A stretch of DNA of 64,000 bases from the sequence record MT446420.1. One strand, written 5' to 3'. Origin of the DNA: Escherichia virus TH54. This document shows positions 1 to 64,000 of the stretch, one piece after another. Position 1 is the first letter of the stretch. Each line of letters begins with the position of its first letter. The translations under genes were made by a program, and so were the position numbers. Under the pieces are notes generated by a model. It searched no databases. It was not told where the DNA came from and worked only from the letters and a program-made list of their open reading frames with translations.

Positions 1-158
1 AAATCATCTTTAGAGCATCCAAACCAGTTATATCCAGTGATTTGGATTTGCTCAAAACCATTGGCATTCAAAACCTTAGTAGCATTATCTGCATCAGTAC
101 AACCGGCCAATGAAACAGCCAAAACCAGCGCGGCAATAGAACGATTAATATATTTCAT
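1..158 (-). CDS. lipoprotein, N-terminal fragment (3' end outside window)
   Basis: ATG at 156-158 with upstream GAGGAAA; translation MKYINRSIAALVLAVSLAGC has a signal peptide and lipobox; ORF runs off the window edge. Confidence 0.5.
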   Translation of the reverse strand, partial: MKYINRSIAALVLAVSLAGCTDADNATKVLNANGFEQIQITGYNWFGCSKDD

Positions 159-164
159 ATTTCC

Positions 165-338
165 TCATTTAAGCAGGTCGTAAAACCCACCATTAACATG
201 TTTAGGGGCTGAAACTAACCGAACAGCCAGCCGATGACAATCAGGACAAACATCATTATCTCTTTCAGAGATTTTCTTGATTTTTTCGTATTCTTTTGCG
301 CAGTCTTCAGATTGGCATTTGTAATCATAAAGTGGCAT
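165..338 (-). CDS. small zinc-ribbon protein (FmdB-like CxxC..CxxC)
   Basis: Hand translation MPLYDYKCQSEDCAKEYEKI...CPDCH; 57 aa; not in ORF track because under 60 aa. Confidence 0.45.
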   Translation of the reverse strand: MPLYDYKCQSEDCAKEYEKIKKISERDNDVCPDCHRLAVRLVSAPKHVNGGFYDLLK

Positions 339-345
339 CTCTAAA

Positions 346-705
346 TTATTCCTTAAAGTGTGCTTTCAACATCTGGAAAACTGACCAGGCTTCTTCATTA
401 TTACTAATGGTGATTTTAGTCAATGGGAATGCAGTGATTTCTGGAGCTTCAGTTTCTTCATCGCCGTCATCTTTTTCTTCTTCAAAGAAACGGAATTCAT
501 CTTCCTTTATGAATAGGCTCACAAATTCACCAGTTGATAATTCCATTTTACACACATCACCATCTTCAATTCTGACTGGTCTAAATCCCTCGCCATTGAT
601 TATAGCATTGGCTATATTATCATTATCTGTGCATAACAAACGGAATCTGCTTTCAGCAACATTATCTTTAAAATAATACCACTTATCAGTTTCAAATTTA
701 GACAT
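346..705 (-). CDS. hypothetical protein
   Basis: Track ORF trimmed to internal ATG (MSKFETDK) preceded by GGAGAT; co-directional gene array. Confidence 0.45.
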   Translation of the reverse strand: MSKFETDKWYYFKDNVAESRFRLLCTDNDNIANAIINGEGFRPVRIEDGDVCKMELSTGEFVSLFIKEDEFRFFEEEKDDGDEETEAPEITAFPLTKITISNNEEAWSVFQMLKAHFKE

Positions 706-922
706 TATAAATCTCCTTCCAAAAATCTGTACCATCTTCTGATTCTTCACGGAACAACGCATAGCTAGGTAGTTCTGCGTCTTTGTCTGCATACACATAA
801 ATGATATCAGTGGTGCAAAGAAATTCATTGATGTTTTTCTTCACAATCACTTTATCACTTTCAGCAGTATCCCAAAACTCTTCAGCAGTCAGGGAAGTGG
901 TCACACAATCTTCATTAAACAT
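698..922 (-). CDS. hypothetical protein
   Basis: ATG at 920-922 preceded by GAGGAGAA; 74 aa. Confidence 0.45.
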   Translation of the reverse strand: MFNEDCVTTSLTAEEFWDTAESDKVIVKKNINEFLCTTDIIYVYADKDAELPSYALFREESEDGTDFWKEIYNV

Positions 923-969
923 AATATTCTCCTCATTGATAGGGCAAATTACCCTATCATTTTTATAAT

Positions 970-1461
970 TTAGGCAAAATGAATATCAGCATACTCGACA
1001 ATAAAGCTCTCAGGAACAACCTTAAAGGTTCCAAGGAACACGATATTATACAGTTTGACACCTTCTTCAACCCATTGGTCTGTGATATAACCAGACATGC
1101 TAGTGGTTTCATAAGTCGGACCATACTGACAATTATATTCAAACGGTTTAGGTGAAACAAAAAAGACACCTTTGCCCAATTTCCATTTAAAATCAACCCC
1201 AATATGAGACTGGTCAATGGTTTCAACGTCTTCAGCCACAGGAGCGATGTACCCAGTAAATTCGGTTGATTCCAGGAATTTAGGATGTACATAAGCCAAT
1301 TGAGTTTCAGTCTGGCCATGTTTAGGAATAATACGCACTTTAACTTCTTTAATTCCACCTACTAAATTAGTGCGAAGACTCACAACCTCAACAAAACGAC
1401 CAGCAGCTTTGGAACGAGATTCTTTAGAAACACGTACAATATCACCAGCTTCAACTTTCAT
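970..1461 (-). CDS. hypothetical protein; position and size consistent with T4 MotB, shares a C-terminal motif with the next ORF
   Basis: 163 aa; C-terminal ITDQWVEEGVKLYNIV..FKVVP resembles C-terminus of 1540..2295; MotB assignment is positional only. Confidence 0.45.
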   Translation of the reverse strand: MKVEAGDIVRVSKESRSKAAGRFVEVVSLRTNLVGGIKEVKVRIIPKHGQTETQLAYVHPKFLESTEFTGYIAPVAEDVETIDQSHIGVDFKWKLGKGVFFVSPKPFEYNCQYGPTYETTSMSGYITDQWVEEGVKLYNIVFLGTFKVVPESFIVEYADIHFA

Positions 1462-1539
1462 AATTTTCTCTCTTGGTTAATAAGTTTATTCTCCAGTGGG
1501 GTCATTATACTCTGACCCCAAGAGTTTGTACACTTAAAT

Positions 1540-2295
1540 TTAATTAAAAATTTCAACAACCATGAAACGTGGTACAACAGTAAATTCACCAGCATGAACA
1601 ACGTTCAGGAGTTCAACACCATCTTCAATCCACTGGTCTGTTACCCAACCACAAATAGAACTGTTAAATGGGCGTTTGATTTGAACTGGTTTACACAACA
1701 AGTCAATAGGGTCACCCAGTTCGCTAACTTCTTTCAGCAGTACAGATTCGCGCGGATAAAGGATAGCTTCAAGATTGTCACCTGATTCATTAATTGCAGT
1801 AAATTCAAAGATGCTTTGGTGATTGTGGTACTTAACTGTTTTAACGGTAAATGGAGCAAATCCAAAAATACCTTTCAGTACCCGCCAACCAGCATGCATT
1901 GCGACAGTCTTTCCAAATTGACTATCATCTTCAATAAGCTGGTAGGTTTTACCAACTTTGATAGGAGTTTCTTCAACTTCTTTGAAGAGTTCAATCTCAG
2001 CTTCATAAACCATAATTTTTTCTACTTCATTAGTATCAAGGCGACGTGCATGCAGAATATATGCTTTATCAAACCAGTTACTTTTTACAAAAGTTTCAAC
2101 AATAAATTCGCCTTCACCTAAAGCATCAGTCAGAGTATTATACCCAGAAACCATAGCTGCGTTTTGAATAATAGGTTCAATCAGTTGATAAGTTTTGTTA
2201 ATTTCAATAGTCATATTTTGTTTCTCAAGTTTTAATGGTTTAATTGGGCGAACATACATACTTACAACATCAAAGTCAATAAATTCTGGTTTCAT
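1540..2295 (-). CDS. hypothetical protein (paralogous C-terminal domain)
   Basis: 251 aa; C-terminal VTDQWIEDGVELLNVV..FTVVP. Confidence 0.5.
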   Translation of the reverse strand: MKPEFIDFDVVSMYVRPIKPLKLEKQNMTIEINKTYQLIEPIIQNAAMVSGYNTLTDALGEGEFIVETFVKSNWFDKAYILHARRLDTNEVEKIMVYEAEIELFKEVEETPIKVGKTYQLIEDDSQFGKTVAMHAGWRVLKGIFGFAPFTVKTVKYHNHQSIFEFTAINESGDNLEAILYPRESVLLKEVSELGDPIDLLCKPVQIKRPFNSSICGWVTDQWIEDGVELLNVVHAGEFTVVPRFMVVEIFN

Positions 2296-2552
2296 TATGC
2301 AACCTTATTGAACATCGCCAGTTGATTAGGTTGTACAACCATAATTTCACGACGACCTTTTGTATTTGACACGTTCAAGTAGATGCCTTTGTTCATGTCT
2401 GTTTCTTTATCATATACCGCAATTTTATTGACAGTAAAGATTTTACCACGAATATTTGTAAATGCGCATTCAAACGCTTTAGTCAGACCAGCTTCAGCAG
2501 CTTGAAGAGCAGACATTTCATATTGTTGGCCAATTTCAAAAGAAGTAATCAT
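2295..2552 (-). CDS. hypothetical protein
   Basis: Track ORF 2295..2600 trimmed: the first 16 codons translate the conserved promoter leader; ATG at 2550-2552 after GAGGATAA. Confidence 0.5.
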   Translation of the reverse strand: MITSFEIGQQYEMSALQAAEAGLTKAFECAFTNIRGKIFTVNKIAVYDKETDMNKGIYLNVSNTKGRREIMVVQPNQLAMFNKVA

Positions 2553-2580
2553 TTTGTTATCCTCATCAGTAGTTGATGAG

Positions 2581-2613
2581 ATGATTATGTCTCTTTCCAT
2601 TGGCCTTGTACAC
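2581..2613 (-). promoter_or_regulatory. early-type sigma70 promoter (-35 GTGTACA, -10 CATAAT)
   Basis: Reverse complement reads GTGTACA-N15-GACATAATCAT followed by leader CTCATCAACTACTGATGAGGA. Confidence 0.5.
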
Positions 2614-2619
2614 TACTTT

Positions 2620-3303
2620 TTATCGTTTTTTCGGTAAAGATAACGGGTCTGCATCTTCTTCGGAAGGAACTTCATCTAAACCAAGAGCATAGCGTTGGGC
2701 ATACTTAAGCATCAAAATATCTTTCGCGCAGTCATGCACCGAATCATGCGCCACAAATCCATCTAAAGTCCCCTTCGGTAATGGAGTTTCACACATCTTA
2801 CGGACGAGTGACAAGGCTTCGATTGCTGTCCTGATATCTCGCTGGTTCCAGAATACAACCGGTTCCAGACCGTAGGTATTCAATTCACGCTCAGGGATAC
2901 CCTCATTGCGTTGCAGGTCGCGGATAAGGTCAACAAACAACGGGAAGTCAAAGGACATTCCACGACACCACATAAGACTTTCGTATTTGTTAATTCCATT
3001 ACCATTCAGATAATCAATTGCCTGTTGGATACCGGTCAGAGTATCAACATCTTGTGCAGAAGGAGCCAAGTTAACACGGGCTTCCGCTGATTGTTTTTTC
3101 CACCAACCCATGGTTGTTGTGTCGAACAACCGCTTACCTTTTTGGTATTCGAGACTGAACTTAATACGTTTGCCGCGATTAACCAGGGTTTCGAATGATT
3201 CCACAATAGCAGGGTCAGATTCGAATGTAATCAGAGCCAGGTCAATAACGGCTCCCTTCGAGCCGTTTCCCAGAGTTTCAAAATCAATAATAGCATCAAT
3301 CAT
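2620..3303 (-). CDS. dexA: exonuclease A
   Basis: 227 aa, MIDAIIDFETLGN... recognised as T4 DexA-like DEDD exonuclease; synteny next to dda. Confidence 0.85.
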   Translation of the reverse strand: MIDAIIDFETLGNGSKGAVIDLALITFESDPAIVESFETLVNRGKRIKFSLEYQKGKRLFDTTTMGWWKKQSAEARVNLAPSAQDVDTLTGIQQAIDYLNGNGINKYESLMWCRGMSFDFPLFVDLIRDLQRNEGIPERELNTYGLEPVVFWNQRDIRTAIEALSLVRKMCETPLPKGTLDGFVAHDSVHDCAKDILMLKYAQRYALGLDEVPSEEDADPLSLPKKR

Positions 3304-3380
3304 CGCACATCTCTTTTAATTTTTGAATTTCACCAGCAACCATCGCACATCTCTTTTAATTTCTGAATTTCACCAGCAAC
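3301..3380. repeat. 2 x 40 bp tandem direct repeat (one mismatch) spanning the dexA start
   Basis: catcgcacatctcttttaattt[t/c]tgaatttcaccagcaac occurs twice back to back. Confidence 0.9.
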
Positions 3381-3575
3381 ATAGTCGGAGATAAAAATCC
3401 CTGGCTCTTCATTGTTAAAATATTCAATCGCGGCCATACGTTTCCGAATAAGATTCAGTTCCAGCAAAACGTAATTACCCTGCACGACGATAGTTGGATT
3501 ATCTTCGAAAAATTCAACCGCGTCCTGAATACCATAGATAAGATTATCTAAATCTTCTTTATGTACCTTATACAT
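3330..3575 (-). CDS. hypothetical protein
   Basis: 81 aa; C-terminus encoded inside the tandem repeat. Confidence 0.5.
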   Translation of the reverse strand: MYKVHKEDLDNLIYGIQDAVEFFEDNPTIVVQGNYVLLELNLIRKRMAAIEYFNNEEPGIFISDYVAGEIQKLKEMCDGCW

Positions 3576-4896
3576 AATATGCGTCGTACCTCGCTCGTGT
3601 GATTCCTACATAAGCCAACTGGCTCGCTAATGAAGCTTCGGCCATATGGATGCATGGAGTATAGATGAATGCTTTGTCCACTGAAACGCCCTGTGCCTTA
3701 TGGATTGTACTGACCGGAAGAGCACGAACTTTCAAGAAGGTCCTGCGCGCTTTCCAGAAGTCTTTCCACTCTGGACGTTTACCAGCGGCTTTCATCTGTT
3801 TGTATGTGTCAGCAACTTTCGCCAGATATGCCTGGAATTTTGGTTGCTGGTCTTCTGGTAAAACTTTAATGCGGTCAACCTGATATTCTTCATCTTCATC
3901 AATTGACTCAACTTCCAGGTCCCAGTAATTAATCACTAACTGGTGCGATTCACCTTTACAACGGAGAATGGTGGAAGTGTATTTGCAATCCTTGATGCGA
4001 ACCAACTGACCATTATTAAAAATAATTTCGCTGAATTTCTTTCCTTCAAATTCCAGCTCTTTCATGTGCGGCTCTTGCATAACCAGGACTTCATACAGTA
4101 AAAATGCTTTATCCGTTTCATATAGCTTGCGACGAATAATATTATTCAGTTTTTCAACTGATTTATTCGTGTACGCATACATCCTGTTTTCCATCAGCAT
4201 ATCAGCATCTTTTACAATACTGAAATAGTTTATCATGAAATCCTTTAAAGCGGTTTGTGAGGTGAAACCTTGTACGCCATGACCTTCATACATACAGTCA
4301 CGGAACCAACCCCCATTACGAATTTCTGTCGCCACTTCAATGATAGGAGCATTGCTTCGCATGACCTCAGTCAAATGAATCTGTTTGAACTTAGGATGCG
4401 TAAAGAATGGGCTTATCTTTTGTTGTGTGCTTCCTGGGTCAACTGGCTGCAGCTGGTGCATATCACCAATCCCAAGAATAGTACACCATTCAGGAACAGA
4501 GTTAAGAATAATCTTAAACAGAGACCCGTCATACATACTTGCTTCATCACAAACCAGAACATTGCATTTTGACATGTCAGGCATTTCGCGCTGTTCAAAA
4601 ACGTTTTGGTCTTCATACGTAGTCGGGTTAATCTTTAGGATACTATGGATTGTATTCGCTGTTTGACCAGACAATTTAGATAAAACTTTTTTCGCCTGGT
4701 GAGTTGGTGCAGCGAGCACAATTCCCATAACTCCATTTCGCACCAGATGGTCAATGACAAATTTTGTCAGAGTAGTCTTACCTGTGCCAGCTGGACCATT
4801 CAGAGTGATACATTCCCCTGAACGTCGCTGAATAGCTTCAGTGATATAATCAAAAGCTTCTTTTTGTCCTGTGTTCAAGTCTTCAAATTTAATCAT
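3568..4896 (-). CDS. dda: Dda-like SF1 DNA helicase
   Basis: 442 aa; Walker A GPAGTGKTT; overall resemblance to T4 Dda; synteny. Confidence 0.9.
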   Translation of the reverse strand: MIKFEDLNTGQKEAFDYITEAIQRRSGECITLNGPAGTGKTTLTKFVIDHLVRNGVMGIVLAAPTHQAKKVLSKLSGQTANTIHSILKINPTTYEDQNVFEQREMPDMSKCNVLVCDEASMYDGSLFKIILNSVPEWCTILGIGDMHQLQPVDPGSTQQKISPFFTHPKFKQIHLTEVMRSNAPIIEVATEIRNGGWFRDCMYEGHGVQGFTSQTALKDFMINYFSIVKDADMLMENRMYAYTNKSVEKLNNIIRRKLYETDKAFLLYEVLVMQEPHMKELEFEGKKFSEIIFNNGQLVRIKDCKYTSTILRCKGESHQLVINYWDLEVESIDEDEEYQVDRIKVLPEDQQPKFQAYLAKVADTYKQMKAAGKRPEWKDFWKARRTFLKVRALPVSTIHKAQGVSVDKAFIYTPCIHMAEASLASQLAYVGITRARYDAYYV

Positions 4897-5192
4897 GCCA
4901 ATTTTACTCGCTTAACATATAAAGTATCTAAAATTAATTTCAGTTCGCGGACACGTTCTTCAGTAGGAAAAACAGTTTTTGTTTCCCACTTGTTGAACCA
5001 CCATTTTCTGGGAGTACACCGTGTTTCTATACGTCCCATACTTAAATATCTTTTTGTATTATATAAATAGCCAGCCATTTCATAATCTGCGACAGCTTTT
5101 GTGGTGTATAAGGTCACCTTTCCATCATACTCTAATGGGTGTTCAAAACCATCTTTATCTTTGTGAACCAGTGCATATGCGTAGTACATCAC
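4893..5192 (-). CDS. hypothetical protein
   Basis: 99 aa ORF overlapping dda start by 4 nt. Confidence 0.5.
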   Translation of the reverse strand: MMYYAYALVHKDKDGFEHPLEYDGKVTLYTTKAVADYEMAGYLYNTKRYLSMGRIETRCTPRKWWFNKWETKTVFPTEERVRELKLILDTLYVKRVKLA

Positions 5193-5193
5193 A

Positions 5194-5940
5194 TTAACCT
5201 CTAATCAGTTTAAAAATTGACGCGTTCAAAGGCAGACCACGTTTCAGTTTTAATTTACCAATAAAACCAATCTTCTCAAAACGTTCAAGACCTGAAATGA
5301 TTTTATCATAGCAATCAAAAAGCGTTTCAGCATCAGTTAATTTCTTGGTAACTTTCCAGTCATTACCTTTGAGCAAGACGTTCAATTTAGTAAGCTCATG
5401 ACCTTCCGCAACACGGGAACCATCAATGCGAGCCTTCAGCGCAACCATTTTTAATTGGTTTTCTTTTGACTGCTCTGATTTACTCATTTGAGCATAATGC
5501 TTAACGCGATTCTCACGTTTGTGCTGAATGTTCTTTATATGGTTATATGCCTTTTTAATCTGTTCCCATTTCTCTGAAGTCAGATTTAACTTTTCAATCT
5601 TCTTGGCGGACGGGCGAGCAATTTTTACAGCAACATCATCACGACGTTGTTTAAGCTCATCCAGGGACCAATCAGAACGCATGGTGTTGTATTTCTTTTT
5701 AACAGGAATAACATTACCCTTGATATAACCAATATCATTGTTAAAACGTTCTAATGATAACTTCTCGTCTTCAACAGAGTTATTAAATGCTTCACCAGAA
5801 TAAGCACAAACTTTTTGGTCAAGAATGTTAACCAGGTAATTGAAATCCAGGTTAAAGTCCTTACCACGACGTTTAGCAGAAGCTTGAGTGTGTTCCAGAC
5901 GACGTTTAACTTTCAGTGTTTTGGTTTTTGATAAAGTCAT
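5194..5940 (-). CDS. hypothetical protein at the T4 srd position
   Basis: 248 aa basic protein between dda and modA; Srd assignment is by position and size only. Confidence 0.4.
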   Translation of the reverse strand: MTLSKTKTLKVKRRLEHTQASAKRRGKDFNLDFNYLVNILDQKVCAYSGEAFNNSVEDEKLSLERFNNDIGYIKGNVIPVKKKYNTMRSDWSLDELKQRRDDVAVKIARPSAKKIEKLNLTSEKWEQIKKAYNHIKNIQHKRENRVKHYAQMSKSEQSKENQLKMVALKARIDGSRVAEGHELTKLNVLLKGNDWKVTKKLTDAETLFDCYDKIISGLERFEKIGFIGKLKLKRGLPLNASIFKLIRG

Positions 5941-6073
5941 GATATTTTTCTCATCTTACGGACGTGAATAACTCAGTACGGAATTATTATATACTATTCA
6001 TCTTTTATGTACACTACTTTTTCACCTTTAACGCTTTTATTTTTACTGTGTATAATGGTTCTAAGGTCTTTGG

Positions 6074-6688
6074 TTAGTTCAAAACAGTTAAATGCCAAAC
6101 AGTATACAGGTTATTCAATGGGTGTGTTTCAATCAAGTCTACGCGGAGCGTAGTCCCAGCGGGAAACATAAACTCATCTTCATCATTAACCAGGTGCAAG
6201 TTTGACTTCCTGGTTGCTTCTGGATATGCACCATTGAACTCTTCAGGAGGAGCACCGCAAATCATTTTGAAGATTGCTTCCTGATAGTTATACGCATATG
6301 GTGCATTGTTTATACAGAAAATGTTCCTTGTGCCATAGAAACTGTATGATGCAAAATTTCTTGCAACCTGCCAGTCCCTGGAAAAACTCATTACACGGTT
6401 GAACTCAATTGTCGCACCAACATATCTTAAATCTTCCAGGTATTCCATAGTTTTCTTTGATATACCACGGAACAATGCCGCAGGCGGTGCAGTATTCAGA
6501 TTGTTGCGGATAATCCTGGTTAAGTCTTCTTGAATCAAGTCGGGTTTATTTTCCATACACTGCCAGAGTACTGATTGCTCATTATCTGTATAAAGAGCAT
6601 CAATCTCAGCTTGACATTGGTCACGAAAAGACTCACTAGAAGCGGCAGTGTCAATAATTCCATTCAAAACGTCATCAGTGTACAGCAT
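6074..6688 (-). CDS. modA: ADP-ribosyltransferase (Mod family)
   Basis: R-S-ExE signature (LFRGIS, SFS, EDEFMFP); start trimmed to ATG 6686-6688 because upstream codons translate the promoter leader. Confidence 0.75.
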   Translation of the reverse strand: MLYTDDVLNGIIDTAASSESFRDQCQAEIDALYTDNEQSVLWQCMENKPDLIQEDLTRIIRNNLNTAPPAALFRGISKKTMEYLEDLRYVGATIEFNRVMSFSRDWQVARNFASYSFYGTRNIFCINNAPYAYNYQEAIFKMICGAPPEEFNGAYPEATRKSNLHLVNDEDEFMFPAGTTLRVDLIETHPLNNLYTVWHLTVLN

Positions 6689-6717
6689 TTTATTATCCTC
6701 ATCAGTAGTTGATAGGA

Positions 6718-6749
6718 ACATATTAACGTGTCTTATTGCTCTTGTACAC
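6718..6749 (-). promoter_or_regulatory. early-type sigma70 promoter
   Basis: Reverse complement GTGTACA-N16-TTAATATGT then leader CCTATCAACTACTGATGAGGA. Confidence 0.45.
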
Positions 6750-7293
6750 AGTCAAGAACATAATAATCACCAACAAATCCAGCATCAACTATCACGAATT
6801 TCTGGTCAGCTGGAACAAACCATTCAAGCTCAGAATCAATCATGTCCATATATTCTTCACGTCTTAACGTTGCCGCCTGTTCGGAACCAGAAGCAGTATT
6901 GAAGAATTCCAGTGGAACATCAAGCGCAATTTTGCGCATCGCATCATGGTAACAAAAAGCTTTTGTATGATTCAATCTGATGATAGTCCTTGATACATAT
7001 TCCATTGCAGCAAAATCCCTGGCAATACCATAGTCTTCTGTAAAGGAGGTTATCCTTCCAAATTCAAAAGGTTGCATTGATTCTTTTGCTTCATCTAATA
7101 AATCAATCTCTTGCTGGGTTACCCCACGATACAAGACTGTATCGGGTATAGATAACCTTGACTTGATGATTGAGTTGACATTTGAATGCAAGGTCTTATC
7201 AACCTTTGCTGTACGGCACTCAAATAATGAAGCTATCTCCATTTCACTAAATTTTAACTGGTTGGGTTCGGTATCAGATTTGATGATGTTCAT
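6733..7293 (-). CDS. modB: ADP-ribosyltransferase (Mod family)
   Basis: 186 aa; LYRGV, SFT and EWFVP motifs; tandem with modA. Confidence 0.7.
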   Translation of the reverse strand: MNIIKSDTEPNQLKFSEMEIASLFECRTAKVDKTLHSNVNSIIKSRLSIPDTVLYRGVTQQEIDLLDEAKESMQPFEFGRITSFTEDYGIARDFAAMEYVSRTIIRLNHTKAFCYHDAMRKIALDVPLEFFNTASGSEQAATLRREEYMDMIDSELEWFVPADQKFVIVDAGFVGDYYVLDCVQEQ

Positions 7294-7349
7294 AATGGCC
7301 TCTCTGTTGTAAGAAAGACCATTATGTCATTAGGAGGGGAGTAAGTAAA

Positions 7350-7604
7350 CTACTTAAATACTCCAAGTGGGGCGCCAAAGACTGCAATGTCTACGGCCAT
7401 GCCAATCGGAGATTGATATGATGAGTAAGAACTTTTCGATTCTGTCGGGCGTTTGACTTTAATTGTCTCGGATTCAGTCTTAAGCCTTTGTAAACGATTA
7501 ATTTTTTGTTGCTCAATTTCCTTATGAGCATGTTTACGGTCGATATCCAGTGCCGATGTGGGGATATTTGTTAACCAGTTCATTGTTTCACCCATGGTGC
7601 CCAT
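7350..7604 (-). CDS. hypothetical protein
   Basis: 84 aa ORF, start uncertain. Confidence 0.35.
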   Translation of the reverse strand: MGTMGETMNWLTNIPTSALDIDRKHAHKEIEQQKINRLQRLKTESETIKVKRPTESKSSYSSYQSPIGMAVDIAVFGAPLGVFK

Positions 7605-7758
7605 GGAGGTGGGTCGTCGTAATATGAGGCCAGGTCGCGTAGAACTTCCATTGGGAGACTAAAACCGTGCTTCTGTATAATCGCATCAAGTTCGTCAACT
7701 AGGTCCACACGGGCTTCCGTATGAGCTTTAGGCTCTTCAAAAAGTTCAAATAAATCCA

Positions 7759-8247
7759 TTAGTAACCACCAATCGGACCGTAACCATACATACGAGCACG
7801 CATTTTAGTATCTTGAATAGCTTCTTCTGTTAAAGTAAAGCGTAAACCAATATCAAAGTGCTTCCAAATCTGACGTTCGACTTCAGTAAGGTCTTCAGGT
7901 GCAGAAATCAGATAAGTGCGACCCTGAAGACGTTCATTGGAATTTTTATCAGTATCTTTATAGAAAATATCCGCGGTTCCTTCTGCATAATGGTCCGGAT
8001 AACGATAGCCTTTGATATGCAGAGCTTCGGAAACAGTAAACGGGCACCCTTCGGCAACATTAACGTTTTTTCTATGAAATACCTTCAGCATAACGTTTTC
8101 TGGCATCGTCAGGTTCATTAATTTTGTTTCCAATGCAGTGACCGAATCCATGCCATTGTAAACCATGATAAGGCATGCGGTAGCATCGTAAGGTCGTGTC
8201 TGTCCAGCGGAATCACGGACATAGAATTCTAATTCATATACTTTCAT
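7759..8247 (-). CDS. hypothetical protein at the T4 mrh position
   Basis: 162 aa; position between modB and soc; assignment is positional only. Confidence 0.4.
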
Positions 8248-8389
8248 AATGATTTCCTCTTACCAACTAATGGACCATCAGGAACTTTATTTTCCTTGAT
8301 GTACTTTTCGTTTTCTTCCATCATTTTACTGCCAATTTTCAAAAGCAAATCCAGTGCTTCTTTTGCTCGGCGTTCAGCATCTTCTTGTG

Positions 8390-8584
8390 TCATGATTTAT
8401 CTCCGTAGATATCACGCATCAGTTTAAGCGCTGCTCGTTCAGTCTTCTTTTCCTGCATGGCTTTAAGCCCGTTAACAGCCCATTCTTCGGCTTCGCGCTG
8501 CATTTCTTCCTCGGCTCTGGCCACCCAGGAATCATCAATCCCTGGAGTAACCAACCAATCTTTAAGCCAACTTGTAATTCTCAT
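8390..8584 (-). CDS. hypothetical protein
   Basis: 64 aa; N-terminus M.I.SWLK resembles the next ORF. Confidence 0.4.
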
Positions 8585-8944
8585 TTAATCACACGAGCTG
8601 GAAGACGAATCACAGCTTCCTGAATCATAGGAGGAATAAGACGAATCACCGGTCCAGGAACTGACTGCAGCGGCCGTAACCACAATCGAAGTAGTATCGA
8701 TAACTGGAGTGGTATTAATATGGTTTGCAGGACGTCTTGAATCCAGATGCTCTTTTAACTTTTTCGAATTCAATGGCAATGCACCTGGTCCGACATTACC
8801 GGCTTTTTCTGGACGTCGACGAACTTCTTCCATCATACCATCGCCCATGTAAACATATTCTCTTAGCTTAACATCTGACACGCTAACTGGAACCACACCC
8901 TCACCAGGTTTAGTCTTGAATAAATTCTTGAGCCAACTAATCAT
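8585..8944 (-). CDS. hypothetical protein with Ser-rich C-terminus
   Basis: 119 aa. Confidence 0.4.
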   Translation of the reverse strand: MISWLKNLFKTKPGEGVVPVSVSDVKLREYVYMGDGMMEEVRRRPEKAGNVGPGALPLNSKKLKEHLDSRRPANHINTTPVIDTTSIVVTAAAVSSWTGDSSYSSYDSGSCDSSSSSCD

Positions 8945-9138
8945 AGGAAACCTCGTTTAAATTCAACTTTACCATCATCACATCGGATTTCAATATTGAA
9001 TTCTAAAGAGTCATCGTCATGCATCATGAATGAATGTACGATAACTTCATCAAACACACCCAATCCGTACTTAAAATGGACATCATGAGCAATAATTTCA
9101 TCTAAAGCTTTGTTTGGTTTAATCCAACGGTTTAACAT
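8941..9138 (-). CDS. hypothetical protein
   Basis: Track ORF trimmed to ATG after GAGGAGAATACT (MLNRWIKPNK); a MotA-box-like TTTGCTTTT followed by TATAAT sits upstream. Confidence 0.4.
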   Translation of the reverse strand: MLNRWIKPNKALDEIIAHDVHFKYGLGVFDEVIVHSFMMHDDDSLEFNIEIRCDDGKVEFKRGFL

Positions 9139-9180
9139 AGTATTCTCCTCTGTAATTGAAATAATTATACCGCTTCTATT

Positions 9181-9208
9181 AAAAGCAAAAAGGGACTCCG
9201 AAGAGTCC
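9181..9208 (-). terminator. rho-independent terminator after soc
   Basis: Minus-strand RNA GGGACUCUUCGGAGUCCC (UUCG tetraloop) followed by UUUUUGCUUUU. Confidence 0.6.
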
Positions 9209-9214
9209 CTATAA

Positions 9215-9448
9215 TTAAACAATATCAGTCGGCGTAAACATTGCCTCATTCTTGGTCTTCCAGTCAGCAGCATCAGTCACTACAGTAGAATAGGCTGCAA
9301 CGGCCGAAGGGAAAGTCTGATAATGAGCATTAGCGATACGATGCGCATCAGAATAGATTTCAAATGGAACTGAAACCTCAGTACCTTTAACTTCTTTACC
9401 TTCACCAGCTGCATGCGTGAAGGTTTTGATATTAACGAAACCACCCAT
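9215..9448 (-). CDS. soc: small outer capsid protein
   Basis: 77 aa; GFVNIKTF...HYQTFPS..AAYSTV resembles T4 Soc. Confidence 0.8.
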   Translation of the reverse strand: MGGFVNIKTFTHAAGEGKEVKGTEVSVPFEIYSDAHRIANAHYQTFPSAVAAYSTVVTDAADWKTKNEAMFTPTDIV

Positions 9449-9489
9449 AATAAACTCCTTTGATGTTTAATTACAGGTGTATTTATAAC

Positions 9490-9771
9490 TTACAATTTGG
9501 CGGCTTGGACTGCTTTATTGGCTTCGGTCATTTTAGCTAGATTTTCAGCAGTAGGATTAGCAATGTATTCAGCAGTAGCTTGGGCAAAAACATTATGAGT
9601 TTCGATTACATTTTTAGCATTTTCAGTATTCATAGCAATTTCTTGTTTAGATAAATTTTTTAGTTGATTGGCTAAAAGTTCTACAAAGATTTCAACATTA
9701 GCGTTTTCAATTATATCATTAATATGCTTCTTACGAGCTTTCTTAAGCTGACGTTTATTTAAACGAGCCAT
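9490..9771 (-). CDS. hypothetical protein
   Basis: 93 aa lysine-rich helical ORF. Confidence 0.45.
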   Translation of the reverse strand: MARLNKRQLKKARKKHINDIIENANVEIFVELLANQLKNLSKQEIAMNTENAKNVIETHNVFAQATAEYIANPTAENLAKMTEANKAVQAAKL

Positions 9772-10289
9772 TAATAACCTCGGTCTTGACGAGCGAAGTT
9801 TTCAGCATTTTTCAGATAATAAAGTTTAAAGATTTCTTCTGCTGACAGACCAAGACCATGGAACATGTTCAGAACAAAGTGCAGGATGTCAATCATCTCA
9901 AATTTAATTTCGAGCTGGTCTTCAGGAGACAACTCATCAATACGACGATTACGGAATTCAGCATGTTGGGCTTTCCAAGGCTTCCATACACTAGATGCAG
10001 CTTTCTCGCCATTAGACATACCACCGAGAGAAGTTAGAAGTTCACGGAATTCATCATCAACATAATCTTTCTGGTTACGAAGCCATGCAACAACATCGCC
10101 GGCGGTAGCCAATTCGTCTGGATGTGAGTTGTATTCTGGTTTTTCAGTAGCCAAACGGACCTGCAATGATTTCTGCATATCAAGCATAATCTGCAGCGGG
10201 TCAGTGCCTTCGATAATTGCATTGTCATAAGCTTCTTCAGCTTTATCAACGCCAGCAATCAGTTGGGAACACTCGTTAAAATGAGCCAT
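9771..10289 (-). CDS. 56: dCTP pyrophosphatase (MazG-like)
   Basis: Resembles T4 gp56 (MAHFNEC...DRGY); start set at ATG 10287-10289 after AAGGAAAAA. Confidence 0.85.
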   Translation of the reverse strand: MAHFNECSQLIAGVDKAEEAYDNAIIEGTDPLQIMLDMQKSLQVRLATEKPEYNSHPDELATAGDVVAWLRNQKDYVDDEFRELLTSLGGMSNGEKAASSVWKPWKAQHAEFRNRRIDELSPEDQLEIKFEMIDILHFVLNMFHGLGLSAEEIFKLYYLKNAENFARQDRGY

Positions 10290-10373
10290 TATATTTTTCC
10301 TTATCAATTCATGTTGTTTGTATGTTAATTATATCGTATTGGTTTGAAGCATAAATACAAGAAAGGAGGATAT

Positions 10374-10571
10374 ATGCTAAAACTATCTAGTCTAATTCAA
10401 GCCATCAAAGGCAGTCGTAAGCGAACGATTCTGGTCCTTTCGATACTCTGTTTAGTTCTACTCTGGAACTTTATTGTTGCCCCTGTTGCATTGGCACATG
10501 GTGTTATATTGCCAGTCGTCGCACTCGAATCAGTTGTAGATGTTTCACTGGCATTAATCGGCCTTATATAG
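10374..10571 (+). CDS. small hydrophobic membrane protein
   Basis: Plus-strand ORF with AAAGGAGGA Shine-Dalgarno before ATG; two predicted TM segments; lies in the 56-61 gap. Confidence 0.4.
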   Translation: MLKLSSLIQAIKGSRKRTILVLSILCLVLLWNFIVAPVALAHGVILPVVALESVVDVSLALIGLI

Positions 10572-10679
10572 GTGGAACTTACTGGTTATGCCTATCGCTG
10601 CATCACAAGGGGTACACTTACCTCAGGTCACAATGGAACATATCCATTCCATCATCGGTTACTTTACCGGAATCCCTTC

Positions 10680-11708
10680 CTAAACTTTTGCGTACTTCGA
10701 AAGTCGCATTCTCGCCATCAGCCCTTGAGCAACGTTATCGGCCATATATGATTCGATTTGTTCAGGGGTTGCACCCTCCGATTTAACCATCTCATTTATG
10801 TCTTTAGTATGCCATGGTGCATTGTCCCAGAACATAACAGCTTCGCCAGCTTCAACGAGTTTCTTCATACGTTTAATCGTATCCGGATGTCTTGGCTCGT
10901 TGTCCATTACCCATACTCGGGTTTCAGCATAAGGAACGGCTTCCAATGCTAATGTTCCACCGGTTATCGCAATGCTGTTAGGGATAAACAAACTATCAAT
11001 CGGACCTTCCATTACCCACACGCGCTTGCGCTCATCAATCTTGTCTACGCCATAGACTTTGGAAGCTTCTGGGTGAGCTTTGATTGTGATATATTTTTGT
11101 GGTGCATCTTTGCGAAGAGCTCGTCCTTGGAAAGATTCGATTTCTTTTTTGCCGTTGAAGATAGGAATAACCAAGCGTGGTTCATTCGTTTCATTCTTAT
11201 ACGTCCCAGGATTAACGGAGTTAACTAATGCAGGCCATTTGTTTGTAAACCATAACCGGTTCCAAACATTGCTCGGAATACACCGACTTTTAACATACTT
11301 AACTATCGGATGCGCTTCTGGTAAAGTATCGATTCTTTCGCAAAAAGCAAGCTCTTCAATAACCGGAGTTTTTTCTGGTTCTTTCGGAGTTTCTGCAACT
11401 TCATTACGTTGTCGACCGAAGGCATTTTCCTTGTACTTCTCAACCATATATTCCCGGTGCAAATCCGGCTCAAACTCTTTTATGTATTTGCTTATATGCG
11501 TGGAGTAGTCACAGTTAAAACATTTCACGTAAACCGCACCATCAGACGGATTGGTATACGCCCAGAATCGAGCCTTATGTGAATCTTTCTGGGAGTCCCC
11601 GCAAACCTTACAACGACAGTTTGCTTTAAATGTGCTCCCGGTGACTTCTCTATAACGTGGTTGATACGATAAAGCTCTGACTGCAAATTCTTTATCAATA
11701 TATGACAT
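10680..11708 (-). CDS. 61: DNA primase
   Basis: 342 aa; N-terminal Cys4 zinc ribbon; resemblance to T4 gp61. Confidence 0.9.
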   Translation of the reverse strand: MSYIDKEFAVRALSYQPRYREVTGSTFKANCRCKVCGDSQKDSHKARFWAYTNPSDGAVYVKCFNCDYSTHISKYIKEFEPDLHREYMVEKYKENAFGRQRNEVAETPKEPEKTPVIEELAFCERIDTLPEAHPIVKYVKSRCIPSNVWNRLWFTNKWPALVNSVNPGTYKNETNEPRLVIPIFNGKKEIESFQGRALRKDAPQKYITIKAHPEASKVYGVDKIDERKRVWVMEGPIDSLFIPNSIAITGGTLALEAVPYAETRVWVMDNEPRHPDTIKRMKKLVEAGEAVMFWDNAPWHTKDINEMVKSEGATPEQIESYMADNVAQGLMARMRLSKYAKV

Positions 11709-11729
11709 AGTTTCCTCATTTCAATGGCC

Positions 11730-11898
11730 CCGAAGGACCATTATACTGTAGGTTTATCGTCTTTATTCTTACGCTTTTTTGATGGGATTTGTTCAGGGCC
11801 TTTATTGACAACTGCTCCGGAAGTGGTACCTGTTGCGATATTAGTTGGGTTTCCACCTGCATCACCGGCAACCATATCTTCGTTGATAAAATCTTTGA
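11730..11898 (-). CDS. small hypothetical protein with internal-protein-like N-terminus
   Basis: Hand translation MKTFKDFINEDMVAGD...; not in track (under 60 aa). Confidence 0.3.
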
Positions 11899-11927
11899 AT
11901 GTTTTCATAACACCCCCTTTCCGCTAT

Positions 11928-12119
11928 TTATACAACGAAGATAGCTTTATCACCATTTGCATCAGTCACTTCATAAGTGTCTTCATGATACAACGGAATA
12001 ATCCAGGTAACACCATCATCAGCGATAACATGGATTGCTTCTTGGTCTTGCGACACGATTTCATATTCTTCAAAAATCTGGAAGACCGAAATCTTAGAGC
12101 CCGTACACATTGCACTCAT
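11928..12119 (-). CDS. hypothetical protein
   Basis: 63 aa acidic ORF. Confidence 0.35.
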   Translation of the reverse strand: MSAMCTGSKISVFQIFEEYEIVSQDQEAIHVIADDGVTWIIPLYHEDTYEVTDANGDKAIFVV

Positions 12120-12315
12120 ATTGTTCCCTTCTTTTAATCAATTGACGATGTGCCTTTTTAAGCTTACGAATCTGACGTTTAGTCGGTCGCGCAACGTAAG
12201 CTTGTGTAGTTACTCGTCCAAAAACACCATACTTAGGCGAAGGAGTATCAATAAAGACTTCCCACTGGCAAGAGTAACTATATATTGCTTTAGAGAATTG
12301 GGTCAAAACAAACAT
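12094..12315 (-). CDS. hypothetical basic protein
   Basis: 73 aa. Confidence 0.35.
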   Translation of the reverse strand: MFVLTQFSKAIYSYSCQWEVFIDTPSPKYGVFGRVTTQAYVARPTKRQIRKLKKAHRQLIKRREQYECNVYGL

Positions 12316-12316
12316 A

Positions 12317-12676
12317 TTAACCTCGCTTCATGAAGGCATTAAAAATCTGGTCATCAATATCAGTAGGCAGTTCTTGAGCTTTAACCCAAGCCCCTTCCAG
12401 AATGTCATTTGCTTCAGTAGATATCATGACCCCAATTTCAGGGTTTCCGGTTATCCATGCTGCACAATCGCGTACATTCTTTTTATCAAATGGATAGCCA
12501 CGAGTATCTTCATAAGGTCCACTCATTACCATAAATGAGCGAGCCTTTATGATAACATCATCTTTAACGATAATATAACCAATCGCCTGATTAAACCGAG
12601 GCTCACGAAATTCATAACGGGCATTACCATTATTATTGCTCACCAGTTCAAAATTCAGAAAATTATAATAACTCAT
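12317..12676 (-). CDS. hypothetical protein, paralog pair member (C-terminal DDQIFNAFMKR)
   Basis: 119 aa; last 11 aa and the underlying DNA nearly identical to the next gene. Confidence 0.5.
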   Translation of the reverse strand: MSYYNFLNFELVSNNNGNARYEFREPRFNQAIGYIIVKDDVIIKARSFMVMSGPYEDTRGYPFDKKNVRDCAAWITGNPEIGVMISTEANDILEGAWVKAQELPTDIDDQIFNAFMKRG

Positions 12677-12677
12677 A

Positions 12678-13118
12678 TTAATCTCGCTTCATGAAGGCAT
12701 TAAAAATTTGGTCGTCAACTGAATATACAGGGGTTTCCAGAAGTTTCAAAAGACTGTTTTTAATGTACTTACCCGGGATACCCATATTAACAATACTGTC
12801 ATTCAATTCATTATCAGGGTTGATGTCTTTAAATTCAAACCCATCAAATTCAACCTTGTCAGGAATACCATCAGCGAAAAAATAAACCAATTGGTGCATT
12901 GTATTGCGCGAAAATAATTTAGACTTGACCGCAATAAGTTCTTGCCAATGGTTTAATTCTTTGTTAAGAAGTTTATGAGCAAACGTAATTCTATTATCAC
13001 TATCAACAAGAAAATAACCCAGGTATTGAATGGGTTCGTCGCTCCAAAACATCCTGTATGCTTGTGCATTTTGATTTTTACAACGAAGTTTTTTGATAAC
13101 TAAATTTCTGTTAATCAT
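12678..13118 (-). CDS. hypothetical protein, paralog pair member (C-terminal DDQIFNAFMKR)
   Basis: Track ORF trimmed to ATG 13116-13118 immediately after the spackle stop. Confidence 0.5.
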   Translation of the reverse strand: MINRNLVIKKLRCKNQNAQAYRMFWSDEPIQYLGYFLVDSDNRITFAHKLLNKELNHWQELIAVKSKLFSRNTMHQLVYFFADGIPDKVEFDGFEFKDINPDNELNDSIVNMGIPGKYIKNSLLKLLETPVYSVDDQIFNAFMKRD

Positions 13119-13119
13119 T

Positions 13120-13413
13120 TTATTCACCTGTAACCCATTGAACAATCTTGCTGTTGTCAAATGAAGCATCGCAATACAGAACATAGTTATACTGCATAAC
13201 GTCACCAGAAGCCAGTTGGTCAGATACTTCTTTAACCATATCTGGGCGGTCACGTTTAGTAATATTCATGATATCAGCATAAATCTGATGTTCAACATCA
13301 GTCTGGTCAGCAGTCATAGACCACTCACAAAGGTCTTTATCAAGTCCAGCGGTTACAGGAGCTGTACCACATGATGCTACGGTAAGAATTGCCGCGATTA
13401 ATAACTTTTTCAT
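13120..13413 (-). CDS. sp: spackle periplasmic protein
   Basis: 97 aa with signal peptide; DKDLCEWSMTADQT...MQYNYVLYCD resembles T4 Sp. Confidence 0.8.
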   Translation of the reverse strand: MKKLLIAAILTVASCGTAPVTAGLDKDLCEWSMTADQTDVEHQIYADIMNITKRDRPDMVKEVSDQLASGDVMQYNYVLYCDASFDNSKIVQWVTGE

Positions 13414-13440
13414 TTCAATCTCCTCAGTAGTTGATAGGGA

Positions 13441-13471
13441 TAATATACTGCATTATCCCTTTGTTGTACAC
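13441..13471 (-). promoter_or_regulatory. early-type sigma70 promoter
   Basis: Reverse complement GTGTACA-N16-GTATATTAT then CCCTATCAACTACTGAGGAG leader. Confidence 0.45.
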
Positions 13472-13813
13472 TTATTTTTCACCTTCAACTGAAAAACCGG
13501 TCAAGTTGTAATATTCAGCACGTGCAATATGAAGAGCTGCTTCAATATCAGTAAGGCAGATTTCTTCATTTAACAGTTGCGCTTCAACGGTCAAAATCAG
13601 ATTACGCAATGCGGTACCCTTACGCATGTCTACTTTATGAATTAGCTTGTCATCAACAAAAGCTTCAACAAGTGCATTATAGTTATCAGCAGTCTTCTGA
13701 ACATACCAGTGAATACCTGCGGGATGGAACATACTTGAGCGCTCAAAAGATGGAACGCCAACAGCACTCACTTTGATTGTTACTTTTACGCGGTCTTCTG
13801 GATTAAAAGCCAT
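13472..13813 (-). CDS. Dmd-like paralog
   Basis: 113 aa; segment ADNYNALVEAFVDDKLIHKVDMRKG parallels the Dmd core of the adjacent gene. Confidence 0.5.
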   Translation of the reverse strand: MAFNPEDRVKVTIKVSAVGVPSFERSSMFHPAGIHWYVQKTADNYNALVEAFVDDKLIHKVDMRKGTALRNLILTVEAQLLNEEICLTDIEAALHIARAEYYNLTGFSVEGEK

Positions 13814-14026
13814 TTAGATTTCCTCAGATAAGTGGATACGATAATCACATTCAAAAACTTTATTGTCATTAACAAAGGCTTTCACCAGCGCATTATTCAC
13901 CTCTGCATACTGCACCGTAACCCATTCAATCATTTTTTGGTCACTAACATCCAGCGCGGTTTCTTTGGTAAACATATTACCATTTTCAAACCAACCAATA
14001 AACACTACGTTCTCTAATTTATACAT
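13814..14026 (-). CDS. dmd: Dmd antitoxin
   Basis: 70 aa; VVFIGWFENGNMFTKE...VQYAEVNNALVKAFVNDNKVFECD resembles T4 Dmd. Confidence 0.8.
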   Translation of the reverse strand: MYKLENVVFIGWFENGNMFTKETALDVSDQKMIEWVTVQYAEVNNALVKAFVNDNKVFECDYRIHLSEEI

Positions 14027-14344
14027 TTAGATTTCCTCACAAAACGCCCAGTCTGCGTGATAAACTGTTGCGCCTTTAGTATCATTTAAACAAACCACGT
14101 CAACAGGTGCAATCACACGATAAAGACGGGGTTCTCCTCCATACGAGCGAGCTGCTCTTCCTGCATAGATACGCGCCAAACCAATATCTTCAGTAAAAAA
14201 CACACGCCCTAAATTTTTCTTACGCCCAACTTCTGACAGAACACCAGTTGCATCAGGAGGGCAAAGCATATTTTGGATTCCAGCATTAGAGCTTGAGCCA
14301 TGGTAATAAACTTTGTATTCTGCCTTGCAATCAATGGTTTTCAT
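14027..14344 (-). CDS. hypothetical protein
   Basis: 105 aa; YYHGSSS and GRAARSYGGEPRLY motifs; no confident family call. Confidence 0.5.
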   Translation of the reverse strand: MKTIDCKAEYKVYYHGSSSNAGIQNMLCPPDATGVLSEVGRKKNLGRVFFTEDIGLARIYAGRAARSYGGEPRLYRVIAPVDVVCLNDTKGATVYHADWAFCEEI

Positions 14345-14370
14345 TTTATTCTCCAGTAGTTGATAGGTCT

Positions 14371-14399
14371 ATAATAACACAACTAACGGAGAAGTAAAC
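14371..14399 (-). promoter_or_regulatory. early-type sigma70 promoter
   Basis: Reverse complement GTTTACT-N15-TATTAT then CCTATCAACTACTGGAGA leader. Confidence 0.45.
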
Positions 14400-14403
14400 T
14401 GTT

Positions 14404-14781
14404 TTAGAGATGATTGCAATAAGCAGTCCATTCAACATGGACCTTTTCACCATTAAAATCAAAAGCGATAATACGAGCGGCTTCATCTACATACTTATAC
14501 ATGTGATGGAAACTAACAGGAATATATTCACCTTTTCGGCAAACCATGATTTTATCGCCTTTAAACAAGGCTAAGTCATCATAAATCTCTTTAAGGCCGA
14601 TGAAATCGATTTCACGACCACGTCTGCCTTCAATCTGGATAATAGCTTTACCTGGGTAAAAATCGTAGGCGATTGGTACATTAGCTCGTGGAGCCAGGAT
14701 AACGAATTCAATTGCATTTTCAGAGAATTCTACATTTACGGATTCAGTGATTGCTTTAACGATGGCTTGTGAAAAGTTCAT
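14404..14781 (-). CDS. hypothetical protein
   Basis: 125 aa; own promoter upstream. Confidence 0.5.
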   Translation of the reverse strand: MNFSQAIVKAITESVNVEFSENAIEFVILAPRANVPIAYDFYPGKAIIQIEGRRGREIDFIGLKEIYDDLALFKGDKIMVCRKGEYIPVSFHHMYKYVDEAARIIAFDFNGEKVHVEWTAYCNHL

Positions 14782-14820
14782 AATAATTTCCTCTTAGTGC
14801 GTATTTGATTTACAAGGTCC

Positions 14821-14850
14821 ATAGTACCACGCCCATGTGGTAGTGTAAAC
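14821..14850 (-). promoter_or_regulatory. early-type sigma70 promoter
   Basis: Reverse complement GTTTACA-N17-TACTAT. Confidence 0.45.
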
Positions 14851-14925
14851 ACTTATTGTAAGCGAATATCTTTAACCTTACCTACAGTTTCACAATTATC
14901 ATGCCTACAGGAGATGTAAACCCCT

Positions 14926-14951
14926 AAAAACAAAAAAGGAGCCAAAGCTCC
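14926..14951 (-). terminator. rho-independent terminator after gene 41
   Basis: Hairpin GGAGCUUUGGCUCC directly after the stop codon, followed by UUUUUUGUUUUU. Confidence 0.6.
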
Positions 14952-16391
14952 TTAAAATTTGATAGATGCTGCTAAATCGTCCAAATCGCTTCTATTAACA
15001 CGCGTCTGACGATTGACCTCGGCTTGACGATTCATCTCACCGGTGGCTTCTTTAACCGTAGGACCTTGTTTAGGAGCTGAATCATCATCAACCTCGTACC
15101 AGCGCTGATTACCTTTCTTAACACCCATCTTGAATTTATTATAGTAGTTTTTATCGCCATAACGAGACTTAAGTTGTTTGATTAACTGCAGCCCCATTTG
15201 AGCGAATTCTTCGGTCTCAACAACACCCAACATAAAGTCAGCCGTGTGAGCAATACCAAAGGATTCTGCGATGTCAGCCATATCAATCTCAGCTGCAACG
15301 TTCGCGCCCCTGGTTGTCTGCGCTGCAGTCCACAGGACTACATTTTTCTCGACCGCCAGACCGCGAAGTTCTTCTGCGACCATCTTAATCAGGCCGTAAC
15401 TGTTTTCGGTAAACGTTTTCAGTCTTGAGCTTGCACAGATTGCCAGGTAGTCAACAATAATCACATCTGGCACAAACCCTTGCTTCAGCTTGTACTCGTT
15501 CAGTAATGCACGGAAGGTATCCGCATGAGCACCACCGGTTGGATATTGTTTTATCTTCAGAGTCCCGAGAGTCCCGGAAGCTCGCCATTTTTCCATCTTA
15601 CTTTTGTATTCTGCCCATGACATATGACCTTCATCAATATCATCCAGAGATACATCCAGCAAGTTGGCATCAATACGTTTGGCACATACTTCTTCGGCCA
15701 TTTCCATGCTTATATAAAGAACATTATGACCAGTCTGAAGATAGTCAGCAGCTAACGAACAAAGTCCAAGGGATTTACCGACGTTTGTCCCGGCCAGTAA
15801 AACGTTCTCTGTACCGTACTCAACCCCACCTTTCGTAATTTTATTCAGGATGTTAATACGGAACGGAACTTTCTTCGATTTGTTCAGATAAGTCTGGAAT
15901 CGAGCCTCGTAATCGTTTAACCAGTCATGGCCAAGGGCAGAATCAAAACAGATGGACAATGCATCACGCATGATGTCAGGGATAGCACCGATATCCGGGA
16001 TTCGTTTATCACGCTTATCTTTCGGAAGTTCGGCATTACTCTGGATTTCGATAATCCTGGATGTGGCATTGAACATCGCAGACTTCTGTACATACTTCTC
16101 GGTTTCTCTGACCAACCATTCCTGGTCTTCTGGAGTATCAACCAGAGCTCCTAAGAGTTTCTTTGTGCCTTCATATTCGACTTCAGAAAGGTCAGAACTA
16201 TCGAGCGCAATATCAAGTGCAGTCTTAGTTGGTACCGCTTGATATTCTTTTACGTGTTCGTTAATCGTATTAAAAAGGGTCTTTGCGGGACCCTTTTCAA
16301 AATATGTGTTATTCAGATATGGCCAGACTTTAACAAAATATTCCTTGTTAAAGAGTAGCTGGGATAAAATAGTTTCTACCACTTCCACCAC
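14952..16391 (-). CDS. 41: replicative DNA helicase (DnaB-like)
   Basis: 479 aa; Walker A GTNVGKS; strong resemblance to T4 gp41. Confidence 0.92.
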   Translation of the reverse strand: MVEVVETILSQLLFNKEYFVKVWPYLNNTYFEKGPAKTLFNTINEHVKEYQAVPTKTALDIALDSSDLSEVEYEGTKKLLGALVDTPEDQEWLVRETEKYVQKSAMFNATSRIIEIQSNAELPKDKRDKRIPDIGAIPDIMRDALSICFDSALGHDWLNDYEARFQTYLNKSKKVPFRINILNKITKGGVEYGTENVLLAGTNVGKSLGLCSLAADYLQTGHNVLYISMEMAEEVCAKRIDANLLDVSLDDIDEGHMSWAEYKSKMEKWRASGTLGTLKIKQYPTGGAHADTFRALLNEYKLKQGFVPDVIIVDYLAICASSRLKTFTENSYGLIKMVAEELRGLAVEKNVVLWTAAQTTRGANVAAEIDMADIAESFGIAHTADFMLGVVETEEFAQMGLQLIKQLKSRYGDKNYYNKFKMGVKKGNQRWYEVDDDSAPKQGPTVKEATGEMNRQAEVNRQTRVNRSDLDDLAASIKF

Positions 16392-16720
16392 CTCTTTTTC
16401 ATTTTAATCTTATCAATTTCATCTTGTATTTGCATTGTAACACACTTTTCTACATGCACTGCAAGCTCCGCTTTGCGGTCTTCAGAAGGGGTGCCGAAAT
16501 CAACTGAAACTTTTCCAGATGGTTCAATTTTAATTCCGGTTACGTACACGATGTGATTGGACCCATCAGGGAGTGATAACAGAATTTCCTGTCGCACAGT
16601 TCCCATGGATTGCCGGATAATCTCCAAACTTTTTTCGTAGTAAGGTACAGAAGGAGCCTTAGCTCCCTCCGCATCTTTCTCGAAATTATCTAAATCAGAT
16701 AAATCGATATCATTCATCAA
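16376..16720 (-). CDS. 40: gp40-like protein
   Basis: 114 aa between 41 and uvsX as in T4; size match. Confidence 0.6.
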   Translation of the reverse strand: MMNDIDLSDLDNFEKDAEGAKAPSVPYYEKSLEIIRQSMGTVRQEILLSLPDGSNHIVYVTGIKIEPSGKVSVDFGTPSEDRKAELAVHVEKCVTMQIQDEIDKIKMKKRWWKW

Positions 16721-17888
16721 GGTCTTCCATCATATCTAAATCGTTTTCGATATCTGCTGCAGATGGTTTTGCCTTACCTTCAGGAGCAGAGTATTTTTCA
16801 ACCTTGGAGGCAATAAGCGCATCAACTTCGGCATCAACAACAGCATTGCTATCAATTGCACCCAGCTGGTAATGACGTTTGATTGCGTCACGGAAAGGTT
16901 CGTGCTTGAACAACGGACCCCAGAATTCAGTACAGTTAGTATCTTTTGCACGCCATGATTTTTCTTCGCGGACCATTTCACCGGTCTCAACATCAAGATA
17001 TTCACGGTTATACCAACCAACTTTCGGTTTCACTACAAATCCGATTTCCATTGCCATATCAAGCAGGCCAGAATATGGGTCAATACCACCATCGAATTTT
17101 ACATCAATGAAGAATTTACTTTTCTCTTTGACCATACGAGATTTTTCGGCATTCAGAACAAATTGGAAACCTTCAAGTTCTTTACCAGTTTCTTTAATCT
17201 GGCGTTTGCCGATAATGAATACGGTGTCCGCAGAATACATAACACCTGTACCACCGGTCATAACGGTTTTGCTATACATCTCAATCGTCTCGATTGTATG
17301 GTTAACCGCGACACAAGGAATATCCTTGATACTAAAATATGGGGTAACAATACGGAACAGAGATTTCAGGGATTTAGCACGAGTCATATCGCCAACGACT
17401 TTTTCGTTCATCGCATCTTCTGTTTCTTTTTTTGACGCCATGTTACCGATTGAGTCAATAAAGATAATGACTTTTTCACCACGCTCAATTGCTTCAAGCT
17501 GGTTAACCATATCAACTTTCAATTGTTCAACCGACTGGATTGGTGTGTGGATAACACGCTCCGGGTCTACTTTCATTGCACGCAGATAGGCTTCTGTGAT
17601 ACCAAATTCTGAATCATAGAACAAACAGATTGCTTCGGGGTATTTGTTCATATATGCAGAGACCATCGTTAAACCCATATTGGATTTAAAGTGTTTTGAC
17701 GGACCAGCAAAAATAGTCAAACCTGACTGCATACCACCATCTAGTGCACCGCTGATTGCAATGTTCAGCATCGGGATTTTTGTACGAACTACATCTTTAT
17801 CATTAAAAAACTTGGACTTAGTAAGAGTCGCAGTCATTTTGGATGTAGAAGCTTTAATCAAACGGGATTTCAAATCTGCAATAGACAT
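16710..17888 (-). CDS. uvsX: RecA-like recombinase UvsX
   Basis: 392 aa; DLKSRLIKASTSK...GPSKHFKSN; strong resemblance to T4 UvsX. Confidence 0.92.
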   Translation of the reverse strand: MSIADLKSRLIKASTSKMTATLTKSKFFNDKDVVRTKIPMLNIAISGALDGGMQSGLTIFAGPSKHFKSNMGLTMVSAYMNKYPEAICLFYDSEFGITEAYLRAMKVDPERVIHTPIQSVEQLKVDMVNQLEAIERGEKVIIFIDSIGNMASKKETEDAMNEKVVGDMTRAKSLKSLFRIVTPYFSIKDIPCVAVNHTIETIEMYSKTVMTGGTGVMYSADTVFIIGKRQIKETGKELEGFQFVLNAEKSRMVKEKSKFFIDVKFDGGIDPYSGLLDMAMEIGFVVKPKVGWYNREYLDVETGEMVREEKSWRAKDTNCTEFWGPLFKHEPFRDAIKRHYQLGAIDSNAVVDAEVDALIASKVEKYSAPEGKAKPSAADIENDLDMMEDLDE

Positions 17889-17973
17889 TCATTTTTTCCA
17901 TAGGCACCATTATATTTTTCTCACAGGTTTAAGATAGGATAATTATATCACTGTATTTTTAGAGCAATTAATG

Positions 17974-18477
17974 TTAGTTAATACCTTGGCGGGCTTTCTC
18001 TTTAGCCACACATTTATTAATATAGCTCAGACGATTTTGAGCAGACCGCTGATACATATCGCGATACTCATTGGCTTTTGGAGAACCCGTCTCCGCTGCC
18101 TGATAAGCTTCCGCGCGTATGATGTTTATCTGCATATTGATGTATGACATGCAGACCTGTGAAATCTGGTTAACAGTATCCAAGTCATTTTGTCGCTTAG
18201 TTTCTGCTTCCAGCTTGGCAATGATTTCGTCATGCTTTGCAGCTTGCTCGCGTTTGTACTCAATTTCTTGTTGAGCATATTTTGCGCAGTTGTTTCCACA
18301 TTGATTGTTGTCGCGTTTGTAGATAAGTCCAGTACCACCTTTGAAATCAAAGGAACCATTATGCACCTGACGGTCTGCAGCAATTCGCGCTTTACCAATT
18401 TCACTGACATTAACTACATCGCCCTGGTAAGCACAACCAGATAGCAGCATAACAGCTGCGATAGCTAACTTTTTCAT
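17974..18477 (-). CDS. lipoprotein (signal peptide plus lipobox LLSGC)
   Basis: Start trimmed to ATG after GAGGAAAA (MKKLAIAAVMLLSGCAYQ); sits where T4 has beta-gt and 42. Confidence 0.6.
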   Translation of the reverse strand: MKKLAIAAVMLLSGCAYQGDVVNVSEIGKARIAADRQVHNGSFDFKGGTGLIYKRDNNQCGNNCAKYAQQEIEYKREQAAKHDEIIAKLEAETKRQNDLDTVNQISQVCMSYINMQINIIRAEAYQAAETGSPKANEYRDMYQRSAQNRLSYINKCVAKEKARQGIN

Positions 18478-18627
18478 TGTATTTTCCTCAATTAAAACAT
18501 TCATAGCGAGCTTGGAGCCCCAAAAATACCCAACCCAAAATTAAAGTTGGAATCATATGCGGAGTCATTATTGCCCAATAGATTGACATACTAAAAAATG
18601 CAATCAGTATAATAATTGTAATTATCT

Positions 18628-18870
18628 TCATTTGGTTTCCTTGATGATAATTACTTGTGCGTTTGATTTACGCTCAGCAACGAGTGCCCAGATAAATGCA
18701 ATAAACCATCCGACCATTGTCCAACCTAACAGGAGGTTAACAAAGAAGATTCCGCAATTACTTTTGGTTCCTCGCAGTAGTGCGATAATCCACGGCAGAA
18801 AATATGCCAGTGCAGCCAGGAAGAAAGAGCCAGCACCCAGAACAACAGTACCCGCAATTAATGTTTCCAT
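18628..18870 (-). CDS. imm: Imm-like membrane protein
   Basis: 80 aa, two TM helices, immediately before gene 43 as in T4. Confidence 0.65.
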   Translation of the reverse strand: METLIAGTVVLGAGSFFLAALAYFLPWIIALLRGTKSNCGIFFVNLLLGWTMVGWFIAFIWALVAERKSNAQVIIIKETK

Positions 18871-18907
18871 TTTAATATCCTTAAGTTATTCATCAGTTGA
18901 TGGAGTA

Positions 18908-18937
18908 ATCATACGGCAGTCCTTTGCCGTTGTAAAC
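18908..18937 (-). promoter_or_regulatory. early-type sigma70 promoter
   Basis: Reverse complement GTTTACA-N16-GTATGAT; overlaps the 3' end of gene 43. Confidence 0.45.
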
Positions 18938-18939
18938 AC

Positions 18940-21654
18940 TTAAAAGTCAAACATATCAAAAAGAGATGCTTTTTTCTCGTAATCAACCTTAGCTGCTTCA
19001 GAGAACCCTGTCAATGGCTTAACAAAAGTCTTCTGGAACAGTGTGTTGTAGTCCATCCACTGCAAGACTTGGTCACGAATTTCAATCGGGAGTTCAATCC
19101 CTGATGGCCACGCAATCACGGTTTCGCCAAACGGGTTACCAACTTTAAGAGGAAGCACATACACCTTTTCCCCTTCCATGATTTGTGGAACAGTCTTCAG
19201 CCCTTTGGTTGCACGCATGTAAGCAAGCACGCCTTTGATATGAGCCGGACACTTAAATCCAGGGAAACCACCCTCATTATATTTCTGGATGTTGTTAACC
19301 GATGATACACCTGCGATGGTCATGTAATTAAGCTCATTAAATTCCTTGTTGAATTCCTTGAAGTACGTCTGCAGAGATTCTTCACCTTCTTGCAACATAC
19401 GGCGGATACATTCTTTCAGAGCTTTCTGACATGCTTTTGGTGTGCTCGACTTTTGAGTTTCCAGACCCATGATTTTCAGTTTCGGAACAGCATATCGTGT
19501 GCCTTCCATATCGTACACGTTCAGAGCATAACGCTTCTTCGCCGTCCAGAATCCACCAACACCTTTAGAACCAAGTGGAGGACATGCAATCGCTTCACGG
19601 TCCATAAACATAAGGTGCTGTTTGTTGTTCATGTATTCAGCTAGTTCACGGAAAGCTTTATCGATTGCCGGTTCCAAACGGTCTTTCGCGAACTTGTCCA
19701 TGAAGTCAACCAGGTGGTTTGTATCGCGGAATTTAGATTCGCCACCAACCTTTTTAATCAGGTTATCGCACTGGATATAAATGGAGTCAGTATCGCCATA
19801 GAATACATATGTTTCACCACTTGTACCACAAACACTATCAAAATATTCGTTAACTTTACGCTCAATCCACTGCAATGCAAGTTGCCCGAAAGATGTAATC
19901 GCGGTTGCATTTCGCAGGTCAAAGTAACGGAACCAGATATTACCCAGAGCACCATAACAACTGTTGATAAGCAGTTTACGGTTAATCTGTGCGGTCATGC
20001 CTGCGACTTCTTCCATCTGCGCTTTGTACAACATACCATTCAGAACTGTTTGATTCAGACCGTGCAAGGTTGTTTTCATATTGTCATCGAAGTCATAACG
20101 ATAATCAACTTCAGGCTCGGTTGTACCAGTTCCTGGATTACGCAGGGCTTCCTTAATCAGTTCACCATTACGTTGAGCCGCAAGCATATAACCTTTGTGC
20201 TCTTTACGCTGATTAAACACCTTGGTGACTTCTGTTGGAATAATACCCGCAACATCTTTAAAATACATCATACCGTTTGGAGCACAACTAAATGTATCAG
20301 ATGGACGGTCAGCAGTTCCTGCAATGTATTCATACATCGGCGCTGGTGCAAATGACCCGGCAATCGTTTCTGGACTGATGTTAATCTGTCGGATGATGCT
20401 CGGATACAGAGATGTTAAGTCACAGCTCATAACGTATTTGTATGCGTTCGGAATAGGTTCCTTAACAAATGCACCTGGGAACGATTGACGAACATGCGAT
20501 TTGGTTTCCGGAATGACTTTGTTTTGAGTCTTCAGGCTGTTAAAGATAATCGCATCCCAAGTTTTGATTGGGCTGAATACAGACTGAATCTGCATTTTTG
20601 CGTAATAACCCATTGACTGGCTAAGGTTAATAAACTGGCGCTTACGGTCAATCTGTACAACACGATAAACATCGATGATGTTATAAGAAATATACCGTTG
20701 GTGATTTGATTCACGCAGTTTAGAAATCGGACCATCATATGGGAGTTTACCAACACCCAGCTCAGATTCCGCAACATAATCCAACGAATAAGATGGCTGG
20801 TTTGTGAAGCTGAACTTTTTATACAGGTCCAGATAATCCAGAACAGAGATACCCAGAATCTGAATGATTTCTTGTTCTTCACCGAATCCGTTGTTAATGA
20901 CCTTAACTTTTGTACGACGATGTGGACTCAGACGTTTTGCTGTAGCTTCACCAAACACATTTTTAAGGCGGTTGTAGATATATGGAATATCAAACTTCTC
21001 GATGTTCCAACCAGTTAACATAACCGGAGTTTTCTCGTTCCAGAATACCAAATACTGCTGGAGCATTTCTTCTTCTGAATCGAAAGCCATATAAACAATT
21101 TTTTCCAGGATTTCTTCAGGGACTTCATCGCCGCCATCTTCTTGCAGCTTAGCAGCAATATCGATAGACCATTGCTCCACAGTGGCGTATGGTGAGCTCA
21201 AAAGGTCAAAGACATAGAATTTATCGTCTACCGAATCATAGTGCGTCAGGGCATCAATAGGGTGACGTGCTTCAGACGGCTCAGGGAACCCATCAGGAGA
21301 TGTCACCTCGATATCGAAGTTAGCCACACGGATTTTACTTGAATCGTATTTGATTTCGTGCGGGTAACGGTCGGACAAGTATGCGAGTTTAAAGTCATCC
21401 ATACCCATAGCTTCGAGACCCATGTCATTCATTCGCTTCATCCACTGGGATGCATCACGCATGGAGTCGAATTCTTTTTTCACACAACCTTTATTATAGA
21501 TGTCTGTATACTTTGCAGCCTGGTCTTCGCGGGCATGCATAAACAAGCATGGAGCATAAGGGATTTCACGAACACGTTCATGACCGTTCTTGTCAATGTA
21601 TCGTTCGAGTAGATTGTCACCGATTTGTTCGATAGTTAAATAAAATTCTTGCAT
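18940..21654 (-). CDS. 43: family B DNA polymerase
   Basis: 904 aa; exonuclease motifs and polymerase motif YGDTDS; collinear resemblance to T4 gp43. Confidence 0.95.
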   Translation of the reverse strand: MQEFYLTIEQIGDNLLERYIDKNGHERVREIPYAPCLFMHAREDQAAKYTDIYNKGCVKKEFDSMRDASQWMKRMNDMGLEAMGMDDFKLAYLSDRYPHEIKYDSSKIRVANFDIEVTSPDGFPEPSEARHPIDALTHYDSVDDKFYVFDLLSSPYATVEQWSIDIAAKLQEDGGDEVPEEILEKIVYMAFDSEEEMLQQYLVFWNEKTPVMLTGWNIEKFDIPYIYNRLKNVFGEATAKRLSPHRRTKVKVINNGFGEEQEIIQILGISVLDYLDLYKKFSFTNQPSYSLDYVAESELGVGKLPYDGPISKLRESNHQRYISYNIIDVYRVVQIDRKRQFINLSQSMGYYAKMQIQSVFSPIKTWDAIIFNSLKTQNKVIPETKSHVRQSFPGAFVKEPIPNAYKYVMSCDLTSLYPSIIRQINISPETIAGSFAPAPMYEYIAGTADRPSDTFSCAPNGMMYFKDVAGIIPTEVTKVFNQRKEHKGYMLAAQRNGELIKEALRNPGTGTTEPEVDYRYDFDDNMKTTLHGLNQTVLNGMLYKAQMEEVAGMTAQINRKLLINSCYGALGNIWFRYFDLRNATAITSFGQLALQWIERKVNEYFDSVCGTSGETYVFYGDTDSIYIQCDNLIKKVGGESKFRDTNHLVDFMDKFAKDRLEPAIDKAFRELAEYMNNKQHLMFMDREAIACPPLGSKGVGGFWTAKKRYALNVYDMEGTRYAVPKLKIMGLETQKSSTPKACQKALKECIRRMLQEGEESLQTYFKEFNKEFNELNYMTIAGVSSVNNIQKYNEGGFPGFKCPAHIKGVLAYMRATKGLKTVPQIMEGEKVYVLPLKVGNPFGETVIAWPSGIELPIEIRDQVLQWMDYNTLFQKTFVKPLTGFSEAAKVDYEKKASLFDMFDF

Positions 21655-21717
21655 TTGGTTTCCTTTATAGTCGAGTGATTGACTTTTGTTTTATGACTTG
21701 ATGTTATTATACTACAA

Positions 21718-21745
21718 AAGGGACCGAAGTCCCTTTGCTTTAAAT
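21718..21745 (-). terminator. stem-loop, possible weak terminator
   Basis: GGGACUUCGGUCCC with UUCG tetraloop followed by only four U. Confidence 0.4.
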
Positions 21746-21967
21746 TTCTATTGTACGCCGTTCGATGGTTGGATTACCCTTTTCATCTTTAGTTCTAACC
21801 ATAGCCTGGAAGGCTCTCTGTCCAGGATGCAATAATTTATTGAGTTCCTTTTGAAATTCTATTTGAAGTTCTTCGGAAAGGTCAAAAATAGTTTGAGTTG
21901 GGGAAAGTCCATATATTTCTTTAAGGCGTTCGCATGTTTCAATTTCATGCTTCATATCAATTACCAA
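21740..21967 (-). CDS. hypothetical protein
   Basis: 75 aa ORF between regA and 43. Confidence 0.45.
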   Translation of the reverse strand: MVIDMKHEIETCERLKEIYGLSPTQTIFDLSEELQIEFQKELNKLLHPGQRAFQAMVRTKDEKGNPTIERRTIEI

Positions 21968-22325
21968 TTGTATATTTGGCTACGAGCTTCCAGTCGTCTT
22001 TTTGTTTAAAGGAGATAACACGGAAGTTGTTTGTTACTGCGAACAATTCATTATGCTCTTCTTCTTTGATAGTGATTAAGCCCCAGTCTTCGAGCAGTTG
22101 AGCAATGGAATCACGGCGCTGATAGTCTTCACCATCAATATCTACCTGGCGACCATCCATACGCAGCATTTCTTTGAAGTGAACAATATAGTAACGACCT
22201 TGCTTCTGGAGGATGTGGCAGCTCTGGTACAGCACACGGTCTTTATTATTTGCGATGCCCATACGGGTCAGAGTTTCTTTAACTTTCAGGAAGTCTTCAG
22301 GTTGCTTTAATGTAATTTCAATCAT
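21957..22325 (-). CDS. regA: translational repressor RegA
   Basis: 122 aa; MIEITLK.PEDFLKVKETLTRMGIANNKD resembles T4 RegA. Confidence 0.9.
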   Translation of the reverse strand: MIEITLKQPEDFLKVKETLTRMGIANNKDRVLYQSCHILQKQGRYYIVHFKEMLRMDGRQVDIDGEDYQRRDSIAQLLEDWGLITIKEEEHNELFAVTNNFRVISFKQKDDWKLVAKYTIGN

Positions 22326-22326
22326 T

Positions 22327-22905
22327 TTACCATTCCAATATTTGTTTTTTAATTTCTTTTTGTTCTTTCACATTACTGGTAACGGTCTTTAAGAATTCAT
22401 CCGTTACCAGACCTTTTGTCTTTTTCAAAACATCTTTAAGACTACCTTTGACTTTCAATGTTTCCATATACATCAAAGCATCATCTGCATTAATTGTATA
22501 ATATTTCATTAAAAGCTTTAACACAAGCTGGACGTTGACCGCATCCGGCTCAGCCTTTGCCCATTTGCCATAACGCTTGCCTTGTGGAACTGCATGCAGC
22601 AAATAATTATAATGCTGTTGGTCTGTTAACCCGGAACCGATTAAGTTCATCACATTTACCTGCATGATACAATCGACATGTTGGCTCAATGCGTTTTCCA
22701 ACCAGAATTTATTGTAGTTTTCCGATTGAATCAAGTTCCGTGGTTTTTTGCTAACGGTTATGTCATTAAGAATCGCGAACAATTCATTTTCTGCTTTCTC
22801 TTTGTATGAATCGGACAATTCCTGAATTTTGTTAAAGTCGCGTGATTTCCACGCGACCTCATGTTCGTTTAATTGAACGTCATCATCAAAGAGACTTACA
22901 GCCAT
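22327..22905 (-). CDS. 62: clamp loader small subunit
   Basis: 192 aa; position between 44 and regA. Confidence 0.8.
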   Translation of the reverse strand: MAVSLFDDDVQLNEHEVAWKSRDFNKIQELSDSYKEKAENELFAILNDITVSKKPRNLIQSENYNKFWLENALSQHVDCIMQVNVMNLIGSGLTDQQHYNYLLHAVPQGKRYGKWAKAEPDAVNVQLVLKLLMKYYTINADDALMYMETLKVKGSLKDVLKKTKGLVTDEFLKTVTSNVKEQKEIKKQILEW

Positions 22906-23855
22906 TTCATTTCCCCAGCCAGTTGAGCAAACAGATAAGTCAAGTGAACTTCGGTATTGGCTGCAATACCATGGTACTGATTATTCTCGCCCACAATCTC
23001 ATACATACGGATGATGCTTGCACCAGTCAGTTTGCCGTACATTTCATCAGCCAGCTTTGCAATGAAGTTTGAATAATCATTTGCATGTTTAGGAGCCAGG
23101 CCACGAAGAATTTTAAAGTTACGGTCCTTAAGGGCATCAATCACATCATCAATTGGCGTGCGATTGTTTGTCACGATGCTTAGAATACCGGAATCGATAA
23201 CACCCTTTGCAGAGTAACGGTCAAGCTCATTAATTGTCTTACGCAGGTCCGGGAAGTTATGCTTAACCAGAGCAGCAACAACTTTCAGGTCTTCGATTTC
23301 AACGCCTTCGTTTTTACATATCGCGACTGCACGATGAATCATCTCTTTCATCATAGTAGTCTGGTCAGCTGGAGTTGCTTCACCAAACTTAATTACGCGA
23401 CAACGAGACTGCAACGGAGTGATGATGCCATCGATATTGTTCGCGGTCATAATGATTGAACAGTTGCTCGAATAAGCTTCCATAAAGCTACGAAGGTGTC
23501 GTTGTGATTCAGCCAGCCCCGCACGGTCAAACTCATCGATAACGATTACCTTACGGCGCCCTTCGATTGATTTAGATGATGCAAAGCGAGTCAATTCATT
23601 ACGCACAAAGTCAATTCGGCAATCGGAGCCGTTAACAAACAGCATATCAGAATTCGTATCCGCGCACATAGCTTTCGCAACTGTTGTCTTACCAGTACCA
23701 GGTGAAGAACTGACCAGAATCAAGTTAGGAATCAAACCTTTTTTAACAATCGCCTCTAATGTTTCTTTATCATGAGCAGGGAGAATACACTCTGATAATG
23801 TACCTGGGCGGTATTTTTGTTCCCACATGAATTCTTTGTCATTAACCGTTAACAT
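22896..23855 (-). CDS. 44: clamp loader AAA+ subunit
   Basis: 319 aa; Walker A GTGKTT; resemblance to T4 gp44. Confidence 0.9.
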   Translation of the reverse strand: MLTVNDKEFMWEQKYRPGTLSECILPAHDKETLEAIVKKGLIPNLILVSSSPGTGKTTVAKAMCADTNSDMLFVNGSDCRIDFVRNELTRFASSKSIEGRRKVIVIDEFDRAGLAESQRHLRSFMEAYSSNCSIIMTANNIDGIITPLQSRCRVIKFGEATPADQTTMMKEMIHRAVAICKNEGVEIEDLKVVAALVKHNFPDLRKTINELDRYSAKGVIDSGILSIVTNNRTPIDDVIDALKDRNFKILRGLAPKHANDYSNFIAKLADEMYGKLTGASIIRMYEIVGENNQYHGIAANTEVHLTYLFAQLAGEMKWL

Positions 23856-23892
23856 ATATTTTCCTCATATTAGTTTCTACTTTGTACTCCAT

Positions 23893-23910
23893 GGGGCCGA
23901 AGCCCCATTT
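23893..23910 (-). promoter_or_regulatory. intercistronic UUCG-tetraloop hairpin between 45 and 44
   Basis: Minus-strand RNA UGGGGCUUCGGCCCCA between the gene 45 stop and the gene 44 Shine-Dalgarno. Confidence 0.5.
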
Positions 23911-23911
23911 A

Positions 23912-24607
23912 TTAATCTTGGAATTCGTGGCTAGAGCCTTGTTCCATTGCAATCACATAGCTTGCTTGCGTGCCTTCAAACTTCGTAGCAAATTTATCAT
24001 CTTTCGCCCAAAGCATAACACGGTAATCAGCCGGAATCATTTTCATGTTCAGTTTGTTAATGATAAATTTAAACGCTGCATCGCCTTCGTAGTCGCCACA
24101 TACCAGGGAATACAATGGACGCGCTAACTCTTTATCTTCGAGCTGATTATAACCATGGATAACAATCTTACCGTCTTTGTTGGTGATTGCAAAAGTATCC
24201 AGAGACAAACCACCAGCCACACGCAGAAGCTGCTGCAGGTCACTGCCTTTCAGGTCGAAAATAACCTTAGCTACCGGGAAAGGAATCTTCTTAGCAGGGA
24301 ACACGATAGTGCTCGGGTCTGCTGCAGGCCAGTGAATCGTTGAACGTTGGTCTTTGATAATGATGTTTGATGCATCTTCAGCCAGAGATACTTCAGCTTG
24401 GTCAGTTACCAGGCCCAGGATACTTAAGAAGCCGTTCAGGTCATAAATTGCAGCTTCAAAGTCAATTGTATCATTGATTTCGGCTTCGCCATATGACGCT
24501 CCAGTTACGGAACGAGTCAGGATAGTATTACCTGGTTTAAGCATAATGCCAGAGTAAATGGAAGTGAAGTTTTTCAGAACTGCGATAGTGTCTTTAGAGA
24601 ATTTCAT
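23912..24607 (-). CDS. 45: sliding clamp
   Basis: 231 aa; resemblance to T4 gp45. Confidence 0.9.
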   Translation of the reverse strand: MKFSKDTIAVLKNFTSIYSGIMLKPGNTILTRSVTGASYGEAEINDTIDFEAAIYDLNGFLSILGLVTDQAEVSLAEDASNIIIKDQRSTIHWPAADPSTIVFPAKKIPFPVAKVIFDLKGSDLQQLLRVAGGLSLDTFAITNKDGKIVIHGYNQLEDKELARPLYSLVCGDYEGDAAFKFIINKLNMKMIPADYRVMLWAKDDKFATKFEGTQASYVIAMEQGSSHEFQD

Positions 24608-24637
24608 TTAATTACCTTTTATTCAAATCAAAATTAA

Positions 24638-25045
24638 TTAAGCAACAACTGCCATTTGTTTGCGGATAGCTTCCGGAAGAGATTCAATATACTCTGGAAG
24701 TTGTGCAGCAATAATAGAACCAGCTTGCACCAGATGGTCGTCAGAGTTAACGCAATAATCATCTTCAAGACGTTCGGAACCGTCACGGTCGATAACCAGT
24801 TTAGCACCAGCAGCCAGTGAATCGTTGTAGTGATTACGCATCAGTTCAATCCACTTATCAGATACATCAGTATCAATCACACCGTACAGCATGAATTTAA
24901 TTTCTTGCGGCAGAGACTGCAGACGGGTAGCAGATGCTTCATCACAGGCCAGAACCCAGGATTTGCGCACACGGTTTTGGTTATGCGGGTTAGCGTCAGT
25001 GCGGATGGTTTTAACTTGGATATCTTTAGCAGTTACGTTGTTCAT
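24638..25045 (-). CDS. rpbA: RNA polymerase binding protein RpbA-like
   Basis: KDIQVKTIRTDANPHNQ; start ambiguous between two ATGs. Confidence 0.55.
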   Translation of the reverse strand: MNNVTAKDIQVKTIRTDANPHNQNRVRKSWVLACDEASATRLQSLPQEIKFMLYGVIDTDVSDKWIELMRNHYNDSLAAGAKLVIDRDGSERLEDDYCVNSDDHLVQAGSIIAAQLPEYIESLPEAIRKQMAVVA

Positions 25046-25069
25046 AATATTCTCTCTATTCATTATCAA

Positions 25070-25321
25070 TTAATCAAAGTATTCATATGCGAACCAGGCA
25101 TTGTGTCTGTTCGCGATTATTTTAACATATTCTTCACCGAAAGCGTTTTGCAAGTCACGTTCAGTGACAAGGTGCTCATCTTTCGAAAAGGTATTAACTA
25201 ACACATACCGTTTAATTTCAGGGACAGCCAGTAAATGCTGCCCGGTTAAGAAGTCAGCCATAATAGCCTCTATTATAACATCCTTGTTTAAAGCATTATT
25301 CCATAACGGTGAATCGACCAA
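25070..25321 (-). CDS. hypothetical protein
   Basis: 83 aa. Confidence 0.45.
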   Translation of the reverse strand: MVDSPLWNNALNKDVIIEAIMADFLTGQHLLAVPEIKRYVLVNTFSKDEHLVTERDLQNAFGEEYVKIIANRHNAWFAYEYFD

Positions 25322-26978
25322 CTTTTTTCATCTGGAGATGTTGCCCGTATGCTTCCGGGTCATGGTCTCGGTGACTGATAATAAAAATGTTGGTGTCTTC
25401 CAATTTGTTCAGGATGGTAGCAATTGCTTTAACACCCTCTACATCAGTGGCCGAGTCAAAAACTTCATCCAGAATCAATGTGTTAATATTAACACCAGAT
25501 ACTTTCGCAGCAATATCGCGCCATGTAAACAGCAATGCAATATCTATACGAGCTTTTTCACCCTGGCTAAATGATGCATAGCTAAAGTCTTCACGTCCAC
25601 GAGATTTAATCGTTTCGTTGAACTCTTCATCTAACGTAAAGCTATAATCAGCTTCCATAACTTTAAGATAAGCGTTTATCTGCTTATTAAAGATAGGAAT
25701 ATATTTCTTAATAATCGCGCCCTTGATACCAGAATCTTTCAACATATCCGTTAGGATACCACGTTGATATTTTTCCATCACAAGGTCAGATTTCTGTTTG
25801 ACTATTTTATCAAGCTGGTCTTGAAGCATTTTAATGTCTGCTGCATGGTCAATGAATTCTGACTTGGCCTGCTCGATTAATGCTTTAACCCTTTTAGCTT
25901 TTTCGACAGTCTGGACTAAGGTTTGTTTCTTAGTTTGAATGTCTTGAGCTATTGTACGCTGGTTTTGTCTTGCCTTGGTATACGCATCAAATTGCTCCTG
26001 AACAGCATTCTGGCGAGCTTTATGCTTATCAGCCGATGCATTACATTCTTCAATCTTTGACTCAATCCTGGCGACAATAGGGTCTCCTGGATGCAACTGA
26101 CTAGCACAGGTCTGACAACAACCACCTTTCTCGTACAGGCTAACAACCTTTCGATAATCGTCAATCTTCGATTTAATCAGGAATGATTCCTGCTTTAACT
26201 TTGTGAGTTCGTGCTCAGGGTCTTCTCCCAAGATTATCTCGGTCAGTCTTGTCGTTGCTTCTTCGATAGTTGCCTTGATTCCACGTGCTTCTGTGGCAAG
26301 TTCATCATACATCGTTTGCAGTCGCAACAGATTATCACCCGACAATTTTCTTTGACGGTCTTCGTTGTCCTGATAGATTTTAATCTGTTGAACGATACCG
26401 TCATGCTGTACATCCATCACCTGGATTTGGCTATTGACTTCGCGGATAAGAGATTTGTTCAGCTTATCCATATCGGCCAGTACAGAAACCTCTAAAAGGT
26501 CTTCGACAAGCTTTCTTCTGGCAGGAGTGGATAGGCCCATAAAAGGGGTATATCCAGCTGTGCCGAGTACGACAATTTGTTTGAAGCTTGCGTATGACAT
26601 TCCGATAAGCTGTTCAAATTCCGCTTGGAAGTCTTTACTGCTGGCAGATTCATCAAGACGTTTACCGCCACAAGAGATTTCAAAAACATTGGGTTTTTGC
26701 CCGCGTTTGATATAGTATTCTTTTCCATCATATTCCATCCACAATTCAACGAGCATATCTTTTTTGTTGCTCGAGTTAATCAGCTGACCTTTCTTTACAT
26801 CACGGAAAGGCTTACCGAACATAGCAAAGGTAACCGCTTCAAGGAACGTAGATTTACCTGCGCCATTCTTGCCGGTTACAAGAGTTTTCTGGACTTTATC
26901 CAGTTCAACAGTAATCGGTTGAGCACCAACCGACATAATATTTTTATAGATAACTTTCTTTAGCTTAAACGTTTTCAT
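25296..26978 (-). CDS. 46: recombination nuclease ATPase subunit (Rad50/SbcC-like)
   Basis: 560 aa; Walker A GKNGAGKST; coiled coil with CxxC zinc hook; resemblance to T4 gp46. Confidence 0.9.
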   Translation of the reverse strand: MKTFKLKKVIYKNIMSVGAQPITVELDKVQKTLVTGKNGAGKSTFLEAVTFAMFGKPFRDVKKGQLINSSNKKDMLVELWMEYDGKEYYIKRGQKPNVFEISCGGKRLDESASSKDFQAEFEQLIGMSYASFKQIVVLGTAGYTPFMGLSTPARRKLVEDLLEVSVLADMDKLNKSLIREVNSQIQVMDVQHDGIVQQIKIYQDNEDRQRKLSGDNLLRLQTMYDELATEARGIKATIEEATTRLTEIILGEDPEHELTKLKQESFLIKSKIDDYRKVVSLYEKGGCCQTCASQLHPGDPIVARIESKIEECNASADKHKARQNAVQEQFDAYTKARQNQRTIAQDIQTKKQTLVQTVEKAKRVKALIEQAKSEFIDHAADIKMLQDQLDKIVKQKSDLVMEKYQRGILTDMLKDSGIKGAIIKKYIPIFNKQINAYLKVMEADYSFTLDEEFNETIKSRGREDFSYASFSQGEKARIDIALLFTWRDIAAKVSGVNINTLILDEVFDSATDVEGVKAIATILNKLEDTNIFIISHRDHDPEAYGQHLQMKKVGRFTVME

Positions 26979-27199
26979 GTATTGTTCTCACGAATTGTTT
27001 GTTCAGCATATTCTAGCATTTCTTCGGAAGAAGCAAACACGTCGTCAAGTTCCATGGCCCATGAAACACCTTCAGAATATTCAGAAGTGACATACATAGT
27101 TCCGGTATACCAAGAACCATCCACGTTCCATTCTACATTACCGAACCAGCCATCGCCAATATGAAAATCATGTTTATACATTTTCATCATTATAAGCAT
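26975..27199 (-). CDS. hypothetical protein
   Basis: 74 aa. Confidence 0.45.
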   Translation of the reverse strand: MLIMMKMYKHDFHIGDGWFGNVEWNVDGSWYTGTMYVTSEYSEGVSWAMELDDVFASSEEMLEYAEQTIRENNT

Positions 27200-27437
27200 C
27201 CTTGATGCATGATTCAGCCATATGAATTAATGTCTCTGGAGTATCATCTTCCATTACATTAAAACTAAATTCTACGGCCCAATCGGTGACTACATAGACT
27301 TTGATAAGTTGACCGGTTTCCAGGTCAGTGATAGCTTCAAACCAATACTTAATAGTATTCGGTTGATTATCGTCGTCAACCACATCACATTCGCGGATAT
27401 GTTCAAGCCCCGCTTCATTAAAATCATAAAGTCTCAC
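27174..27437 (-). CDS. hypothetical protein
   Basis: 87 aa acidic. Confidence 0.45.
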   Translation of the reverse strand: MRLYDFNEAGLEHIRECDVVDDDNQPNTIKYWFEAITDLETGQLIKVYVVTDWAVEFSFNVMEDDTPETLIHMAESCIKDAYNDENV

Positions 27438-28453
27438 GGTTGTACCTCAAGATATAATTTGTTGGCCAATGCTTTAAGAGCTTTTGATTCTTTCTCATTG
27501 GTGTCAGGTAATGCATCAATATATTCTGCCATCATATCAGTTAAGCGTTTTATGTCTAACTCTTCTTCGGAGTCAGTCGTATCAACACTGTTATCAACCT
27601 TATTAACAACACGCAATTCATGCACACGCTTTTCTAATTCAGATTCGAACTTGGTCAGGTCTTTATCGACTTTTTCTACAATAACACGGACTGATAAGTC
27701 TTTGAAGTCGTCGTAGTTAATAGTTTCGTTTGGATAGAAAATCTTCCGATGCCAAGTGGTTTCATTCGGAATAAATTTCATCTCTTCGGTTTCTGTATCA
27801 AATTCCCAGAATCCGCGCGGGTCATTCTCATCACCTGCTGTTAATGTCCATGGCGTTCCTATGTACTTAACGTTCGCAGCTTCTGAAATGGTATGGAAGT
27901 GCCCAGACCAAACTTGCTTGTACTTCTTAAGGAAATCAGGCTCAAGCCCGTGGGATTTCAATCCTTTATAGAAATAAAACCCGGTTAATTCCCAGTGACC
28001 GATGCAATATTCAGCACCAGAAGTTTTGATATGTTGGTGAATGTCAGTCGCGTTCTCGTCACACATCCATGGAATCATATCAATCTGACAACCGTCAAAA
28101 TCAACAGTCGTTGGCTTGTCGTAGATTTTAACATGGTCATACTTATTCAGGAGTTCGGTGATAGCATTAGGATGAATCTTATTCTTCAGATTCATGTCAT
28201 GGTTCCCGACTATCGTGTGCATAGTAATTCCTGCTTCACGAAGGAGTTCCATAATCTCGCGGCTGAATTCCATTGTCTTATGCGTTACGGCCTTACGGAC
28301 GTCAAAAATATCACCATATTGAATCCAAACTTTAATTCCATTCGCTTTGGAATATGCAATCGCCTGTAAAATACCATCACGTTGAATGTTTTGAGCCCAT
28401 GGGTCGTCAGCTTTGACACCCAAGTGCCAATCACCTAAATTTAAAATTTTCAT
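27434..28453 (-). CDS. 47: recombination nuclease subunit (Mre11/SbcD-like)
   Basis: Start trimmed to MKILNLGDWHLG; phosphoesterase motifs GDWH and GNHD; resemblance to T4 gp47. Confidence 0.9.
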   Translation of the reverse strand: MKILNLGDWHLGVKADDPWAQNIQRDGILQAIAYSKANGIKVWIQYGDIFDVRKAVTHKTMEFSREIMELLREAGITMHTIVGNHDMNLKNKIHPNAITELLNKYDHVKIYDKPTTVDFDGCQIDMIPWMCDENATDIHQHIKTSGAEYCIGHWELTGFYFYKGLKSHGLEPDFLKKYKQVWSGHFHTISEAANVKYIGTPWTLTAGDENDPRGFWEFDTETEEMKFIPNETTWHRKIFYPNETINYDDFKDLSVRVIVEKVDKDLTKFESELEKRVHELRVVNKVDNSVDTTDSEEELDIKRLTDMMAEYIDALPDTNEKESKALKALANKLYLEVQP

Positions 28454-28598
28454 AAGCCAAGCGCCGTTATCGCAGTGCAAAATAAAATTATTGAAATGAA
28501 CCCGTCAGGAGTAGAAAAGAATCCTATCCAACAAGCTCGTGTGAATGTGTAGAATGCCATGAATAACACAACATATCCTAAAAATAATTCCATATAAT
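28452..28598 (-). CDS. small membrane peptide coupled to gene 47
   Basis: GAGGAGATTAT before ATG; hydrophobic 48 aa; stop overlaps the gene 47 ATG. Confidence 0.35.
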
Positions 28599-28633
28599 CT
28601 CCTCAGTTGGTTCATTTTATCATCCCGAATATA

Positions 28634-28660
28634 AAGCAAAAAAGGAAGCACTAGGCTTCC
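28634..28660 (-). terminator. rho-independent terminator
   Basis: Stem GGAAGC/GCUUCC followed by UUUUUUGCUUU on the minus-strand RNA. Confidence 0.5.
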
Positions 28661-29089
28661 TTTCCAATTAATACACCATACAGAGGTTCGCGATTAGACT
28701 TGAACTTGATTTTCTTATGGGTAATAGTACCTTCATTTTCTGCTTTAATACGAGCGGCTTCAAATTGAAGTATCATCTCATTTTTGCCAGATTTAATCTT
28801 ATCAAAATCCATCGAATTCGTCATTCATATGACCTCTTAAACTTTTTCGTATTCGTCATTCATAAGCTTAAAAATCCGGGTGTTCGTCTTCAAAGCAACC
28901 GATATTCATCGCTGCCACCACTTCTTAAGTTGATGAGAATCGACCCAAACCTTGGCCACAGGCTCAATCTGAAAAATACCATCAGAATACTGACCAACCA
29001 TTTTATATTCGGTTTCGGTCTGCTTGATACAGATATTACCGTATGAGCGAAGTCTGAAAGCGGCTCCAACAAGAAGCCGTTTAAAAGGT

Positions 29090-29401
29090 TTATTTACTAA
29101 TGCCATTTACGATTTCCCAAATTTGTTTGCGAGTAGTTTCCCACATCAACTTAATCAGGTCTTCCGTAACTGGTTGGCGGTAAATTCCACGCAGTTTAAC
29201 TAAAGCATATTTGTATGCTTCAAAATTGTTTTCCAGCACTGCCCCTTGAGCATGCTTATTCAGTCGTGCAATTTCACGAGCATTCTTTTTCAGAATCTTT
29301 GCTGCTTGACTCTGTGCTTCGAGTGCGTTCGCTTCTTCGAGACGTTCCTGTGCTTCTTCAATCTGCTTATCGGTCAGTTGAGAAATATCTGGAGCTTGCA
29401 T
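29090..29401 (-). CDS. hypothetical protein
   Basis: 103 aa helical. Confidence 0.45.
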   Translation of the reverse strand: MQAPDISQLTDKQIEEAQERLEEANALEAQSQAAKILKKNAREIARLNKHAQGAVLENNFEAYKYALVKLRGIYRQPVTEDLIKLMWETTRKQIWEIVNGISK

Positions 29402-29402
29402 A

Positions 29403-29654
29403 TTAATCCTTGGGAGTTAACTCAATTGTAAAATATAGATTAGCATTATCCACATGATAACGGTAATCAACGTTATTATCCGGTGAAGTAAATTCCAGAT
29501 TCCGGACGTTTAAAGGGTCGATATCAATTGGAAGACCTTTTATGTCTCGCAGATAAAGTTTAATGAAATATGGGAGCGCAGTAAAGTCTTCCTCGATTTT
29601 ATCTAAAAAATCGGTAATATCAAATTGATGTTCCATATAAAAAATCCAAATCAC
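29403..29654 (-). CDS. hypothetical protein
   Basis: 83 aa. Confidence 0.45.
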
Positions 29655-30177
29655 CTTCTTTATCTTTGGCGCTCTTATCAGACCCTGGCGCTTTAACTAA
29701 AGAGGATTCGTACTGTGTCATTTTGTCATAGATGTCCTGGATAAATGTTTCATCAGCCAGAGCCACCATATCGTCGTCACGTGAATCATATACGTTATGG
29801 ACGAAGTAGCTATATTTCTTTGCCATTTCTTTACGTTCTTTTTTGATACGCTGAACGAAAGCATTGAAGCAAGCCATTGTTATGTAAGCATGTGGATTAT
29901 CGTATTTTGTTTCGTCGAAGTTGTGAAGACCTTTTATTGCGGCCTCAATTCCGTCTGCTATCATTTCTTGCTTCCAGGATTGGGTATATCCGGAGAAGTT
30001 GAAACGTTTGCTAAGACCTTCGGCTATAAGCATAATCGCCAGACCAATAACATCGTTCTGGCGAATAATTTTGTTCGGGTCGGTGTTCGCATTCAGCTTC
30101 TGTTTCCACTCCGAAATAGCTTTCAAAAGCTCTTTATTATTTACATAGTTATTCTTGGTTAATTTAATTTCGTTCAT
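29620..30177 (-). CDS. 55: late-transcription sigma factor
   Basis: 185 aa; NYVNNKELL...[22 protein letters not shown] resembles T4 gp55. Confidence 0.9.
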
Positions 30178-30225
30178 ATCGCCTCACTTAGTATATGAAT
30201 ATTATATCATCCTTAATACAAAGCA

Positions 30226-30492
30226 TTAGCGAAGTAAACAGTAAGCCTGAAAGACCTTCTCCATAATTGCCTTAAATTCATGGATGTCAATATAAGGAAT
30301 AACCTCGGCATCACTAATGAATTCCATCAAACGGTCATGCTCGTTGCGGTATTGTCCTTCATTCAGCATACCGATATGGGACTCCCAAGAGCCATACCCT
30401 TCTGCGTGCGGGAAGAATGTTATTTTCATAAATTCATCCACCCAAAACGTTCCCAGGTCCTGGACGGATATCATTGTATGATTGATGTGCAT
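30226..30492 (-). CDS. hypothetical protein
   Basis: 88 aa. Confidence 0.4.
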   Translation of the reverse strand: MHINHTMISVQDLGTFWVDEFMKITFFPHAEGYGSWESHIGMLNEGQYRNEHDRLMEFISDAEVIPYIDIHEFKAIMEKVFQAYCLLR

Positions 30493-30779
30493 CAGTACAC
30501 CATCTGGGCAGCTTCTAAAACATCGTCAAGCTTATCAAACTGGTCAACATAATCAATCCCACCTACTTCATCTTTGGCATACAACCAATACTGATGGAAT
30601 TCATATTCAATAATAAAGTGGTCGCCTTCAATCTGGAGGACACCAACATCATTAAATTGAACTGCATAACCCGTCAAGCGGACATCATTCAGGAGTTCTT
30701 CTTTCATAGTAATCATTTCCAAGTTTTTATCGTAATTAGAGAGTTTTATTTTAATCATTAAGATAATCCTCAAATTCAT
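30492..30779 (-). CDS. hypothetical protein
   Basis: 95 aa. Confidence 0.4.
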   Translation of the reverse strand: MNLRIILMIKIKLSNYDKNLEMITMKEELLNDVRLTGYAVQFNDVGVLQIEGDHFIIEYEFHQYWLYAKDEVGGIDYVDQFDKLDDVLEAAQMVY

Positions 30780-31005
30780 TTAATGTCATGCCTTCGTTCC
30801 ATGCTGTTTTCAGGTGTGGCATTCTGCTATACGTCGTTTCCGAGCTTATAGGAAATATCCTGAAATCACGATTACTGTCACCAAGCATATTGGCAGCTTT
30901 TATAATAGTTTCACTTTTATTCATTATAGTTGTACGTTGAACACCATGAATAAATGGACCTTTAAAGACAATTATGGCTGATACACCTTCTGGTAAATTA
31001 TTCAT
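30751..31005 (-). CDS. hypothetical protein
   Basis: 84 aa. Confidence 0.4.
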   Translation of the reverse strand: MNNLPEGVSAIIVFKGPFIHGVQRTTIMNKSETIIKAANMLGDSNRDFRIFPISSETTYSRMPHLKTAWNEGMTLNEFEDYLND

Positions 31006-31328
31006 TTCACACCCTTAACAATTTTCAGGTCAACAAAACCTTTCTTGCGCTGGGACTTCATACGCTTGATAGCTTTATCAGAAACTTCTTTGTTTTCACG
31101 CAGAAGCGGTAAACCAAACGCTACTACATCAAATTCATTCAGGATATACTGGACAAGGCTTTCACGAATACGCGCTTTACCCATTGTCTGACCTTCCGCA
31201 ATAATCAGTTTCTGTACATCGCCTTCCCACTGGTCCAGAATCTCAGGGGTAACAAAACCAGATTTCATCAGAGTGTTAACTTTAGCAAATGCGAAATTAG
31301 CGATGATGTTAGTGATAGATGCAGTCAT
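31002..31328 (-). CDS. hypothetical protein
   Basis: 108 aa. Confidence 0.45.
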   Translation of the reverse strand: MTASITNIIANFAFAKVNTLMKSGFVTPEILDQWEGDVQKLIIAEGQTMGKARIRESLVQYILNEFDVVAFGLPLLRENKEVSDKAIKRMKSQRKKGFVDLKIVKGVK

Positions 31329-31400
31329 GATATATTCCTCAGTCTCATTAAATTAAAATTTTATTATCCCGGGGTCATTATACCATGACCCCGTTGGTTT

Positions 31401-31598
31401 TTATTGCGCTTTAGCCGCTTTCCAGCCTTCATACATCATTGCGGCTGATATTAATATCGCTCCTGAACAACTTGAATACTTGTGATTCCAAAACCAGTTT
31501 AGAAAAACTTCGTCATCGATACCTTGAGCTATCATATTTTCAAAAAACTGGCGACGAGCTTCAGCAATTCGCTGTGATAATTTAGATTCAGGGTTCAT
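31401..31598 (-). CDS. hypothetical protein
   Basis: 65 aa. Confidence 0.35.
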   Translation of the reverse strand: MNPESKLSQRIAEARRQFFENMIAQGIDDEVFLNWFWNHKYSSCSGAILISAAMMYEGWKAAKAQ

Positions 31599-31737
31599 TT
31601 AAATTTTCCAGTTACCGTTTTCATCAATAAATTCAATCCAGTCATTTACTGACCACTTGGTTGTATCGCCTTTTGGAGCAGAATTTAAAGTGTATAACCC
31701 TTGTTTAAAAAGCATACGTTTGATATTCATATTTTCC

Positions 31738-32031
31738 TCAGCTGTAACGATAGCATTCGTTTGATTTACGCTTTGCAACACGGTGAGAAGTATTATAATC
31801 AAAATCATCCTCAACGTATACATCTTTTTTCAACTGGCGAACTTCTTTGCGCAGTTGACGATTCATTTCATTCTTGACTTCTGAATCAACGCCACGCATA
31901 CGCTTCCATTTGTCTGAACGGAAAATATTTTCTTCAACTTGTTCCTGACTTACACCGTCTGGTGCTTTACGACGTCCGGAATAATAAAAATCTTTTACAG
32001 ACAATTCTTTACGACGGATAGTTTTACCCAT
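31738..32031 (-). CDS. hypothetical basic protein
   Basis: 97 aa; overlaps the 31599..31823 ORF, start uncertain. Confidence 0.35.
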   Translation of the reverse strand: MGKTIRRKELSVKDFYYSGRRKAPDGVSQEQVEENIFRSDKWKRMRGVDSEVKNEMNRQLRKEVRQLKKDVYVEDDFDYNTSHRVAKRKSNECYRYS

Positions 32032-32033
32032 AG

Positions 32034-32288
32034 TTACCTCAACAGTTTGTATCCAATAAGATTTTTAATGTACTGGATATCTTTGACATCCAAATCCAAC
32101 TTAAGGTCTTTCAGGCGTTCACCCAGGGTCAAAAAGGTTACATGTTTCCAATTCTTCACTGGGCAGCAATAAGTCTTAGGACCATTTGCAATTTCAATAT
32201 TCTTATCAGTGACGGTGAGAAAAATCAGGCGCTCATCATCAAGATTAAGGGTGATGATATTTTTGGTTGAATGCAATTTAAGGCTCAT
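32034..32288 (-). CDS. hypothetical protein
   Basis: 84 aa. Confidence 0.4.
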   Translation of the reverse strand: MSLKLHSTKNIITLNLDDERLIFLTVTDKNIEIANGPKTYCCPVKNWKHVTFLTLGERLKDLKLDLDVKDIQYIKNLIGYKLLR

Positions 32289-32467
32289 AATTTAGGTCCT
32301 TTTGCAACTGTATTGAACAAGCTACGGTCGCACACCATCAACGGAGCGTCTGGCCATTTCAAAGGACGATACCATACATCTTGGTCAGTCACTTTGGTTA
32401 CTTGTACAGGATAACCATTTACAGAATAATAATGGTCAACTTTAATTTCTTTATCTTCAATAACCAT
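32285..32467 (-). CDS. hypothetical protein
   Basis: Track ORF 32285..32545 trimmed; upstream codons translate the promoter leader. Confidence 0.45.
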   Translation of the reverse strand: MVIEDKEIKVDHYYSVNGYPVQVTKVTDQDVWYRPLKWPDAPLMVCDRSLFNTVAKGPKL

Positions 32468-32494
32468 TTTGTTTTCCTCATCAGTAGTTGATGG

Positions 32495-32528
32495 GATAAT
32501 GATACACCGTTCAAAGGGGCTTGTACAC
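32495..32528 (-). promoter_or_regulatory. early-type sigma70 promoter
   Basis: Reverse complement GTGTACA-N15-TGTATCATTAT; the -35 lies in the loop of a GGGG/CCCC hairpin. Confidence 0.45.
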
Positions 32529-32534
32529 CCCTTT

Positions 32535-32852
32535 TTAATCTTCAATTAAGTCCTGGTCATACCCCAGGGATATCAGTTTTGTTTTAAAGGCAGGAATATT
32601 TGTCATTTTTTCATCATTGACAAAAATCACTGGGTAACGAATGTTAAGGGTAGGATATCCAGCACGCTTAGCCAAAGACACGATTAATGGCCTGTCATAA
32701 GCGATTTCAGAGCCTTGTTTGTTAAGGACTGAATAGAATGTATAAGGAAGGTTTAAGGAGCCCAGAAGGCTCCTGACGTGCATACAACCAGGGCATCGAC
32801 CGACTTCTTCGGGGATACCATAGATTTCAATCTTAGTCGAGTTTTGGCCCAC
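32535..32852 (-). CDS. nrdH: glutaredoxin-like protein
   Basis: 105 aa; CPGC active site; adjacent to nrdG/nrdD. Confidence 0.6.
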   Translation of the reverse strand: MGQNSTKIEIYGIPEEVGRCPGCMHVRSLLGSLNLPYTFYSVLNKQGSEIAYDRPLIVSLAKRAGYPTLNIRYPVIFVNDEKMTNIPAFKTKLISLGYDQDLIED

Positions 32853-33132
32853 AGGAAATCACTCCTTGGTAGTTCCAGGTTTTAATAACTTCTTCATCGC
32901 TGGCGGTTGCATACGGGACATAAACCTGAATAAGGAAACCTGTGTCATCGAAAGAGAAATAAACCGTCGGTTTGATTCCATGAATCTCAGATAGAGCATA
33001 GATATCTTTAAGGTCTTCTTCTTTATCAGCAAAGAATTTCGGGTCCAAGTCACAGTCGTGGAAGTACCATTCATCACCGAACTTGTCCCATGCGGTCCAA
33101 TTAGTAGCTACATATTCTTCAAAACGTTTCAT
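32833..33132 (-). CDS. hypothetical protein
   Basis: 99 aa. Confidence 0.4.
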   Translation of the reverse strand: MKRFEEYVATNWTAWDKFGDEWYFHDCDLDPKFFADKEEDLKDIYALSEIHGIKPTVYFSFDDTGFLIQVYVPYATASDEEVIKTWNYQGVISCGPKLD

Positions 33133-33368
33133 TCTTTCACCTTCAGCATTTTTGCAATGGTACTATGAATAGTCTGGATTCTTTTGTTGAATTCAGAGCT
33201 TTCGAGGCCAGGATTGGTGCTTAACCAACCGATGATAACAAACAGCAAACCAAACGGGATAGCCAGAATAAGCAGACAAACGATGAACAACACAAGCGTT
33301 ATGTTTGCCAGAATATCTGCTGTAGCATTACGAAATTTATTCATATTTACCCTTAATTGATTAACCAA
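33129..33368 (-). CDS. hypothetical membrane protein
   Basis: 79 aa with one TM helix. Confidence 0.4.
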   Translation of the reverse strand: MVNQLRVNMNKFRNATADILANITLVLFIVCLLILAIPFGLLFVIIGWLSTNPGLESSEFNKRIQTIHSTIAKMLKVKE

Positions 33369-33458
33369 GCATTGATAAACACTAAACTATACTGCGAATA
33401 AAATTCTGGACCAAAATGAAAAATCATATCATTTATAGTATCCATAATATAATTCAAT

Positions 33459-33929
33459 TTAATCATGTTTCCACACCCCATCGGTATTTGACCAAAGTCG
33501 CTGATTATCTGACCCTCGCCACAGTTTTTTGGTCGGAAGATTTTTCTCATACTTCCCATCAATAATAACATCAACATATTTAAGCATTTCTAGTTGTTTA
33601 ATATCTTCAAACTTATATCCCGTCCACATCCAAATGCTTTTATTGGGATAAAGATTTTTAATAGTTTGAACCACAGAGTGAATAACATCTCGGTTATCAG
33701 GATAGAGAGGGTCTCCTCCGGTTATAGTTAATCCTTCTATATAATCATTATTCAAACATTCAATTAATTGTTCTAGTGTTTCACCAGTAAATGGAACACC
33801 ATTTCTAGCATTCCATGTTGATTTATTATAACACCCTTCGCATTTATGCAAACAACCTGTAACGAAAAGAACGACCCTGCATCCAGGGCCATTTACAAAA
33901 TCGCAAGGATAAATTCTATCATAATTCAT
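33459..33929 (-). CDS. nrdG: anaerobic ribonucleotide reductase activating protein (radical SAM)
   Basis: 156 aa; Cys cluster CLHKCEGCYN; overlaps nrdD. Confidence 0.85.
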   Translation of the reverse strand: MNYDRIYPCDFVNGPGCRVVLFVTGCLHKCEGCYNKSTWNARNGVPFTGETLEQLIECLNNDYIEGLTITGGDPLYPDNRDVIHSVVQTIKNLYPNKSIWMWTGYKFEDIKQLEMLKYVDVIIDGKYEKNLPTKKLWRGSDNQRLWSNTDGVWKHD

Positions 33930-35743
33930 TGGTGTTTAACCCTATGCATGATTTCTTTATTTTTGCCGAGATTAAATCCGCGTTCGTTCGGATTTCCCAA
34001 ATAACCACAAGTTCTTCTTATTGTGTTCATCTTTTTAGGGTCAGTTTCTCCACAAATAGAACAAACAAATCCGTTTTCAGTAGGAGTCATTTCATGGGTA
34101 CTTCCACATGTAAAACATTTATCTACTGGCATATTAACACCAAAATAATCTAAATGTTGTGCAGCATAATCCCACACAGCCTCAAGACCTTTTAGATTAT
34201 TTTTCATATCAGGAAGTTCAACATAAGAAATATGTCCGCCTGTCGCAATGAAATGATATGGTGCTTCGCGAGAAATCTTTTCAAACGGGGTGATATTTTC
34301 TTCTACTGAAACATGGAAACTATTAGTGTACCAGCCTTTATCAGTAACATCTTTTACACTTCCATATTTTTCAGTATCAAGTTTACAGAAGCGATAGCAC
34401 AGGTTTTCAGCAGGAGTAGAATACAAGCTAAAAGCAAAACCGGTTCTTTCGGTCCACTGCTTAAGACGAGCATTCATTTTAGTTAAAATTTCTTGCCCAA
34501 TATCACGACCGACAAGAATATTCAATTCGTGAATACCAATGTATCCCAAAGACACTGAACTTCTACCGTTTTTAAATAACTCAATTATATCATCATCGGG
34601 TTTAAGACGAACCCCGAATGCACCTTCTTGGTAAAGAATAGGAGCAACAGTCGCTTTAACTCCTTTTAAGGAATTAATTCTACACATCAAAGCTTCAAAA
34701 CACAAATCCATTCGCTCATTGAACAATTCAGTAAATTTCTGTTCATTGAACTGTGTTCCAATATAAGAATCTAACGCAATACGAGGAAGATTCAGTGTTA
34801 CAACGCCAAGATTATTACGCCCATCAAGAATTTCATTACCAGTCGAATCTTTCCATACGCCCAAGAAACTACGGCAACCCATTGGAGAAACAGGAATAGA
34901 TGAACCGGTGATAGCTTTGTTATTCTTAGCCGAAATGATGTCAGGATACATTCTTTTGCTTGCACACTCTAAAGCAAGCTGCTTAATATCATAGTTCGGG
35001 TCGTCTTTATAAAGATTAACACCTTCTTCAACGAACATAACAAGTTTAGGGAAAATAGGAGTTATCCCATCACGACCAAGACCTTTAATACGATTTTTCA
35101 GAATTGCTTTCTGAATCATTCGTTCAGTCCAATCAGTTCCCGTACCAAATGTAATGGTTACAAAAGGCGTTTGTCCATTTGAACTAAAGAGAGTATTTAC
35201 TTCATATTCATAAGCTTGGAATGCATCGTATACGTCTTTTTCTGTTTTAGATTGGGCATAATTCAATGCATCAGTGATTTGCCATTTTTCTGCGTCTTCA
35301 ATATGTTTTGCGTATGTACGTTTAACATAAGGAGAAAATACTTTGTCTACATTAGCAAAAGTCGTTCCGCCATATTGGTGAGAAGCAACCTGTGCAGTAA
35401 TTTGTGCCATAATTGCAGTAGCAACACCAATTGATTTAGGAGTTTCAATCTGTGCATTACCGAGTTTAAATCCGTTCTCAAGCATTCCTTTTAAATCTAC
35501 TAAACAGCAATTAGTAAATGGAAGAGCAGGGGAATAATCAATATCATGGAAATGAATAATTCCACTTTCATGTGCTTTCATAATAAAAGACGCAACCATA
35601 TTTTTGGCAATGTGTTTAGATACAATACCAGCCATAAGGTCACGTTGAGTTGGAAAAACACGAGAATCTTTATTAGCATTCTCGTTTAAAAGGTCTTTAT
35701 TAGTTTTATGAATCAATCCTTCAATTTCGTTTTCAATTGTCAT
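33926..35743 (-). CDS. nrdD: anaerobic ribonucleoside-triphosphate reductase
   Basis: 605 aa; C-terminal glycyl-radical region RTCGYLG and zinc-ribbon cysteines. Confidence 0.92.
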   Translation of the reverse strand: MTIENEIEGLIHKTNKDLLNENANKDSRVFPTQRDLMAGIVSKHIAKNMVASFIMKAHESGIIHFHDIDYSPALPFTNCCLVDLKGMLENGFKLGNAQIETPKSIGVATAIMAQITAQVASHQYGGTTFANVDKVFSPYVKRTYAKHIEDAEKWQITDALNYAQSKTEKDVYDAFQAYEYEVNTLFSSNGQTPFVTITFGTGTDWTERMIQKAILKNRIKGLGRDGITPIFPKLVMFVEEGVNLYKDDPNYDIKQLALECASKRMYPDIISAKNNKAITGSSIPVSPMGCRSFLGVWKDSTGNEILDGRNNLGVVTLNLPRIALDSYIGTQFNEQKFTELFNERMDLCFEALMCRINSLKGVKATVAPILYQEGAFGVRLKPDDDIIELFKNGRSSVSLGYIGIHELNILVGRDIGQEILTKMNARLKQWTERTGFAFSLYSTPAENLCYRFCKLDTEKYGSVKDVTDKGWYTNSFHVSVEENITPFEKISREAPYHFIATGGHISYVELPDMKNNLKGLEAVWDYAAQHLDYFGVNMPVDKCFTCGSTHEMTPTENGFVCSICGETDPKKMNTIRRTCGYLGNPNERGFNLGKNKEIMHRVKHQ

Positions 35744-36213
35744 TTTAAACTCTTTCTAAGCTGCTTCTTAAATGAAGCCATTAATTGTGTTTTGGTGTCA
35801 GATTCATTATAAGTCATACCATTCAAAAGCATTTCCCGAATCATTTCTTCTTTCCCCAGACGACCGAACTCTTTGGCTTTGTCTGTTACAAAATTGGGGT
35901 GAATATTGTTTTCGGTATAATCAGATTTCAGATAGACAAGCAAACTCTCTAACCATTCCAGGTAGTCAACATCGCGACTTTTTAGACCCGAACGGCTGAA
36001 CTTATGCTTCATTTGTCCTTCTGTTCCATTGCACAGATTGCATAGTAACCCGCGAACCTTACCGGCTTTTGGTCCGTTCAATTCGTGGTCATGGTCAAGA
36101 TGGTTGGCCTGAACATCGGAGTCCAAATCACGGTGACAAATTGGACACTTACCAGCTTGTGCATCATAAAGTTTTTGTTTTTCTTCTTTGTATAATTTGC
36201 CAGTCAACAACAT
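35740..36213 (-). CDS. 49: recombination endonuclease VII
   Basis: 157 aa; CPIC...HLDHDHE...CNLCN resembles T4 endo VII. Confidence 0.85.
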   Translation of the reverse strand: MLLTGKLYKEEKQKLYDAQAGKCPICHRDLDSDVQANHLDHDHELNGPKAGKVRGLLCNLCNGTEGQMKHKFSRSGLKSRDVDYLEWLESLLVYLKSDYTENNIHPNFVTDKAKEFGRLGKEEMIREMLLNGMTYNESDTKTQLMASFKKQLRKSLK

Positions 36214-36518
36214 AATAAACCCTTACCATTATTAGATAAGGGTATTTATTAATATCCTAATAGTTTAGCAGTGCAACTTAGCACTAACAACAATCCGAAT
36301 AAAGCAACTCCGGCCCAAAATACCGTAATAAGAGCATCCATATCAGACCCCGTAGAACGAGCGATGTAACCGTTTAAATTGACGAATCATCTTTTTGGTA
36401 GGACGGGTATACAATCCCACACAGGTGGCCATAAACTGGTCAGTAGGGCTTCCTTTGATAAGAAGTTTCCAGACCTTGTCACCGTTTAACTTTTCGGTAT
36501 AGACTAATGCAGTTTTCA

Positions 36519-36791
36519 TTAAACAATCCTAAAACAAGGATAATGACATTCAACGTTACCATTATCAATTATCATATACTCAGTGATACAGGTCCATGAC
36601 CCTTCAATTTCTATGGTATCAAAAAGGTATTCATCTGTTTCAACAACGTCCCAAACATTACATTCAACATCAGGGTCAAAACGTTGTCTTAACGCATGGA
36701 TAACATCACCATTTTTAAATCCTGCGTCTTGAAGCTCTTTCATAAAACCTGATTGATCAGCAGCATGAATATTAACAATTTCTAAAAACAT
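36519..36791 (-). CDS. hypothetical protein
   Basis: 90 aa. Confidence 0.4.
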   Translation of the reverse strand: MFLEIVNIHAADQSGFMKELQDAGFKNGDVIHALRQRFDPDVECNVWDVVETDEYLFDTIEIEGSWTCITEYMIIDNGNVECHYPCFRIV

Positions 36792-37081
36792 TAAAAGACC
36801 TCATCAGAAAAGCGGAGTTGAGCTTCAAGCCAATGAATGTAGTCAGCTGCAGCAAAAATCAAAGCAGATTCTTCATCAGGTAACTTACGGGAATCCGACA
36901 ATTCATAAAGTGAATGTTCAATCAGACGGCCTTTATGACGGCCAACTTCAATTTTGGTACTCATATCCAAACTCCATATCGATTAAATCATTGTTTGAAG
37001 GTTCATTATAATCTATTTCGGAATCGTTGTAAACCGGTTCCTCTGGCTCGACGGTTTCCCATCGAGCGGTATACCATGGTT

Positions 37082-37402
37082 TTATAGCGTAATCCATTCT
37101 CGGATAGTTTGGGTTACGACACGTTCTTGGAGCTTAACCAGTTCAACAGTCGGGACCATATGGTCCCAGTCAGTATGATAAGAGCCGGTACGAGTTTCGT
37201 TTACAGACACATGCACATTATGTTTTTTGCTGAAATAAATTGCCTGGCGATATTGGTATTTGCCGGTTTGTGTCCATTCACCTAATTCAACCGGAACCAG
37301 GTAGTCCGAAAATTCAAACTCGTATGATTCAGTAAACGCATCATGGTCTTCAATGATTTCGCTTAAAACAGCATCAACATCTAATTCATTTTCAATAGTC
37401 AT
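37082..37402 (-). CDS. hypothetical protein
   Basis: 106 aa acidic. Confidence 0.4.
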   Translation of the reverse strand: MTIENELDVDAVLSEIIEDHDAFTESYEFEFSDYLVPVELGEWTQTGKYQYRQAIYFSKKHNVHVSVNETRTGSYHTDWDHMVPTVELVKLQERVVTQTIREWITL

Positions 37403-37707
37403 TGGTCACTCCAATAGCTTGATACTTCAAAATCAGGCTCACCGTCGTCCCAGTACCAAGGACCAACCGGATGCCAATCGCCATGCTTATCTTCTTCATA
37501 TTCTTCAGATTCAAGCCCAACGTATTGCCATTGGACTTCATAAGCAGTGCCGCCGATTACAACAGTGTTCTCACCATACGGGTGAGCCACAGCAAAGTCA
37601 ATACCTTCTGCTTTAGCCAACCAAACCATATACTCGTATAGTTTATATTCCAGGTCATCTTCAGTACCATCACCTAGAAAAATAGTCTGTTCATTTAATT
37701 CAATCAT
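37399..37707 (-). CDS. hypothetical protein
   Basis: 102 aa. Confidence 0.4.
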   Translation of the reverse strand: MIELNEQTIFLGDGTEDDLEYKLYEYMVWLAKAEGIDFAVAHPYGENTVVIGGTAYEVQWQYVGLESEEYEEDKHGDWHPVGPWYWDDGEPDFEVSSYWSDQ

Positions 37708-37949
37708 AATTCTGCCATAAATTCAAATAACTGGTCGCGTACACAAGTATCAGTCCAACCCCATTCGTTGGCTTCTTCTTTTAACCAATCCGGGAGATTT
37801 GCCAATACGGTTTCTTTACTAGGCGCGGGAGTATCAAACTCTCTCGCGCAGGTTTCATATGCCATATCAAATTCGGTCATTTGAAGTTCCAGAATGAAGC
37901 ACCAACCAGAAATAAAGGCCAACAAATCATAGACGTCAGCCACCAGCAA
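37704..37949 (-). CDS. hypothetical protein
   Basis: 81 aa. Confidence 0.4.
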   Translation of the reverse strand: MLVADVYDLLAFISGWCFILELQMTEFDMAYETCAREFDTPAPSKETVLANLPDWLKEEANEWGWTDTCVRDQLFEFMAEL

Positions 37950-38040
37950 AAGTCACCTGCACCGAAATCATCTAATTTAGCTAGGGTCTTAGCATAACCA
38001 ATACCGATGATAAGATACAAAACACCCAACGATAATTCAA

Positions 38041-38304
38041 TCATTTAAAATATTCTCGCAGTTGGTCGAAGCCACCAATATGACTTCCGTCAGGGGCAAA
38101 TACTTGCGGCATGGTCAAACCAATTTGGGATTCGCGACCAAGCGCAACCAGGAGTTGAGCAATCTTCTCATCATCAAACACACCTTTTTCTGGCATAACG
38201 TTGATGAACTCGTAAGGTTGTTTTTTAACATCCAAAAAACGTTTTGCATTATCGCAGAATACACAGCGATGAATAGATGAATCATAACCATATACTTTAA
38301 ACAT
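38041..38304 (-). CDS. nrdC: thioredoxin/glutaredoxin
   Basis: 87 aa; MFKVYGYDS..CVFCDNAK...GLTMPQVFAPDGSHIGGFDQLREYFK resembles T4 NrdC. Confidence 0.85.
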   Translation of the reverse strand: MFKVYGYDSSIHRCVFCDNAKRFLDVKKQPYEFINVMPEKGVFDDEKIAQLLVALGRESQIGLTMPQVFAPDGSHIGGFDQLREYFK

Positions 38305-38305
38305 A

Positions 38306-38563
38306 TTATTCCTTAATTCCTAATACTTGTTTGAAGGTCTCAGTATAATCGGGGTATTGACCGGTTTGTTCTTTATGTTTGACCATAATACCATAAACTT
38401 CTGAACGCATATTATTATATGAACGAGTTAAAGCAGATTTCAATACTGAATAACTATCCGGAAGTTTACCGTGTTCTTTATAATAGGCCAGAGTTAATTC
38501 ACGGACCGCCTTATCAGCAGTCTCAAGATATTCTTTACGCTTTGCCATTTTCGTCTCGCTCAA
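38306..38563 (-). CDS. hypothetical protein
   Basis: 85 aa. Confidence 0.4.
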
Positions 38564-38828
38564 ATTTGTGTTTACAATGTCTGCATTTGTAACGAAGAGT
38601 ACTAGTCTGCCAATGGACTAACTGTACCTGTTCAGTTCCACATTCTGGACAGTTAGGAACACGCTTAGAAGCACGTTCACGACGACGAACCATAGCCATT
38701 ACTGTATCCCAATCAGGAACCTGACTATAATCATCAGTCCAGTTTATAAGACCTTTATCAAACCCCGCTGCGGGGGTCCATTCTGGAAATGCAGTTTCTG
38801 CAATATCTTCAGCTAAACGTTGTTTCAT
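38535..38828 (-). CDS. zinc-ribbon protein
   Basis: CPECG...(17)...CRHCKHKF Cys4 motif. Confidence 0.45.
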
Positions 38829-39817
38829 TTCAGCAGCTCCAGAGCTTGTTCCAGTTTATCCAGACGATTGGTTGATTCTTCCCAAAGTCGTTTGGCTTTT
38901 GTATAATCTTCAGTTGCCTTTTTATTAATAGCAAGAGCTTCATTATACGCCGTTTCCAGGGCAACAATTTCAGGCGCTTTTTGTTTCACTGGCTCATTAT
39001 TCAGATTATCAATCAGGTCTTCAAGGGTAGTAACTTCATGCGGAGCGTTCATAATTTCCTCACTTTTCTTTTTATAAATTTCTGCATCAGTTGGTTGTTT
39101 TGCACATTTAACTTCACGCAATGTCACCACAATTTTCCAACCTTTCCAACCATGAGCACTGGTGATAGGGTCTACTTTAATTTTTTCAACAGTGCGCATA
39201 TAATTAAGGGCACACTGTACCTGATGAGTAAGCGTACAGGCAACATCAAGATACTTTTTGACATTTTCTGGAGTAGCCACCGGCGTAAAGAACTCATGCT
39301 TAACTGTAATAATTACTTGGTTTTCACCAGACTCTTTAACCTTTATCATATGCTCAGCCAAATGGGAGATAGTGCGAAAATCACCACCCATCAATTTTGT
39401 CGCTGATTTTATGATAGACATTTTGTTATCTCTGAATTCACGAGCCCAGCAATTTGCGAATTCAGAAACAGTATAGCCTTGCTTATCAAGGTAGTATTTT
39501 TCAACATCACCAAACCAATGATATCCAATTGTACCTTTACCACGTCTGGATTCAACACCAAACTTATTAAGAAGGTCTTTATTAACCAGGTATGCCAGAA
39601 CTCGGGAACCTTTAAAAGTTTTCTTGATATCATCATTACCAGCACGACTCGCAATAGTCGCAATGTCTTTCTTGAAGCGACCAGATGCAACAATCGTCGA
39701 ATCAATCTGATTTAACCAGAAATTGATAATTGAAAGGATAGCCGATTCACCTATTAATGGTTTTACTTTTGCATCGATAGTGGTGTTAAAGGCCTGGATA
39801 TATTCGTTACGCGTCAT
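38825..39817 (-). CDS. hypothetical protein with C-terminal coiled coil
   Basis: 330 aa. Confidence 0.55.
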   Translation of the reverse strand: MTRNEYIQAFNTTIDAKVKPLIGESAILSIINFWLNQIDSTIVASGRFKKDIATIASRAGNDDIKKTFKGSRVLAYLVNKDLLNKFGVESRRGKGTIGYHWFGDVEKYYLDKQGYTVSEFANCWAREFRDNKMSIIKSATKLMGGDFRTISHLAEHMIKVKESGENQVIITVKHEFFTPVATPENVKKYLDVACTLTHQVQCALNYMRTVEKIKVDPITSAHGWKGWKIVVTLREVKCAKQPTDAEIYKKKSEEIMNAPHEVTTLEDLIDNLNNEPVKQKAPEIVALETAYNEALAINKKATEDYTKAKRLWEESTNRLDKLEQALELLK

Positions 39818-39875
39818 AGTGTTCTCCTCATAAAGTAGGAATTCATTATACTCCCTCCATCCTTGGAAGTAAACA

Positions 39876-40817
39876 TTATTTTAATGCTTTGATTGCCGCT
39901 TGCAATTTATCGCGTTGCGTTTCCATATTCTTGATGCGATTCAGAACATCCTGAATACCCTTTTTCTCATCTTCAATCAGACCGTTTAAGCGGTTGACTG
40001 ATTCCTGGATAGCATCAGCATGATAGCTCTCAATAGGCTTCATGGTTGGGTTAAAGATTTCAAGAGAGCTGGATGGCTGGATTTTCCATTTGTACATATT
40101 TTTAACGTCCGGTGGTGAAATTTTGGCCTGGTCGTAAGATTTAAACTGGCCTGCAAATGCTGGGCCATATGAGACAGATGATGCGGTAGGGATACGTTCC
40201 ATTTCTGGTTCCTTTTTTTCTTCTGGTTCATTTTTCTCCTGATAAGGAGCATAAGATAAAAGATATTCTTTAGTTAATTTAATATCAATGGCTATAGTTT
40301 TGAGGAATTTTTCAGTCTGATGAATATAATTGGTATCTTCATCAAATGTATATCCTTCAACGGCATGCCGCATATAAAACAGTGCAATACCCATAACCTC
40401 TTTAAAGGTATCACAAAGAGCAACATCACCCTTGGTGGTTGGCTTGAACTTAATCTGCACACCATCGTTCTTGATATTAATAATCAAGTTACTGGAGTTA
40501 AAATTATAGTTCTTGATGTTAACAGGAGCCTTGCGAATACGAAGCCCGGCAGCCAGGATTTCCTTAATGCTCTTACGAACTGTGGCACCAAACAAAAACG
40601 CAGGGCGGCGGCAGTAATCATTCAGAGAGTTAATTCTTACAATACGTTGCCCATACCCCTGGGTGGCAGAACCAGATTTGATTTTGCCAAAGTTAACCAG
40701 AGAATTCATCGCAATAAGACGGGTTGCACGTCCTTCACGCTGTTCAAATCGAGAATATTCTTTACGTGTTTTAATTTTCATATCATAACCCAAATAATTT
40801 TTCATAGAGTTTAGCAA
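39876..40817 (-). CDS. hypothetical protein with C-terminal coiled coil
   Basis: 313 aa. Confidence 0.55.
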   Translation of the reverse strand: MLNSMKNYLGYDMKIKTRKEYSRFEQREGRATRLIAMNSLVNFGKIKSGSATQGYGQRIVRINSLNDYCRRPAFLFGATVRKSIKEILAAGLRIRKAPVNIKNYNFNSSNLIINIKNDGVQIKFKPTTKGDVALCDTFKEVMGIALFYMRHAVEGYTFDEDTNYIHQTEKFLKTIAIDIKLTKEYLLSYAPYQEKNEPEEKKEPEMERIPTASSVSYGPAFAGQFKSYDQAKISPPDVKNMYKWKIQPSSSLEIFNPTMKPIESYHADAIQESVNRLNGLIEDEKKGIQDVLNRIKNMETQRDKLQAAIKALK

Positions 40818-40998
40818 AAGGCCAGGTCACACACATTATAACAGCGACTACCCAGAATATAGGCCAGCAAAATGTTGTAAACACCGCATCATACTCGTCC
40901 CCACTTTCGTAGGGACTATCAAACTTGTGAAGCAACAGGGTAGTAACAAATCCCGTTGCAAGATAACCAAAAATAATACTGATAATCAAAATGGTCAT
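40783..40998 (-). CDS. small membrane protein
   Basis: 71 aa, two TM helices. Confidence 0.4.
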   Translation of the reverse strand: MTILIISIIFGYLATGFVTTLLLHKFDSPYESGDEYDAVFTTFCWPIFWVVAVIMCVTWPFAKLYEKLFGL

Positions 40999-40999
40999 A

Positions 41000-41845
41000 T
41001 TAAGCCTTAAGCAATTTAATAACGTCCATCAGTTTCTGACGTTCAGCTTTCGCTGCACTGTTCAAGCCTGTCAGGCGGAAAATTTCATCATCTTGCTGCT
41101 GGATGGTGATGTTAAGCTCTTCAATCTGTTTAGTGAAAAGCTCAATTTGCTCTGAATATTTTTCATTGCTTCGCACTGGAACAGGTTCCATTTTAGGAGC
41201 TTGTTCTGAAGAGTCTTCAGTCAAGTCTTTAATTTTATAAAGTTTAATACGCTGACCTGCTCCAGTTTCAGCATCACCAAAACTAAGAACGCCGTGTTGT
41301 TCTAATTCAGACAGGGCCAAGCGCAAATGGAACTTCCAGTTGTCATATTGACAACCACTAAAAGTTGAAATGGTATACTCATTTTCATTTCCGGGGTGGT
41401 TAACAATATTAAAGATAATCCAATCACCTGAACCGTTAGTCTTAAATGTCATTTGTTTATCAAGACCTTTTGCAAGACGAGCACCAAGGGCCAGTAGACG
41501 ACGTTGATTAGTATTAAGGTCTTTAACAACTTCGCCAAATGACATCGCCGGGATTAAACGACCATAAAGGTCGTAGCCTTTGTTATAATTTTTAAGAATA
41601 ATTTTGGCATTAGCACGAGACAACATACCTGTTTTACGAAGAGTTTTCATGACTCGGTCTTCTAAGGTAAACGAACCTTTAGTCTTGTCAAAGATTTTAG
41701 TGAAGTCATCTTTAACAGTACAAACATTGAACTTGTCCCACATCATATATAGGACCTTTTCAACCACTTCTTTAGTGCTCGGAATACGCCCGAATTTAAC
41801 AACTTTTTTAACTTCAGAACGAATTTCATTAATTGCTTGCGACAT
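41000..41845 (-). CDS. hypothetical protein with C-terminal coiled coil
   Basis: 281 aa. Confidence 0.55.
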   Translation of the reverse strand: MSQAINEIRSEVKKVVKFGRIPSTKEVVEKVLYMMWDKFNVCTVKDDFTKIFDKTKGSFTLEDRVMKTLRKTGMLSRANAKIILKNYNKGYDLYGRLIPAMSFGEVVKDLNTNQRRLLALGARLAKGLDKQMTFKTNGSGDWIIFNIVNHPGNENEYTISTFSGCQYDNWKFHLRLALSELEQHGVLSFGDAETGAGQRIKLYKIKDLTEDSSEQAPKMEPVPVRSNEKYSEQIELFTKQIEELNITIQQQDDEIFRLTGLNSAAKAERQKLMDVIKLLKA

Positions 41846-41908
41846 AATAATTTCCTCAATAGATTAATCAAAGGTCAGAACCATTATACCATCCTTGGTA
41901 TAAAGCGT

Positions 41909-42433
41909 TTATGCGAGAACCGTCTTTAAACGCTCTTCAAACTTCTGAAGGAGTGCCTGGCGCTCTGCTCTTTGTTTGGTATAGGTTTCAATACGCTCTG
42001 AAGTGAGATTGTATTGTTCATTAACTGATTCCCGCATGAATTCAGGAATCTCTTTACATGCTTTGATTTCATTGAACTTATCAAGCACCGCTTGTTGTTC
42101 AGCAATCAGACCATCATAATATTGGATATCTGATTTGATGTTTTGTACATCAGATTCAGTAGGCATATTTTTCTTTGCTCTTGATGCCTGATACTCAGCA
42201 TTAGTCTCTCTTGACCAGAACAAAGAGCGGTTTTTATTGGTGTTTTTATACACATCAACAATACCAACTGAATCAACAGTCACAATCCAGTTCCAGGCGT
42301 TTTTATAAGTTTGACCACCTGATACTGTAATCTCACCAGCACAAGCAACATCATTAAAGAACTTGCTTTGTGCTTCTGATTTAAAATTACCATTATTGTA
42401 ATTAATCAGATTAAAGATTGATTTGGCTTCCAT
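41909..42433 (-). CDS. hypothetical protein
   Basis: 174 aa; own promoter upstream. Confidence 0.5.
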   Translation of the reverse strand: MEAKSIFNLINYNNGNFKSEAQSKFFNDVACAGEITVSGGQTYKNAWNWIVTVDSVGIVDVYKNTNKNRSLFWSRETNAEYQASRAKKNMPTESDVQNIKSDIQYYDGLIAEQQAVLDKFNEIKACKEIPEFMRESVNEQYNLTSERIETYTKQRAERQALLQKFEERLKTVLA

Positions 42434-42468
42434 TTTATTCTCCAGTATTTGGTAACTCAGTATGGGAA

Positions 42469-42499
42469 CATTATACGTCTATCCCCATACTATGTACAC
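42469..42499 (-). promoter_or_regulatory. early-type sigma70 promoter with CCATACTGAGTTACC leader
   Basis: Reverse complement GTGTACA-N17-CGTATAATG. Confidence 0.5.
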
Positions 42500-42501
42500 A
42501 T

Positions 42502-42804
42502 TTAATTAAAAGTTCTTTCAGTATTTTCACCGCTGAACCAGACGCTCTTAACGGCTTGCTGGGCGCGATGGAGCTGCTCTGCCATATAAACACCAAGGGC
42601 CTCAGCTTTACGTGTCCTGTGAGCTTCTGCGGCGACCATTTGCAGCTTATCCATCATGATAAGAGCTTTGCATTTCTCCTTCAGAGCATATCGCTTCTTC
42701 TCTTCTGGAGTTTTGACCATTCCTCTTAACTTGTGCATTTTCAACTTAAAATGGTCAGCAGATTTCAGACATGCATCAATCATGTCAATTTCATACTTTT
42801 TCAT
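42502..42804 (-). CDS. hypothetical protein
   Basis: 100 aa basic helical. Confidence 0.45.
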   Translation of the reverse strand: MKKYEIDMIDACLKSADHFKLKMHKLRGMVKTPEEKKRYALKEKCKALIMMDKLQMVAAEAHRTRKAEALGVYMAEQLHRAQQAVKSVWFSGENTERTFN

Positions 42805-42810
42805 AATTCC

Positions 42811-43017
42811 TCACTTGCGACGACGTTTTGGTAATGGTTTAGGGAAGAACATTGCTTTACCTGCAGGGGTCAAAGTCACACGTAAAGCATTACCAATACC
42901 AAGGGATGCTTTAACCAGACCTTTGGCTTTTAACTCACCAAATGCTTGACGTTGTTCAGGGTCACGAGTGTTAACCATCAGACCTTTTTCACCAGCAGCT
43001 TTGATTAATTCTAACAT
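42811..43017 (-). CDS. small basic protein
   Basis: 68 aa with C-terminal KRRRK. Confidence 0.45.
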   Translation of the reverse strand: MLELIKAAGEKGLMVNTRDPEQRQAFGELKAKGLVKASLGIGNALRVTLTPAGKAMFFPKPLPKRRRK

Positions 43018-43055
43018 TTTATTCTCCGTTTGTTTATTTGGTAACTCAGTATGGA

Positions 43056-43088
43056 ATCATTATGCATCATGACCATCTGGTTGTACAC
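43056..43088 (-). promoter_or_regulatory. early-type sigma70 promoter with CCATACTGAGTTACC leader
   Basis: Reverse complement GTGTACA-N17-GCATAATGAT. Confidence 0.5.
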
Positions 43089-43134
43089 ATATACTAAATA
43101 AAAATACTTAATAAAACCATAAAGGAGAAAGTTT

Positions 43135-43881
43135 ATGATTTTATCCGGAAGAACTGTTGATGAACTCAATGAAAAAGTCCAGGCTGCCTTGGCTAATAAT
43201 TGGTATTTGTTTGGTTCGACTATGGTGTTGCCGAATACCCCTACGGATAGCAAAGAGCGTTTTTTCCAAACTATGTCCAGCTCGGAAACTCAGATACCGG
43301 GTCCACCTGGTCCCAAAGGAGAACCGGGTGTACCAGGACCAAAAGGAGACCCAGGTGGGGATGGAAAATCTTCTTATCAGATATGGCTTGACTTGGGAAA
43401 TACAGGAACTGTTGATGATTTTTTAACTGATACAGCAGGAAAGAGGGAAAAATCCGAGGTGTTTTGGAGTGGTATAAACGTTCTATTAACCAATGGTGTG
43501 ACTTCAAACATAATTAGTGTTTTAAAGGGGATTCCACCGACTGCAGGGACTCTATCTCCGTTTTTTAGAACCACTGATGATAAGTTGTGGCCATATAACC
43601 AAGACAGAAGCCTAATGTTTAAACTCAACCTTATTGGTAATTTTGCAGGAGCCTCGCAAGCTCGAAGTATAACATTAAATTTCGTTGGAACCAACGGAAA
43701 CACTTATATACAGAATCGTCCGGAAAATGCTACAGATATTTTGTCTTTTACAACGTTCTTTAGCATTGATAAAGATGGGGCAATGGCAACCAATGGTACA
43801 GCTATAACTGTTATGCCAAATGGCGGCAACTTTACAATAACCTCTGCATTGTTAGTAGCCGAACAAACAGTGACTTCATAA
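43135..43881 (+). CDS. collagen-repeat, tail-fibre-like protein
   Basis: Plus strand; AAAGGAGAAAG Shine-Dalgarno; eight G-X-Y triplets (GPPGPKGEPGVPGPKGDPGGDG) followed by SSYQIWLDLGNTGT. Confidence 0.6.
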   Translation: MILSGRTVDELNEKVQAALANNWYLFGSTMVLPNTPTDSKERFFQTMSSSETQIPGPPGPKGEPGVPGPKGDPGGDGKSSYQIWLDLGNTGTVDDFLTDTAGKREKSEVFWSGINVLLTNGVTSNIISVLKGIPPTAGTLSPFFRTTDDKLWPYNQDRSLMFKLNLIGNFAGASQARSITLNFVGTNGNTYIQNRPENATDILSFTTFFSIDKDGAMATNGTAITVMPNGGNFTITSALLVAEQTVTS

Positions 43882-43882
43882 A

Positions 43883-43903
43883 CAAAAAAGGGCCGTATGG
43901 CCC
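43883..43903 (-). terminator. rho-independent terminator ending the nucleotidyltransferase operon
   Basis: GGGCCAUACGGCCC followed by UUUUUUGU on the minus-strand RNA, directly after the stop of 43904..44128. Confidence 0.6.
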
Positions 43904-44128
43904 TTAGATTGCACTCCAAAAATTATGGAATCTTATAGTATTGATAGCCCAGTTAACAAACCTGCGAGTTTGCTTGGGAGTTGGTTTGCATATGTACTTG
44001 ATATTGACCCGACGACCAGTTTCACGACAGACTGCTTCGAGATACCAGCGGCGACCTTTATGAGGTCTTCCATACGATAAGAAGACCTTGATTTCCTGGT
44101 TATCGATAATAGGAATTGTGGTTGTCAA
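43904..44128 (-). CDS. small basic protein (probable TTG start)
   Basis: GAGGAGG, 6 nt, then TTG; Arg/Lys-rich; track ORF extends to 44146. Confidence 0.4.
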   Translation of the reverse strand: MTTTIPIIDNQEIKVFLSYGRPHKGRRWYLEAVCRETGRRVNIKYICKPTPKQTRRFVNWAINTIRFHNFWSAI

Positions 44129-45110
44129 GATATACCTCCTCAACAAACTTGTCCCAGAACTTCATGTCCACCTTCGCAGGCATACCATTCTTAGCAGCCC
44201 AGATGGCATTAGTTTCGACTTCATCAACGATAGCTTCAAGTTCAGCCTGTACATCTTTAAAAGCATGTAACCCTTGTTTGATTTCAAGGATAAACGGTGC
44301 TGTTCGTAAAGGATATTGAAGGTCACCGGTCATATAAATTTCCTTCAGCTGATATCCAGCTCGATAAGCATGACTCAATGCTTTCCAGTCAATACCTTCA
44401 TTCGCTTCGGCCTTACGAGCACGTTCACCATATTCGGCATCAAGTTTATTCAGAGATTGCTTGAGCTCGATTAAAGACAGAGTAGTTTGGTATTTACGAC
44501 CGAGGACAGTATAGAACGTTTGAGGACCTGTTTTCTCATGGTTATGAAATACCCATTCACAGAACTCGTTTTCAGGGAGCCGGTGCTTAATATCTTCTAC
44601 CTTAGTACGTCGTTGCTTAGTAGAACCATCTTCTTGATAATCGACCCATTGTTCAGGAATCTGGTTAACGATTTCCAATACACCACGCAGTGCAGCCAAT
44701 CGAGAACCTTTAACACCATATTTGGAAGCTTGCTTGCGGACATACCCCAAATAGGCTTTCATGTTGGTTGTATAGAACCGCGAACGGTTATCCTGAATAA
44801 ACTTCCATACATCTGGTAAATCGGATTTGACAACCAGGTCAGCCGGCGTGTGAATCATGTCCAGAGCAACGGTTTCGCCTTCGGCCGCCAGTTTAAAGAA
44901 ATATTTCAGACTATAAAGTTCATGGTCAACATCATCTTTTGTATTTTTGGTAGCCGTGTTATTCGTGTTCAGGTTGGTATGGTTCATCGCCGTCCCAAGT
45001 AGAATATCACGAGGATGTGGAACAAAGATTTCTTTAAAATCGACATCAGATTCTGGGGTACTTGTTCCATAAAGGTGGCTACCGAAGTAGCCTTTCATAA
45101 TAGTTTTCAT
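44100..45110 (-). CDS. Pol-beta-superfamily nucleotidyltransferase-domain protein
   Basis: Start trimmed to ATG after GAGGACAAAGA; N-terminal GSHLYGTSTPESDVDF fits the GS...DxD nucleotidyltransferase signature; ATGA overlap with the upstream gene. Confidence 0.55.
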   Translation of the reverse strand: MKTIMKGYFGSHLYGTSTPESDVDFKEIFVPHPRDILLGTAMNHTNLNTNNTATKNTKDDVDHELYSLKYFFKLAAEGETVALDMIHTPADLVVKSDLPDVWKFIQDNRSRFYTTNMKAYLGYVRKQASKYGVKGSRLAALRGVLEIVNQIPEQWVDYQEDGSTKQRRTKVEDIKHRLPENEFCEWVFHNHEKTGPQTFYTVLGRKYQTTLSLIELKQSLNKLDAEYGERARKAEANEGIDWKALSHAYRAGYQLKEIYMTGDLQYPLRTAPFILEIKQGLHAFKDVQAELEAIVDEVETNAIWAAKNGMPAKVDMKFWDKFVEEVYLDNHNSYYR

Positions 45111-45559
45111 TCTTTGTCCTCGAAGTGGATTACTGGGCACATCTTAAATTTACGAGCTTTAATATATTGAATGAAAACATTTTCTTTAATTTCCTTTCCT
45201 TCACGTTTAGCTTTAATGCGTTCCCATTCTTTTTCTTCTTTACGTAAATCGTACCAGGCCCATAAATTCATTATACAATATACAATACCGACGGCTACCG
45301 CTAGAATAAGAGCCAGTGTAACCAGTCCTAAAATAAAACCTAAACTTAAGCCAACAGGAGTACTCAATACAAAGAACTGCTCCAATATACCAGCACCTGC
45401 AACAGTTAAGCCGAAAATAGTACTACCTGCAAGCACAGAACACATAAAGCACACCCAAACCATTTTCCAGAAGTATGCGCATAATGAGCGTGGACGTGAA
45501 TAACTGGCATAAAAACGGTCGTGTAATTTAACGTGCCAAGAGTTTGAATTGATAATCAT
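45107..45559 (-). CDS. integral membrane protein (about 3 TM) with charged C-terminal tail
   Basis: 150 aa; hydrophobic segments. Confidence 0.5.
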   Translation of the reverse strand: MIINSNSWHVKLHDRFYASYSRPRSLCAYFWKMVWVCFMCSVLAGSTIFGLTVAGAGILEQFFVLSTPVGLSLGFILGLVTLALILAVAVGIVYCIMNLWAWYDLRKEEKEWERIKAKREGKEIKENVFIQYIKARKFKMCPVIHFEDKE

Positions 45560-45569
45560 AATATTTTCC

Positions 45570-46130
45570 TTAAGAGTTCATAGTTGGGATAACAGAGTTC
45601 AGATAAGAGACTAAAACTTTTAGCTCGTCTTTAGTAAATACCACTTCACTTTCGCCGTCATGTCTTTGGACAATGGACAACAAGTCACGGCCGTTATGTT
45701 GATGCACAGTCAGTTCAGTATTATAATCTAATTCCTCTTCATCGCCTTCAAACGTTTCGCTAGAGCGAATCAGTGCGTCTTGTCCTGGGACTTTCCATTC
45801 AACTTCTGGTTTACATTCTTCCTGGAACAGTTTGAAAATACAATCAAAGAATTTATCAGAATCGCTGATGCTCAGACATTCAATACCATTTTCTAAATTA
45901 AACCCGTTTTCGTTTTTATAGATATAGGCATACATATCATCATTGATATCAACAGGAGCACTAGCACGACCATTAAGATAATCGTGTCTATCCAAAACCA
46001 TTAAATCATAAAGCGGTTTAATATCAGCGATAGTCAGTACGATTTTATCGTCTTCTTGACAAAGCTCAATTGCGTTATTAACTACTTCAGCGGTCAGTTC
46101 GCCAAACAATTCAGTTGTTTCAATAATCAT
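45570..46130 (-). CDS. hypothetical acidic protein
   Basis: 186 aa. Confidence 0.5.
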   Translation of the reverse strand: MIIETTELFGELTAEVVNNAIELCQEDDKIVLTIADIKPLYDLMVLDRHDYLNGRASAPVDINDDMYAYIYKNENGFNLENGIECLSISDSDKFFDCIFKLFQEECKPEVEWKVPGQDALIRSSETFEGDEEELDYNTELTVHQHNGRDLLSIVQRHDGESEVVFTKDELKVLVSYLNSVIPTMNS

Positions 46131-46140
46131 TTTCTGTTCC

Positions 46141-46431
46141 TCAACGGTTATGTTTTAAAATACTATAAAGTGCTTCTACTTGGCTTGCATCCAGGTAAAT
46201 AACATCATCATCTTGCTCAATGGAAATCCCACCAGTATTACCTTTAACAAAATTACATTCGCACACTTCAACCGGGCGGTATACGTCACCAACTGGATGC
46301 TCAGGCTCCAGAACAATCACACCATTTTCAGAATTACCACTTGGGTCATATAACATTACAGTTTCCTCGCTAACCATGAAAAGAATAAACCAATTAAAAC
46401 AGGCCCTATAGCCATTGTTAACCAAGCCCAA
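46141..46431 (-). CDS. hypothetical protein
   Basis: 96 aa. Confidence 0.4.
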   Translation of the reverse strand: MGLVNNGYRACFNWFILFMVSEETVMLYDPSGNSENGVIVLEPEHPVGDVYRPVEVCECNFVKGNTGGISIEQDDDVIYLDASQVEALYSILKHNR

Positions 46432-46447
46432 GGTTCAAGATAGTAAA

Positions 46448-46705
46448 TCATCTCATGCTCCTGTGCCAACAATTTCTTGGTTCACGTTTAAAAATTTCAT
46501 CATGCATTGATTGACAACCAACACAATATATCACACCCCTAATCGCTTGTCTCCGCGCTTCAGGAATTTTTTCATCGCAGTCAAAACAGAATTCAGCAGA
46601 CTCCCTTTCAACTGCAACCTGTGCTCTCGCATGGGTGATAGCGGCTTGTACAACCGCTTCCATCTCTAACTGTTCAGCACCATCTTTTGCAAATCCAACA
46701 GCCAT
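46448..46705 (-). CDS. TraR/DksA-like C4 zinc-finger protein
   Basis: CFDCDEKIPEARRQAIRGVIYCVGCQ. Confidence 0.5.
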   Translation of the reverse strand: MAVGFAKDGAEQLEMEAVVQAAITHARAQVAVERESAEFCFDCDEKIPEARRQAIRGVIYCVGCQSMHDEIFKREPRNCWHRSMR

Positions 46706-46887
46706 TATTCTTTCAACCCATTCAGATAAGCAATTAATTCTTCTTTAGAACTATTCAAATCACGCTTGCACTGTTCTATTCCAGAATATGAATAACCTTC
46801 ACATAATTCAACAGCCAGGTCATTGGATGCGTTTTCAATGTGCCAAGCAAGTTTGATAATTTTTTCAATCTGTTCAGTAGTTAACAT
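46705..46887 (-). CDS. small paralog (MITLEQA family)
   Basis: 60 aa, MLTTEQIEKI.. Confidence 0.45.
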   Translation of the reverse strand: MLTTEQIEKIIKLAWHIENASNDLAVELCEGYSYSGIEQCKRDLNSSKEELIAYLNGLKE

Positions 46888-47081
46888 TATGCAGTCCTGT
46901 AATCAATAATTTCGTCAAGGAACATATCCAATGCTTCCAGAGCATTGTCAACCTTTGCTTCTAATTCTTCACCACCACCAAGCGATGGGGACCAATACGC
47001 AAAGTCATTTAGTGTTTCATCTGCTTCGCGAATCGCTTTTACCAATGCTTTAATTCTATCAGCTTGTTCTAAAGTAATCAT
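46887..47081 (-). CDS. small paralog (MITLEQA family)
   Basis: 64 aa, MITLEQADRIKAL.. Confidence 0.45.
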   Translation of the reverse strand: MITLEQADRIKALVKAIREADETLNDFAYWSPSLGGGEELEAKVDNALEALDMFLDEIIDYRTA

Positions 47082-47266
47082 TATTCCACCAATGATTCAA
47101 TGAAGGTATCAAGAGCTGCTTTAGCTTCATCCATTTGTTCTTCACACCGATTTCTGGTGTAATAATCAGATAAATCAGATTCAGATACTACAGTAAAGAA
47201 TCGGACTTCTTTCTTGTAGTTGGCGATAAGTTCTTTAAGTTTTTGAGCTTGTTCTAAAGTAATCAT
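47081..47266 (-). CDS. small paralog (MITLEQA family)
   Basis: Track ORF trimmed to MITLEQAQKLKEL; a 28-nt DNA block is repeated at the starts of this and the previous gene. Confidence 0.45.
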   Translation of the reverse strand: MITLEQAQKLKELIANYKKEVRFFTVVSESDLSDYYTRNRCEEQMDEAKAALDTFIESLVE

Positions 47267-47469
47267 TATTCCACCACATATGATAATGAGAAAATTGCTG
47301 ATGAAAGATGAGTAGCATCTTCTTCGCACAGTTCAAATGGAGCTTTCTGTAAGAGTTCAACAACTTCTTCATCAGTGGCACTGTCCATAAAGATTGCATA
47401 ATCATTAAGATAGATAACAACCTCATCACCAGTATTAACTGCATCAATCTTGATATTTTTAATTCTCAT
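47266..47469 (-). CDS. hypothetical protein
   Basis: 67 aa; own promoter. Confidence 0.45.
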   Translation of the reverse strand: MRIKNIKIDAVNTGDEVVIYLNDYAIFMDSATDEEVVELLQKAPFELCEEDATHLSSAIFSLSYVVE

Positions 47470-47495
47470 TGTATTCTCCTCAGTAGTTGATGGGA

Positions 47496-47527
47496 TAATA
47501 GTACACCCTTTTTATGAGGATGTAAAC
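47496..47527 (-). promoter_or_regulatory. early-type sigma70 promoter
   Basis: Reverse complement GTTTACA-N17-TACTATTAT. Confidence 0.45.
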
Positions 47528-47536
47528 CCCTAAATG

Positions 47537-47562
47537 AAAAAAGGTCCACCCGAAGGCAGACC
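47537..47562 (-). terminator. rho-independent terminator
   Basis: GGUCUGCCUUCGGGUGGACC followed by UUUUUUCAUUU. Confidence 0.55.
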
Positions 47563-47569
47563 TTTTGAA

Positions 47570-47953
47570 TTACTCTAGTGTTAACAGATACTTAGTCTGA
47601 AAGAAAACTCCAACGATATCGTCCAGAGTCGATTGAATAGCCTTAGGTACAACTTTATAGACTCTTTCCGAGCTTTTAATCATTTCATCTAAAAACAAAA
47701 TTGTATCTTTCGGCAAGTCCGAGGCGGACGGTAATGCAGCTTTGTATTGTTTCCCGCTGTAACCTAACCATTGCTCACTGAACTGGTCGAGTGGACCTTG
47801 GATTTCTGTGAAGTAGAAATCATAAGCTTTATGGCGGGCGTAACTTTTGGTTTCAAGATGGGCGGACTTAAAATAAGCCAAAGAGACTAACAACCACCCA
47901 ATATATGAATCCACCTCAGACCCACGACCCGTTACGAAATCATCAAATTTCAT
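47570..47953 (-). CDS. hypothetical protein
   Basis: 127 aa. Confidence 0.5.
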   Translation of the reverse strand: MKFDDFVTGRGSEVDSYIGWLLVSLAYFKSAHLETKSYARHKAYDFYFTEIQGPLDQFSEQWLGYSGKQYKAALPSASDLPKDTILFLDEMIKSSERVYKVVPKAIQSTLDDIVGVFFQTKYLLTLE

Positions 47954-48236
47954 CTTCCAATTTTACCTTCATTAATTTAGCGTATTCGACTGCAGCAGCA
48001 CGGCCATCAATTTGACATGTGATTTCATTTACACATTGGCTCTTATTGTTCCATTCAGTTTTAATAAAAGCCCAAAATTGTTCGGACTGCTCGACGCTGG
48101 GTTCTTTGAATTGCGAATAGATTTGCATCGCACTATCTGCATACTGGGTAAATTTACCATCTGTAGCAGAGGACATATTTGGGCCTAAACAGCCCATTAG
48201 TAATAGACTTAGAGAAAGTCCTCGAATAAGGTCCAT
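47943..48236 (-). CDS. rI: lysis-inhibition regulator RI-like periplasmic protein
   Basis: Start trimmed to ATG after AAGGAG; N-terminal signal-anchor; SVEQSEQFWAF...C..EC resembles T4 RI. Confidence 0.65.
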   Translation of the reverse strand: MDLIRGLSLSLLLMGCLGPNMSSATDGKFTQYADSAMQIYSQFKEPSVEQSEQFWAFIKTEWNNKSQCVNEITCQIDGRAAAVEYAKLMKVKLEDEI

Positions 48237-48310
48237 AAAGGACTCCTTATTGTTGGTCATGATTACGCTTTGCAGCCTTAACATAGCGGAATACTAGTTA
48301 GTAACTGTAT

Positions 48311-48586
48311 TTATAATCTTTTAAACTTGAAACAATATATTGCAAATAAATCAGAAAAATGGCTATCAACCCATATTCTTTGCACTGGACTAGTAACAGT
48401 CAGCATATAATGTGCTTTTTGTAAATTTATTCCATTTTTATTCGGACATTCTTTATTAACAGAATGGTACGTGCTTGCTACTATTTCAATTTCCCTTTCA
48501 TATCTCTCGCTATCTGTTTGTGTGGGGATAAATGCAATTCCAGCAATAACAAAAATAGAGATATACGTCCAAATCTTATATATCAT
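48311..48586 (-). CDS. small membrane protein
   Basis: 91 aa with an N-terminal TM helix. Confidence 0.4.
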   Translation of the reverse strand: MIYKIWTYISIFVIAGIAFIPTQTDSERYEREIEIVASTYHSVNKECPNKNGINLQKAHYMLTVTSPVQRIWVDSHFSDLFAIYCFKFKRL

Positions 48587-48593
48587 AAGGACC

Positions 48594-49166
48594 TCAGCTT
48601 GTCAATTCGAGCCAATGTTTCCTGCATAAAGATACGTACGATTCATTCCCACCGACCAATACTTGCTCGCCGTCCTTTACAGCAGCACCGTCGATTACTC
48701 GAGCGGTCATGGTTGCTTTCCGGCCGCAATGGCAGACGCCCTTTAATTCAACCAGTTTATCCGAAATAGCCAGAAGTCTGGCTGAACCGGGAAATAACTG
48801 ACCCCGAAAATCTGTTCTTAGCCCGTAACACATAACGGGGATATTGTAATTATCAACCACTCGTGCTAACTGGTCAATTTGCTCTGGCAACAAAAATTGA
48901 GCTTCATCGACCAGGACACAATGGATGTCCTTTTGAGACTCGGCCCATTTATAGAATTCAAACAGGTTCATGTCGGCCGTTACCAGGTTTGCTTCCTGGC
49001 TAATACCAATACGTGATTTAATTTCAGATTCCGAGTCCCGATTATCAATAACAGGCTTTAGCAAAAGCACACTCATTCCACGCTCTTTATAGGAATAAGC
49101 GGCAGTCAGCAATGAAGCTGTTTTGCCTGCATTCATTGCTGCGTAATGATAAATTAAACTCGCCAT
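48594..49166 (-). CDS. tk: thymidine kinase
   Basis: 190 aa; Walker A AMNAGKT; C-terminal Cys pairs; resemblance to T4 Tk. Confidence 0.9.
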   Translation of the reverse strand: MASLIYHYAAMNAGKTASLLTAAYSYKERGMSVLLLKPVIDNRDSESEIKSRIGISQEANLVTADMNLFEFYKWAESQKDIHCVLVDEAQFLLPEQIDQLARVVDNYNIPVMCYGLRTDFRGQLFPGSARLLAISDKLVELKGVCHCGRKATMTARVIDGAAVKDGEQVLVGGNESYVSLCRKHWLELTS

Positions 49167-49175
49167 ATCACCTTC

Positions 49176-49361
49176 TTAAAGCGTATTCACATAAGCTATT
49201 AATTCGTTTTCTTTCTCATCAAATCGATTAGCAAATTCTTCCAGATGGTCGGCATCTATCGGGCCATATTCATCATAAAAGGCGTTTGCTTCCGTATGCT
49301 CGTCCAAAAGCTCATGGATAAGCTCAAACAATCTACTTTTCTGACTAATACTTAAACTCAT
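49176..49361 (-). CDS. hypothetical protein
   Basis: 61 aa. Confidence 0.4.
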   Translation of the reverse strand: MSLSISQKSRLFELIHELLDEHTEANAFYDEYGPIDADHLEEFANRFDEKENELIAYVNTL

Positions 49362-49564
49362 TTCAGTTCACCATATCGTACAAATTCAGGGTGTTCACAA
49401 TCACCAGAATGGAGACCTTCACCTTCATGGTTAGGACATCCTTTATTAGAACAGTACCACCAGTAATCAAATCCACATTCCATTTCATCGTTGCATAAAA
49501 CTGCGATTACTGGCCATTCGCATTTTTCACATTTGGCCGTTTTAAGAATTCGGGCTTGGCTCAT
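49358..49564 (-). CDS. Cys-rich small protein
   Basis: 68 aa; CEKCEW..C...C..CPNHEG..CEH. Confidence 0.45.
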   Translation of the reverse strand: MSQARILKTAKCEKCEWPVIAVLCNDEMECGFDYWWYCSNKGCPNHEGEGLHSGDCEHPEFVRYGELK

Positions 49565-50015
49565 AATCCACCACTATTAAATCAATATCAGGAGTAAACA
49601 TGTCGATTAATTTAGAAACCTTATCCCAATCGCCGCCAGCAATACCACAACCAATACGAGGAATATAAATTACCGGTTTAAACAAAAGGGTTTCTGCCTG
49701 TAGATTTAATTCTATCATACAATTTACTAAAGCGCCATAATCAAGATTAGGGCCCGGTTCATATTGGGTGTACAAATTATAACACATACCAAACCCAGTA
49801 GGCTTATGTTTAAAAACAATAGACATATCACCGAGTTTTTCTCTGGAACCATATTCAGTAGTGGTTTTATCTATTTCTAAAACTTTTGGATAAGCCTTCG
49901 CCAACTGTCCAGCTACGCCAGAACCCATTGTGTGAAAGCAGTTGCAACCATGTGCAATAATATTGCCTTGAAGAAAGAGGGCGACAATATCGCCCTTAAT
50001 ATACTGGGTAATCAT
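49542..50015 (-). CDS. macro-domain protein
   Basis: 157 aa; GDIV...NIIAHGCNCFHTMGSGVAGQLAKAYP matches the macro-domain nucleotide-binding signature. Confidence 0.65.
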   Translation of the reverse strand: MITQYIKGDIVALFLQGNIIAHGCNCFHTMGSGVAGQLAKAYPKVLEIDKTTTEYGSREKLGDMSIVFKHKPTGFGMCYNLYTQYEPGPNLDYGALVNCMIELNLQAETLLFKPVIYIPRIGCGIAGGDWDKVSKLIDMFTPDIDLIVVDYEPSPNS

Positions 50016-50371
50016 TTAGAGTTCAATCCTCTATTATATGAATCCACTAACCTGTCAACCATACTGGTGCAGGCCGCCTTATATTTTGCACTTGAAAGAA
50101 TGCAATCCATTTCAAATAATTTCTTTTCATATTTGTTGGATAATACATTCTTTTTCAAAAGTGTATGTTCAACATCATTTTGACCATCTTTATATGCCGC
50201 GGTGAGCTTGGCGCTGAACTGGATTACACAATCCACATTGCTTGCTGCGCAATAATCTTTAGCCGTCCTCGTTGCATATTCTATGATGCTGTTGTTGTCA
50301 TCGCTCTGTACTGAAGCTATTCCTCCCATGCTGAATACTAACCCTATGGCTAAAGTGATAACTCTTACCAT
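50012..50371 (-). CDS. secreted protein (signal peptide)
   Basis: 119 aa; N-terminal hydrophobic signal sequence. Confidence 0.5.
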   Translation of the reverse strand: MVRVITLAIGLVFSMGGIASVQSDDNNSIIEYATRTAKDYCAASNVDCVIQFSAKLTAAYKDGQNDVEHTLLKKNVLSNKYEKKLFEMDCILSSAKYKAACTSMVDRLVDSYNRGLNSK

Positions 50372-50373
50372 TT

Positions 50374-50916
50374 TTAATCCACCGTTTTTAATAGGCCTCG
50401 TGATTTTAAGTAGTTAGCTTTTTCTAGGACTTGTGAAGCATACTTATTACCAGCTTTCACATTCCACCCTGCGTTATATGATGATAGTGTTTTCCTTATA
50501 TCCCCCTTATGAATATCCAACCAGTATGAAAGCTCAATGTAAGCCCAGCGTGCACTGTTCTCTCTCTTGCTTATCATCTTGATTATTTCTTTATCTGTCA
50601 TTGTCCACCCAACCTGTTTCACGCGTTCGCGCACGGTTGGAAGATAATTTTGGAATATACCATATGCATGGTGCTTATCTTTATTTAATCCAGTATTAAT
50701 CCCAGCAGAACTCTCCTGCCAGGTTAAACCAGCCATGATATATCCCAAACCATTATGTTGGTGCGGATTTTCTTTGTACTTACCATTTTTCTGGAACTGT
50801 TCTCCAAACGCATAAGCATATTGAAGGTTTTCCATTTGTTCATTACTGAAAGTAGGCTCTACGCTATGGGCAGACATACTAACTGTCAATAGTAAGGTGG
50901 CGATTACTTTTTTCAT
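50374..50916 (-). CDS. secreted lytic transglycosylase (SLT domain)
   Basis: Signal peptide; SLT motifs WQESS, YGIFQ and SYNAGWN. Confidence 0.65.
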   Translation of the reverse strand: MKKVIATLLLTVSMSAHSVEPTFSNEQMENLQYAYAFGEQFQKNGKYKENPHQHNGLGYIMAGLTWQESSAGINTGLNKDKHHAYGIFQNYLPTVRERVKQVGWTMTDKEIIKMISKRENSARWAYIELSYWLDIHKGDIRKTLSSYNAGWNVKAGNKYASQVLEKANYLKSRGLLKTVD

Positions 50917-50926
50917 GAATTCCCCA

Positions 50927-51385
50927 TTAGATATAAATCACTTTTGTGCTAATTTTTCCTTCCAGACGATTAGAGTTAACAAACGCCATACGGCAACACA
51001 TGGTTGGAGACTTCCCAGGAATAGCGGGGTTAACTGTCATTCCTAACCATAGGTTCTTGTCCGTGATTTCCAGACGAAGTGGACGGTAGTTCACATTCGG
51101 GTCAATTTGTGCTTCAACTTCCGGGAGTGGTTTCATCTCCAAGAATTCAACGATTTCTTTTACATGTGGTGTGATTTTTCCAAACAAGTCAAAAACATAT
51201 TGTTCATCAATTTCACGCTGGATTGCACGGTCCAATAGGTGTGGACTGTACTTAATGAAGAATGCTTCAAGGCCTGCTTCTTTACAAGCCTTGTTGATAG
51301 CATTATTAATTTTGAGGAACTCCGTTTCAAAAATGCGACGAAGTTTATTGCGGCGAATGTAAACACTTGAATCGATAGTAGTCAT
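50927..51385 (-). CDS. regB: endoribonuclease RegB
   Basis: Start trimmed to MTTIDSS after AAGGAGA; FIKYSPHLLDRAIQREIDE resembles T4 RegB. Confidence 0.8.
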   Translation of the reverse strand: MTTIDSSVYIRRNKLRRIFETEFLKINNAINKACKEAGLEAFFIKYSPHLLDRAIQREIDEQYVFDLFGKITPHVKEIVEFLEMKPLPEVEAQIDPNVNYRPLRLEITDKNLWLGMTVNPAIPGKSPTMCCRMAFVNSNRLEGKISTKVIYI

Positions 51386-51409
51386 GATTATCTCCTTTTG
51401 TTTGATGGG

Positions 51410-51441
51410 ATAATCATAACTCATTTCAATCTGCTTGTACA

Positions 51442-51442
<1 letters not shown>
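51410..51442 (-). promoter_or_regulatory. early-type sigma70 promoter
   Basis: Reverse complement GTGTACA-N16-TTATGATTAT. Confidence 0.45.
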
Positions 51443-52021
<579 letters not shown>

Positions 52022-52025
<4 letters not shown>

Positions 52026-52255
52026 TTCACTTCCTCGCCAGTTGCGATATCATATTCCACCAAACGAATGCCGTCAGTCCAACCTTGCACGGAGATATAA
52101 GTAGTTGGATAAATCATTTCTTTACCATTCCACTGACCACCGTCCCAGCATTCCAGAAAGTCTTGTTCACCTGGTCCATTAAACCATTCAACAAATCTCT
52201 TCAAAGCTGCATCAGAACCTTCAATTGTCAATTTAGACATATTTTTTCCAGTCAC
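52022..52255 (-). CDS. hypothetical protein
   Basis: 77 aa. Confidence 0.4.
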
Positions 52256-52532
52256 TAATTAATCGCACATCCTGGTCATACGTCAGGAGGCTACGAGTTA
52301 TAATACCCTTACATGGTCCAGAAATAAATTCCAGGGTAAAGTAAGGAACCAACTTCATCAAGCGAATACTCGGAGCAGTGCAACGAAATCTGGACCCAAT
52401 AAAAGGTCCAGACAAAAACACATACTCAAAGAAATTTGCTTTATTAAAGATTTCAAAATTCTTTACGAAATCTTCTGACCTAACCTTTGGAATAAAATAG
52501 ATTTGGTCAAAAAGCTCTTCATGGGTCATCAT
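52233..52532 (-). CDS. hypothetical protein
   Basis: 99 aa. Confidence 0.4.
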   Translation of the reverse strand: MMTHEELFDQIYFIPKVRSEDFVKNFEIFNKANFFEYVFLSGPFIGSRFRCTAPSIRLMKLVPYFTLEFISGPCKGIITRSLLTYDQDVRLISDWKKYV

Positions 52533-53074
52533 TGCATTCCTATCACAAAGAACAGTGGACGTGTGGTTTGATTGGTTTCTTCACATGATGCACGACAGCA
52601 ATGTTGCACCACCTTTATATGGGCATCGTAAATTTTATCCATATCCGGTGTTTTAATAGGTTCATCAATTATATACAGAATACGTGAAAGTGATAATCCA
52701 CGGAATTTGCATGCAGTATTACCAATAAAACTACGAACAGAATCAGTGTACAAACGATACTTAATACTTTCTGTATGGTTATTAAAATATTCCTTTCTGA
52801 TTGCAGTAGCCGAAACATTAGCATATGCCGTGTTATTAGACAAAATAACAATAGAACCGCCATCAGCTAACCATTCCGTAGCAAAAATGGATACCGCTTT
52901 AGTTTTACCGGATTGGCGCCCGCCATCAAGTTTTAAGGTGCAGCATTCTTTAAACAGGGTTTGTGAATCGGGTACATAAAACCCACTATTACAAATGTGT
53001 TCTACTCTAGCATCAGAATGGTTTGCAAAAGCATTCATCAGGGATAGATAACTACCGGTTAAAAACGTTTTCAT
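52529..53074 (-). CDS. P-loop NTPase-like protein
   Basis: Walker A-like GGRQSGKT and Walker B-like ILYIIDE. Confidence 0.5.
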   Translation of the reverse strand: MKTFLTGSYLSLMNAFANHSDARVEHICNSGFYVPDSQTLFKECCTLKLDGGRQSGKTKAVSIFATEWLADGGSIVILSNNTAYANVSATAIRKEYFNNHTESIKYRLYTDSVRSFIGNTACKFRGLSLSRILYIIDEPIKTPDMDKIYDAHIKVVQHCCRASCEETNQTTRPLFFVIGMQ

Positions 53075-53238
53075 AATTGTCTCTTTTTAAGTTGTGGGCC
53101 GTTCCTTGGCACATTAATTCATCCATGTATCCGAATGTAAACCCCTTACCGCACTCGGGCTCGACCTTATTACAGGTAGGGAAAGGTCCATCACTCAGAG
53201 GACGCGACGTTCATGAGGAGAGGGTCGGTTTGCCTTTA

Positions 53239-53538
53239 TTAAAAAGAACCAGAGCCTTTAATTGTGTTCTGGCGACCTTTATTTTCTAATTCAGAATGGT
53301 CGATTTCGTATGCTTGTGCTACACCAAAGGCCTTTTTAACTTTAGCTAAAGAACCTTTAGATGTAACAATATTAAAAGTATTACCTTTAGTAAAATCAAC
53401 CAAATCCACTTGTACACCCTGTTTACCGAGGCTTGCTACAATAGCATCAACATATTGTTGGTCTAAATTACCCTGAACCCCAATTTGAAATGCTTTAGGA
53501 GCTTTGACTTCAGTAATAAATTCTTGATAAGTTTTCAT
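53239..53538 (-). CDS. internal protein (capsid-targeting N-terminus MKTYQEFITE)
   Basis: 99 aa; conserved N-terminal 10 aa shared with the next two genes. Confidence 0.7.
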   Translation of the reverse strand: MKTYQEFITEVKAPKAFQIGVQGNLDQQYVDAIVASLGKQGVQVDLVDFTKGNTFNIVTSKGSLAKVKKAFGVAQAYEIDHSELENKGRQNTIKGSGSF

Positions 53539-53561
53539 TTATTCGCTCCAAGTTGATAGGA

Positions 53562-53593
53562 TAATTATACACTATCCCATCATAAAGTAAACA
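53562..53593 (-). promoter_or_regulatory. early-type sigma70 promoter
   Basis: Reverse complement GTTTACT-N16-TGTATAATTAT. Confidence 0.45.
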
Positions 53594-53594
53594 G

Positions 53595-53858
53595 TTATGC
53601 TTTACCGCCAGAAACAATACCAAAGGTCTCAAAGTCCCATTCAATATCGTCAACATCAACTTTCTTACCAGCAACCACGAATGCGATTTCGCGACGTTTT
53701 GCATAGGTGACAATTTCTTTACCATCACCACCAAAGAAAGAATAACCATTGCGCTTCATGGTGCCAAAGTCTTCAGCATCACCGGCGAAGGCGCGGACTT
53801 TAAAAGCACCGGTAGGAGCTTTAGCAGATTCAGTAATAAATTCTTGATAAGTTTTCAT
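53595..53858 (-). CDS. internal protein (MKTYQEFITE N-terminus)
   Basis: 87 aa. Confidence 0.7.
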   Translation of the reverse strand: MKTYQEFITESAKAPTGAFKVRAFAGDAEDFGTMKRNGYSFFGGDGKEIVTYAKRREIAFVVAGKKVDVDDIEWDFETFGIVSGGKA

Positions 53859-53871
53859 AATGTCTCTTTAA

Positions 53872-54186
53872 TTACTCTTTAGGGAAATCACGCAAAAATG
53901 CATCATAAAGTTTATTACCAATGCGACGGAATGCTTTTGCCGCATGAACGTTATCCGGATTTGCAATTTTAATCTGCATTACATGACTACCAGCCCATGA
54001 TTTGGCTTCATCATAATAGCCTTTAATTTCTTTAATAGTCTTACGTTTTCCACCAGGGCCATCAACAGTAATTTTCCACGAACCCGTGCTCGTTTCACTT
54101 GGTGGGGTTAATTGTTCAATCCAGACATAACCACCTTCAACACGTTTTTGGGTAGATTCAGTAATAAATTCTTGATAAGTTTTCAT
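53872..54186 (-). CDS. internal protein (MKTYQEFITE N-terminus)
   Basis: Track ORF trimmed to the conserved MKTYQEFITE start. Confidence 0.65.
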   Translation of the reverse strand: MKTYQEFITESTQKRVEGGYVWIEQLTPPSETSTGSWKITVDGPGGKRKTIKEIKGYYDEAKSWAGSHVMQIKIANPDNVHAAKAFRRIGNKLYDAFLRDFPKE

Positions 54187-54215
54187 TTTATATTCCATTG
54201 TTTGGTTGATAAAAT

Positions 54216-54246
54216 CATTATACAACCTTTTTAGTTAAGCGTACAC
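54216..54246 (-). promoter_or_regulatory. early-type sigma70 promoter upstream of the internal-protein cassette
   Basis: Reverse complement GTGTACG-N15-TGTATAATGAT. Confidence 0.45.
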
Positions 54247-54651
54247 AGCTTTCCCATAGTATTTGTACCAGGTAGGCTTTTGAGAAATTTTCTCATTCAG
54301 TCTGGCTTGACTGATTTCAATTGACCAGATTGATGGTTGATAATCATTTTTCCATTCATCAGGAATATCACTTAAATCTTGGGTAGAAATATCTTTTATG
54401 TTAAACCCTCGCTTTAAACATTCTGCAATAAGTTCTTGATGACGGTTTTTAAGGAACAAAAGTTTATCATAAAAGAAGGTAACATGACCAGTCCCTAAAA
54501 GAAAAGATGATGGGATTTTAAAGTCAGAAACCTTTTTACCATTTTGCACATGCTTACGAACAGCACCAAACACGCGAGGAAGTTCACGATATTCAGCCAT
54601 AAGATGTTGGTCAGCGAGTTCAGATACCAGGGTTAAATTAATGCGAGTCAT
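54235..54651 (-). CDS. denV: endonuclease V (pyrimidine-dimer DNA glycosylase)
   Basis: 138 aa; [29 protein letters not shown] close to T4 DenV. Confidence 0.9.
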
Positions 54652-54676
54652 GTTTGTTCTCCGTAGTTGATAGGGT

Positions 54677-54707
54677 CATTATAACCCTATCATTTGGAGA
54701 TGTACAC
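54677..54707 (-). promoter_or_regulatory. early-type sigma70 promoter
   Basis: Reverse complement GTGTACA-N16-TTATAATGA. Confidence 0.45.
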
Positions 54708-55195
54708 TAATATGCGTCAAAAGTTCCGGTACGGAACGTTTCTATAACTCGTTTGGCTCGGTTCGGAGTCTGGACTTTATACCATCTCGAGTCGGCCAGT
54801 TCCTTAGCGGCGGCTTCCCACGATTTGGCCTTCAACAATCGCATACCCTTAGGAAAACCAGCTACCCCTGCAACACCCATCTGGAATACCATATTAATGA
54901 GTGCACAACGACGAACTTCATCCAGTACATCATAAACAGGTTTTAAGACAGGATGCCTCAAGATTCCGGCTTTAGCTTTTTCGACCGAACGGTTAAACAA
55001 TGTTTCAGCTTCGTGCTGGGTTATGCGACCATTGCAAACGCGACCCATGAGCTTATCGAGTTCGGCACGAGCAACATCTTTTGATGGGTTCTTAGTTATC
55101 AGTTGCCCGATACCAATGGTCCAATAGCCTTCAGTATCTTTATACAAATCCAACTTACAACCTTCATCTATGCGTAACATTTCGAATATATTCAT
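54707..55195 (-). CDS. e: endolysin (T4-type lysozyme)
   Basis: 162 aa; [12 protein letters not shown]...[11 protein letters not shown] with catalytic Glu/Asp/Thr context. Confidence 0.9.
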
Positions 55196-55222
55196 AATAC
55201 CCCCTTTATATAGGGGTATTTA

Positions 55223-55681
55223 TTATCCGAAAATTTGAGTCATTACCTTGTACATCGATTTACCCATCACATACTGCCATTGACTCGGTTTAATCAAAGC
55301 AAATGCATCGAACTCTGGGACTGTACTACCATCCGGGAAGGTATGATAGGCAGAGCATTTACTATGTCTGAACTGCTCATGCTCGACCGGAACCGTGTAC
55401 AGAAACAGGTGAAGATTTTTGTTATCTGAATAGCGGAATTCACCCAGGTCCTTTAAGAATGCTGGGTCATATTGGGTAAACCCGGTTTCTTCTTCGGTTT
55501 CACGGATAGCAGCTTCAATCGGGGATTCATCAGCTTCAACATGACCCTTAGGGATGTCCCATTTGTGTGCAGGCATACCTGGTTTACGAGAACCGGTCAC
55601 ACGACCCATGAATAACTCTTTATCTTCAGTCATGAAAATAATGCCAGCAGATAATTCTTTCACCTTGTTTTTCTTACTCAT
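55223..55681 (-). CDS. nudE: Nudix hydrolase
   Basis: Nudix box GHVEADESPIEAAIRETEEETG; start set at ATG 55679-55681 (track start is GTG). Confidence 0.8.
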   Translation of the reverse strand: MSKKNKVKELSAGIIFMTEDKELFMGRVTGSRKPGMPAHKWDIPKGHVEADESPIEAAIRETEEETGFTQYDPAFLKDLGEFRYSDNKNLHLFLYTVPVEHEQFRHSKCSAYHTFPDGSTVPEFDAFALIKPSQWQYVMGKSMYKVMTQIFG

Positions 55682-55910
55682 CGTCACGTTCCCAGGATTG
55701 GTTAAAAATATCACTCATTAAAAATTCAAGTCTATTTTCCAATGAAGGGGATTCACTATCAGAAATTTGAATTCTGTATTCAGAAATAGGGCGGAACATA
55801 TCCAAGTCAGTTTCTAAATCATCTTTGATTTTCTCTTCTGATGTACCTGTATCATAGGAATACAGATAAGAATCACACGACTCAGATTTAATATAAATTG
55901 CAATACTCAT
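55674..55910 (-). CDS. hypothetical protein
   Basis: 78 aa. Confidence 0.4.
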   Translation of the reverse strand: MSIAIYIKSESCDSYLYSYDTGTSEEKIKDDLETDLDMFRPISEYRIQISDSESPSLENRLEFLMSDIFNQSWERDDE

Positions 55911-56494
55911 TTACGGCATTCCTCAATAAAAGAGTTCAATGTATTTTTCTTGGCGATATCGTCGTATACCTTTTTAACTTTAGAAATACGAAAAGGTACT
56001 TCAATAACCATAGTCCATAAAAGTGATGCAATAAGTCCAACAGCAGCAGAAGAAATGCACGCGCCCATTACAGCTACAGGTGCTTCATTTTTACCTGTCA
56101 GGAAAAACCACAGGATTGGTAAAAATAAGATTCCAGCCCATGCATAAAACCTGGAACAAATTAACTTATCAAATTCATCTTTCCAGGTACGAAATCCATA
56201 TTTCTTGCTATAAGAAATTAATGGGTCTGGTGTCTGTTCTTTGAGTGGTTCTGGTTGATGCCCATTAATGATGTATCCCATTTTATATTCCTTAATTAAA
56301 AGCTCTTTCATATGACGATTGCATCGCGACCAATCAACATTTTCAACCTTGATTCCTTCATCACCATCATCAAGGTTCGCCCAATATTTTTTGGCAATCA
56401 TAAATTCGTCTCTTGATACAATTATACCTGTATTTTCTGGGCGACGGATGAAGTTTACATCAACACCCATACACCCAGGTTCATAAAGGGCCAT
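55907..56494 (-). CDS. membrane protein, FIxEC C-terminal family
   Basis: 195 aa; TM helices; C-terminal NSFIEECRK. Confidence 0.5.
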   Translation of the reverse strand: MALYEPGCMGVDVNFIRRPENTGIIVSRDEFMIAKKYWANLDDGDEGIKVENVDWSRCNRHMKELLIKEYKMGYIINGHQPEPLKEQTPDPLISYSKKYGFRTWKDEFDKLICSRFYAWAGILFLPILWFFLTGKNEAPVAVMGACISSAAVGLIASLLWTMVIEVPFRISKVKKVYDDIAKKNTLNSFIEECRK

Positions 56495-57183
56495 TACCAG
56501 CCCTCCATGGGGAATTCCAGATATACTTGAGCATTAACGCGGATTTCATTGGTAACTTTATTAACACGGTCAGTTTTACGAGATACGCGACCAAACCAGC
56601 GCCAACCGTTACTAACTGTTTTTGTTCCAGTATGCCAGGTCTGCCAGTTGAATTCACATAATGTGCGGTCAGGAGCTTCTTGAACTAAAAGTTCACCCGC
56701 CTTGATTTTTTCCAGAACTTCCTGGTGCCACTGGCGATAGATAAGTTCGCCATCAGGAATCTGACTGAATTCTGCAGTTCCAAGAGCAAAATTAGTAGGG
56801 CAAACAGAAGCGTTAACCAGACCCAGGATGTGTTCAGAATGGTAACGAGGGTTATCATAATCAGGTTGTCCTGCTGTAATAAAATGTTGTCCTGCTGGAA
56901 TATCTGGTCGCGGTACGTCATCATGGTGATATCCAGGGATAGCAGGATACCAACCAGGCATTAACATGTGTACACGGGAATCAAATACAATATCAGGGCC
57001 ACATTGCCAATCTTCAGGCAGGTTTTCAATAAAGCTACGAGTAATAGGACCGCCATGCTTATGCGCAAATTCTGGATAGCAGTTAAAGAACATGGGCTCA
57101 TTTTTAATCATATCATTACTGATATCTTGAGCAAATTGACCAACTTCACGCATTTGACTATTAAAAGTTTTTGGACTGTTCAT
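56494..57183 (-). CDS. hypothetical protein
   Basis: 229 aa; His/Asp-rich segment PGYHHDD. Confidence 0.5.
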   Translation of the reverse strand: MNSPKTFNSQMREVGQFAQDISNDMIKNEPMFFNCYPEFAHKHGGPITRSFIENLPEDWQCGPDIVFDSRVHMLMPGWYPAIPGYHHDDVPRPDIPAGQHFITAGQPDYDNPRYHSEHILGLVNASVCPTNFALGTAEFSQIPDGELIYRQWHQEVLEKIKAGELLVQEAPDRTLCEFNWQTWHTGTKTVSNGWRWFGRVSRKTDRVNKVTNEIRVNAQVYLEFPMEGW

Positions 57184-57242
57184 AATATTTTCCTCATTGA
57201 TTGTGGGACCATTGTGTCATGGTCCCACTTGGATGTACACAA

Positions 57243-58265
57243 TTATTTTTCGAAAGGACGAATTAAATGTTGGTTAGCCTTAAAGCGTTTAACATAGTCT
57301 TCATGACCCAGTGTGTTATACATATTAACCACGTCCTGATAATGTTCCCAGGCATACTCACGGAACCATCCAGAAGTAATGGAGGTGCAGACTTTTTCCA
57401 GCGCAATATGGAAGCTCATGGATGGAGAGATATTGAACTCATTAGGAACCTGCGAACGTTCCAGAGCGAGCACACATGCTTCTTCATAAACCCCTGCCAG
57501 TTTAATAACATCAGGCAGTGCTTCAAATTTTTCACGTGAGGTCATGACTTCTGAATCATCCTTCATATAGAACTTATATGCAGGCTTATCAGCAAGCGCC
57601 ACAGCCTCGTGGATGGAGTCATGGTCAAGGGTATAGATTGTATCATTAAAGAAAGTTTTCTTGCCCACATCTAGTTTAGGGTGACTGTATGACAGTGTTT
57701 CTGCCTGACGCTGCAGCATGATTTTCTGCAGTTCATCATTAAGAACAACACCCTTATTGCGAAGATAATTAATATGACTCATGGTCTTCAGGAAGAATGG
57801 GTTGTTCTTCAGGTAACGATGAGACAATTTAATCGCCAGACAAATATCAGGAGTCGCCCAATAGAAACCTGTAAGACGGTCTTTCTTAATATGATTTTCA
57901 GCGTATTTCAAGAGACGATAACTTGAGGTGAAATCTTCGTCTTGAAGCTCACCAGTAATTTCTCGTACGTTAGTCAGGGCACGGACAATATAAGCTTCAA
58001 AATAGGTTTCTTTGCCATTGTACATACATTTAAAAGCTTGGACATCAGGGTTATCCACAGGAACATGAGCACCGAACATACGTGCTTTAAAGTGGTTCCA
58101 AGAACCCTGGTCAGCGATAAAGTCCCAATCAGAGTTTTCAATTTTCTGACTTTCAATCAGACCAGCGTTATGTAATGCACGAGAACCAATAACTAACATC
58201 ATAATATTTTCCTCAGTAAACTTAAATTTCAGCAACGTAATCGTTATGCAATTCCCACATATCAT
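57243..58265 (-). CDS. hypothetical protein
   Basis: 340 aa, start uncertain. Confidence 0.5.
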   Translation of the reverse strand: MICGNCITITLLKFKFTEENIMMLVIGSRALHNAGLIESQKIENSDWDFIADQGSWNHFKARMFGAHVPVDNPDVQAFKCMYNGKETYFEAYIVRALTNVREITGELQDEDFTSSYRLLKYAENHIKKDRLTGFYWATPDICLAIKLSHRYLKNNPFFLKTMSHINYLRNKGVVLNDELQKIMLQRQAETLSYSHPKLDVGKKTFFNDTIYTLDHDSIHEAVALADKPAYKFYMKDDSEVMTSREKFEALPDVIKLAGVYEEACVLALERSQVPNEFNISPSMSFHIALEKVCTSITSGWFREYAWEHYQDVVNMYNTLGHEDYVKRFKANQHLIRPFEK

Positions 58266-58461
58266 CAGAATTATTCTTAATGATAGGAATTATCTCATTA
58301 GAGATTTCTTCTGCATAAGGGTCATTGATACAGTGAGCATCTTCAAAACGAACACCATAATCAGACTTCTTATAAGAGAAGCCATAAATCTTTTTAAACT
58401 TGGCACGAGTAATGCGTACCGGTTCATTAGACTTATCGGACATCGGAGCGTAATACCACAT
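58222..58461 (-). CDS. hypothetical protein
   Basis: 79 aa. Confidence 0.4.
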   Translation of the reverse strand: MWYYAPMSDKSNEPVRITRAKFKKIYGFSYKKSDYGVRFEDAHCINDPYAEEISNEIIPIIKNNSDDMWELHNDYVAEI

Positions 58462-58573
58462 ATATTCTCCTCATATTGTGTAAAGTAATAGTATCGCAGT
58501 TTTTTGGAGTTGTATACTGCTTCTGCAATATTCTAAAAATAATTTATCCTCCTATCACATCCTTGTGATAATT

Positions 58574-58807
58574 TTAGCAGCTACTCGGATACCAGATTTT
58601 ACCATCGGCACGAGCAACGAAGGTACGACCAGCTTCTTCACCATAACAAGAGCTGTTCAACCAGTCTTCAAGACGGACTTCGCCGTCATAATCATCAAGC
58701 TCAACACCAAAATCTTGAGCAGAAGCCATATCTTTTACTTTCTTATACAGTGCAGCCAGTTCAAGGGCAGCTTTTTCTAATTCAGCATGTTCAACAGCAG
58801 TAGTCAT
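58574..58807 (-). CDS. small paralog, C-terminal WxSSxC family
   Basis: Track ORF trimmed to MTTAVEH after AAGGAAAT; ends WYPSSC. Confidence 0.5.
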   Translation of the reverse strand: MTTAVEHAELEKAALELAALYKKVKDMASAQDFGVELDDYDGEVRLEDWLNSSCYGEEAGRTFVARADGKIWYPSSC

Positions 58808-58817
58808 TTTTATTTCC

Positions 58818-59045
58818 TTAGCAAGACATAGAGGAGTTAAACCAGAAACCTTTACCATCTGGGATACCATAATCACCGCGAATCCAGTCATACTCTTCGT
58901 ATTCTGGACAACCCGCAGGAATATATCGTTGAAGACTGTCAGCATACACATGAAAGTATTCACCAGTTTTATCGGCCAGTTGTTCACCTTCACAGATTAG
59001 TGCACGGATTTGGTCTTCAATTTCTTTAACAGTTTTAGCAGTCAT
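58818..59045 (-). CDS. small paralog, C-terminal WxSSxC family
   Basis: 75 aa; ends FWFNSSMSC. Confidence 0.5.
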   Translation of the reverse strand: MTAKTVKEIEDQIRALICEGEQLADKTGEYFHVYADSLQRYIPAGCPEYEEYDWIRGDYGIPDGKGFWFNSSMSC

Positions 59046-59054
59046 TTTATTTCC

Positions 59055-59252
59055 TTAGCATTCGTAAGAGGAGGACACCCAGGAGCCACCCGTAATTGTA
59101 ATACAGCCATTGTAAATCGTGATATGACGGTCCAGATGGTTTTCACCTTCGATATAGATGTCGGCTTCTTCACGTTCTTCTTTACAAATCTGGATAACGT
59201 TTTCAATAGCTGCCGCGGCAGTACGGATTGCACAATCTAATTCACGAGACAT
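59055..59252 (-). CDS. small paralog, C-terminal WVSSSxEC family
   Basis: 65 aa; ends GGSWVSSSYEC. Confidence 0.5.
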   Translation of the reverse strand: MSRELDCAIRTAAAAIENVIQICKEEREEADIYIEGENHLDRHITIYNGCITITGGSWVSSSYEC

Positions 59253-59261
59253 AATAATTCC

Positions 59262-59543
59262 TTAACATTCAACAGAAGAGGACACCCAACCACCATTTTC
59301 CAGGTCAGTTGTATAGTCATGAGTATTAACAATAGCCCATTCAGGATGACCATGTTCTTCCCAATGAGCAAGGTCGGCTTTCAAGGCGCCAGGAGAATAA
59401 TAGTCACCGCCCATACCGCGAGCAGGGTATATATTAAAATGAGTCTCATATTTGTCTGCAATTTCCTCGGCACGACGAATAGCTTTATGGATATCATTTA
59501 CTGCGGCCAGAAGCTCTGGTTGGTTATGGTTATCATTCATCAT
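59262..59543 (-). CDS. small paralog, C-terminal WVSSSxEC family
   Basis: Track ORF trimmed to MMNDNHNQ; ends GGWVSSSVEC. Confidence 0.5.
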   Translation of the reverse strand: MMNDNHNQPELLAAVNDIHKAIRRAEEIADKYETHFNIYPARGMGGDYYSPGALKADLAHWEEHGHPEWAIVNTHDYTTDLENGGWVSSSVEC

Positions 59544-59544
59544 A

Positions 59545-59835
59545 TTAGCACACCTCAGAAGAGGAAACCCAGGCACCAACAGTAACAATGCCGTTTTCAA
59601 CTTGCCCGCCGTTGTTTTCAATATGGTGGGCGAACCATTCGGAACATTCATAACCGACTGGGTGATATGTACGGCCGGTGCCGTAATCGCCAGTGCTGAA
59701 TTCGATACCATATTCATCTGCGATTTCTTCACAGTGTTTTTCAATTTCAGAGGTCTTATTTAGAAGAGAATAGATAGCTTTTTCTGCAGATTTCTCATCA
59801 TAATACTTGGGGATAGCAATTTCAATTTTATTCAT
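59545..59835 (-). CDS. small paralog, C-terminal WVSSSxEC family
   Basis: 96 aa; ends GAWVSSSEVC. Confidence 0.5.
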   Translation of the reverse strand: MNKIEIAIPKYYDEKSAEKAIYSLLNKTSEIEKHCEEIADEYGIEFSTGDYGTGRTYHPVGYECSEWFAHHIENNGGQVENGIVTVGAWVSSSEVC

Positions 59836-60248
59836 GATTTACATTCCTTAATAAAGGTTTCAAGGTCATTACGTTTTGTTTTGTCTAGAAACTTATTATA
59901 CTCAGCCATTGCCGAAGCATATCTCTTACGACTAGGAGCATTCACGGCGTTTGTGTGACAAATATCATACACAACCGGGATAAAATAAGCCACAATAGCC
60001 GGAGCGATTATCATAAAGAAACCCATCTCAATAGGCATGACTCCCTCGATTGCAGCCATAACCGTGGTCATTACCAGACCAACCAAACCACCAAGCATGG
60101 CGGTGACAATCCCTAATAATAAATTGCCACCAATATCATATTCAGCCAATTGATAAACATGTGAGGCAAGACTAGGCCGTTCCATTACGAACCTCCTTAA
60201 TAAATTCTTCGGCACATTTAATTTTGTGCTCTTCTTGTAGGGAAACAC
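59832..60248 (-). CDS. membrane protein, FIxEC C-terminal family
   Basis: TM helices; C-terminal ETFIKECKS; start uncertain. Confidence 0.45.
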   Translation of the reverse strand: MFPYKKSTKLNVPKNLLRRFVMERPSLASHVYQLAEYDIGGNLLLGIVTAMLGGLVGLVMTTVMAAIEGVMPIEMGFFMIIAPAIVAYFIPVVYDICHTNAVNAPSRKRYASAMAEYNKFLDKTKRNDLETFIKECKS

Positions 60249-60567
60249 ATTTTTGTTCCCACGCTTTAACTCGCCCGCGATAACCTTTATTCATATGATT
60301 TTGATGCCACACGTTTATCAATAACATGCTCAGGACTGTAATAAAAGGTGCTGCAATTACTAGCGTCCAGGCGACTCCAACACTAATGATATTCATATCT
60401 CCACAAAGCACCATCATTATAACCCCAACGATGCACATGGACAGAGCTCCAAATGGAGGCATAAGGTCTTTATCAATCTTGTCTGCGTATACAAATTTTT
60501 CTGGTTTACTTGGCAGATATAACGTTCGCATTTTGAACCTCTTTAGCATATTCACGACATTCAGCAA
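60172..60567 (-). CDS. membrane protein, FIxEC C-terminal family
   Basis: TM helices; C-terminal EEFIKEVRNG; start uncertain. Confidence 0.45.
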   Translation of the reverse strand: MLNVVNMLKRFKMRTLYLPSKPEKFVYADKIDKDLMPPFGALSMCIVGVIMMVLCGDMNIISVGVAWTLVIAAPFITVLSMLLINVWHQNHMNKGYRGRVKAWEQKCVSLQEEHKIKCAEEFIKEVRNGTA

Positions 60568-61078
60568 TAAAACGATTAAGCTTACGTTTCCGTTTACGAC
60601 ATTCTAATGTGTACTCAGCCGCCAAATCAAAAAGCTCATCTTTATCATAATTTTTAATATCAGTATAAGTTGGGCGGCGGTCAACCATTCCAAAGTGGTC
60701 ACCATTTTCCAACATCAAATAACACACCAAATGGTCATCATCGTCCGCATTAATAAGCTGCTTATAATCACTTGGTTCATTTAACGCATACACAGAATAA
60801 CTCAGTCCAGCGAATTCCACTCGTTGAATACCCAGATTTACATCAATAATTTCCAAGGCATCTGCGAAAGAAAGGTCTTCAGCTAAAGCAAAAATAAAAG
60901 GCAATTTGGTAGTATCACCGCGACTTGTTGTTCTTCTTAAGAAATCATTGGAATAGCCCAGGTCACCACGGATTCTATAAAGAACTGTATTAGTTTCAGT
61001 GGCAAGACCGCTACCACCAAACCAGTCTACATTTGATATAAGGTCAGTGTATAAGCTCATAATTTTCTCCTCTCCCAA
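60506..61078 (-). CDS. hypothetical protein with FIAEC C-terminal motif
   Basis: 190 aa soluble N-domain; C-terminal RKRKRKLNRFIAECREYA. Confidence 0.5.
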   Translation of the reverse strand: MGEEKIMSLYTDLISNVDWFGGSGLATETNTVLYRIRGDLGYSNDFLRRTTSRGDTTKLPFIFALAEDLSFADALEIIDVNLGIQRVEFAGLSYSVYALNEPSDYKQLINADDDDHLVCYLMLENGDHFGMVDRRPTYTDIKNYDKDELFDLAAEYTLECRKRKRKLNRFIAECREYAKEVQNANVISAK

Positions 61079-61104
61079 TTAGGGGGCAAAGCCCCCATTT
61101 TATC

Positions 61105-61698
61105 TTACTTAAGCGAATTGATATATTCTTCAATGTCAGCGGATGTGGTATCCACACCAACCTGTGGGCCTTTGAAGGTTTCAACACGCATCAGAGTGTC
61201 TTCAATATCAATCTTAGTCAATGCAGCGATTTCAACAACATCATCTGCAGTCGCAATACCTAGGGCAGATACTTTACGGGTTTCGCGGATGTATTCCAGT
61301 TTAACAGCTAGTTCCTGACGAGAGTCATCTAGCTCTTTAACTTTCAATTTAATTTCATTACGCATTTCAACATAATCATCTGCCTTCTTACGAAGTTGTT
61401 TAGCAGTGCGACGATACAGGAGACCCAGTTTAGCATGGACCTGGACATCTGCACCATCAGCAATCAGTTTGCGGATTTCACGCTCTTTTGAAGCGGCGAG
61501 TTGGTCTTTTTCATTCGCTAACTCGCGGATGCGTTTTTCTTCATTAACAGACTTAACGTGGGCAGTCTGGAGCTCAGTAATCTTGTCAATCAGGGTAGAA
61601 GCCGCTTGAGTATATTGGTCTTCAATAGACAGGTTTTTTGCCATTGCAGTACCCAGTTTGGAGCGGATGAATTCAACAAGTTTCTTTAAAGTATTCAT
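61105..61698 (-). CDS. coiled-coil protein, possibly PspA/IM30-like
   Basis: 197 aa, helical heptad pattern throughout; family call tentative. Confidence 0.4.
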
Positions 61699-61773
61699 GG
61701 TATTTCCTTCAGTTGGTTAATGTTTTATTATCCAGGGAACATACTATCATGTTCCCAGAGGTTTGTAAACATT

Positions 61774-62172
61774 TTATTTCATTTTTGCGAGGCAGATTTC
61801 ATTGGCTTCCCATTGAGCTTGCTTAATAATAGCTTTGGATACAGGAACCTTTTGACCATAAGTTTTTGACGTTGAGAGAACAATATATTTGTTTGCCTCA
61901 TTATGCCAACCCCATGATTTTTCGCCATGAGTACCTTTAACAACAGCTGACACCTCAACAGAACAACCATCAGCGCCAATCTTGGTATCAACAATCCATT
62001 CATTTCGCTTAATTGCTGCTTCCAATGTTGCTGCTTCCGCCATCCAGTGCGTTTCAGGGTCTATTTGTTCAATCTCACGAGTTAACGCAACTCCCAGGTC
62101 TTTTGCATATTTTTGTTGTTCAGGAGTTAATGAATCATATAACTTCTTCATTTCTTTATCTTCAATATTCAT
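61774..62172 (-). CDS. hypothetical protein
   Basis: Track ORF trimmed to ATG after TTGAGGAAAA; a GNRA-loop hairpin GGGGCGAAAGCCCC sits just upstream. Confidence 0.45.
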   Translation of the reverse strand: MNIEDKEMKKLYDSLTPEQQKYAKDLGVALTREIEQIDPETHWMAEAATLEAAIKRNEWIVDTKIGADGCSVEVSAVVKGTHGEKSWGWHNEANKYIVLSTSKTYGQKVPVSKAIIKQAQWEANEICLAKMK

Positions 62173-62206
62173 AATATTTTCCTCAAGGGGCTTTCGCCCC
62201 AATCAT

Positions 62207-62512
62207 TTAGATTTTGTTTTCCTGTACACCATAATAAAGCTCATCAGACACAATATCCAGGATGCGGCGAACATATTCATCATGGTATTGACAGTCAAAA
62301 TCAAATGCAACAGTAGTTTCCGCTTCACGAGTGAATTTAACTTGCACATTCAGGTGATTAACAACGTTAGTTAATTTATCAGTAAAGAACTCTTTTGCTA
62401 CCGCCTGTTGGACTTGCACTTTGAACTTGGTGTTACGAATCATATTTTCAGCAGATGCGAAATTACCAGTTTTATCAAAGTCAACAAGCGCCAGGTTGAT
62501 GATGAATTTCAT
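62207..62512 (-). CDS. hypothetical protein
   Basis: 101 aa; own promoter. Confidence 0.5.
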   Translation of the reverse strand: MKFIINLALVDFDKTGNFASAENMIRNTKFKVQVQQAVAKEFFTDKLTNVVNHLNVQVKFTREAETTVAFDFDCQYHDEYVRRILDIVSDELYYGVQENKI

Positions 62513-62550
62513 TTTATTCTCCAGTGTTTTATTTGGTAACTCAGTATGGA

Positions 62551-62583
62551 ATCATTATGCCTTAAAGCAGGGGGCTTGTATAC
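62551..62583 (-). promoter_or_regulatory. early-type sigma70 promoter with CCATACTGAGTTACC leader
   Basis: Reverse complement GTATACA-N16-GCATAATGAT; the -35 lies in a GGGGG/CCCCC hairpin loop. Confidence 0.5.
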
Positions 62584-62594
62584 CCCCTTTTTAA

Positions 62595-63026
62595 TTAAAT
62601 TTCAAATTCTTTGCGGAAGTTGGAAGCATAAGACTGAACTGATGCTTTGTTGAATCCAAACTCACGCACAATCATATCAATAACAGCTCTACGAGCAGCA
62701 CCATTAGACATATTGACAGTTTTGAACATATCATAGCATAAATCTTTGTTGCTCATGCCGGAGCGTTTAGGTGCCTTACGTTCAGCTTTAGGAGTAGGTT
62801 TAACTTCTGGTTTAACCTGTCCATCATTCAGACCTTTAAAAATTTTACCTGCCAGCGTTGCCAGTTTAGCAGCTTCGCCACGAGTGATACCAAATACTGC
62901 CGGGTTAAATGAAATACCTTCAGCTGTCAGACGTTTGAAGAACATACGTGCTGCGGATTGTGCTTCAGCTTCAGAAGAGTTGTTTAATGCCAGTTTAATG
63001 TACTTAACCAGTTTTGAAGTTTTCAT
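62595..63026 (-). CDS. hypothetical protein, C-terminal paralog of 63479..63904
   Basis: 143 aa; C-terminal NGAARRAVIDMIV...KASVQSYASNFRKEF. Confidence 0.5.
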   Translation of the reverse strand: MKTSKLVKYIKLALNNSSEAEAQSAARMFFKRLTAEGISFNPAVFGITRGEAAKLATLAGKIFKGLNDGQVKPEVKPTPKAERKAPKRSGMSNKDLCYDMFKTVNMSNGAARRAVIDMIVREFGFNKASVQSYASNFRKEFEI

Positions 63027-63065
63027 TTTATTATCCCGTTTGTTTATTTGTTAACTCAGTATGGA

Positions 63066-63098
63066 ATCATTATGTCTTAGTTAAATTCCAAAGTACAC
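63066..63098 (-). promoter_or_regulatory. early-type sigma70 promoter with CCATACTGAGTTAAC leader
   Basis: Reverse complement GTGTACT-N17-CATAATGAT. Confidence 0.5.
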
Positions 63099-63099
63099 A

Positions 63100-63396
63100 T
63101 TAATTTTCAGAAGTTGGGAAATAAACTTCAAAGTCATACATGTTTACTACCGCAGACGCGATTGCCTGGTACTGCATACCTAAGAAAGTTTTCTTATTCT
63201 TGCGCCACAAGTTAACCATTTCTGTTTTGATGCATGCCAGGGAATAGTTGGATGCAGGATACTGTTTGATGATTGCAACAACTTCTTCAGAAGCAGTTTC
63301 ACACAATTCATTCAGTTGAGCTTCAATTTTAGCAGAAATGATTGCTTTGTTTTCTTCTTGAGCTTGGGTAGCGTGCCATGCAGGTGCGTTAAACAT
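63100..63396 (-). CDS. hypothetical protein
   Basis: 98 aa. Confidence 0.5.
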   Translation of the reverse strand: MFNAPAWHATQAQEENKAIISAKIEAQLNELCETASEEVVAIIKQYPASNYSLACIKTEMVNLWRKNKKTFLGMQYQAIASAVVNMYDFEVYFPTSEN

Positions 63397-63434
63397 TTTA
63401 TTCTCCAGTGTTTTATTTGTTAACTCAGTATGGG

Positions 63435-63467
63435 ATAATTATACAATATCCCACCTGGAAGTAAAAC
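63435..63467 (-). promoter_or_regulatory. early-type sigma70 promoter
   Basis: Reverse complement GTTTTAC-N17-TGTATAATTAT. Confidence 0.5.
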
Positions 63468-63478
63468 ACTTTTCTCAA

Positions 63479-63904
63479 TTATTTTTGAGCTTTGCGGAAG
63501 TTGGAAGCATAAGACTGAACAACAGTCTTTTTGATATCATGGGTGGTAACCAGAACATCAATCAGAGCGCGTCGAGCTGCATTATCATTCATATCAATTT
63601 CTGCAAATGCCTGGAAGCAAATGTCACGGGCGTTACCCGATTTGGACCGGATTTTTTCTTCTTTAACTTCTTCAATTGGGAATTCAATCATTTCAGCTTG
63701 GATTAATTCAATGATAGATTCTTTTGACTGTTTGGTGTTTACCTTCAGTTCAGAATTAAGGGACTTGGCGATGGCAACAATCTGGGTTGAAGTCAGATGA
63801 ATAAGTGCATCTTCACGAATGCAGATTTCACATACTTCGTCAGCAACCATTTTGTTGGTGATGCGGGTAACAGAGAATGCAGAGGTCAGGGTCAGAAAGT
63901 TCAT
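63479..63904 (-). CDS. hypothetical protein, C-terminal paralog of 62595..63026
   Basis: Track ORF trimmed to MNFLTLT after GGAGAAATAAA; C-terminal DNAARRALIDVLV...KTVVQSYASNFRK. Confidence 0.5.
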   Translation of the reverse strand: MNFLTLTSAFSVTRITNKMVADEVCEICIREDALIHLTSTQIVAIAKSLNSELKVNTKQSKESIIELIQAEMIEFPIEEVKEEKIRSKSGNARDICFQAFAEIDMNDNAARRALIDVLVTTHDIKKTVVQSYASNFRKAQK

Positions 63905-63951
63905 TTTATTTCTCCAAAGTTTTGTTTGATTCAGTGTGTAACTCAGTATGG

Positions 63952-63984
63952 AATCATTATGCACCCGGTCAATTCGGATGTACA
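63952..63984 (-). promoter_or_regulatory. early-type sigma70 promoter with CCATACTGAGTTAC leader
   Basis: Reverse complement GTGTACA-N17-GCATAATGAT. Confidence 0.5.
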
Positions 63985-64000
63985 CTACTTTTTGAAGAAA

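Follow-up and report, generated by a model that had tools for sequence, protein, structure and literature searches.

A common internal protein (IP) signal in front of variable bodies has been on record since 1994. Repoila et al. reportedly described in that year a polymorphic set of IPs including Ip7 (from phage T2) and Ip10 (from phage Pol), and the idea that IPs are shuffled is also attributed to these authors. In phage T4, propeptides of 10 to 19 residues direct the IPs to the prohead core; once gp21 has cut these off, the mature proteins leave the head together with the DNA (PMC9026906; PMC3012670). The first 10 residues of IPIII are enough for encapsidation, where targeting depends on residues 4 and 7 and processing on residues 8 and 10 (PMC9026906). 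T4 Ip1, Ip2 and Ip3 each inhibit one type IV restriction enzyme of the GmrSD family, without cross-protection (PMC12373910). When Silas et al. assayed ip4 to ip10, with T-even alleles of ip7 and ip10, none of 15 GmrSD variants was reproducibly inhibited (PMC12373910). T4-like phages also carry PeSL elements (Arbiol 2010; Comeau 2014), which are promoter/stem-loop repeats (PMC4122927), a sigma-70-like early promoter and the stem-loop beside it recurring at the borders of indels.

The stretch analysed here (the window) comprises 64,000 nucleotides from a Gaprivervirus (Straboviridae, Tevenvirinae). It includes three tandem genes, all on the minus strand, each of which opens with MKTYQEFITE, as a preliminary description of this DNA had claimed and as the ORF translations bear out. 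The first gene (53239..53538) belongs to the Ip7 family and encodes 99 aa (predicted mature form 89 aa, pI 9.3). The middle gene (53595..53858), of the RB69 ORF125c/VR7ORF127c family, encodes 87 aa (predicted mature form 77 aa, pI 6.2). The third (53872..54186) is a member of the Ip10 family and encodes 104 aa counted from the signal Met (predicted mature form 94 aa, pI 9.6); its longest ORF opens ahead of this Met, at a TTG at 54225. The gene denV (54235-54651) adjoins the leader on the Ip10 side, and the end coordinate originally given for the cassette, 54246, lies 12 nt inside denV. At each gene start the DNA itself is repeated. The block of about 30 nt that had been noticed there (ATGAAAACTTATCAAGAATTTATTACTGAA) is found in exactly three copies, with 0 mismatches, in the 64 kb, where shuffled sequences (n=100) lead one to expect 0.00. 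As 33-nt direct repeats on the minus strand, the copies at the start of the Ip7-like (53506..53538), middle (53826..53858) and Ip10-like (54154..54186) genes are 91 to 100% identical and lie 320 and 328 nt apart.

Phage CJ20 shows 98% identity to this locus, Shigella phage SP18 96% and vB_EcoM_VR7 94%, and these relatives carry the three genes under the annotations ip7, 'internal head protein' and ip10. In VR7 the orthologs are annotated as ip7 (gp126), as an 'internal head protein' similar to RB69 ORF125c (gp127) and as ip10 (gp128), flanked by vs.8 on one side and by denV, e and nudE on the other. The Ip10-like protein is present in the protein database as 'Ip10 [Shigella phage SP18]', with 100% identity over the query, and also matches phrog_3966 (PHROGs); the Ip7-like protein matches phrog_2667, 'internal head protein', at 6e-42. 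Clearly, the cassette is real, the accepted interpretation of such genes is essentially right and the genes are already annotated in public genomes: this is no new kind of system. The novelty implied at first does not hold, since the families are already named and ip4 to ip10 have already been assayed against GmrSD variants.

The signal of the three proteins differs from that of T4 IPII and IPIII (MKTYQEFIAE) by a single change, A9T, and is therefore identical at nine of ten positions. All the mapped signal positions are kept in the three proteins: Y4 and F7 (targeting) and I8 and E10 (processing). The gp21 cleavage motif, (I/L)-x-E, can be recognised in the sequence of all three just before the predicted mature body, as I8-T9-E10. 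If the T4 pathway operates here, MKTYQEFITE would dock each protein on the prohead scaffolding core and the gp21 prohead protease would cleave after Glu10, at the I-T-E motif. The freed bodies, of 77 to 94 residues, would remain among the DNA in the head, their copy number probably lying in the tens to hundreds, and would be ejected into the cell along with the genome. The best-supported reading of these sequences is that all three products are packaged, cleaved behind Glu10 and injected. The proposal that a capsid-targeting N-terminus is carried here by divergent bodies that are candidates for anti-defence activity has good support from homology (the nine of ten signal residues, the IP hotspot and the ip7/ip10 annotation); its anti-defence part stands by analogy only.

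The organisation of the locus can be compared with that of T4. Genes of the IP class are located in the denV/e or 57B hotspot, and the genes described here lie in the former, between vs.8 and denV. The gene order in the window is vs.8, Ip7, middle gene, Ip10, denV, e, nudE and that in T4 is vs.8, denV, ipII, ipIII, e, nudE, with ipI adjoining 57B. Comparison of these orders indicates that the IP genes here fill the opposite side of denV: the slot between vs.8 and denV rather than that between denV and e. In CJ20 and MN01 both slots are occupied, with an IpII ortholog (94% identical to T4 IpII) between denV and e, and this ortholog is missing from the same slot of the window. VR7 has a second IP locus beside 57B, comprising ip6, an ORF125c-like paralog and ip9. 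The end of the window is equivalent to VR7 position 65,657, and the second VR7 locus starts about 2.2 kb further. A contrast had been drawn between T4, with its IP genes split, and this phage, with its IP genes together. This fails, because T4 ipII and ipIII also sit together beside denV and VR7 has a second locus. The organisation in two loci is shared with T4, and the differences are confined to the slot and the gene content. The 64-kb window contains no tRNA gene and, with the exception of a gp61.1-like ORF, no further ORF with an IP signal.

This gp61.1 ortholog (11741-11908, minus strand) begins MKTFKDFINE; T4 gp61.1 begins MKTFKEFIKE. The start resembles the IPII/III and IPI propeptides, and the I-x-E motif at positions 8-10 is kept. 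The gene is preceded by a late-promoter motif, TATAAATA (11925-11932, minus strand), one of only four in the window. Judged by its N-terminus, gp61.1 may be an unrecognised capsid-targeted peptide.

Beyond the N-terminus, the three bodies are unrelated, as first described, but the shared part is longer in one pair: the Ip7-like and middle proteins have about 20 N-terminal residues in common (MKTYQEFITE-x-KAP-x-AF), not 10. In BLASTP among the three, the alignments are confined to residues 1-10, 1-13 and 1-21, and once the first 10 residues are taken away no pair reaches an E value better than 0.5. Profile-profile comparison of the family alignments aligns only 12 to 19 N-terminal columns. The 99-aa and 87-aa proteins are both full-length matches to phrog_2667 and were considered as distant homologs; this was rejected, the hhalign similarity being confined to the first 19 to 21 residues, and phrog_2667 is therefore a mixed cluster. 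Against T4 IpI, IpII and IpIII, none of the three mature bodies gave a BLASTP match better than E=0.5, so that the close orthology to T4 IPII or IPIII that would have counted against the original proposal is not found in the bodies. Scans of the three proteins with Pfam, NCBIfam and PADLOC returned no match above threshold, and searches of PDB sequences with the three family profiles returned none at E<0.1.

The families are nevertheless well represented among phages. Using the mature bodies as queries, tblastn matched 283 (Ip7-like), 205 (middle) and 189 (Ip10-like) phage records, from phages of Escherichia, Shigella, Salmonella, Klebsiella and Enterobacter, with identities from about 42% to 100%. 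Within gapriverviruses the Ip7-like body keeps 96 to 100% identity, a figure that falls to about 47% in Tequatrovirus. When the Ip10 body was used for an exhaustive HMMER search, 1.8 billion representatives yielded just one 50%-identity cluster at E<1e-10, which indicates a narrow, phage-restricted family. This search also gave weak matches, judged uninformative, to proteins with beta-rich repeats; one of them was to a module thrice repeated in an RTX protein (38% identity over 55 aa).

Structure prediction of the Ip7-like and Ip10-like proteins was uninformative, the models offering no functional clue. The AF2 model of the Ip7-like protein (pLDDT 71) has a predicted beta-alpha-beta-beta-alpha-beta fold with a C-terminal helix and a disordered signal peptide. 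Its only significant match in BFVD is 'Ip7 protein, phage MX01' (48% identity, E 2e-10). Foldseek searches of the PDB with this model gave only generic ferredoxin/ACT/HMA-like matches with E>4e-3, none below E 1e-3. The Ip10-like model was set aside (pLDDT 52).

The composition of the bodies bears on what they might do once packaged. They could be mainly structural or charge-neutralising head components, aiding core assembly or DNA condensation/ejection, rather than inhibitors of defence. Two of the three predicted mature proteins are basic (pI 9.3 and 9.6), as such a role would suggest, and in T4 the IP lysines touch DNA phosphates (PMC3012670), the IPs co-purify with the scaffold protein gp22 at about 300 copies of each (PMC9026906), and loss of IPIII halves the head-assembly rate and the burst size (PMC9026906). 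However, the middle protein is near neutral (pI 6.2), unrelated bodies are hard to reconcile with a common structural role, single genes are freely lost in close relatives, which carry from one to three, and all three T4 IPs have specific anti-restriction targets (PMC12373910). We therefore consider a mainly structural role unlikely. By analogy with the T4 proteins, each of the three probably neutralises a specific host defence.

Gene content was compared across eleven gapriverviruses. The slot between vs.8 and denV holds one to three IP genes in five combinations (Ip7, middle and Ip10; Ip7 and Ip10; middle and Ip10; Ip7 and middle; and Ip7 or middle alone). The slot between denV and e holds zero or one (nothing, IpII or a member of a fifth family). 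In these eleven phages the genes are thus both dispensable and polymorphic among close relatives, as is characteristic of the IP class.

The way in which genes are lost is visible in two relatives. In VR26 and TH40, which are without the middle gene, the missing segment runs from the N-terminal coding block of this gene to the equivalent position in Ip7. The crossover points differ: that of TH40 lies within the signal codons and that of VR26 a few codons later, leaving VR26 with a chimeric Ip7 N-terminus (MKTYQEFITESAKVPKAF). Since two independent deletion junctions fall inside the repeat, the signal-coding block is also a recombination site and, at the level of sequence comparison, a demonstrated recombination substrate. 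What is new here is direct evidence, from sequence, that crossover within the signal-coding repeat underlies IP gain and loss, and the VR26 and TH40 junctions give sequence-level support to the idea of IP shuffling, as ascribed to Repoila et al. in 1994 and taken up in the PeSL papers. Concerted evolution of the signal DNA was considered and rejected. In a tally that excluded the window sequence, paralogs within a genome differed on average by 2.33 mismatches per 30 nt and orthologs between genomes by 0.84; because paralogs differ more than orthologs, there is no general homogenisation of the signal DNA. The three-way identity of the signal DNA in CJ20 and in the window is lineage-specific.

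A second constant sequence was identified by alignment of the upstream regions. This leader of about 45 to 48 nt (54187..54234, minus strand), which includes GTATAAT and TATCAAC, stands before whichever IP gene comes first after denV: Ip10 in VR7, CJ20, TH40, VR26 and UPEC01, the middle gene in TH44, TH15 and phage 212, and Ip7 in MN01 and RZ. The signal block, along with the conserved leader/promoter before it, acts as a portable homology patch, and with single IP genes gained and lost by recombination inside this block the locus behaves as a shuffling cassette array.

The cassette had also been described as lying behind an early promoter. Promoter-like sites of T4 early type do occur before Ip7, denV and Ip10, those of denV and Ip10 being called weaker. 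The site upstream of the Ip7-like gene (TTTACT, 16 nt spacer, TATAAT; 53564..53591, minus strand) lies in the 56-nt spacer, scored 10/12 in the promoter scan as a consensus match only, and fits the T4/PST PeSL consensus TTTACW-N17-TAYWAT (PMC4122927). The site upstream of denV (TGTACA, 17 nt spacer, TATAAT; 54678..54706, minus strand) also scored 10/12 and is probably the early promoter that was meant. The claim thus stands as a match at the level of the consensus, but the scan gave 9 sites against 9.0 expected by chance, with no enrichment over shuffles. The canonical late promoter, TATAAATA, is not found upstream of the cassette in the window, and expression at the time of prohead assembly must therefore use other promoters.

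These observations bear on a further explanation, in which the common N-terminus merely reflects recombination at a repeated leader, and the genes encode ordinary early proteins of the cytoplasm that never enter the head. Early-type promoter-like sites upstream of the genes, with no late promoter nearby, would agree with this, and the repeat does mediate recombination. Yet the peptide is kept across genera despite synonymous differences (ACT/ACA/ACG and ATT/ATC), which argues for selection on the signal residues themselves, and in T4 the first 10 residues alone give encapsidation (PMC9026906). An origin of the signal as a mere by-product is, in our judgement, very improbable. The reading that we prefer is that the genes form a cassette of the T4-type IP class in the denV-side hotspot, whose products would be targeted, processed and injected, each inhibiting a host defence, and whose array is shuffled through the signal block. 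We give this a probability of roughly 0.65.

For the targets of these injected proteins, T4 Ip1, Ip2 and Ip3 suggest by analogy a type IV modification-dependent nuclease. On a weaker line of argument, each body might be dedicated to the stoichiometric inhibition of a single variant of a host defence directed against incoming modified DNA. The modification may not be the one found in T4. Gapriverviruses have been reported to be without dCMP hydroxymethylase while retaining dCTPase, denA, denB and alc (PMC8056088, PMC12115623), a combination that implies an uncharacterised base. In the 64-kb window, tblastn with T4 gp42 and beta-gt gave no match, and the syntenic site between uvsX and imm/43 is occupied by a lipoprotein-like ORF and a small membrane ORF instead of gp42/beta-gt. 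In a genus without dCMP hydroxymethylase, enzymes that depend on glucosyl-hmC may not be the relevant threat.

The proteins could accordingly be injected anti-defence proteins with targets other than glucosyl-hmC-dependent GmrSD enzymes, for example enzymes that read the gaprivervirus base or defences unrelated to modification. The retention of dCTPase, denA, denB and alc in a genus without gp42, the absence of gp42/beta-gt from the syntenic site and the lack of reproducible activity of ip4 to ip10 against the 15 GmrSD variants all point in this direction. On the other hand, these 15 variants are a small part of GmrSD diversity, and all three families are found at 47 to 75% identity in Tequatrovirus, Mosigvirus and other hmC phages, so that they are not specific to the unusual base. 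Because the genus is without the hmC pathway and ip7 and ip10 were inactive against the 15 variants, we put forward, tentatively and as the less probable case, that at least one of the three injected proteins may neutralise a different kind of defence from the GmrSD enzymes blocked by T4 Ip1, Ip2 and Ip3. If true, this would widen the target range of the 'first-strike' proteins delivered by the signal.

On its vs.8 side the cassette abuts a conserved, covarying structured RNA of about 145 nt (53092-53238, minus strand). The 164-nt stretch from the Ip7 stop to the vs.8 start is conserved in 962 phage records across genera of Tevenvirinae, with 72 to 99% identity among the matches listed. In Tegunavirus and Roskildevirus it directly precedes vs.8. 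In T4 it is found inside the annotated first 38 or so codons of vs.8 (blastn against NC_000866), and in three metagenomic phages the element is directly upstream of an IP gene, not vs.8. In the window the stretch has stops in all three sense frames, and close relatives differ in it by 1-nt indels that rule out a coding function for both strands. Two candidate genes were rejected: a plus-strand ORF of 70 aa (53077-53289), which contains such 1-nt indels, and a decayed vs.6 (GrcA-like) gene, since blastn against NC_000866 assigns the match to the 5' end of vs.8 as annotated.

Lineages differ in this RNA by wholesale compensatory changes in its helices. Helix P0 occurs as GGGAA/UUCCC (T4), GGGAG/CUCCC, GGGG/CCCC, GGAAC/GUUCC, UGAGG/CCUCA and, in the gaprivervirus type, AAAGG/CCUUU. 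Helix P1 occurs as CCUCAUG/UAUGAGG, CACAU/AUGUG and CUACG/CGUAG, and two lineages have lost both partners of one C-G pair of P1. The 3' hairpin occurs as GCCA/UGGC, CCAG/CUGG and GCUGG/CCAGC. The core is a three-way junction, GCC-A-[ACCU GUAAYA AGGU]-[CGAGC N4 GYGCG]-GUAAU-GGU. A covariance model built on six T4-type sequences gives exactly one strong match in each T4-like locus searched, that in the window being 53092-53238 on the minus strand (65 bits, E 1e-12). In the alignment, which is fitted to this model, 91.5% of cells pair (81% in shuffles and 31 to 50% with slid partners). Changes on both sides are seen in 21 of the 27 pairs of this same model-fitted alignment, against 7.6 in shuffles, none of 500 of which reaches 21. 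Single-sequence MFE z-scores of the RNA are unremarkable and an Rfam search with it gave no match even at E<=10. Eighteen exact matches to the core in bacterial genomes were dismissed as being at chance level, none being scored by the covariance model. This looks like a new RNA family, for which a cis-regulatory leader of the downstream gene and a processed small RNA are the candidate roles.

The cassette is a textbook case of T4-like phages delivering ready-made anti-defence proteins with their DNA and swapping them among relatives, and it can be placed beside four known systems. With T4 IPII and IPIII it shares the signal (MKTYQEFIAE there, MKTYQEFITE here), the vs.8-to-e hotspot and small, mostly basic products encoded in tandem on one strand. 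It differs in that the bodies have no detectable similarity and in that the T4 genes lie between denV and e, not between vs.8 and denV. T4 IPI*, a GmrSD inhibitor whose structure has been solved by NMR, is the functional paradigm of the class, a small capsid-targeted, gp21-processed and injected protein, properties that are predicted for the proteins described here. IPI, however, has a 19-residue propeptide (MKTFKEFTSTTTPVSTITE), is encoded at the 57B locus and has no sequence similarity to the proteins described here. As with PeSL elements, short repeated sequences accompany variable genes in hyperplastic regions and mediate indels; PeSL elements are regulatory sequences that flank such genes, whereas the crossovers mapped here are in a coding repeat, which takes in the signal and a few codons after it, and not in the promoter. 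Finally, in comparison with Ip7 of T2 and Ip10 of Pol in the polymorphic IP set, there is no essential difference: the genes described here are direct members of these families, that is, alleles.

The 'intergenic' stretch between the stop codon of Ip7, the lowest-coordinate gene of the minus-strand internal-protein (IP) cassette, and the start of vs.8 contains a candidate structured RNA (53092-53238, minus strand). This conserved element is about 125 to 147 nt long; 962 phage records spanning the Tevenvirinae contain it, each genome with a single copy. Rfam has no entry for it, and a search for bacterial instances returned none. A protein-coding reading of the region was ruled out because of stop codons and 1-nt indels. 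Pairing in P0, P1, Px and the 3' hairpin is kept despite complete sequence swaps between lineages. In an alignment fitted to the model, double-sided changes occur in 21 of the 27 pairs and 91.5% of cells are paired, compared with 31 to 50% in slid controls. The element may act as a leader for vs.8 or be a small RNA. An IP gene follows it directly in three metagenomic phages.

The T4 counterpart occupies positions 2816-2940 of the T4 locus that we compared (around 64,815-64,939 of NC_000866). As annotated in T4, vs.8 has its start codon and approximately its first 38 codons within this conserved RNA element. Since the start conserved across genera is located downstream of it (MRTFLTG in T4, MKTFLTG in the window), the N-terminal extension of T4 vs.8 is probably an annotation artefact. 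The window vs.8 (52529-53074, minus strand) encodes 181 aa and belongs to phrog_1488 (function unknown). It shows a weak match to PF03237, the N-terminal ATPase domain of the T4-type large terminase (E 8.5e-5), whose score of 22.7 bits is barely over the Pfam cut-off of 22 bits. Matches to AAA domains are also weak. The protein may be a small P-loop NTPase.

Neither gp42 (dCMP hydroxymethylase) nor a beta-glucosyltransferase was found at the syntenic site between uvsX and gene 43 (16710-18940) or elsewhere in the 64 kb. Their place is occupied by a lipoprotein-like ORF of 176 aa (17974-18504), and a 47-aa membrane ORF is also present at this site. This agrees with reports that Gaprivervirus is without an hmC (hydroxymethylcytosine) enzyme, while dCTPase, denA, denB and alc are retained. 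Absence of the enzyme together with retention of these functions implies that Gaprivervirus DNA has an as yet unidentified base.

The body of Ip10, the third cassette gene (53875-54156, minus strand), resembles a module that is present three times in P0029, an RTX-repeat protein of 596 aa in the metagenome library (38% identity over 55 residues, E 6.6e-6 library-wide). The similarity may reflect a common small beta-rich fold or an effect of composition.

The gp61.1 ortholog (11741-11908, minus strand; 55 aa; phrog_1823, function unknown) begins MKTFKDFINE, compared with MKTFKEFIKE in T4 gp61.1. This signal-like N-terminus includes an I-x-E motif at positions 8-10 and is followed by a lysine-rich low-complexity tail. 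The window carries only four TATAAATA late-promoter motifs, one of which (11925-11932, minus strand) lies 16 nt upstream of this gene. The product may be an unrecognised capsid-targeted peptide.

The slot between denV and e is an empty 55-nt spacer in the window (54652-54706). In two other gapriverviruses, TH44 and phage 212, it holds a fifth IP family (MKTYQEFLAESVLNE...). In some others, including CJ20 (4709-5011 of its locus) and MN01 (3499-3801 of its locus), it is occupied by an IpII ortholog that is 94% identical to the internal protein IpII of T4.

Follow-up and report, generated by a model that had tools for sequence, protein, structure and literature searches.

Five small genes on the minus strand, at positions 58574-59835 of the window (the whole 64,000-nt stretch of DNA analyzed here, from a T4-like coliphage of the Gaprivervirus/Dhakavirus group), encode acidic proteins, A to E, whose family is strictly linked in viral genomes to the gene of a DUF7277-DUF7275 protein (hereafter the enzyme). 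This linkage suggests that the two families make up a so far undescribed phage module of two parts. As judged from sequence comparison, A to E are real and ancient paralogs, and they share a C-terminal tail that ends in cysteine.

Organization of the gene array

An earlier note on this DNA had reported five consecutive small open reading frames, each with its own Shine-Dalgarno sequence and an acidic, helical N-terminal half. All five were found at these positions on the minus strand (Table 1), and every start is preceded by a Shine-Dalgarno sequence, which reads GAGGTG in B and AAGGAA in the other four genes. The proteins have pI values of 4.40-4.86 and net charges of -7 to -10, and helices are predicted for residues 9-31 of B and 3-26 of C. 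The genes are closely set, with stop-to-start gaps of 1, 9, 9, and 10 nt from A to E, and the ATG of A overlaps the stop codon of an e.3-like gene upstream (ATGA). Longer mechanical ORF calls for B (160 aa, from TTG) and E (139 aa, from GTG), which extend upstream into the preceding gene, were rejected because homologs begin at the internal ATGs.

Table 1. Features of the array and of the region down to the enzyme gene.
Feature	Position	Strand	Size	C-terminal tail	Profile match	pN/pS	Remarks
Paralog A	59545..59835	-	96 aa	GAWVSSSEVC (...VGAWVSSSEVC)	phrog_899, E=1.3e-21	0.27	
Paralog B	59262..59543	-	93 aa	GGWVSSSVEC	phrog_899, E=1e-18	0.31	ATG at 59543
Paralog C	59055..59252	-	65 aa	GGSWVSSSYEC	phrog_4882, E=3e-36	0.14	
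Paralog D	58818..59045	-	75 aa	GFWFNSSMSC	phrog_899, E=3.5e-15	0.38	
Paralog E	58574..58807	-	77 aa	...KIWYPSSC	phrog_899, E=8.6e-10	0.13	ATG at 58807
Spacer after array	58462..58573	-	112 nt				hairpin ATCACA-AGGA-TGTGAT, then promoter-like match
79-aa gene	58222..58461	-	79 aa		phrog_3723		between array and enzyme; not a family member
DUF7277-DUF7275 protein (enzyme)	57243..58202	-	319 aa		phrog_2141		starts MMLVIGSRAL; Shine-Dalgarno GAGGAA

Regarding the region that follows the array, the promoter-like match in the spacer is of the sigma-70 type (GTGATA-17-TAGAAT, 58558-58530) and agrees at 9 of 12 positions, which is no better than in shuffled sequence; likewise, promoter and terminator scans around the array gave nothing above shuffle expectation. 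The record of phage Merlin annotates a terminator at the equivalent position, and the spacer may perhaps end the transcription unit of the array. The phrog_3723 gene is lineage-specific, being confined to T4-like loci. In these phages, the array is therefore set apart from the enzyme by 112 nt and by a gene unrelated to either, an arrangement that speaks against a two-part module.

Paralogy, age, and selection

Matches to the family HMM in the window are confined to A to E. Four of the proteins (A, B, D, and E) match phrog_899, whereas C matches phrog_4882 and reaches phrog_899 only at E=0.055. When aligned to the family core with hhalign, E matches over 50 columns (probability 88.8%), while in C the 11-residue tail alone aligns (P=3e-6); C is a divergent subtype whose secure link to the family is limited to the tail and the overall architecture. 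The family motifs EEIADKYE..F and GMGGDYYSP are both present in B. Paralog E represents a double-motif subtype, with an internal DWLNSSC in addition to the terminal IWYPSSC, in which the tryptophan is at position -5.

The genes are real and selected at the protein level, and their subtypes are old. The paralogs are 23-27% identical to one another, compared with 54% for the orthologs that each subtype has in another genus. Orthologs of A are found in JK45 (54%), a Tequatrovirus with three copies of the family, and in Merlin, phiAS4, and tuntematon, an ortholog of C in JK45 (54%), and the double-motif E subtype in Merlin, phiAS4, and tuntematon, with 20 unique sequences among 80 enzyme-bearing viral loci. 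Subtypes A, B, C, and E are present in Tequatrovirus, Moonvirus, Tulanevirus, and even Phapecoctavirus. An exhaustive search recovered about 70 family clusters at 50% identity; the long HAMP-repeat histidine kinases that it also returned were judged spurious, since only their helical N-terminal third matches. The earlier proposal of a paralogous family that arose by tandem duplication and then diversified is supported, but the family expanded long ago and not just in this phage, the subtypes being present in other genera.

The opposite reading, that A to E are a recent, unselected local duplication or that the ORFs are not genes, draws on the tandem arrangement alone, and its probability is practically nil. 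Besides the low identity between paralogs relative to orthologs of another genus and the number of clusters, the order A-B-C-D-E is kept in nine of ten related genomes, no frameshifted copy occurs in 11 related phages, and the dN/dS comparison suggested by the earlier note gave pN/pS ratios of 0.13-0.38, with all five genes under purifying selection. A confident AlphaFold model also argues against non-genes.

That model was obtained for B (pLDDT 91.4, pTM 0.79, with the body above 90) and places a helix before a beta hairpin, followed by an inserted helix and, at GGWVS, a third strand, after which the tail is floppy. The tail after the last strand is of low confidence and is thus probably exposed. 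For C, a helix and three strands are predicted (pLDDT 76). On these models, the family can be confidently predicted to adopt a small alpha/beta fold with a flexible tail.

Neither fold nor sequence connects the family with characterized proteins. Scans of A to E against Pfam, NCBIfam, and PADLOC gave no match, and a sequence and profile search of the PDB with the small family returned generic designed-helix matches only. In a Foldseek search of BFVD, B retrieved uncharacterized phage relatives only, and C, with its lower-confidence model, retrieved none. No similarity of A to E was found in Pfam, NCBIfam, PADLOC, or the PDB to AbiEi (wHTH, COG5340) or MenA antitoxins. Likewise, no sequence similarity or significant structural similarity was found to the type II antitoxins YefM/Phd or to T4 Dmd, T4 Arn, and T7 Ocr, all of which lack the conserved tail and the enzyme linkage of A to E. 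A literature search found no description of the phrog_899 or DUF7275/DUF7277 families.

The conserved C-terminal tail

All five proteins end in W-x-S-S-S-x-x-C or W-x-x-S-S-C, and when all six frames of the 64 kb were searched for the tail pattern, only A to E and one 14-codon chance ORF were recovered. Across the family, an exact C-terminal cysteine is present in 187 of 195 unique tails, with the tryptophan at -7 or -5, and this cysteine is the only one conserved. The near-identical tails remarked on in the earlier note are in fact the most strongly constrained element of the proteins. Synonymous change is found in the tail (pS 0.13-0.45) with almost no non-synonymous change (pN 0.03-0.06). 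The serine positions use both TCN and AGY codons, e.g., AGT AGC in E, AGT AGT AGT and TCT TCG AGT in Merlin, and TCA TCT AGT in JK45; because the codons switch between the two sets, selection acts on the protein.

The same data bear on whether the tail could be conserved at the RNA level, as UCCUCU...UGCUAAGGA, for translational coupling or for masking the Shine-Dalgarno sequence of the next gene. Within the array, the stop codon TAA does form part of the next AAGGA Shine-Dalgarno sequence, and the serine codons are nearly always TCC TCT, although TCC makes up 12% of the serine codons of the phage. Nevertheless, the use of both codon sets across the family and the excess of synonymous change effectively refute this reading; moreover, terminal genes with no downstream partner have equally conserved tails, and the junction RNAs fold no better than shuffled sequences (z from -1.0 to +1.4). 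We regard RNA-level conservation as extremely improbable.

A constraint on the protein could also reflect RiPP-like cross-linking, in which a tail serine would be activated, eliminated to dehydroalanine, and captured by the terminal cysteine into a lanthionine- or AviCys-like thioether ring, so that the phage proteins would be capped by rings. In A to D, serines are found at -3 and -4 (and -5) from the free C-terminal cysteine, and an S-x-x-C-COOH arrangement forms AviCys in epidermin-type peptides. In addition, a single conserved enzyme is preceded by several paralogs that resemble precursors, a layout shared with RiPP clusters that encode multiple precursors. However, a Pfam scan of the enzyme and of the shared neighbors revealed no dehydratase, cyclase, or decarboxylase domain of the LanB, LanM, LanKC, or LanD type, and the E subtype has S-S-C without a spacer. 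Furthermore, lanthipeptide precursors usually combine a conserved leader with a variable core, whereas A to E are folded domains of 65-96 aa in which the body varies and the tail, the would-be core, is conserved. Such cross-linking is very unlikely. A metal-binding or modification site, as suggested for the tail in the earlier note, is a conjecture.

Linkage of the small proteins to the enzyme

A Pfam scan of the neighboring genes placed the enzyme two genes downstream of the array, with 370 bp between the end of the array and the start of the enzyme gene. The earlier note did not include this link. Eighty IMG/VR loci carrying the enzyme were fetched, with identities to the window enzyme from 98% down to 40%, and at least one match to the family HMM was found in 70 of them, the copy number per locus ranging from 0 to 6. 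As many as 228 of the 231 family matches lie upstream of the enzyme on the same strand, compared with 20% of all ORFs, and of the copies nearest to the enzyme, one in three ends no more than about 100 bp before its start. When same-strand ORFs were clustered, the enzyme and the small family proved to be the sole families shared across lineages. The pairing can be found in phages as unrelated as Pseudomonas phiK7A1, Phapecoctavirus tuntematon, Aeromonas phiAS4, and Stenotrophomonas IME-SM1, and also in three metagenomic contigs (L014, L017, and L018) that were found through distant members of the small family. The mean column identity of the enzyme is 49% across lineages in which the small proteins share only about 25%, and the tail and the enzyme are the two most conserved parts of the module.

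Both families have a broad distribution. Of about 50,700 phage records, 731 carry the enzyme, which is also represented in about 2,000 protein clusters, and the small family occurs in at least 329 records, from T4-like, rV5-like, jumbo, and other large phages; their current annotation is merely "hypothetical" or, in some cases and wrongly, "tail completion" or "scaffold" protein. A scan of 185,579 genomes seeded with the enzyme form of phages of Gram-negative bacteria (A5) yielded five MAG contigs only, and the actinobacterial form of the enzyme is present in bacterial chromosomes. The enzyme lacks the tail family in actinophages, in Actinobacteria, and in 6 of 79 scored loci; since it occurs without the small proteins, these are not an obligatory substrate. 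In actinophages, a different small gene is found directly upstream of the enzyme, and in ClubL the two genes (gp15 and gp16) overlap, which fits a pattern of variable upstream partners. In T4, both the enzyme and the small family are absent from bases 1-50000 and 64000-76000. T4 nrdC.3 (308 aa), which adjoins nrdC, was considered as the T4 homolog of the enzyme and rejected as not homologous; in phiAS4, it is the enzyme that adjoins nrdC.

It can also be argued that the small proteins are independent host-takeover or anti-defense effectors, i.e., acidic inhibitors or nucleic-acid mimics that each target a different host protein, the tail serving in self-association, in the binding of a metal, or as a host contact common to all, and that the enzyme is only a frequent neighbor in the same mobile cassette. 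The genes are small, acidic, located in the early region within the hyperplastic e.3-e.2 interval, and variable in copy number (0-6), and in their products a fixed tail is joined to diversified bodies. The existence of the enzyme without the small proteins in actinophages, and the hairpin- and promoter-like spacer that parts the array from the enzyme in the window phage, are also in line with this explanation. On the other hand, such regular placement upstream of the enzyme on the same strand, in phage families that share no other neighbor, is unexpected for a passive hitch-hiker. The searches of A to E gave no match to anti-defense, DNA-mimic, or defense-related models, and with a single conserved cysteine an intramolecular metal site is unlikely. 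Independent effectors are thus a possible but rather doubtful explanation.

Nature of the enzyme

The window enzyme matches Pfam DUF7275 (E=1.9e-75) and DUF7277 (E=4.8e-26). Among 23 diverse sequences, G6, S7, D25, D27, and E69 are invariant (IGSxAL...DxD...E), and the C-terminal domain contains many invariant charged residues. In one GenBank record, a homolog is named "putative nucleotidyltransferase." Among homologs from Actinobacteria and actinophages, 5 of 21 are matched by Pfam AbiEii (PF08843) over the GS...DxD stretch only; the best of these matches, with E=3e-5 and 24.5 bits, is the one that lies above the curated cut-off of 22.5. These homologs and the window enzyme clearly belong to one family (hhalign 99.9%). 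However, no match to AbiEii was obtained, even at E<=10, with the window enzyme itself or with 22 close relatives.

Other comparisons were negative. Three sequence and profile searches of the PDB with the enzyme found no match and did not reach the MenT structures, and hhalign comparisons with two aminoglycoside nucleotidyltransferases, AadA and KNTase, were not significant. PADLOC models matched the enzyme and its homologs at chance level only. Resemblances to HD domains, 2H phosphoesterases, kinase catalytic loops, and the HEPN Rx4-6H motif, picked out by eye, were discarded, the residues being non-invariant or the pattern wrong. Taken with the invariant motifs, the AbiEii matches suggest that the enzyme is a putative, distant AbiEii/MenT-like (DUF1814-type) nucleotidyltransferase.

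Proposed mechanism and relation to known systems

DUF1814 toxins, as in AbiE and MenAT, are bi-lobed nucleotidyltransferases, and one of their known partners is a 68-aa protein whose action is mediated by an N-terminal helix (PMC7450476, PMC10435456, PMC11375011). In the case of MenA1, the N-terminal helix induces phosphorylation of an active-site threonine (PMC11375011). The systems resemble the window locus in the size of the enzyme (about 260-320 aa), which is two-lobed in AbiE/MenAT and putatively so in the window, and in its N-terminal motifs hG[GS] and DxD, for which G6-S7 and D25-x-D27 of the window enzyme are candidates (Pol-beta motifs I and II), and in that the enzyme gene lies downstream of, and co-oriented with, a small variable partner gene; some distant homologs of the window enzyme also match AbiEii. 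Unlike AbiE and MenAT, the window enzyme falls short of the AbiEii model and is instead described by Pfam DUFs of its own, and the module is carried by large virulent phages rather than by a bacterial defense or toxin-antitoxin locus. Its partners form a new family, unlike AbiEi and MenA, with an invariant W..SS..C-COOH tail and 1-6 diversified copies.

We know of no antitoxin arrangement with such a number of diversified partner copies. A to E may constitute the small-protein half of a conserved phage-specific module whose other half is the DUF7277-DUF7275 protein, and they would be translated as a coupled early-region operon. Each is predicted to consist of an acidic alpha/beta domain in which a long N-terminal helix packs on a three-stranded sheet, with the invariant tryptophan on the last strand; beyond this strand, a flexible tail rich in hydroxyl groups runs to a free cysteine at the C terminus. 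The small proteins would occupy the role of upstream small partner, as MenA1-type antitoxins do for MenT toxins, and by binding the enzyme they would control or redirect it. Direct physical contact with the enzyme is thus presumed, and the tail, as the shared element, would reach the acceptor site of the enzyme, where it may act as an inhibitor-like pseudo-substrate or become nucleotidylated or phosphorylated on serine. The diversified bodies of the five subtypes may provide different affinities, timing, or additional targets. That the small proteins are upstream partners of the enzyme, as regulators or pseudo-substrates with the tail as a shared contact or modification site, is the reading that we favor tentatively, at somewhat less than even odds.

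A more specific version can be proposed, in which the enzyme covalently marks the tail, by Ser-O-nucleotidylation, phosphorylation, or formation of a Ser-Cys thioether ring, or in which the acidic body and the tail together mimic the acceptor end of a tRNA and plug what would be a tRNA-modifying nucleotidyltransferase of the phage. MNT-HEPN and GlnD-PII offer a parallel, with a Pol-beta-type nucleotidyltransferase encoded beside the small protein on which it acts and a hydroxyl as acceptor. In both, the acceptor is the side-chain hydroxyl of a tyrosine in a conserved exposed motif, whereas the candidate acceptor here is a serine-rich C-terminal tail, and there is no sequence relationship. We consider marking or mimicry of this kind unlikely. 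If true, it would amount to a new protein tag or mimicry system in many large virulent phages of Gram-negative bacteria, controlling a tRNA-directed enzyme during infection.

Significance

The W..SSS..C-COOH tail could serve as a compact signature for annotating genes of the family, and it can also be used in the design of mutants. Once recognized as a single module, the two orphan families can be tested together as a system. Should the enzyme prove to be a tRNA nucleotidyltransferase of the MenT/AbiEii kind, virulent phages would deploy a relative of a bacterial abortive-infection toxin together with multi-copy control proteins of their own, which would bear on the ways in which phages that carry tRNA sets manipulate translation or protect it.

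A Conserved Array of Small Genes

Each of the five minus-strand genes of the array, designated A to E, is preceded by a Shine-Dalgarno site, and the intergenic gaps measure 1, 9, 9, and 10 nt. At three junctions the TAA stop forms part of the AAGGA of the following gene, the ATG of A overlaps the stop of the e.3-like gene, and the array as a whole looks translationally coupled. All five proteins are acidic (pI 4.4-4.9, net charge -7 to -10). The C-terminal tails listed in the earlier note were confirmed as written, and E harbors an internal DWLNSSC besides its terminal tail. Within the window, a family HMM matches A-E and nothing more, and when all 64 kb are translated in six frames the tail pattern recurs elsewhere only in one 14-codon chance ORF.

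Coordinates of the array, its neighbors, and two actinophage enzymes (window positions unless a phage is named)
Feature	Position	Strand	Remarks
A	59545-59835	-	96 aa
B	59262-59543	-	93 aa
C	59055-59252	-	65 aa
D	58818-59045	-	75 aa
E	58574-58807	-	77 aa
Upstream gene 1	59832-60248	-	e.3-like
Upstream gene 2	60172-60567	-	e.4-like
Upstream gene 3	60506-61078	-	190-aa protein
Spacer after E	58462-58573		hairpin ATCACA-AGGA-TGTGAT, then sigma-70-like promoter match
Enzyme	57243-58202	-	319 aa; two genes downstream of array; DUF7275 E=1.9e-75, DUF7277 E=4.8e-26, phrog_2141
Streptomyces phage Annadreamy enzyme	3378-4133		shorter form
Gordonia phage ClubL enzyme	3309-4100		shorter form

The order and reading frames of the five subtypes are kept in eleven related genomes, one genome lacking C. 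Mean pairwise pN/pS is 0.27 for A, 0.31 for B, 0.14 for C, 0.38 for D, and 0.13 for E, and over the last ten codons pN is 0.03-0.06 against a pS of 0.13-0.45. Across genera, TCN and AGY codons both serve for the tail serines, and selection on the amino acid is therefore required. A-E are thus real genes under protein-level selection. The earlier note had considered that the similarity might reflect only a recent duplication block evolving neutrally; this origin is rejected by the pN/pS values, the maintained frames, and the divergence of the paralogs, which are only 23-27% identical within the window (BLASTP E ~1e-3 to 1e-4). Conservation of the tail for Shine-Dalgarno masking or coupling is likewise rejected, given the TCN/AGY mix, a tail pN below pS, and gene-junction RNA folds without extra stability relative to shuffles (z -1.0 to +1.4). 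In this phage group A-D invariably use TCC for the first tail serine and TCT or TCC for the next (window tails, 58818-59835), and TCC makes up only 12% of the Ser codons in the long ORFs of the window; more distant phages use other codons at this position. Gene conversion among the tails may account for the TCC bias, as may a local preference at the nucleotide level acting in addition to protein selection.

Extent, Age, and Predicted Structure of the Family

A word-indexed search retrieved 33 close clusters only. Exhaustive profile searching gave 89 matches among 1.84 billion representatives, about 70 of them proteins of 70-105 aa aligned end-to-end, whose consensus runs from a long helix with EAExIADExG at its end through xFxF..AYGMGGTYYP and an acidic stretch rich in W/Y to G-x-W-x-S-S-S-x-x-C at the extreme C-terminus. 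In a set of 195 unique tails, Cys is the very last residue in 187; Trp is found at -7 in 134 (W-x-S-S-S-x-x-C) and at -5 in 46 (W-x-x-S-S-C), 20 of the latter being double-motif E-types. With B as tblastn query, at least 329 phage records match, from Escherichia, Acinetobacter, Klebsiella, Citrobacter, Enterobacter, Yersinia, and Serratia phages. Four of the five proteins (A, B, D, and E) fall in phrog_899 and C in phrog_4882, both function-unassigned, and A-E have no match in Pfam, NCBIfam, PADLOC, or PDB sequences. Long HAMP-repeat sensor kinases (P0035-P0037 and other proteins of 800-2500 aa) reach E=1e-15 but were dismissed as a compositional/helical artefact, since only the N-terminal helix (profile positions 5-50) is matched, with many repeated stretches. 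GenBank labels some B-type homologs 'tail completion protein' (UPEC07, UPEC01, vB_EcoM_005, 04086), and the downstream enzyme 'prohead assembly scaffold protein' in one record (vB_KpnM-VAC36) and 'DefenseFinder protein' in another; the structural-protein labels look like annotation-pipeline errors, because nothing in the sequence supports them.

Each subtype nevertheless has clear orthologs in other lineages: A-, B-, and C-types in Tequatrovirus JK45 (~54% identity each), A-, B-, and E-types in Moonvirus Merlin, A- and E-types in Aeromonas phage phiAS4, and B/D-like, E-, and A-types in the non-T4-like Phapecoctavirus tuntematon. The duplications are therefore older than these lineages, or the set has moved as a unit. 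A tandem-duplicated and diversified family, as proposed from the sequence at first reading, is thereby borne out. C and E align to the other paralogs mainly at the tail, and the probable homology of C to the rest relies on an identical tail (hhalign P=3e-6, 11 columns), its array position, and a similar predicted architecture.

An AlphaFold2 model of B, built from a 76-sequence alignment (pLDDT 91.4, pTM 0.79), comprises a helix (9-31), a beta hairpin (35-41 and 44-49, GMGGDYYSP), an inserted helix (51-63), and a third strand (84-88, GGWVS), with low confidence (~60) for the last residues, SSSVEC. The invariant Trp, lying in the third strand, thus belongs to the predicted fold, and the tail with its Ser and Cys residues is probably exposed. 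The model of C (pLDDT 76) has a helix plus three strands. All proteins returned by a BFVD fold search are uncharacterised and come from T4-like or other large phages.

Genome Setting

Region 58400-60300 is matched at 97.5% identity by Escherichia virus TH57 and at 92-94% by phages VR20, SP18, VR26, and VR7, all T4-like phages of the Gaprivervirus/Dhakavirus group. The VR7 array (ORF142c-138c, hypothetical proteins) is flanked on its upstream side by e.4/e.3 and on its downstream side by e.2/nudE/e, all T4-like genes; because e.3 directly adjoins e.2 in T4, the array stretch constitutes an insertion into a variable region. VR7 has a tRNA-Met ~2.8 kb upstream of the array, and no tRNA genes were found across window 1-64000. 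According to a published account (PMC4122927), PeSL elements, composed of a stem-loop and an early promoter, mediate the shuffling of modules in variable regions of T4-like phages. The spacer after E resembles them in its hairpin followed by a promoter-like match, although here both the -35 and the -10 are weak.

Immediately upstream of the array lie three genes, of which the e.3- and e.4-like ones encode predicted membrane proteins. All three have similar C-terminal segments (...ETFIKECKS, ...EEFIKEVRNGTA, ...NRFIAECREYAKEV), and related loci carry comparable endings (..SFIEECRK and ..FVESCRKS). They may constitute another set of paralogs that share a conserved motif at the C-terminus.

Association With a Putative Nucleotidyltransferase

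On contigs with distant family members, a ~300-aa protein with Pfam domains DUF7277 and DUF7275 repeatedly adjoins the small genes, as one to three tail-bearing genes do beside it in each of four unrelated phages (Pseudomonas phiK7A1, Phapecoctavirus tuntematon, Aeromonas phiAS4, and Stenotrophomonas IME-SM1). Using an alignment of this enzyme, 80 IMG/VR loci were fetched, with 98% down to 40% identity to the window enzyme; 70 of them have at least one family-HMM match. Copies per locus range from 0 to 6, the nearest often ending within 100 bp of the enzyme start, and 228 of 231 family or motif ORFs lie upstream on the enzyme's strand, where only 20% of all ORFs are found. When same-strand ORFs were clustered, the enzyme and the small family were the only gene families that recurred across lineages. 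Scanning 185,579 genomes with A5, the alignment of the Gram-negative-phage form, yielded five MAG contigs only, these also with small genes; the A5-type enzyme is essentially phage-specific.

The enzyme is highly conserved, mean column identity in A5 being 49%. The N-terminal domain has invariant G6, S7, D25, D27, and E69 (MMLVIGSRAL...SDWDFI), corresponding to the hG[GS]...DxD pattern of Pol-beta-type nucleotidyltransferases, and the C-terminal domain many invariant charged, His, and Cys residues. The window enzyme has no secondary Pfam match and no PDB-sequence match. Shorter homologs (~250-265 aa) from actinophages and many Actinobacteria, where no tail-bearing small gene accompanies them, clearly belong to the same family (hhalign 99.9%); Pfam AbiEii (PF08843) matches 5 of 21 of these exactly over the GS...DxD segment, one above the curated cut-off, and one GenBank record names a homolog 'putative nucleotidyltransferase'. 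Proteins of the AbiEii/MenT (DUF1814) type are nucleotidyltransferase toxins with a bi-lobed structure; they lengthen the 3' ends of tRNAs, and their genes lie downstream of those for a variety of small antitoxins (PMC7450476). One such antitoxin, the 68-aa MenA1, induces, via its N-terminal helix, active-site auto-phosphorylation of MenT1 (PMC11375011). The enzyme is therefore probably a distant relative of this superfamily. It adjoins RNA ligase genes in two loci (in Annadreamy, two genes upstream) and a tRNA cluster in one (ClubL, ~1.2 kb downstream), which is anecdotally compatible with an RNA or tRNA substrate. In the 420-aa homologs P0301/P0302, an HNH endonuclease/NUMOD4 insertion splits DUF7275, suggesting a homing-endonuclease-type or intein-like element.

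Proposed Role of the Small Proteins

The best-supported reading, a tentative one, is that A-E are upstream small partners of the enzyme. The invariant tail would be the common element that engages the equally conserved enzyme, whether as a pseudo-substrate or plug in the active site or as a genuine acceptor, and functional diversity would come from the variable bodies. Several points weigh against a model in which the small proteins are simply substrates or antitoxins: the actinophage enzyme lacks the tail family and has a different, unrelated small gene directly upstream (overlapping the enzyme start in ClubL); 6 of 79 loci have no copy; a spacer and a 79-aa gene intervene between array and enzyme in T4-like phages; and, to our knowledge, multi-copy partners are without precedent among antitoxins. 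The main rival, that A-E are independent host-directed effectors merely traveling with the enzyme, is considered rather unlikely. A RiPP-like thioether at the S-x-x-C end of the tail is chemically attractive but highly improbable, as no known modification domain supports it.

Assignment to a known kind, a nucleotidyltransferase with an upstream small partner, is partly supported, here in a phage-borne, multi-copy version with a new partner family. The small genes are annotated in databases as hypothetical proteins only, and no paper was found mentioning phrog_899, DUF7275, DUF7277, or the tail motif. The novelty lies in a tail signature that defines the family, in the array's age and subtype structure and, most of all, in how strictly the small family is linked to a probable AbiEii/MenT-like enzyme.
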